Below are positions 1 through 33,408 of a stretch of DNA of 33,408 bases, piece after piece; position 1 is the stretch's first letter; each line of letters starts with the position of its first letter. A program made the translations under genes and the position numbers. This DNA comes from Pelomyxa schiedti (taxonomy: Eukaryota > Protista > Evosea): contig JAHLWZ010000983.1 in assembly GCA_020536535.1 (NCBI GenBank), positions 1-33,408 of the forward strand, written 5' to 3'. The notes beneath the pieces are model-generated. The model was not told where the DNA came from. It ran no database searches and saw nothing but the letters and a program-made list of their open reading frames with translations.

Positions 1-365
1 CTGATCGGCGCTCCACTTTGCGTTTTTCGCAGCTGTCGCAGCTTTTTTCGCGGATTTGATCAAATCTGATCGCTGTCTTCTAACCTAACCCGCTAAACAA
101 CAAAACTTTATTTCCATTCTAGAATTTTTCGAAGGTGGGGGGGGGGTCTAGAAGTGCGCTCCCCATTGGATATGGTGAATTAAGCGTACAGGGCCCTCCC
201 TAGGGTGCCAAAGAAGCCCAGGCACCAACCATAACTAGTACAGCGCCAGTGACATTAAGGAGCAGGCCAGATACGAACAGTACCGGGACACAGCAGCGGG
301 TACGTTTGTATGTTTCGGCACTAGTGAGGACTGAATTAAACTCAAGTTGGAAGAGGTAAAAATAG

Positions 366-1689
<1,324 letters not shown>

Positions 1690-1997
1690 AGTACCCTGCA
1701 TACAAAACTATGTACAGACAACAACCAGAGACCGACGATGGCTTCCATTGAGCGATATGCGGAAAGGTAGGAGTCTTTGTAGAATGTGGTAAGCACAGGG
1801 TTCTATATCCCCTCCTCTCGTTCTATGGTGTGCCACTGGTTTGGCCACCTGGAAACAGGTCGAGTTGGGGAAAAGGACACCTATTACCTGCCATGACACA
1901 CTCCTTTCCGCGCTCATTGTTCCTCATTGTTTTGTTTCTGTTTGTTGGGCAGTAAAACTAAGAAAAAAAAAGCTTCATGTGAATTCAATTTTTCCAC

Positions 1998-3379
1998 TTA
2001 GTAAGTGGAACTGAACTTATATAAGACAAAAGGGTTTCTAATACACAAGCCAGTGTCAGCTGCACAGGCTTTAGAGCGCTGTCCCACTGATGGCCCAGTC
2101 TCACAAGGAGTGGACTGGTTGGGAGTGAGAGCTTCATGTAACTGTTGTAACAGATTTGTGTTGCTTACTGTAGCGGTTCGCATATCTTGGTCTGGCTGGG
2201 TGGTGGGCACTTGTTTGCGGATTTGCAGTCCAACCGAAGGTGGAGTCGTTGTCTGAGGTTTGGGTATCTGGCCTGTCTGTGGTTTTGTGTTACTGGTTGG
2301 TGGCCGTTTAATGGGTGATTGCACTGAGGTGATGGGCGAATACCCTTGGCACCAACCAACCATTTTTTTCCGTGATTGAGGCGGCACCCGGCTCACCAGC
2401 CTTTGTTGAGGGCTAGCGTGATGTCCTTCAACCAACAGAGGAAGTGCAGAACTAGAAGCTGAACCCATAGTGGGAGCCGAACTGGAAGTGGAAGCGGAAG
2501 TGGAAGTTGAAGCGGAAGCAGTACCGGCAGCGAAAGTGGGAGCAGAAACCGGAGTGGAAATGGGAGTGTGAGGGGGAGTGGATGTGGATGTGGATGTGGA
2601 TGTGGATGTGGATGTGGATGTGGATGTGGATGTGGATGTACGGGGCCGCTTTGCAAGAGGTGCACAGGGAACATCGTTGGTCCCTGTAACAGCAGGGATT
2701 TGCTGAACAGCGGGAATGCCAAATTGGTGCAGTGCCTCACCCTCATCAGGAAAAGGAGGATCCGTCACTGTAGTGGACAGTGACATAAATTAAAGTGGGC
2801 AAAAAAAAAAAAAAAAAAAAAAGCCCGACCTAAATACAGTTCTGTCCTATAGCAAATTCCGTCAAGTGTCAAATAAAGCCCAAGCACCAAGCTTCCCTCA
2901 CTCCTCCTTGGTCGTGTACCGCACGGCCTTTCTTCAATCGTGGATTCATTTACCAAGAAGAAATTTCCAGTTCCTAGGGGAACTCCATCTTCCAAAGCCA
3001 TGCACTCACCCAGAGTCTCCAGTGTTGGATTACGGCGGTATGACGGAATAATGACATATCCGTTGGCTAGTTTCAAGGCCTTGAATGGCCTTGTTGCATC
3101 GTAGTCGGGACTGTTGCGGAATTCCAGGACTTTGGTGGCTGGCAGGCAATAGAACCGCGTGTTTTGTTCTTCGGGAACATAGATGCGGCGTATCGTGTCT
3201 CTTTCGGGAACGTCGAGGTCTGCCGTCAAGGCGTGGGTGTATCGGACAATGTCCTCCTCATCGGGGAGTTTTTCCCAGGTCCTGATGAGCTTGTCTAGTT
3301 TAGAGGGAGTGAATCCAGCTCTGTGCATTTGCTCTTTTATGCCCATTTTATGGGCACGGGGGTACTTGTTTCCTGGCAT
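1998..3379 (-). CDS. Hypothetical protein: N-terminal globular region plus S/T/P-rich low-complexity C-terminus
   Basis: ORFs 3379-2765 and 2786-1998 join in frame through a phase-1 GT-AG intron at 2829-2768 (gtcggg...poly-T...ctacag). No family recognised. A further 3' exon near 1720-1960 is possible. Confidence 0.6.
2578..2637. repeat. (GTGGAT)10 microsatellite encoding a poly-(Ser-Thr) tract on the minus strand
   Basis: Ten perfect hexamer copies read directly from the sequence. Confidence 0.95.
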
Positions 3380-3742
3380 CTCGGATTGTCAGTCTTGGGG
3401 ATGGTTTTGTTGGTTAGTGTGTCGTCCGGCTGACGTTGTTTCGCGCGACGCGGCTTGTTGTAATGAGGGAAAAAAAAAATCCTGTTGGTTCCTTAAAAGG
3501 TGAACGCTGGCGGACAAGTTGTACGAAAATCGCTTCCTGTTGTGGGCTCTTTCAGAGAAGAGGTCTTATTCCAGTACGCTTGCACCGACTTGGTTAACAG
3601 TACCTGGGCTAGTGTGGAACGAAAGGGCAAATTTTGCTTTCAGGAACCGAACAGCTCCTCGGGTGTTGTCTCACGGGACTTGGAGCATGATGATCAATCT
3701 GCTTCGTTAATTTGTCTCCCCGAGTACCACAAACAAAGACAC

Positions 3743-6700
3743 ATGTCGTACCGCAGGAAGAAGAAGATCGGGCCCGACACGTACAACAGCTACTTCGACC
3801 TCCACGAGTTGTTCTTCGGCCGGCGCCTGTCCGACAAGCGCGGCGCGTCCCTCATCGACATAGTGGAGCGCGACTTCGACCCGGCGTTCGTCGCCTTCAG
3901 CGTCGCCGCGGCCCCTGTGAACAACCGCGGCATGCGCGTGTCGTCCCGCGCCCCCGACGACCTCACGTACGAGATGTACCCCTTCATGCGCGCCCTCGTG
4001 CCCCGCTGCCTCACCTTCGTGTGCGCCCCGGCAGATCGCGTGTGCCGCGCCCGCGGCATCGCCCCGTCCGACGTCGTCGCCATCAGCGGCGTCGGCGGCG
4101 GCGCCAGGGGCCGCTCGTCCACAAAGGACCCCCACAGTGGCGACGACGATGATGATGAGTGTGTCACGAATGTGGCGACTGCAGCGGCGACGATTGCTCA
4201 TTGTGGGACCGGGACCGGGACCGGGACTGGGAGTGGTAGGGCTGCTGATGTTGTTGGTGTTGGTGTTGTTGTTGATGATGATGATTCTGCTGATGGTGTT
4301 GACACTGAGGTGCAGAAGACTAGTGCAACAACTTTTGGATGTGCTACTGAGAGTGGGAGTGGTACGAGCTCTGCTGCCGCCAGCGCGACGTCACCTGCTA
4401 CAGCTTCGAGCTCTGCGGCGTCTGATCAAGCTGACCACAAGCTACCACGTGGCAAAAAGGGCAAACAGGCTGCCAAACAAGCGGCTTCGACTGCTCCAAA
4501 GACAGCCTACACGCTGACAATATCGGCTCCTCCAAGCTCCGCTACTGAGAAACACACAAAACAGTCAATAGCAGAAGGTGGCAAACCGTCGAGTTCAATA
4601 CGTTCGGCAAGGGGTTTGATGGTTGTTGGTAAGGTTCAGGGAATGCCAAAATTCACCGGACTCAGTACTGATGAGGAAGGCAAGTATGAAGTGTTGAGAT
4701 GAGAAGTCTCACATGAAATAGATGAATCAGAGACACCCAACAAACGAAGTGTCAATCACATGTGCAATCGGCAACTTATCCAAAGAGCTTCTCATTTCCT
4801 TGTTACCACAAAAGCCAATGGGAAAGCTGCTGTGATAACCGCCTTTGAGTTCGAGGGGAAATTATACTACATTTTGGGTTCCAAGAATGTGCATGTTGTA
4901 GTCAGTGCTTCAGATCTATCTAAGATGACTGCTCATGTAAAAAAAAATATTCCACCTCAGCAGAGTTATGTTTTCTGAACACGCTTAGGTTCCAGCGGAA
5001 AATAAGTTGGCTGTTGGAATAAGCCAAGTTATCACACGTCATTTCCTTCAATTAGAGAATGGCCAGCTCCATGTCTCTCCTCATACAAGTGTATTGTCAA
5101 TCTAACTCTCTTTCCAGAAGCTTAACAGACTCCTCCTTACACACACGTTATGTGGGGAGTATGAAGATGGAGAACACATTGTGCCACATCCAGGTTCACC
5201 AGGTAGCCTCTGATTAGCACCTTGTTTTAAGTGGCTATTTACCTCTCTGGCAGGGATCAGTTGGTTCGCCTTAGTACCAAAGCAAGGTGATATTCCTGGT
5301 GAATCCTGTGATCGATTATCTGCACTTGAGACTCTGAAATCCTTTGGGTTACCAACCGTGAATTTTGCCCTGCACCCAAAATCCGATCTATTGCAAGAAT
5401 TTGTAAGATTACGGCGAACACCTCACATGGAGGGTGCTGTATGATTTTATGGACTCTGTGAAGCTTTAAGAGACACCAACCAGGTAATTGACTTCATGGT
5501 AAGCAAACCAGATGGTGGATATTCAGTAGTCGAAACTGTCAAATTTAAGAGTGTTTGGTATTAATCTTCAGTTGGATTTTCTTCCGCCTACAACCTATTA
5601 GGTATGTGCTAACGAGATCTGTCCGAGAGATACTACGTTTCACATTAGCACCCTTCAAAACAAAGGTACACAATAGGCCACCCATTGTTTTACTGACTGC
5701 TTTTCTTAGTCTATGTCAAAAGAAGCACAGATTTCGGAGGTGATGCAACGCATCAATAAAACTATCAAAGCACGCTCTAGTGATTTCCTCCATTTGTCGG
5801 TACTGAGGTGCCATTCTGCTAGCAGACTTACCTTTCTTAGCCGGAAACTGTGGAGTCTTATCTGGACTTATACCGAGCATTCGTTTCATGGTTCATACGC
5901 AAGAGATATGACGGGAGCACGATTAACAGAGATGGCACCTTCCTACCTAGTTCCAATAAACCTCTAACATTTCGGTCAGGACTGGCTGTCCACTGGTCCG
6001 AATTCCTACAGGTGCTATTGAATCGTTTTGTTATCCCAATTGATGGTACTTTAGGAAACAAAAATAAGCGATGTCATTGATTCGGTGGAGGTACTATGAC
6101 CGCTCTTCTCGTCATAGTTTTAGTCTCAACAGGTGGACACCCAAGAGCTTATTCGAGATATTGACCCAGCAAGCATCCCCACTGTGGAAGTCCATGAAGT
6201 AGCTACAACAACAGCCACTACATCAACGACCACGTCATCAACAGCCGCAGCAGAAACCGTGCCGCCTTCTGAACTATCATCAAAGTTAGAGGCAAGTCAT
6301 AAACCAACTGAGGAAATCCCCACACAAACTGAGAGCAGTTTCCTCGCTGACATTCATGTTGAAGAAGGAAAACCGCCTTCTAACACCACACCACCGCCAA
6401 GTGACCCTAAGAAATCTGCTGGAGCTGCAGCAAGGAAAGAAAAGGCTTCCTCAAAAAAACATAAATTATCTCTTCCTGTAGTGCCACCACGCCTTGTTGT
6501 CTTAACTCATGGAATACCAGGTATTCCTTCCACCTGTAGAATAGTTTCCTCATTACCCATCTTTTTAGCTGATGGGAAAAGCACCAGAGCGCAGTTCATA
6601 TCTAAAGAACTACAAAAACGTGGTATACAGTCCCAGGTCATTGAGCAAGACCAATTTGGGGGTGACGCCACACAAACTTTGCATAGTTTCTCTGAAATCC

Positions 6701-8066
6701 TGCAAGACCCAAGAAACCAAGTTTGATTGTTTACGATTTAATTGCACCTAAACAGTTTTTCAGGTTGTAATTTTGTCACGATGCAATAGCTCCCGGCAGC
6801 AGTACGCCAAATATCTTGGTAAATGGTTCACTTCTTAAGTCTTTCACTTGGTTTTTATTAATAATAGACATTGCCCGTGGCCATGGAGCCGTTATAGTCG
6901 GCATTATGCCTCGAGAAATTATGTCTGAAAAACTATTACTTGTGCCACCTCCTGTAATATCTCCTCTTCTAAGACATTCCAGGTTTGTTTATCCAGTCTA
7001 TTAGCGAGAAAAGGTCATGCTACGATGACAATGGATGATGATGCTTCAGGAGCCAAGTTCGTTCTGAAATAGACTCTGCTCGTTACCAAAATTACCACCC
7101 TCTACAGGAATATAATGGTTACAATGTCCTTCAGAGCCGTATTCACCAAACCTTCCGTGGGGAAGGATGTGGATGAACTGTGTGCGTTCCAGGCAATTAC
7201 AGATTTCAAAGTGGAACAGTCAATCGCTTCATTTCTTCAGCAGTATATTCTCGAGGCAAAGAAAAAGCCGTTTGGCACTGCAATAATACCTCTTAATGAA
7301 GTCAAGCGCAGTACTGGTATACCCACTTTAGAAAGGAGCTAGTTACCCTTACCCTGTTCCAAGGTCTGGATACTGTCGACTACCAGCAGTACCGTTTACC
7401 TCTCGAGGAAGTAGCCTTACCCCTAGTAGAACGGATTATTACCTATAGAAATACTATACCTCCAAAGCTACCAACTCCAACATGTTTTCTTCCTTACTTT
7501 GCCATCCACTGACACAATAATAGACTTGGCAGTTCTTGTTCCTGAAAATATAAAAGAATCCTTGAAGCAATTGTGTTGCCAACGGGGATCCATGAGTAAC
7601 ATTGATATGTCCTTGAGTGTATTTTTCTCCTTTAGTATTTACTTTTTTGAAAATTCCTTTAGGATTGGTATGGCTCGCACGTAACTCTTGTCCATAAAAA
7701 CAACAGCACCACGCACTCTACTCACTGGGAGAAAGCATTGCACGGAAATATGATGTGCACCGAGCTTACCGTTCAAACTGAAGCAGTTGTAGCCACAGCC
7801 GCCGGTGTTATTGGGATATGCGTGCAGCTTCGTAACAGTGATGGCTCCGACGCATCAAACTATGTTGCCTCTGGAGTACCGCATATCACAGGGTGTGTCT
7901 CTCCACTTTACTGTAATGATAATCACGGACTAACAGGTTCTTACCGTGCGGAATGAAACCGGTTGACACAATACAAGCAATCGTGGGTGCTAAACCTGCC
8001 GAAAAATTCAATATTCCCCCAGAGAAGAGGTTATCATGGACTGGCACAGTTAGCGTTATGCTGTGA
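3743..8066 (+). CDS. Trl1/RNL-like tripartite RNA ligase: ATP-dependent RNA ligase + polynucleotide kinase + 2H cyclic phosphodiesterase (multi-exon)
   Basis: Spliced translation shows ligase motifs TTKANGK (motif I KxNG, ~4805-4825), GSKN, TLCGEYEDGEHIV, MEGAVID and VKFKSVWYVLTRSVRE. It then shows P-loop HGIPADGKST (split by intron 6521-6568), EQDQF, SRCN and RKGH, followed by 2H motifs HVTL (7678) and HITG (7882). Stop TGA at 8064-8066. Confidence 0.85.
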
Positions 8067-8218
8067 TTACTTTTCACTTTCACCTAATGGAATGTACCAA
8101 CCACTTTTAAGTTAAGAGAACAGAAAGAGAAAAAAAGTGTTTTCCAAAAAGACCAAAAATCTTTTTTCTTTCCTGAAAATTTCCAAAACTTATACTTACA
8201 AGTAGGTGCCTCCAAGCG

Positions 8219-9461
8219 TCAGGGGAAACCGACGACGAAGCCACGGTGCTGCTCAGCGCCCGTGCGGCGATGATGGGAGTGATGGGACACGCTGCAGGAC
8301 TGCAAATGCGTACCAGACTGAGTAATAGCATTTGCCTTGAAAGGGTAGTCCGGCACCTGAGGAACGAGAAGGTTGGGAGACAGAGGGGAATGCGAGGGGC
8401 TGAGAGGAGCAAGGCGGCGAGGGAGATTATGGGACGAATGGCCCGGGGATGGGCAGGGAAGGGAGAGGTCAATACGTGGGGGCCTGGTCATTATGGTGAA
8501 GCGTGGATTGGGAAGGCTGAGTTCGTGTGTGTGCGGGAACATGGCATCAGCCGGGGTGAGCAATTGGCGGCTGGGGGCGGTGCTTGTGGTGGAACACTTG
8601 GCTGTGGAGTTGAGGAAAATTGTGGGATTTGCGGGATGTGCGGAGTTTGCGGTGCTATTATTGTCGGCTGTGCACAATGAGGTCACCGCTTTCTGGGAAG
8701 GGATTATGGATGGGAGGTGATGGGGGTCATTTGGAGCCAATTTTCTGGTGTGGTGGCTAGTGTGTACCTTGTTTCCAGAGCGGTGGGTTCCGCGTGGAAC
8801 AGGAACGGTGAGTTTCTGGGGCGTATAGAACAAGGATACGAGAGCAGACAGGGAAATGGACTCTTGGTGATGAAACATGCTCTCTAGTTCAATCAACTGG
8901 GAAAGGTACTCAATAGGTGGCTCGGCCACCGGAAGAATCTTCTTCACGAATTCAGAAGCCGACTTCAGGGTTTGGCCGTCGGCAATAACCAAGTAAGCTA
9001 ATGCTACAATTACACTATTTTCCCTCCCACTGTGATAAGAAACACAAAGTTAGGACTACATAAATTTGGAAAGTAAATTTCACTCACGTGAGACAGTGAA
9101 CCAGGGTGACGGCAATGGGACTTTGGTCAATAAAGTCAAAACAAGTTGGAAGCACATCCCACAAGTCGGAGGGCGACCCACGAGCTACAGAAGGTTTGTC
9201 ATTCCCGATACTCTCATAATTTACATGATCAACCAAGGCCCAGGACGACGACTTGGGAGAGGAAACATTATTATGGCACTTGAATGTGGGGCCCATTGGA
9301 GTAAACTGAAAATACAAGCCATGGCGAACAAGGGAGGTGTTGGCACGTGCATCGACACAAAGGAGCTGAGAGACCGTGTTCATTTGGAGACTCATTGTGG
9401 AACTTATTGCTGATACATCTCCCACAAAAAGCTTCTTTGGTATAATACACTGGAGGAGCAT
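8219..9461 (-). CDS. Dual-specificity phosphatase-fold protein, probable pseudophosphatase (CX5R changed to CX5N)
   Basis: N-terminus MLLQCIIPKKLFVGD resembles the DUSP IxxxLylG motif; also LPTCFDFID. After intron 9087-9030 it reads VHCLTGRENSVIVALAYLVIADGQTLKSASEFVKK...YLSQLIELE, then a low-complexity tail. Confidence 0.75.
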
Positions 9462-9979
9462 GGCCCCTTGTTTGTTGCCCGGGGACCTAGGTTGCTGTGT
9501 GCTTTTTTATTTATTTTTTTTTATTTTGTTGTTTGTTGTGTTGGTTTTTTTATCAGTGTGGTTGTTTTGGTTGCCTACCGAAACAATGGACCGATTGGGG
9601 AGGATTTTTGTTAAAGAGATCGCGGCTTGACAGATGATGTGTCATTCGTGGAACGAGTGTTGGTTGATAAAGTGGACGTAAAAAATCAGAAGCCCGGAAA
9701 TGGCTCCAGTGGACCGCAAGTTTCAGCTTTCTCCGAAGAGAACCTAAGATGCCTCGAAATGCCTGCCAAATTTCTCTGGATTGCAGGGACTGGGCCGTTG
9801 AGTCTATCTGCGAAAGGAAATTTCTTTTCTTTTGTTCTAATGTGTCTATTAGATTTTCTCCCTTTAAATACCAAAATCCCCAACAGATCTGCTTTCATTG
9901 CAAACAATACCACCGAAACAACTCGTGTACAAGCAAGTACTAAAACCAACAAACAAACCAACCAACAAACCTAGCAAGC

Positions 9980-12066
9980 ATGGCTGGCACTGCTCCTCCG
10001 CCTGCTCCTCCGCCTGCTTCTATGTCTCCCCAACAGACCATTGCGGAGCGTACGGCGTAATGTTAACTTTGTCAGACTCACAAGTTCGCAGGTGGATTTT
10101 GGGGTCGTCTGGTTTTAGCAACCGGGGTCGACCACCTGCCGAAGGGATACCCACTTGTTTTCCCAATAGCGGCTGGCGGGCCTCGTTTCACGATTGGGCG
10201 TGCATCTTCCAATAATCTTGTGCTGGATTTTCCTATCGTCAGCAGTGCTCATGCGAACATTTACCTGACAACTGCAAATGAACCATATTTGCAAGACACG
10301 AGGTGTCTGGCACTAAAAACAACAACAACAACAACAACAACAAAAAAAAAAAAAAGCTACCTGTCCTTACTCTTCTAGTATGAACGGCACAGAAGTACAA
10401 AATACCAAAGTTGCAAAAGGCGATTGTGTGAAACTTAGCTCTGGAAGCAGTATATCGATCTCTGTGAAGAAAGACCCAATAACTTCAGAAATGCATAGCA
10501 AGTATCCCGCAATTTGTTTTCTCTAATTTTAGTAGAGGTGTCATTCATATTTCACATTGGCAGCAGGCCAATTCCCCGAACACTTGGTCTCCGCTCTGAC
10601 GTGTGTACCGTTTTTGCTCTGACAAGGAACAATTAACTGGACTTAGGACCCAATATTCCTCTCATATGACCTTACGGAAACGGAACTGGGCAGAGGGAAT
10701 TTCGGCGTCGTTTATTTGGGGTTTTCGATAAGAAAGCAGGAATGGGTTGCTGTGAAGCTGATTGACTCCTCGAGGACAGACCCTGCTACTTTAAATCGAG
10801 AAGTTAACATCCTCATGAAAGTGCATCATGAGAATTTGATGTCTGCTCTCGATTTTTTTCAATCACCAAACAAGGCCTGCTTGGTCTTTGAGAAGTACCG
10901 CGTTTTAGTGTATTTGTTGCCACTTAACTAACAATTCAAAGGGCTGACGGCGGTGATTTATGCAGCTTCATACAACAGGTTGAGAACAAATTTTTGGCGA
11001 AATAAATACTTATGGACTGTTAGAGAGGCCACTTAACTGAACACCAATCCTTTCATTTTTTCTCCCAAATTGTCGAGGGCTTAGATGCCCTGCATAAGGA
11101 AAACATCATTCACAGGTAATTTATCCCTATAACTTATTCTATTCTAATTTTACACAGGGATCTCAAGGTTTGATTCTGGTGGGTTTTACCGGTTTTTTCT
11201 CACTTTTTTTACAGCCGGAAAATGTCCTTCTGAGAGCTAGGGAGGAGTACCCAGCGGCGAAGATAACGGATTTTGGACTCGCACGTACACTGGGTTTGTA
11301 ATGGTTTAAATGTCCTGCTACGTTTAACAACGAGCAGACGCTGGTAGCCTGGCCGCTCGGACACGTGTAGGTACGTTACAATATGTGGCACCTGAGATTT
11401 TGCTTTTGGGGAGTGGGGTTACCACTCAGTATGGCTATGAAGTGGATCTTTGGTATCTTTCCTTCTCCTGAGGCCTACACTTACTTCATTAGGTCGCTCG
11501 GTGCTATGCTGTTCGTAATGTAATAACAAACAACAAACACCAAACAACAAACACCANNNNNNNNNNNNNNNNNNNNNNNNNNNNNNNNNNNNNNNNNNNN
11601 NNNNNNNNNNNNNNNNNNNNNNNNNNNNNNNNNNNNNNNNNNNNNNNNNNNNNNNNCAAACAACAAACACCAAACAACAAACACCATACCAACAACGTAC
11701 AGGGTTACAGGTTCATTTCCCTTCAATGGAGCAGATGAAAATATCACTGAGACTCTCATTTGTATCTTTGTATTTCTTTCCGCCTTGCCTCTTACTTTTA
11801 TCAGTGGCAGGGAATTATAGTTGGGAGGGCAAGCCTGCTGTCTCTGCTGAAGGTTTATTCTCCTAGTGCTGTCAATTTATTCTAAACATCCTTCAGTCAT
11901 GGACCTGATCCGCCGCCTCCTTGACCCCAATCCAACAACTCGCATCACTCTTGACATGTTGAGGCAGCATCCATGGTTTGCTGGATTCCGCCGTGCCTTT
12001 GCAAACAACCACCCAGCAACCGTACCCCAAAGTCAAGGCAGAGGCGATGTAAGCATGTGGGGCTAG
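9980..12066 (+). CDS. FHA-domain Ser/Thr protein kinase (CAMK group, Chk2/Rad53-like architecture; multi-exon)
   Basis: FHA motifs FTIGR, IVSSAHA and DTSMNGT. Kinase motifs LGRGNFGVV, VAVK, HRDLKPEN, DFG, GTLQYVAPE, VDLWSLG and LLDPNPTTR...HPWF. One intron contains an N gap. Confidence 0.9.
11527..11685. repeat. Intronic 14-nt minisatellite (CAAACAACAAACAC)n spanning assembly gap 11557-11656
   Basis: The same unit is repeated on both sides of a 100-N gap. Confidence 0.8.
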
Positions 12067-12192
12067 TACCATCCCGCCAACAACTACCTGACCCCAATAC
12101 AATATGTTTCTGATAATACGTGCATGGAAATTTCCAGTGTTTTTTTCAAAACAATTTTTCTTTTGTTGCTTCGCCTCTACGAAAAAGTCCTT

Positions 12193-15100
12193 CTATTTTG
12201 GAATAGTCCATTCCATTTGGAGACCGGCACAACTTAAAAGAACTTGACATGGTGGGTGGCATACGAGTGCGGGCCGGTTATATTCAGCAAAGAAAGTGAT
12301 AAGTTGGGACTGACCCGGTTCTAGATATACCCTCTGGAACCCAAACAGCTGTTTGAGAAGAGGAGTAGTGTCTTCCTTGGGAGGGGATGCAAAGGCTAGA
12401 GCAATGTAGTCCCCGGCAACAGGCCCAGTGTTGGTTACTAGGACTTCAAAATGGACCTCTGAAGATAGGGTTTGCTTGGTGCCTAATGTGTCATCAGGCC
12501 ATGTGACAGTGAAGGTGGTGTAGGACAGTCTGTGGAGAGTAAGAAAGAAGGAAGCCGGAGGTAAAAAGCCTCTCACCCAAAGCCAAATTCCCAAAGGGGA
12601 GTTCCTGTGTAAAACCGGTACGTTCTTCCGGGTGAAGCAGTCATGTCCATGCTGAGGAAGTCTGACTATTCATGGTATAAAACATGATAAGTTACGGTGA
12701 CAGGTACCTCATCCACGAACTGTGAATCGTAGATTGTGTAAGGCATACGGCTCCAGGATTGTAGTCTCCAAAAAGGGCTTCTGCAACTGCAGATGCTCCT
12801 GCAACAATTAGTTATTTCTTGCTCTAATTAGTCGAATACCTTCTTGTCCTGGGTAGAAAGCTTCGATTATTGCTGGGATATTATCATGTATCCATGAAAT
12901 TGCTAGAGCGCCGCCATTAAACAATACAACTGCAACTGGCACATTTGTTTGAAATAAAACTTGGGCCAAGAGTTCCTGATTTCCAGGCAGAGTGATAGTC
13001 AATCTATCACTTGAAATATTGCTGTAACCCACTTATTACAGGTGATGTGGGGCTTACTGCGTTTCGTCTTCTTGCGAGATATTTAAGCCAAGAAATAGTA
13101 CAATTGCATCTGCGGCCTTGGCAACAGAAACTACGGCATTCAGATAGAAAACATGAGATTTTTTCAGTTCGTACTAGCATTTTCGAAGCCTGAAGTATCC
13201 TCGCATGCAACATCACATCCCTGTGCGTATGTAACTTTATCTGCACCAATAAGTTCGCCTATCTAGAAGCAGTGGGTGCAGCAATCAGTAATCTGGAAGG
13301 AGAAACCGCATGAAGAGGAGAAGTAATGCAGTCATATACAAATGTTCCAGGACATACAGGTCCGTGGTAATTTCCAAGCATGTCCACAGTTGCATTGGCA
13401 TGAGGTCCTATTACGGCTACACTTTGGTATTTGTTGAGAGGCAGAACATTTTCTTCATTTTTAAGAAGTACGAGTGATTGCTTGGCTGCAAGCCGCGCAA
13501 GAGATTTATGTGATGGAGATTGTACTAAATCTTGCCATTGCAATCTTTTTTCCTGATTGTGAAATTTCACTAAGGAGTGGTAATATTAACTGTGCATATG
13601 GTTGCAATTCAGGTGGATCAAATAAACCCAAAAGGAACCGTTCCCGAAACACGCGGCTTAAGGCTAAGTCTATGTCAGACTGGGAGATATAATCACTTTC
13701 AAGGGCATCAGGAATAGCATTGTAGGCTGTACCACAATCTAGATCACATCCTGCGAGTAGACAAACTGCTGTAGCGTCCGTGGCGTTATCACAGTAGTGG
13801 TGAGTGGCATATACATCCTGAAGAAGTAAGCAGACTTCAGTGGCAGTAAACACTCACAGCTACAGAATCGCAATCACTTACAACATAGCCATCGAAATGC
13901 CACTGATTGCGGAGCACGTCATTCAAGAGAAAGTCACTGGCGCAAGTAGGGACACTATGACTCATGAAATTGTAAAGGTAAAAAGAAAGCAAGCAAACCC
14001 ATTAAGCTCATTGTATGAGCACATAATTGAGCGGGATTTTCCCTCCTCCACACATTTCTGGAAAGCTGGAAAGTAACTATTAGTAGTCAGGGTGCGCATC
14101 TAAGAAGATCAAGTACGAGTCATAAAGATCATAGTCTGACACAATTGCATTATAGTGATCTCGGTCTACACCATTGTAGTTATCAACAGAATACCTGTAT
14201 ATTTCAATTACGTTTCTGCAGATCAACCAAATAATCACGCACGCAGCAAAATGCTTGCATGTCCCTGCAATCTTGGTGTAACGGGGGTCATTCCCTTCTT
14301 GAAGACCTTGTATGAAACTCACTGAATATTCTCCACTTAAGAAGGGGTCTTCACTGGGAATTTCCATGTTCTACAAACAAGGTGACAAATATAAAAGACC
14401 CAGTGAAATATAAAAGAAAATAGTACCCTACCCCAGCGTGGATCCCTCATCAAATTGATGTTCTTATTACCAAAAAATAGATGTAAGAAATTCAAGAGGA
14501 AACTAAGCCAGGGAAAATACTGGATCCCAACAGTCAAGCCCAACAACCAGAGGGTCTTTAGCATTCCAAAGAGCACGAAACTATGAAACAGACTTATTAT
14601 GTATCCAGAGAATTATTGTAAGAGAACCTCATCAGATATAGCCGTTGCAACCTCCTTGACTAGCGACATATTAAAGGAGGCACCATAAGCAGGGCCCTCA
14701 GGGAAGGAAGTTGGGCATCCATGGTCCCCACAAGTCTTTTTGTTTCAAGAGAATTACAAGAAGTTTGATAGAAGAACGCGGGAAGATAACTTGAAAAGGA
14801 GTCTCAAATAAAACTCCATGCTGGCAGCTCATCCAGTAAGTATAATTTATCACACCAAGCCTTTCATAAATCAAATTACATTTGGATTAAATGAAGGTAT
14901 GGACCGCTCGATTGCAGGAGCAGCATGTATGAGCTGAGGCCATTTTTCATCTGCAGTCATACGACTAACTGTTCAAATCAAAAAATCACACATAAAGTTG
15001 AACTGGGGTCTATGAATCAAAAATGCAACAAAAATAACTCAAATCAGTGACTCGGGAGTCAACGGGCAACGACACGTCGCAAAATGGCAGCTCAGATATC

Positions 15101-15246
15101 GCAGGATCATCACACGTGTACCACCATGCCCCACCCGTGTCCAGCGCACACGTCATCCCCCACGCCAAAAAAGCAACTGCACAGAACCTCCAACGCCACC
15201 CTCGCGACACGGCGCCGTTGGCAGCACTCCCCTGCGCGGTTATCAT
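12193..15246 (-). CDS. Glycoside hydrolase family 3 beta-D-xylosidase (BXL-like) with Fn3-like C-terminus; multi-exon, probably secreted/lysosomal
   Basis: Motifs [49 protein letters not shown] (nucleophile region), [31 protein letters not shown] and KQLFGFQRV. Hydrophobic N-terminal segment. Confidence 0.92.
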
Positions 15247-15326
15247 AACTCAATAATTACAAATCGGGTTTCCGAACTCTTCAAAAGAAGAAACAAATCA
15301 TAAAGTTCGAGCTGCGTAGAGACACG

Positions 15327-16452
15327 ATGTGTCGTAGTGCGTTGGTTTGCAGCATATTCCTTGTGGTTGGCGTGTTTGGTGGTTCCGAAGTTTACCCTCA
15401 GGCGTCTTTCCTGGCGTGCGTAGATCCCCCGTAGTACACTGTGTAAACACCCCTAAGTCCACTCTCAGAACACTTAATGCGTACGATCCACTTGGTGCTG
15501 CTGCTTGTATACTTTCAGGAGGTGAGTTGTCTTTCCTTTTCCCATGGTTGTTAAACAAAAGTGGCAGACCCTGCTATACAGCCAAAACAATCCAACTATG
15601 AAGCCACGGAAGTTTGTGACGACGTGGGCATGATTACTCTTAATGTGGCGGAATCAGGTAGGAAGACCCCTCAGTATTAAGAAATTCTAATTGTAAAAAC
15701 AAAAAAGAGTTTGGATTAACCTTTGGTAGAAGTGGCAGTACCATGTCTTCATATGCAAACCTTGGGACCACATATGATTTAAGGGAATCATGTTCGATTG
15801 ACAGTTCTGTTGATGACGAAACAATCTTCACATCTTTACACCTGGACACATCCTCAAATCAGTTTGTGGTGGCCCAAAGTATTCTCTCTACGGGAGAGGT
15901 AGAACAAACTGTCACAGCACAAATATGCAGGTCTTACGCTATTTTTAGATATCCTGGACGCAATTACCATCATCCCTGGTAACATCTCTTTATACAACAA
16001 CAGCAAGTGGGAACACCGATCCTCTAATTGCCTCAATAGGTACAGCAATCACTTGATATTAAGTGCAATAATATTTTTACAGGGAATATATATCTCCTCC
16101 GACTCACTACGTCCTATGTGAATAGCGATCAGTCTGTTCTCTACGACACGCTATCTCTTGCTAAATTGGTTCCTGCAGGTTGTCCTATCTCACGATCCAA
16201 AACTTGTCTAAAGAAATTTTAGGTGTAACCACACAACTGCAAGGAATGGCCGTCCGGTGGAGTGTGTTTTGGACAACCATCACTGTTCCTCCAACTCCAG
16301 AGCAAGCCGGAATGAGCACAGCTGAAACCGCCAAGGCTACTTCTACTGCAGCAATGGTTCTTGTGTGGATGGCAGTCGTTGCAACCTGCCTTTTGCCTGT
16401 ACTTTTATATGTTGTGCACCAAAGAGAGAGTGCATACCACCAGATGAATTAA
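15327..16452 (+). CDS. Hypothetical single-pass membrane protein (signal peptide plus C-terminal TM helix); multi-exon
   Basis: MCRSALVCSIFLVVGVFG resembles a signal peptide; GT-AG-bounded exons; last exon ends MVLVWMAVVATCLLPVLLYVVHQRESAYHQMN*. No family recognised and internal exons are uncertain. Confidence 0.5.
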
Positions 16453-16580
16453 GCTGGCAAAAAAAAAATGTAAAACATTCTTTTCTCCATCAGTTTCGTT
16501 CTCTTTCAATTTCGTGCTTGTCTTTACAAATATGCCTTGAGAGGAAGTGTGGCTTGGTGAGGTTGCACAGACAGTCGGTT

Positions 16581-17540
16581 TTAAATTCTCTGTACTGCAA
16601 TATTTCTAATCCGTCTCTTGCTTTTCTGGGGGTACCAGAGGTGTTGGCCAAGCAAAACAGAGTCCACCACAAACTGAACAACACCACAGAATTTGAATTG
16701 CGCGGGGGAATTCCACAAGAAGAAGTATGCACACTTGAGGACGTCTGCACAAAGCCAGAGGAGAATGAGAGATAGTGCGAGTCCCTTTATCTGGTGTTGT
16801 GCATTGTGGTATATCTATTTATCACAGTTAGAGGCATGCGGGTATTCGAAAAAAAGGGAGGGTGCTGGGTTTTTAACCTGAGGGGCGCCTATCAAAGCTT
16901 CTATTGAAGCTCCAAGAAAGCCAATTGCCTGAACAAGGGAGTGCACTGGGCTCATAAGAGTGATACTGAGAAGGCAAAATACAGCAATGCAAAAGAAGGA
17001 AAACAAGTAGTGAGAGTAGTGGTCCCAGTCCCAAAACTGTCCCACAATTTCCTTGTAGCTAGGCACCCACGGCACAGCCTCCTCAGACGGCGGCCCGACT
17101 CCCCCGACAGCCTCCCCAGCCTCAGCCCTGACGTCGATCTCTTGTTGCAGTTGCGACGTCTGTTGCAGTTGCTGCTGCGAGCCGGAACTTTGCAGTTGCA
17201 TTTGCGGCTTTTCGGCCGAGTGGGGCGACGACCGGGGGATGATGCCACCGCCGGTTGATCCAGCGGCAACAGGGCGACGGTACAGCACGCAGACGTAGAC
17301 GACGGCGAGCTGCACGACGACCATGACGACGCTCTGGGCCACGAGGGGCACGCCGATGCCGTCGAGGGAGACGAGGGCGTAGCACAGCCTGAGGGTGTTG
17401 GCGACGAGGAGGGCCAGGCACACGAACATGCTGAAGCCCTCTGAGTCCTGCCGGCGGTACATGTCGTTGAGCTGGGGGACCCAGCACAGAGGGGGGCCCA
17501 GTACTACGGCCAGGCCCACTGCCAATCCTCCCACACCCAT
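16581..17540 (-). CDS. PQ-loop repeat membrane protein (PQLC1/SLC66A2-like)
   Basis: First PQ motif WVPQ...SEGFS; QSVVM; FWDW; second PQ motif GAPQ|IYHN across an intron (~16877-16815); last exon WLCADVLK...SPAQFKFCGVVQFVVD...GQ. Confidence 0.85.
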
Positions 17541-17864
17541 CTTTACGATGACTGTCTCGAGAAGGAGAAAGAAACTTTTGCTTCGGTGAACGGCCCTTCG
17601 CGGGGCAGATCGGCGAAGCACAACAGGTAGGGTTCCGACAGGGGTTGGTTCTTATGGGTTACAGCTGCCGTTCTTGCACTCTTTTAGTTCCTGGCTTTCA
17701 GTGCTTGAGTGCTCTACTCAAGCACTTTTTTTAGATGAGATCCCGGTTGCTTGTGCATTTAAACCTGATGGTTCAACGAACAATTTTGATTGCGTGAAAA
17801 ATCGATTTAATGGATATTGGGGATCTGGGATTCAAATTGTACACACAAGTCGGCCGGTTGAAGA

Positions 17865-20800
17865 ATGCTTCACCAATACACAAACCAGCGTATCGTGCTC
17901 CCCGAAAGAAACACCGATGCTCCAACACGGCGGAGACAGTCACCCCTTGTTTTACTGTCTCAAGATCCATTGCTGAAGGCTGTACTGGAGTACATCGATT
18001 CTCACTCCTTTTCGTGCAGGCTCCCCCGTGCTCGCTGCATCTCTCCCTCCAATTCCCGTACCAAGGCATTTGACGACACCATCACTGCAGGCAAGTTCTG
18101 CGAACTAATTCGAAGATGGCTTTCGAAGAACTACACCGAGGCCGGAGACAACAGCCAACGAGAGACCCTTCGTAGAAGATTGGAAGGACATGAAACAGGC
18201 AGCTTGATCGTACTCGTGTGCCTTTTGGTGCCCCAAGCGGAGGGCTCTTATGCCGTGTCGTTCGCCGCGATTATGCCTATTCACTATTCGGAGTTTTACT
18301 GTAACGCATGCATGAAGGTTTGAAAACTAAAGCTGAAACTTAAACACACACTCTCTTGCGGCCTCGTTACTTACTCTTGTTTTTTGCTTTGTTTAGATAC
18401 CAGGCTCACTGGCTATTATCAGACCGATAGAATCCGTGGTTCGGCAACTGTGGTTATTATCCGAGTACGAAGGACATCTTTCCTTTGGGAATCGCAGTGC
18501 TCAGAATACAGCCGTGGTGCCATCGCATCCATCCGGCGATTTCACTTGGTTTCCAGCTCTGGCATTTTTTTCAGCTGAACATCCTTCTGTTCCCCGCTTT
18601 CCGTTTACTTCGACAGAAGAGCGCCACATAGTACTACATGAATGGTCTGGGTCTCTACGAACGTGCAGTCCTCTTCAGTTTCTACATCAAATGTTTGAAG
18701 CCCAAGTTCACTCTCAGCCTCATTCCGACGCACTTGCCTTTGGGAAAGATGAGTCTTGTCCTCGCTGGACATATATGCAAGTGGACAAGTATGCAGAACA
18801 AATAAGCAATCACCTGAGGACAATGGGGGTACATCGGAACACCGTGGTGGGGGTGAACATCGAGAACAGCGCTGAATATATATTTGCTTTCTTGGGTATA
18901 CTCAAAGCCGGTGGCGCTTTTATGCCGCTTTCCAGTCGTTGGCCACAAGATAGAATACAAACGATAATTAATACTGCTCAGTGTTCGATCATTATCTGTT
19001 CTTCAAATACTCCATCATTTTATACTTTACTTGGTTGCTCTCTGGTCTATTTGCCTCTTGCTAGTGATTTGGTCCCTTTAGCTCCTACATGCTACGATAT
19101 TCCATGTGGACATGATTTAGCTTATGTGATCTGTACATCTGGCAGTACTGGAACGCCAAAGCTAGTTGGTGTTACTCATATGGGTGCTGCAAACGTAGTA
19201 GAGTGCTTGGCCAATGGTCACGATTACTGCCACTCCCGTGTGGTGCAAGCCTACAGTACTGTATTTGATTCCTCTGTGGCGGCAATATTCTCGGTACTAT
19301 CCTTCGGCGGGTTTCTTGTCATACCCCCAGCAGACGTTAACATGGATGTCAAGCTGCTTGAGAGTATGCTAATCGTACACAGAATCACTCACACGTCGTT
19401 TGTTCCCTCTGTGTTGAGTGAATTCTGCCAGCAATGTAAGTTTCCGGACACAGTTTGTCTTGTTGAAGTTGGAGGAGAGACTTTGACACATCACCACCTG
19501 AAAAAAATTGCTGCCGCTTCCAACCCTGCAAGACTTGACAAAATTATTGTGTCAAACAGTTATGGACCAACAGAAGTCACCATAGCATGCACCGAGTATC
19601 GAGGTACTCTACTGCAGCTTCTTCAAAGCCCTGCAACTGAAGTGCCAATTGGAAAGCCCAACTACACACATACTTGCTTTGTGTTAGATCCAGGTATGAA
19701 CATTGTTCCTGTTGGATTCCCAGGCGAACTGTGGGTTGGAGGACCATACCTTGCTCAAGGTTACATTAGCAACCCAGAAGAGACAGCAAAACAGTATCGT
19801 CCAAATCCTTTTGGGGAAGGCAGATTGTATAAAACAGGTGACTTAGTGCGATGGCTTCCTTCTGGAAATATGGTTTTTCTAGGACGTGTTGACTCCCAAG
19901 TCAAGCTCAATGGTCTGCGCATCGAACTTGGCGAGATAGAGTCCGTGGCTCGAGAATGTCCTGGAGTTCAGGAAGTTGTTCTGGCTGTGAGAAACTCGCA
20001 GCTTGTGTGTTATGTGACTTCAAACCGACCTGGCGTGGCGTCTAATCTGGAAAAACTGTTTGGCACCAAGTTGCCACAGTACATGCTTCCAAGACATATC
20101 ATAGTGCTTGACCATTTTCCCCTTACTGTAAATGGAAAGCTTGACACCAAAGCTCTTCCCGACCCCTTCTCCAACAACAACGCCGTGTTGGCAGCTGAAG
20201 AACAACCAAGTTCTGAAACAGAAATAAAGCTAGCGGGTATTTGGGAGAAAGTACTACCAGGCAGACCTGGCTCATTGAAGTTTGGGAAGTCGTCCAGCTT
20301 CTTCGCCATGGGAGGTCATTCACTGCTTGCGGTATCACTTGCACGGACCATCAGCAAGGAGTTCAACCTTGATGAATTTCCTGTGCGGCTTGTTTTCGAG
20401 CACGCCACACTTAAGGATATGGCTTCCTGCATCATAAGTCTGACCGAGGAAAAGAAAACCTCTTACCCAAGGTTCTCAGAGCCCCATGCAAAACTTCCAC
20501 ACATAGTTTGCCTACGCGGGGGAATGACTGTTTACTTTAATAGGGTACGACAAGAGCTTGCTAAATTTGCAGATGTTGAGGTTCCCAAGTATCCAGAAGA
20601 AATTAAAAGCTTTGAAGATTGTGCAGAAGCAGTATTTCAGGGACTGAAAAATAAGGCGGTTGACGTTTTGGTTGGATTTTGTGCTGGTTGCTTCATGGCA
20701 ATGGCACTGGCCAAGCTTCTTATTGCTTCCGGAAATATGCCCAAAGTGATGATAGCCATTGACCCAGAGAGAAACCTGGACGGCGATGACGGAGTGAACA

Positions 20801-21285
20801 GGGACAAAACCGACTTTTTTTCCTACTATGCCTGCTCCAAGTCCAGTGTAAAGCAGTGTTATATATCACTAGCGAAGCTACTGCACATTTCCCTTGGCGA
20901 AGGTGAAGATGCCCAGAGTTTTTCCGTGCAAGACCGGATGCTTGCGGCATTGACATCCCTTCCTGAGGAGCAGTACATCCCTACTCTCTTGGAAGCTACT
21001 GGAGACTCAATGGATAACAAAGACAACCTGGAGGCAATATTCCGGAGTTTCTGCAGCGTGTCCAGAGCATTGGTTAGGTACAATCCAAGTAAGACAGCCA
21101 AAGTGCTAGCTGGTAGGACCATACTCGTGTATGCTTCAGACTATTCACTGGAACATGTATCCTGGTGGGACCAGTACCTGGTTAAGGAGAACCTTTCCTT
21201 CCCGGAGATACACCACCGCGCCATTGTCGAATACAAAAAGACAACTGAACTTCTCAAGGAATGCCTGGAATCCATCCAAAATTGA
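17865..21285 (+). CDS. Stand-alone NRPS-like enzyme: unknown N-terminal region - adenylation - peptidyl carrier - thioesterase (Cys nucleophile)
   Basis: A-domain motifs LKAGGAFMP, TSGSTGTPK, FDSS, NSYGPTE, GELWVGG..LAQGY, YKTGDL, GRVDSQVKLNGLRIELGEIE, LPQYMLP and NGKLD. PCP motif FFAMGGHSLL (Ser codon 20320). TE motifs VGFCAG, IAID and EIHH. Exon 17865-18317 joins 18397-21285 in frame via GT-AG intron 18318-18396. The 5' start is uncertain. Confidence 0.92.
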
Positions 21286-21416
21286 ACACAGTTCATCCGT
21301 CATGCAAAATGTATTTTACTTAAATTATAAAAATAAACTGTTTCCACTCCCAAACAATGTTTGTTGTGGAGCTTAGCTTCACCTTTTTTATTGTGTTTCT
21401 TTCTATGTGGCCAACT

Positions 21417-22428
21417 CTAGTGGCCCATTGGAATGTGCTTGACAAAATTGTGTGCGCCAAGGTGAGCCAATGTGGTCTGATGGTCATCATCACTCTTCAG
21501 GTTCCACCTGGACTCGCGGAACAGCGTGGGATCCACATGGCAGCCGGCCGAGTGCCCAATGATCATGACAGTCCCCGAAGCCCCAGGGACTTCCAAGTCG
21601 GTCTCCAGCGCCATTTCTATGCTTGCCAGCGACTTGCTGAGCAGCAGCGCGGGGCTTCCGGGCAGCCACGTGCAGGGGCGTGCTGCGCCGAGCTGCGGGA
21701 GAGTGTCGGGGAGTGCCATTTTGTCGGTGGCGGAGCCGGAGCAGGAGCCCGCGGCCACGACGGAGGCTAGGGCGGAGGCTGGGGGAACGTTGATGACCAG
21801 CTGCTTGGTGTCCCGTATGCACTTGAGTGTGTGCGATGCGGAGCCAAGAACTACGGCAATTCGATCCTATGATTTTCTTATAGTGAGTAAGGTGCCTCGC
21901 TACCGTTTAGTTAATGGCGGTCCATCTATATATAGATATATATATTAGTTAGTTAGTTTGGTGCCAGTGCTATGAAAGTATTGACCAACTATACTATACT
22001 CAACATGTAGGGCTTGTCCACCCGTAAGTCAATCAAATGGGTACCTTTGCCACTGGGGTTGTCCACTGAGCAGCCATAAACGTGGTCCTATTAGCCTGGG
22101 CGTCAAAAGCAGTCACCAACACCGTGGGGCTCTGAGCCAATACTCTGCTGGCCAAATCAGCAGCCACACTCTGCGTAGCCACAACATCCGCAGTTGCTGG
22201 TGTACCTGTCACTGCAACTGCAACTGTCATTGGCATTGGTGATGAGGAGGCTGTCGTGCATTGATGAGCCTGAGCCTGAGAGACTGGGTCAGTTTGGTCG
22301 TGGGCACCATGGGCATTTGGTGTTGCGCACTCCATTGCGACAGGAAGAGCGAGAACAAACGTGGAAGTGAGCACGAGCAGCAACGAAAACGACAAACCTA
22401 ACACAACGGTACTACCGACCTGCTGCAT
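21417..22428 (-). CDS. Flavin reductase-like / flavoredoxin-family FMN-binding protein with N-terminal hydrophobic leader
   Basis: Joining exons across intron 22044-21867 gives SPTVLVTA...FMAAQWTTPVAK|DRIAVVLGSASHTLKCIRDTKQLVINVP...AGSCSGSATDKM...MIIGH, the flavoredoxin pattern (PxxLVt, W, HT, vNvP, GxxSGxxxDK). The start is adjacent to an N gap. Confidence 0.78.
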
Positions 22429-22446
22429 TATTATGGGTCTGCTCCC

Positions 22447-22546
22447 NNNNNNNNNNNNNNNNNNNNNNNNNNNNNNNNNNNNNNNNNNNNNNNNNNNNNN
22501 NNNNNNNNNNNNNNNNNNNNNNNNNNNNNNNNNNNNNNNNNNNNNN
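22447..22546. other. Assembly gap (100 N)
   Basis: Run of N between the divergent starts of the flavoredoxin-like and DUF4139 genes. Confidence 0.99.
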
Positions 22547-22616
22547 CCCAAAAGAAATTGATAATTGCGAGTATACTGAGTGCAACGAGGGCTGAAAGGG
22601 TGCGAAGAAGAAAACA

Positions 22617-24801
22617 ATGGGGAGATCTGTGAGTCCGTCGTCTGTTTGCGCGGTATTTATTTGCGCAGCTGCGTTTGTGTCAACGGCAGCTGTTACTCAC
22701 CAAGTTAATATTAAATCTGTGCCTCCATCTTCGTAAGTCCCTGTTTCCTTTTTTTCCGCCTCCTTATTTGTTGGAAGAGTCACTGTGTATCAAAATGGGG
22801 CCCAAGTCGAGCACACGGTCGTGGTTCCTCAAAGTGGTGCCGGGGAGTACGCGCTTCATATTTTGGACCTGCCTATCGATATGGTCTTGGATTCATTTCA
22901 TGCGCAATGCGTTGATAGGGAACATTGCACCATTTTTGAAGTAGGAATACTAGAGTGGGTGCATTTTCAACTCACTTTTCTTAAGATGTCGACTTCAGAA
23001 GATGGTGCAATCTTTGACACCCTTGACCAGACGGCTGTAATGTAGCCCCCCTGCGTCCCAACTTATCTCACTTAAATAGGAAAACTGCTCGAATTGCACA
23101 AATTGAAGTGGAAATGGCTCAACTTCGCAGTGACCGCGAGAGGCTAGAGGTAATACTTGCACGAAAGAATTTTCTTTGCTGAAGTACGAACAGTTTCTTC
23201 AAAGTTTTTTGGAAAAATCTGTTGCCTCCATACTGGAAACCTCTCTTGCGAATCACACCGACCCTAATGCCAACGTGACAACCACAGCAAGCAGTGTCAT
23301 TCACTGGGCAGAGCTACAACTTGCAGATTTGCATTCCCGGTTGTACACTATTTCCTCAAAGATACATTCGCTTCATGACGAATATTCGGACCTTCATCAC
23401 ACTCCGCGACGGGGACCGGCTGGGGTAGTTGTATTTGAGTCTTCTGGATCCCTGACAGAAGTAAGTCTCACTAGAGTCTCCTATCATAATAAGCGCACTT
23501 AAGGTTCCAATAATTATTACATATTTTGTTGTATCAGCAAGTTGGTCGCCTGCGTATGACATTCATGTATCAAGGTTCATTCCAAATTCCCCAATAAAAA
23601 AAACTGAAGTAGTCCACAAGTGGTTCAAAGGTGCTTTTTACCTATTATGCAACTATCATCAACGATTCTGGTGAGGATTGGGACCAAGTACATACCAAGT
23701 TTTTTCCTACACCATCTCTAAAAAGCACAGTCCTCGATTGTACTTTCTACGGCAAGCCCAGGAATTACGCATCCCCCGAATCCTCTACCCACATCGATGG
23801 TCTTCTTTGGTTCCGAGGCGCCGGACACCTCCATGTACTCCGGTTCAAGTATAGATTTGCAGCATTTAACTGTTGTTAACTACTTCTCACCAATAGAACG
23901 TTCTGCGCCCCAAAGACAAAATACACTCTTGTTGATAGATACAGATGAAATTGAGAATAACGAACCAGCACCCTTTTTTGCTGAGGATGCGGTCACTGGG
24001 GCTGTGTTCAAGCTCACTCGTCAAATCACAGTGAAGTCTTCAAAATATCCAGCCAAAGTAAAGTTCCTCACTACCTTTCTCTCTTCCAATCTCATTGTAG
24101 GTCATTATTGCTCGATTCCACCTGGACACAATATTGACATATTCTATCACCCCACGCAGTTCTTCCACAGCATACTTGAAAGCAATATCACTGAATTCAT
24201 CTCCCTTTATGCTTCTTGCTGGGCCGGCCCAAGTATTTGTGGATGGCGCATTTCTATCCCGAACTCAACTCAATGTTGCCTTTGACATGATACCTTTTCC
24301 TTTTTTTTTAATTCAGTGACAGATGACAGTAGCGCCAAATGAGGATTTCTCCCTTGTACTTGGCCCCGATCAGGAAATAAAAGTCACATACATAAAACCA
24401 CTTTTGACGAAAGGACAAAGTGGCGTCTTCCAGAAAACCACGATCGATACTTATAAAGGCACTATCACCTTGAAAAATCCTAAGAGTGTTGAGGTTTGAT
24501 GCATCATACCAGTTTCCCACCTATTTACACAAACTAGGTGAATGTTGTAGTCACAGAACAACTACCTCTTTCCTCAGATGAGAGGATCAAAGTTTCCCTT
24601 GTCTCTCCACCTGTACTAGAGGTATGTCTTTCTCGCCAACTATTGCAGTAAGTCACAATAACGCAGAGCGCCAACAACGTGACACTCAACTCTTCACACA
24701 ACCTGGAGTGGAAAGCGTTGATTCCGCCGCACCATTCCGCGCACCTCGAAATTTGTTATACTATAGAGTACCCCGCATCCACTAAGGTCTTCATCGCCTA
24801 G
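22617..24801 (+). CDS. DUF4140/DUF4139 (MuiA/F37C4.5-like) family protein with signal peptide; multi-exon
   Basis: VTVYQNGAQV; coiled-coil segment; ASWSPAYDIHV; NDSGEDW; PRSSSTAYLKA...LLAGPAQVFVDG; EQLPLSSDERIKV; LEW...YTIEYP; stop TAG at 24799-24801. Confidence 0.85.
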
Positions 24802-24869
24802 GAGAATGCATCCTCCCCAACACAGAACCGTTTTCTGAAATTATATAAAAAGCAAAAAAAAAAAAAATC

Positions 24870-25132
24870 TGTGACTTAAACTCTTGCCCTGTTTAGGGCA
24901 GAGGCAGTTACAATTAATAAATGATCATTCGACGATAGAAGCTATCTGTGGAGTGATCACCTTAGCTGAGACATGCCCTTTCGTTCACAGCCTGCTCACT
25001 GCCCTTGAACCTAGGTGTAAAGGGAAAGGCAGGTGAAGTCTCAGGGAGGGTGACCATTCTAAAAGAATCCAGGCAACGCCAGAGCACTCCCCTGGAAGGC
25101 TTGTAACTATTGAAAACTTAAGAAAAAATCGA
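24870..25132 (+). ncRNA. Candidate structured non-coding RNA (unassigned)
   Basis: Several helices, some with G.U pairs that favour the + strand. TATA-like TTATATAAAA about 25-30 nt upstream and a T-run downstream. No known RNA family recognised. Confidence 0.35.
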
Positions 25133-25353
25133 NNNNNNNNNNNNNNNNNNNNNNNNNNNNNNNNNNNNNNNNNNNNNNNNNNNNNNNNNNNNNNNNNNNN
25201 NNNNNNNNNNNNNNNNNNNNNNNNNNNNNNNNTAGGTGTAAAGGGAAAGGCAGGTGAAGTCTCAGGGAGGGTGACCATTCTAAAAGAATCCAGGCAACGC
25301 CAGAGCACTCCCCTGGAAGGCTTGTAACTATTGAAAACTTAAGAAAAAATCGA
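25012..25353. repeat. 121-bp exact direct duplication flanking a 100-N gap (25012-25132 = 25233-25353); likely unmerged contig overlap
   Basis: Identical sequence immediately either side of N run 25133-25232. Confidence 0.85.
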
Positions 25354-25396
25354 TTGTTTTTTTTTATTCACATTGCCTCTGTAATTGATTGGTTCA

Positions 25397-27792
25397 TCAA
25401 GTAGTTTCGGAGTGACGGAGCCTCTCTAGGTGGGTGTACTTGTCCTTGTCTTCTAGTATGCCCCAGCCTATGGAATAGCACTTGCTCAGCAATGCCTGTG
25501 AGGGCCCAAATCCCAGAATGAGTGCGGATTTGTGTAGCAGCATCATGGCTCGGTCCCAATCATAGGCCACTGCGAACCTCGTGTGCCCCGCTCTGTACCC
25601 GCCGTCGAGCAGAATTTCCCCGAGCTGGTACATTGCCGGTGCATAGTCCCGATCGCAGGCGAATGACAGCAGGTCCACGGGGTTGTCTCTGGCTGCAACT
25701 TCTCGGCTTGCGTGTGATTCTCCCGCAAATATTAGCTGCGCGAGCTTGAAGGCGGACCGGGGGTCTCCGCCGGACTTGGCTTGTCTCCAATATGAAATGG
25801 CAGCACTGGTGTTCTCTCTTTGATTCTCTAGTACGCCGAGGTGGTAGTTTGCTCCCGCTGATTCCACGTTTGCATTCTCTGAGATGATCTGTTTTAGTAA
25901 GCTCACAGCGGATACTGCAACAGGGGAGTCAGCCATGTCGTGCCTTAGGATTTTACATTCACACATCATTAGCGCCAGGCTGAGCCTATGTGCCTGCCGG
26001 TTCTCCCGCATAAATTCAATGTAGGATTCAATCGCCACCATTGCTGTAAGTCTTGGAGTCTCCGAAATCAGAGTGCCAATCCTTTCAGGTGGATACCACT
26101 CAGGAGCTCCCAGTTTCCTCCATAACTCCTCATCAAGCGTGTCAGGCTTATAGCACACAAGGCGTTCCTTAAGTAAGCACGCCAGGAGTAGCTGTGACAG
26201 GGTCAATTCACTTTCAAGGTCAAGTTTTTCTGCAAGCCAGGTGGCGCAATCACCAAAGGTTGAGTTTGAAATTTTCCCATTGAAGCTTTGCAATCGAATT
26301 CGTACTTTCTCTTTTTCTATTCTAAGCTCTCTCCTTTGTTGTTGTGAGATTGCGTCACTTGACTGCTGTTGGGCGCCGAGGGCATTTGTGGAAACTCCAT
26401 CATTCAATAGCTTCTTCAAAACTTCCACGACTCCACCAACACATTCCGTGCTGCTGTTGGGAGTTCTGACTTCTGTTTCTTCAAGCATCTCCACAGGGGT
26501 GACTTCAGAGGTGTCAGTTGCATGTCGTCGCCGTCGCTGCTTCCGTTTTGCTAGACACTGAAGTATGTGTCGAATTCCAGCTGATGTGTGAGTAGTTGTT
26601 GGCATAGTGTATATGGCTTTGGGAACTTCTAAATGTTCTTCAGTGCTCTTTTGAAAACACAAAATCGTAGGACAAAAGTTTTTTGCTCTCAAGAAGTTCA
26701 ATAGTTCTATCCAATTTTCTTTCTGTGGAGCATGAGTACACACTTTTTTTAAGTTTTTAGAATTACTGTAATTGGTTCGAATGCACCATAAACTGTCCAA
26801 GGCCCAGTTGTAGCTTTCCCACATGCTATTGAATAATTCTTATCATTGTCCATTGCTACAAGTGTCGTACAGGAGTATATGAGAGTTTCTTTACACAGAA
26901 ATACAGTTGCCAGGTCCATTTTGTTTCCAACAAGTTTCAGCACATCTACCAAGACAACATTAATGACAACTAGGAGCAGAAGGAATGAGTACCATATTGT
27001 AGGGTCAGATCTTCCAAATCCCATAAGGGGGCCAGTACAAAGGCTTCAATGGGGGTTTCAGCACTCAAAGTTCGCTGAAATTTATTCCTTCTGAAACACT
27101 GTGAACAATTGTCATAAGAAAGATCTGAAGATGTTGGTCTTACCTTACGGCAGGTTGTATACTGCCCTTGCTCAAAAAACACATTTTTCAGAAGGGTGGA
27201 AAAAGTCCTATCTGGAAAATCTCTTTGCAATTCCCTAATGACACAAAAGTGAGATGGTTTTGATCTCATATAAGTAACCCATACAATATTTGGGATGCAG
27301 AAAAAGAGCACACTGGTTCAGTGATGGGGACGGTCTCAGTATTCCCACAGGAGCAGGACGCTCGATCTACAATAGGAGATGTGAAGACATCAGAGAGATG
27401 ACTCCCATATAGTGTTTGCACCTCCAAAATAATATCTCTCTGCAAAGTGTTTACCAGAAGGAAAAAATCAGCGTTACAAGTGGAAAGGGAAAGCGGGTCC
27501 AACGTACTAAAATATCCACTGCTGTCTACCTCTCAGTGTTAACCTTTAGGCCCATGTGACAATTGGGAAACATGCCTTAGGCGCAGAGCCAAACTTTATT
27601 TGCAGAGCTTCTTCAAGTATTTCCACAGAAGGAACAGGAGGATGTCTATGCCTGGCATACTCACCAATGTGCAAAAACAGGTCCTGGAGAAAAAAAAAAA
27701 AAAAAAAAAAAAAAGGAACACAATCAACAACAGAAACCCAAACCACTACACACTACCTACAAAATCCACGCCAATCACACTCACAATCACAT

Positions 27793-27851
<59 letters not shown>

Positions 27852-28277
27852 ACACTGCTACTGCTTACTACAAGTACGCACCTTGAGAGCATCAGCCACA
27901 TCGGGCGTGTTGTCTCTCGCAGCACCGCCTTCTAGGTCGCCGTCGCCGTCGCCGTCGCCAACGCCATCGTTGCTATTCGCCCTGGGGCTCCCAACCACGC
28001 CAGACACGAAGCCCCCGACGCACGCCATCACGCCCACCGCAGCCCACGTCGCGTTGGCCCCGCCCCCGTCTCCTGAGGAGCCACGCGAGGCCGCGGTCGT
28101 CGACGACGACGACGACGACGACGACGTGGTGGCATTGCTGCCGTGATCGTGGGGGATGGGGTTGTTGGAATTGTGGGAGCACGACAACCATGGGCACGAC
28201 AGCCATATGGACAAGAACTCCTCACTGCCTACAACCTCCGAGGACAGCTGAGACGGCACAACAGCCCCACAGGCCAT
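25397..28277 (-). CDS. Degenerate USP (USP53/54-like) peptidase-fold domain fused to C-terminal SEL1-like repeats; multi-exon
   Basis: C-terminal SEL1-like repeats: ANYHLG, AFKLAQ, AMYQLG...WDRAMMLLHKSA, SQALLSKCYSIGWG. N-terminal exons show ALKDLF...EEAL, CSC and C..C finger cysteines, AFVLAPLW and KNYS...WTVY...NWIELL...PTILCFQ. The USP assignment and the start are less certain than the SEL1 call. Confidence 0.6.
27793..27846. repeat. (CAACAG)9 microsatellite within an intron of the minus-strand gene
   Basis: Nine hexamer copies read directly from the sequence. Confidence 0.9.
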
Positions 28278-29093
28278 TAATGAAATGAAACAAACAACCA
28301 CCAAGATCAAAAATGTTCTTTTATCAAGTGATTTTCAATGGTGTCTCTTCATCTCAAAACATGAAGGAGAACTAGACAAAGGGGACACCGTTGTTGTTCT
28401 GCCTACATAACATTAACAAGCCATTGTAATCCAAAAAGAACTACTCCAACCCCAAAAACAGCACCAAGGGAGTTACTTATTTTCTTTTGTTTCTCGTGGT
28501 CCTCTATGATGATGCTGTTATTACTGCTGGTATGCGCGCCGTTGCGTGATCGTGGGGGGAAAACAACAACCACAAAGGAACTCCGCCAACAACGTCCTAG
28601 GACACATGCGACAACACCACAACCCCACAGCCCACTATACAAACACCCGCATAACACTACACATACCAAGATCTAATTATGTTCCTTTTTATTTTTTTCC
28701 CCCTTTGTTTCGCTTACAAACAAAAAAGGCGACCCATAATTGCAGTTTTGGGAAAGTCTCGGGGTATAAAAGGACTGAGAAAAGTATAATCAGCGGAGAA
28801 GGGAATGAAGAAAAACCCAAAATAACAGATTACCCCAAACTAACCAAGGACCTCAAAATAACCACGGCGTGTGGCTCGCGTCCAGGAAACGCAGCAGGGA
28901 ACCCCCTCGGGAAACGCCGCAGGCTCAGGTCGAGCCAGTGGCCGCTTCTGGGGGGCGGGACCAGCGTGCCGCTCCTGGCCTGGGCGTGACGTCTCGTGGG
29001 TACCTGTGCTCTTTGGTTCCTGTTCCATTCCTTTCTTTTTTCTATTTTTTTTTTTTCCTCACCAAGCATACGAGCGTGGTGTGAGTGGGGGTC

Positions 29094-31070
29094 ATGATGC
29101 GTCCCGTTTTGTTTCGCGCACCATCATGGGGCGAGCGGCAGGGGCATTATGCGCGGGTGGAGCTGGCATGCAGTTTCGACAACTGGGAACGACGAGTGAT
29201 GCGCCACCGGTGGTTCACCGACCCAACTCCGTCGCTCCAATTGTCACTGCCTCCTGGCAAACACCAATACATGTTCTTTCTGGACGGCAATCCTCGCTGT
29301 GATTGTGTGTGAGTCCCTTCTTTTTATTTTTTTTATTGAGGTCATTTCACTGACATGCTCTACAACACACCACACAACAGCTTCCAGACAATTGGTGAAT
29401 TCATGGAATGGGGAATACAGAAATGTTGTTGATGTGCCTGATGATGGTGGTGTCGACCCTGTCATTTGTGGGCAACTGGCAGATACACGCGGGAACCCAG
29501 TGACGGACTGGATGGAAGCCTGGGCTGACGAATCCCACCTCCCTGCTGTTGTTGCCGACATTGGGGCAGCCCGGTCCCGAATGGGATACAGCTGCGACGT
29601 GGTGCCACCATTTGACTTTCTGTCAATCAAGTCACAACCACACCACCAAGGGTGCTCGTCTGAGCAACGAGAATACTGGGGCAAGAACGTTGGCATCGCC
29701 AACTTTTTAGTTGATTACGACGGAGTCATGAATACAGAATATGTTTTGGAGGCAAGTGGGAGGGTAAGGTGCATGTGACTAAAAAAAACAACACCAAAAA
29801 AAGATGGTCAAGCATGGTGTCAAATTCCTTGGTGCAGAGAATTCACCAATCATCTTCGCTGAACCTTCTACACCGGAGCTGGAGAAATCAGAACGTGAAG
29901 GATTGGTTCAGCAGATACTAGATTCGGACATTATACCTGCTGCAGTGTTAATGGTGCCCTCAGAACTGTTGGCACTGTATTCAACCGGGAGAACTTCTGG
30001 CCTTGTTGTGGACTGTGGAGAACATTACACAAGGGTGACACCCATTTCCGAAGGTATGTGATTGATTCAATGCTTGTATTATTCAGTTGGACACACTCCA
30101 TTTATATCTTCCATTTAAAAGCAACAAAGGTCAAGTGCTTAAAACAAGTTGCAGGAGTATACACCTGGGGGGCAGGAATATATCTCGACACCTGGGAAAA
30201 AACTTATCATCCACGGGGCAGAGCTTTTCCACGGAATCAATAGATTACATCAAGCACAATCTGACTTATGTTGCTCAAAACTTTGAAACTGAGGTGCAGG
30301 TATACCACTCAATGCCGTAGTGGGACTCTGGGTATTTGTTGTTGTTCACAGTTTTTACAAAGTAGAAGCGGACAACAACTTATTCACTTCCTGATGGGCA
30401 AACAGTGGACCTTGGTCCTGATTTGATACGGTTCCACATCCTCAAACAGCGCCGACACCCAATTTGCTGATGCCAACACAGAACTCCGGAACCTATGTTC
30501 ACACCATCTTTGATTGAGAGGGATGGTTTATGGAGTCCCCCACAGGAATGTGTTCCTGGCTCATGCCACAGTTCAATTCTCAGCTGCATCCCTGATCTCC
30601 AAGAAGTGATGAGCCAAAACATTGGTATCTTTTGAACTCGTGGCACGTGCACGCAACTCTCACACTGCACTCCTACTTTAACTCCCTTTTCCTTTTCTTC
30701 AATAAAGTTCTTGCTGGTGGAAATTCGATGTTTCCGGGATTTGCCAAGAGACTCACAAGAGAAATGACCAAACTCGGCACCAACGTTTGTTTCTTTTTCT
30801 CCCTATCAAGTGAAGACCCAAAACCCACAACTCAAAGGTGAAGATAACAGCACGCCCGAACCGGGCTTTTTCCACATGGATAGGTTCATTCTTTTCTTCT
30901 ATCACAGAGACATAAAAACTGACAAGCTTAATTTAACGATGCCATACACAGGTGGATGTGCTGTTGCATCGTTGAGTACTTTTGCTCAGAGGTGTTTCAC
31001 CAGTGCGTTTGCATCCCGGTTTATTAATCAGTTGGTGTACCCTGTGACTGAACAGAACCCAAATGAGTGA
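29094..31070 (+). CDS. Divergent actin-related protein with N-terminal CBM48 (AMPK-beta-type glycogen-binding) domain; multi-exon
   Basis: N-terminus VELACSFDNWE...LSLPPGKHQYMFFLDG...NGEYRNVVDV. Actin fold follows: VVADIGAARSRMGY, IIFAEP, LALYSTGRTSGLVVDCGEHYTRVTPI, HLGGRNIS, YSLPDGQTV, PEPMFTPS, VLAGGNSMFPGFAKRL, STWIGGCAVASLSTF. The stop is at 31066 or 31070 depending on the last intron. Confidence 0.85.
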
Positions 31071-32798
31071 AATGAAAAAGAAATTTGTGTAAAACAGAAA
31101 CGATTTTTTTGTTTGAAGAGATTAGAGAATAATATTCCAATGAGGATTGTATCACCGGGGTGTGGTTGTTGTCTCGTGCGGTAGTAGTTTGTGTTTGTGG
31201 CATTCCTGTTCCAGAACTGCACTTGTGATTGTAACAGTGAATCTGCATTATTGTGGTTCATGCAGTGTTATAGGTAATCAAGTCAACCCCCTTCTTTTCT
31301 GGTTTCTTCCCTCTCAAACAACTGTAGAGAGTAAGTAAGACAGAATTCTTTCCCAAAAAAACCTTTTGTGTACCACGCACATAAAACTGCATTGTGATTG
31401 CTAGTGTCCGACCATAAGCACATCCCAGGAACATGCATGCGTGATGAACTTCGGTGAGTTTGATTGACGGCCTTCACCACAAGAATTCAGTCAAGTATAA
31501 ATAAATATACCCGTATGTGACACCTGAGGAGTACTCTAAAAGTCAAGAAAAGAAAGATATCGCAGTTCCTGTTATTTACTCGTGTGAGGAGGATAGCGGC
31601 GCATGTTCCGTGGCCCCAATTCTACTTACGGGTTGAGTGGGGAAGAAGAAAGGAAAAATTGCAACCGTAACTTGAGGCACTAGTCATGATGTCAGTGATA
31701 GGGGTATTCTAGAAGGTGGTGACACCTGCTAGTTTGGATACAAAAAAAAAAAAAAAAATCAAATCAAATGACCACTCACAACAACCGGGCGGGTAATTCA
31801 CACGATTATGGCTGTGTTCTCCCCTTTCGAATACAATCATCAAATGACCACTCACAACAACGCCGCTTGAATCCCCACTGCGACGCCAAATTGTCAGCAA
31901 CACAAATCAAAACAAACCACTTCTTGCACCACACGATTATGGTGTGTCGAAATATCACGGCCGCGCGGTATGCCGCACACAACACAAAAAAAAGGCCTCA
32001 TCACCTACCAATTGATGGGCAGAGGCCCATTTCCTTTAAAAAGAAAAAAACAACCCGGCCCATAAGGCCGTTTTTGGGGAAATCTAGGCTTCTCTCCGGA
32101 GCGGGACAAGGGTGTAAAAATTGTGCGAGCGAGGTTGGAAATAAACAAAGGGATGACAACGAGAACCCCAAAGCTGCAGGGCCAGAACCTCCTCGGGCTG
32201 TTGACAATCTGGAACCGAGGGCGATTGCCGCCGGTGGGAACATGGGCAACAAACACGAATGCTAGCCTCTTCGTGCCGTTGCTTTCAGACCCATGTCGGT
32301 AGCCTGGCCCCCCGGGCGACGAAAAGCTTCACCCCGAAGGGCTCGAGACCCAACACGCACGTGGTCCTTTCCGGGAAACGCCCCTGGGAAAGGCCTTCGG
32401 AGTTTGTCCGCAGGATCTTGTCGCTCCTGCGGATTCTGAAGGCTGGAACCTGGGGCCGCTTCTGGTCTGGACGTGGTGCCTGGTGGCGATGGGCTTACCG
32501 GTGCTCCCTGGAATGATCTCCGGCCTCGTTCACACTTGTTGTGTTTTTTTCTTTTTTTGGTTTATTATTGCTTGGTATTTGTGGAGGTGATGTTGTTCCC
32601 TTCGTGTTGAGAGAGGCGCCATTGCTGCCACTGTAGTTGGACTCCTAATGAACCGAAACCAAAATCAGTTGGTGGGACCAAATCGTTTGTACTTTGAAGT
32701 ACAAATCTCGGTTTTGAGTACTCACGCGAAATTTCGTTGGCACCTTTGTGTTTTGATTTGGCAACTTTATTGGAACGAGCTGTCATTTCGTGTAATCG

Positions 32799-33408
32799 AT
32801 GCGGTGGCTGTTGTGTGCTGTGGCGTGTGTCGTGTTCCTGGCGTCAATAGTGGGCAGTACCACCACACATACGTTGCATGATGACAATGACAGCCAGATC
32901 TACGCTGCAGTTACAGCTGTTTCAGATCTCATAGACCGCGTGATGTCGCGCGCGTCAACCGATTCCTCGTGTGGAGCGCCGCCTGTTTTCTCACTGTCAA
33001 TCGTTGAGGCAGATTCAGACGATATCGGCGACGCCTTTACGATGTGGAGCAGCGAAGACGGCACCACAGTGTATCTCGAGGCCACCTCGGGTGTCGCTTT
33101 GGCGTCTGGGTTCCATTGGTATCTAAAGCACAGCTGCAATTGCTCAGTTTCTTGGTACATACAATTACCTTTTCTGTTAAAAGTGGTAACTAGTGAAAAG
33201 CTGTGTGATAGTAGTTGATTTTACTTGTTGTTACCTCCGTTCACCTACTCTAGGCTGGGTGATCAACTGTGCCTTCCCCTGCAGAGCACTTATGTAGCAC
33301 GACAAACAGTACAAAGCCCCTATCAGTATGGCTATTATATGAACACTTGCACTCTGGGGTATTCCACTGTTTGGTGGGTATGACCTATCCCCTTGTTGCA
33401 CCACCAAC
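32799..33408 (+). CDS. NAGLU: Alpha-N-acetylglucosaminidase (GH89), 5' partial, runs off the window
   Basis: Signal peptide; LIDRV; ATSGVALASGFHWYLKHSCNCSVSW|LGDQL; YYMNTCTLGYSTVWW, all matching the GH89 N-terminus. Confidence 0.9.

Follow-up and report, generated by a model that had tools for sequence, protein, structure and literature searches.

A two-exon NRPS-like gene of Pelomyxa schiedti with a cysteine-type thioesterase domain and no detectable condensation domain

Analysis of a 33,408-nt stretch of Pelomyxa schiedti DNA (contig JAHLWZ010000983.1, assembly GCA_020536535.1; hereafter the window) revealed a two-exon gene encoding a 1113-residue enzyme that resembles nonribosomal peptide synthetases (NRPS) and combines adenylation (A), peptidyl carrier (PCP or T) and thioesterase (TE) domains. 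We consider it reasonably probable that this nuclear gene is a derived member, devoid of a condensation (C) domain, of an old protist family of terminal A-T-TE modules in which the thioesterase carries a cysteine. Since this family is very small and has so far been found only in a few protists, the gene appears to be more than a freshly borrowed bacterial one. The features on which the analysis is based are the following:

17865-18317, + strand: exon 1, an ORF of 151 codons starting from the ATG at 17865, with a GT donor at 18318
18318-18396, + strand: intron, phase 0, read directly as AAG/GTTTGA ... TTGTTTAG/ATA
18397-21285, + strand: exon 2, 962 codons and a TGA stop codon, carrying the linker relic, A, PCP and TE
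18586-18708, + strand: C-A interdomain linker relic, aa 215-255 (C-domain profile, pairwise alignments, checked in the translation)
18694-20139, + strand: adenylation domain, aa 251-732 (Pfam, TIGR01733, bacterial NRPS structures at up to 501 bits)
20230-20433, + strand: peptidyl carrier domain, aa 763-830 (Pfam PP-binding, PF00550, E 1e-9)
20518-21264, + strand: thioesterase-fold domain, aa 859-1107 (Pfam PF00975, 31-36 bits; cut-off 26.4)
21332-21337, + strand: AATAAA, 47 nt past the stop codon, read directly; a possible polyadenylation signal
16581-17540, - strand: left neighbour, a two-exon PQ-loop membrane protein (Pfam PQ-loop, E 3e-6), head-to-head with the gene at a distance of 325 bp
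21417-22428, - strand: right neighbour, a two-exon flavin-reductase-like protein (Pfam Flavin_Reduct, 27.2 bits against a cut-off of 27), tail-to-tail with the gene

Both exons lie on the plus strand and are joined across one 79-nt GT-AG intron, a splice predicted from the genomic sequence and the NCBI model. They map onto a 100% identical 1113-aa NCBI protein of P. schiedti annotated as "non-ribosomal peptide synthetase" (P0001). Exon 1 corresponds to its residues 1-151, the N-terminal part of a 214-residue region without detectable relatives, and the translation of exon 2, whose frame extends upstream without a stop codon as far as the AG acceptor at 18396/18397, is 100% identical to residues 152-1113. 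Whole-protein analyses used either this model or exon 2 alone. The original prediction described a single 2.9-kb exon; the A-PCP-TE portion is indeed contained in one open exon, but there is an additional 5' exon and the gene is therefore not single-exon. The GC content of the gene (~0.47) is close to the window average (~0.46).

Adenylation and carrier domains and the N-terminal region

Pfam recognises, within a single open frame (18436-21285), the domains AMP-binding (E 2e-56), AMP-binding_C and PP-binding together with Thioesterase (E 3e-7, which passes the gathering threshold). With 338.3 bits, the protein also exceeds the 317.4-bit cut-off of TIGR01733, the NCBIfam model for amino-acid adenylation domains. 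The translation displays the A-domain motifs LKAGGAF, YVICTSGSTGTPK, FDSS, NSYGPTE and GELWVGG, followed by YKTGD, GRVDSQVKLNG, LPQYMLP and NGKLD, and the carrier domain contains GGHSL (20311-20325), including the phosphopantetheine-attachment residue Ser793 (codon 20320-20322). Pfam, TIGR01733 and reading of the translation thus confirm the A-domain core motifs, the carrier motif and the TE that had been assigned to this exon. On alignment columns that give textbook codes in bacterial rows, the specificity residues of the A domain read DSASEGSIAK. Asp442 and Lys732, the equivalents of Asp235 and Lys517 responsible for α-amino and carboxylate binding, are both kept, and their retention points to an amino-acid substrate. 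Pocket position 299 is occupied by Asp or Glu in all five family members and in none of the 70 bacterial rows; an acidic residue at this position suggests a substrate with a polar or basic side chain.

Immediately upstream, a segment likened at the outset to the C-A linker of multimodular synthetases proved to be real. It aligns to the C-A linker of elongation modules from McyB, Txo1 and Txo2, and a C-domain profile built from 91 C-domain-plus-linker segments (510 positions) matches the protein, with filters off, at aa 215-255 only, that is, over profile positions 470-510. The homology break falls precisely where a C domain would end, in line with the proposal of a terminal-module-type A-T-TE without a C domain. 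Indeed, Pfam, the dedicated profile and hhalign give no signal of a C domain upstream of the A domain: residues 1-250 have no Pfam match even at E up to 10, phmmer matches to solved structures start from residue 215 only, and the hhalign score of residues 1-214 for a condensation domain is no better than that of 20 shuffles. With the start codon of the left neighbour lying just 325 bp from exon 1, there is no room upstream for a C domain. Single-sequence AlphaFold2 modelling of the N-terminal 214 residues returned a pLDDT of 31. A language-model search links these residues weakly to condensation-domain fragments (0.85-0.89, below trust level), and they may therefore include a degenerate C-domain relic. 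The linker was also taken to be a trace of C-domain loss; however, it gives no date for that loss, as the same linker also stands at the N-terminus of bacterial stand-alone A-T-TE proteins.

The cysteine thioesterase and product release

Type I thioesterases are characterized by a Ser-Asp-His triad with the nucleophile in a GxSxG motif. In the Pelomyxa TE, this motif reads GFCAG (20674-20688), with Cys913 (codon 20680-20682) in place of the usual Ser as nucleophile, and Asp940 sits 27 residues after it. His1090 and His1091 are candidates for the triad histidine; this HH pair is not aligned with the His of three distant relatives, and the model is poor in that region. Among 1.84 billion representative proteins the TE has only four relatives, all with Cys, namely a paralogue in Pelomyxa itself, the C-A-T-TE module that terminates a PKS-NRPS transcript from Mastigella eilhardi, and two other contigs; no bacterial relative was found in this set at E 0.001. 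The Cys is kept in all six family rows of the TE alignment.

Although the domain is very divergent in sequence, its AlphaFold2 model adopts a TE fold (Z 13-16 to the TEs TesA, AB3403, Pks13, RifR and Vlm2), with five helices inserted between two strands. As a single sequence, the TE has no significant match to solved structures, and the family profile gives marginal matches only, the best being the Cys-type TE of FluC (E 3e-5). Structural ranking does not separate TE subtypes: ObiF1 (Z 13.4) is no better than Ser-type TEs, and NcmC ranks 28 in Foldseek, lies outside the top 50 by Z and has a profile E of 0.22. The known Cys-type TEs (FluC, ObiF, SulM and TrdC/NcmC) and that of Pelomyxa have in common GxCxG replacing GxSxG, their sequence similarity being marginal. 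FluC is a TE forming the fluvirucin macrolactam, with Cys2243 and Asp2270 (bioRxiv 10.1101/2024.06.20.599880), and the spacing of 27 residues between Cys and Asp is the same in FluC, BpdE and the Pelomyxa TE (bioRxiv 10.1101/2024.06.20.599880; PMC10956176); the helical lid of the latter is ~50 residues longer than that of FluC. The Cys-TEs of ObiF and SulM produce a β-lactone (PMC6668435) and a β-lactam (PMC11298585), respectively, and have their Asp on the following strand (position II), whereas that of Pelomyxa is at the canonical +27 position; in addition, SulM has Gln-Cys-Asn where Pelomyxa has Phe-Cys-Ala (PMC11298585). Enzymes of the TrdC/NcmC type are Cys Dieckmann cyclases with a Cys-Asp-His triad and a four-helix bundle subdomain (PMC10956176); they share the Cys and the Asp at +27 with the Pelomyxa TE, yet NcmC is not among its best structural matches.

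In the mechanism that we propose, an Sfp-type transferase would prime Ser793, and the genome search for such an enzyme recommended with the original prediction retrieved a PF01648 match above cut-off on contig C561, interrupted in a manner suggesting an intron. The A domain would then adenylate an α-amino acid and load the carrier, and Cys913 would take the acyl group as a thioester. By analogy with known Cys-type thioesterases, release is expected to be cyclising or aminolytic rather than plain hydrolysis, and formation of a peptide or acyl-amide bond would require a condensation domain from another protein. The indigoidine synthetases BpsA and IndC (A-Ox-T-TE) are C-less one-module NRPSs in which a TE of the Ser type cyclises a single loaded amino acid. 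Likened by description only, they offer a precedent for such an autonomous mechanism, with the difference that the Pelomyxa A domain contains no oxidation domain. Among eukaryotes, the fungal non-reducing NRPS-like A-T-TE enzymes (TdiA, atromentin and polyporic-acid synthetases) are likewise C-less and make their product through the TE (PMC9047271). Compared here by domain order and substrate type, they share the domain order of the Pelomyxa protein and activate aromatic α-keto acids, whereas the Pelomyxa A domain keeps the α-amino-binding Asp442 and passes the amino-acid adenylation model.

A possible alternative, to which we give limited credence, is that the protein serves as the non-autonomous last module of a split assembly line, the C domain being provided in trans, the N-terminal 214 residues acting in docking and the Cys-TE carrying out the cyclisation (e.g., of the Dieckmann or lactam type). 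The relatives occur as the last modules of larger synthetases, matches to condensation domains (at least 36) and ketosynthases (at least 39) are spread over ~20 contigs of the P. schiedti genome, and a split A-T plus C-A-T plus trans cyclase arrangement is known from tetramate pathways (PMC10956176). However, no partner can be named and the 33-kb window contains no other NRPS or PKS gene; furthermore, no docking motif is recognisable, and the NcmC-type cyclases fall outside the best structural matches.

Relatives and origin of the gene

Mastigella eilhardi, which like Pelomyxa belongs to the pelomyxid Archamoebae, possesses a terminal module (EukProt EP01105; P0123, P0125) that aligns collinearly with the Pelomyxa protein from the linker into the TE (388 bits, 33% identity). 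Like the Pelomyxa gene, it displays the Cys nucleophile and the acidic position 299 and falls into the same A-domain clade. The Mastigella module keeps its C domain and stands at the end of a PKS-NRPS of 3671-4460 aa, whereas Pelomyxa has the unrelated 214-residue N-terminus. Because the two family members with known upstream sequence keep the C domain, it was, most simply, lost or replaced inside the Pelomyxa lineage. The nearest relatives, namely the Mastigella module and P0124, are of the C-A-T-TE type, and loss or replacement is therefore the economical reading; the earlier suggestion of C-domain loss holds to this extent, with no date to be had from the linker relic.

Identity between family members is 33-37%. 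In unrooted A-domain trees, computed by quick searches over the family and bacterial NRPS rows, the family was grouped at 100% SH-aLRT under two bacterial samplings, and no bacterial sister or donor clade appeared in three samplings. The gene is located on a long branch together with three other protist-like sequences, and the tree program cautioned about long branches coming together. The nesting within bacterial NRPSs that had been put forward as a check on horizontal transfer was thus not obtained. The named database matches are all bacterial (best identity 33-37%), and no fungal sequences are among the matches listed, so that the idea of horizontal acquisition retains the bacterial character of its matches and lacks a donor clade in the trees. 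The family is old and its ultimate ancestry probably bacterial, although the trees name no donor. Given the lack of a bacterial donor clade, the many NRPS and PKS genes of this genome and the sharing of the family with another pelomyxid, any transfer was old and probably involved a larger synthetase rather than this stand-alone gene.

The original prediction, taken literally, would mean that Pelomyxa recently received a complete stand-alone A-T-TE gene directly from a bacterium, which is unlikely. Bacterial proteins of this kind do exist in Nostoc, Fischerella and metagenomic data (~880-920 aa); they have the same domain order and the same N-terminal linker, and are 36-37% identical to the Pelomyxa protein over A-T. 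Every named match is bacterial, and the gene contains a single intron, whereas genes of this genome have 7.43 on average (PMC8887013). Nevertheless, these bacterial rows group apart from the Pelomyxa family, possess neither the 214-residue extension nor an intron, and yielded no match at E 0.001 to the Pelomyxa TE, the nearest named kin of which is the Mastigella transcript with its C domain. Bacterial identity is 33-37% at best, the composition of the gene is like that of its host, and the gene has both an intron and a diverged paralogue. This paralogue (C198), of the kind that the original prediction suggested looking for, is 89% identical, but its A-T linker has lost 96 nt and its frame is broken there; the dN/dS ratios between the two copies are 0.22 (A), 0.25 (PCP) and 0.44 (TE), at a dS of 0.31.

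We also doubt that the gene is a decaying, functionless remnant of a larger synthetase. Its C domain is gone and the C198 sister copy is disrupted as described above, but the 1113-codon frame is intact, the catalytic motifs are all retained, dN/dS amounts to 0.22-0.44, and the Cys with an Asp 27 residues on is kept in P0001, in the C198 copy and in the Mastigella module.

Genomic integration and biological significance

The gene is joined without N to both neighbours, each of which has a GT-AG intron that was read directly (left neighbour: exons 17540-16878 and 16814-16581, intron 16877-16815; right neighbour: exons 22428-22045 and 21866-21417, intron 22044-21867). A 100-N scaffold gap is found at 22447-22546, 1.2 kb downstream of the gene and just past the start codon of the right neighbour. 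Contigs from four DNA runs of one study (Logan) span 16600-18820 and 19948-22446, bridging both flanks, and cross the intron of the gene unspliced; they therefore represent DNA. These contigs break up within the central part of the A domain, which is explained by the 89%-identical paralogue. The integration of the gene, as originally claimed, is accordingly supported, both by the gap-free connection to spliced genes on either side and by the contigs bridging the two flanks. That the gene derives from a bacterial contaminant or a chimeric assembly is highly improbable: although the assembly was obtained from amplified single cells bearing bacterial symbionts (PMC8887013, PMC10579272), contains the N gap and is matched by Logan contigs broken in the middle of the A domain, each of the four runs independently connects the gene with its spliced eukaryotic neighbours at either end, the gene carries its own intron, a homologous module is present in the Mastigella transcriptome, and the paralogue explains the fragmentation. 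A vertically inherited enzyme of the Lys2, Ebony or AASDH type, which would likewise begin with A-T, is ruled out by domain architecture and scores, as the Lys2 model TIGR03443 gives 162 bits where its cut-off demands 1030, the C-terminal domain is a TE instead of a reductase, Ebony C-terminal or PQQ-repeat domain, and the best matches are NRPS elongation modules.

Going beyond this preferred reading, we tentatively suggest that the A-T-TE(Cys) architecture with an acidic pocket may define a protist-specific lineage of termination modules, within which one Pelomyxa copy would have gained a new N-terminal domain and come to act autonomously without a C domain. This lineage might, just as speculatively, be common to pelomyxids and one or more organisms in which TAG may be a sense codon, and its product could conceivably be a so far unknown small molecule such as a cyclised basic amino acid.

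NRPS and PKS genes are unmentioned in two Pelomyxa papers and in the Mastigamoeba genome paper, and a literature search combining Archamoebae with nonribosomal peptides gave no match. Within that literature secondary metabolism is thus undescribed in Archamoebae, even though condensation and ketosynthase domains occur by the dozen in this genome. Into this repertoire, the gene described here offers the simplest entry point: its product is one protein of 1113 residues, amenable to expression and assay, and carries a release domain of a rare Cys type for which public data contain hardly any relatives. For the study of gene transfer, it illustrates that a bacterial-looking and intron-poor gene need not be a recent acquisition. 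If active, the enzyme would reveal the product of a C-less protist NRPS and would add an independent lineage to the few Cys-thioesterases, with relevance to lactam, lactone and tetramate chemistry. Should the more tentative reading of a protist-specific lineage hold true, the molecule could matter in the obligate consortium that the amoeba forms with bacteria and a methanogen.

Gene model and genomic setting

An open frame at 18436-21285 on the forward strand is twice as long as any other in the window and remains open upstream to 18397, immediately 3' of a TTGTTTAG acceptor. The first ATG of this frame lies only well within the adenylation (A) domain. Upstream, an ORF that begins with ATG at 17865 runs to a phase-0 GT donor (18318) and is in frame with 18397 across a predicted 79-nt intron. 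The NCBI protein "non-ribosomal peptide synthetase [Pelomyxa schiedti]" (1113 aa), to which both exons map, is exactly the joined product; this record, or exon 2, served as the query in whole-protein searches. The features discussed below are:

17865-18317, forward strand: exon 1
18397-21285, forward strand: exon 2
20311-20325, forward strand: carrier motif GGHSL, read in the translation
20674-20688, forward strand: thioesterase motif GFCAG, read in the translation, with Cys at the usual Ser position
17540-16581, reverse strand: left neighbour, a PQ-loop membrane protein gene with one GT-AG intron
22428-21417, reverse strand: right neighbour, a flavin-reductase-like gene interrupted by one GT-AG intron of 178 nt

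Pfam detects AMP-binding (E 2e-56), AMP-binding_C, PP-binding and Thioesterase, all above the gathering score, TIGR01733 (NCBIfam amino-acid adenylation) reaches 338 bits, above its cut-off of 317, and all ten adenylation core motifs are legible in the translation. The A, carrier (PCP or T) and thioesterase (TE) domains are thus confined to one 2889-nt exon, as originally noted, but the predicted gene itself has two exons rather than one.

The proposed gap-free continuity with intron-bearing genes on both sides was borne out: no N separates the gene from either neighbour. Both 16600-18820 and 19948-22446 are spanned, with no joints, by Logan contigs from four runs of a single study; since these contigs retain the intron, they represent DNA. 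In all four runs the central part of the A domain falls into short contigs, which fits the existence of an 89%-identical paralogue. Given these contigs, the spliced neighbours, the N-free joins, an exon GC of ~0.47 equal to that of the window, and an AATAAA 47 nt past the stop codon, contamination or chimerism is very unlikely. A 100-N scaffold gap lies at 22447-22546, just past the start codon of the flavin-reductase-like gene, in an assembly scaffolded using RNA read pairs (PMC8887013). Beyond 22446, contigs from all four DNA runs go on in three differing sequences, and this place may therefore be variable or repetitive. Contigs from two of these runs also show seven clustered base differences at 19413-19492, which are either alleles or paralogue reads placed on this copy.

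The PQ-loop gene is divergently oriented, its start codon 325 bp from that of the synthetase, and the flavin-reductase-like gene, whose product has a hydrophobic N-terminus, ends 131 bp past the synthetase gene. Both neighbours are possible candidates for a functional link.

Paralogue, condensation domain and relatives

The genome search for paralogues revealed a dispersed copy on contig C198 of the Pelomyxa assembly (L013, G000:C198:1-2710), with a DNA identity of 84-89% over a segment that starts exactly at residue 208 and extends to the stop codon; outside this segment there is no similarity, and the two flanking genes are not shared. The copy has lost 96 nt and its frame is broken in the linker between A and carrier, and NCBI annotates only its final 177 residues (Pelo_2549). 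A 512-nt contig (C5220; L005) reads through the broken part in one frame, which points to a third copy or else to a faulty assembly. Between the gene and its paralogue, dN/dS is 0.22 for A, 0.25 for PCP and 0.44 for TE (dS 0.31), and the sequence has therefore been under purifying selection.

Residues 215-255 align with the linker between condensation (C) and A domains of the McyB, Txo1 and Txo2 elongation modules, in line with the resemblance first noted. A profile of C domain plus linker from 91 elongation modules (510 positions), run with all filters off, matches only these residues, at profile positions 470-510. For residues 1-214, Pfam gave no match at E up to 10, hhalign scored no better than 20 shuffled versions, and structure prediction yielded no confident fold (pLDDT 31); a language-model search pointed weakly to condensation-domain fragments (0.85-0.89, by the tool's own calibration a lead only), with few features in common. 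With these null searches, and with only 325 bp separating exon 1 from the adjacent gene, the locus truly lacks a C domain. The linker alone gives no date for the loss, because stand-alone A-T-TE proteins of bacteria (~900 aa; Nostoc, Fischerella and others) begin with this linker too.

Over A-T, the top non-self matches are bacterial modules (31-37% identity), and all named matches are bacterial. Lys2, Ebony and AASDH types, grouping with which had been raised as a possible refutation, are excluded by domain architecture and model scores. The TE, by contrast with these A-T matches, has only four matches at E <=0.001 among 1.84 billion representative proteins, all with Cys at the nucleophile position:

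Pelomyxa paralogue tail: 76% identity
Mastigella eilhardi EukProt transcript: 3671-4460-aa PKS-NRPS hybrid with a C-A-T-TE end
15.7-kb Logan contig, source unassigned: 1318-aa C-A-T-TE
2.4-kb Logan contig: TE continuing an A-T reading frame

Between the Mastigella module and the Pelomyxa protein, a single alignment block (388 bits) extends from the linker as far as residue 1047. The 15.7-kb contig also encodes a papain-type peptidase. The 2.4-kb Logan contig (SRR15311596; L031) has a continuous A-T-TE frame at 2-1969 whose sole breaks are in-frame TAG codons at 1016-1018 and 1073-1075; the source organism may use TAG as a sense codon, or else the gene is newly broken.

Family members were found through the TE, so that their A domains played no part in the search. 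In A-domain trees from two different bacterial samplings, one of which takes in bacterial A-T-TE proteins, all five group together with 100% SH-aLRT, under a tool warning of long branches; the unique TE and an acidic pocket residue back this grouping independently. Ten other sampled Pelomyxa A domains form a separate clade. The expected nesting inside bacterial synthetases was not recovered, and the family has no bacterial sister clade in these trees. On general grounds its bacterial ancestry is nevertheless likely: the named matches are all bacterial, there are few introns, and the family has a narrow taxonomic range. What survives of the proposed horizontal acquisition of a terminal module is this likely ancestry; that a bacterial A-T-TE gene was taken up ready-made and recently is unlikely.

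Adenylation pocket and thioesterase

The ten specificity positions were set by motif anchors, and the columns were verified on bacterial rows, which give textbook specificity codes, among them DAFWLGGTFK, DAWTIAAVCK, DILQLGMIWK and DVGEVGSIDK. The Pelomyxa code, identical in the paralogue, is DSASEGSIAK, and the closest bacterial code shares six of ten positions. Because the equivalents of Asp235 and Lys517 are retained, an alpha-amino acid is the expected substrate. All five family members have Glu or Asp at position 299, where none of the 70 bacterial rows has either; we infer, tentatively, a polar or basic substrate side chain.

The predicted TE model (six-row alignment, pLDDT 63) has a TE fold and matches TesA, AB3403, Pks13, RifR, Vlm2 and many PKS/NRPS TEs at Z 13-16, a comparison that does not discriminate among TE subtypes. 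Asp940 follows Cys913 by 27 residues, the canonical spacing and the same as that of Cys2243/Asp2270 in the Cys-type TE of FluC (bioRxiv 10.1101/2024.06.20.599880), the top solved match to the TE family profile (E 3e-5). The triad histidine is uncertain: HH at 1090-1091 is present in both Pelomyxa copies and is not aligned with the His of distant relatives. The known Cys-thioesterases all perform cyclising release, namely of a macrolactam (FluC; bioRxiv 10.1101/2024.06.20.599880), a beta-lactone (ObiF; PMC6668435) or a beta-lactam (SulM; PMC11298585), or by Dieckmann condensation (TrdC/NcmC-type enzymes; PMC10956176).

Biosynthetic complement and possible role

Condensation domains are matched at least 36 times in the assembly, on ~20 contigs, alongside 39 ketosynthase matches and many A domains, with open frames of 2399-2545 aa; some A domains are spread over several frames, which suggests introns. 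No mention of NRPS or PKS genes was found in the papers on Pelomyxa and Mastigamoeba that were examined, genome papers among them. The contigs concerned include C424, C753, C1181, C151, C123, C318, C259, C48, C150, C2062, C1508, C1291 and others, and many matches lie at contig ends. The 8.2-kb contig C1326 carries near-identical inverted A-domain matches (2206-3642, reverse strand; 4607-6043, forward strand), an arrangement produced either by palindromic duplication or by chimera formation during amplification.

The search for an Sfp-type phosphopantetheinyl transferase, suggested with the original prediction, yielded a candidate on C561 (PF01648 above cut-off), with an interruption resembling an intron and motifs that we take to be Sfp-type. 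The match occurs twice, 3.6 kb apart (21307-21441 and 24953-25231; L011, L012); the sequence downstream is partly the same at both places and a run of N lies close by, so that scaffolding may have created the duplicate.

We read the gene as a derived member, without a C domain, of an old protist family of termination modules. Its enzyme may serve as the terminal module in a split assembly line, or it may alone cyclise or transfer a single loaded amino acid.
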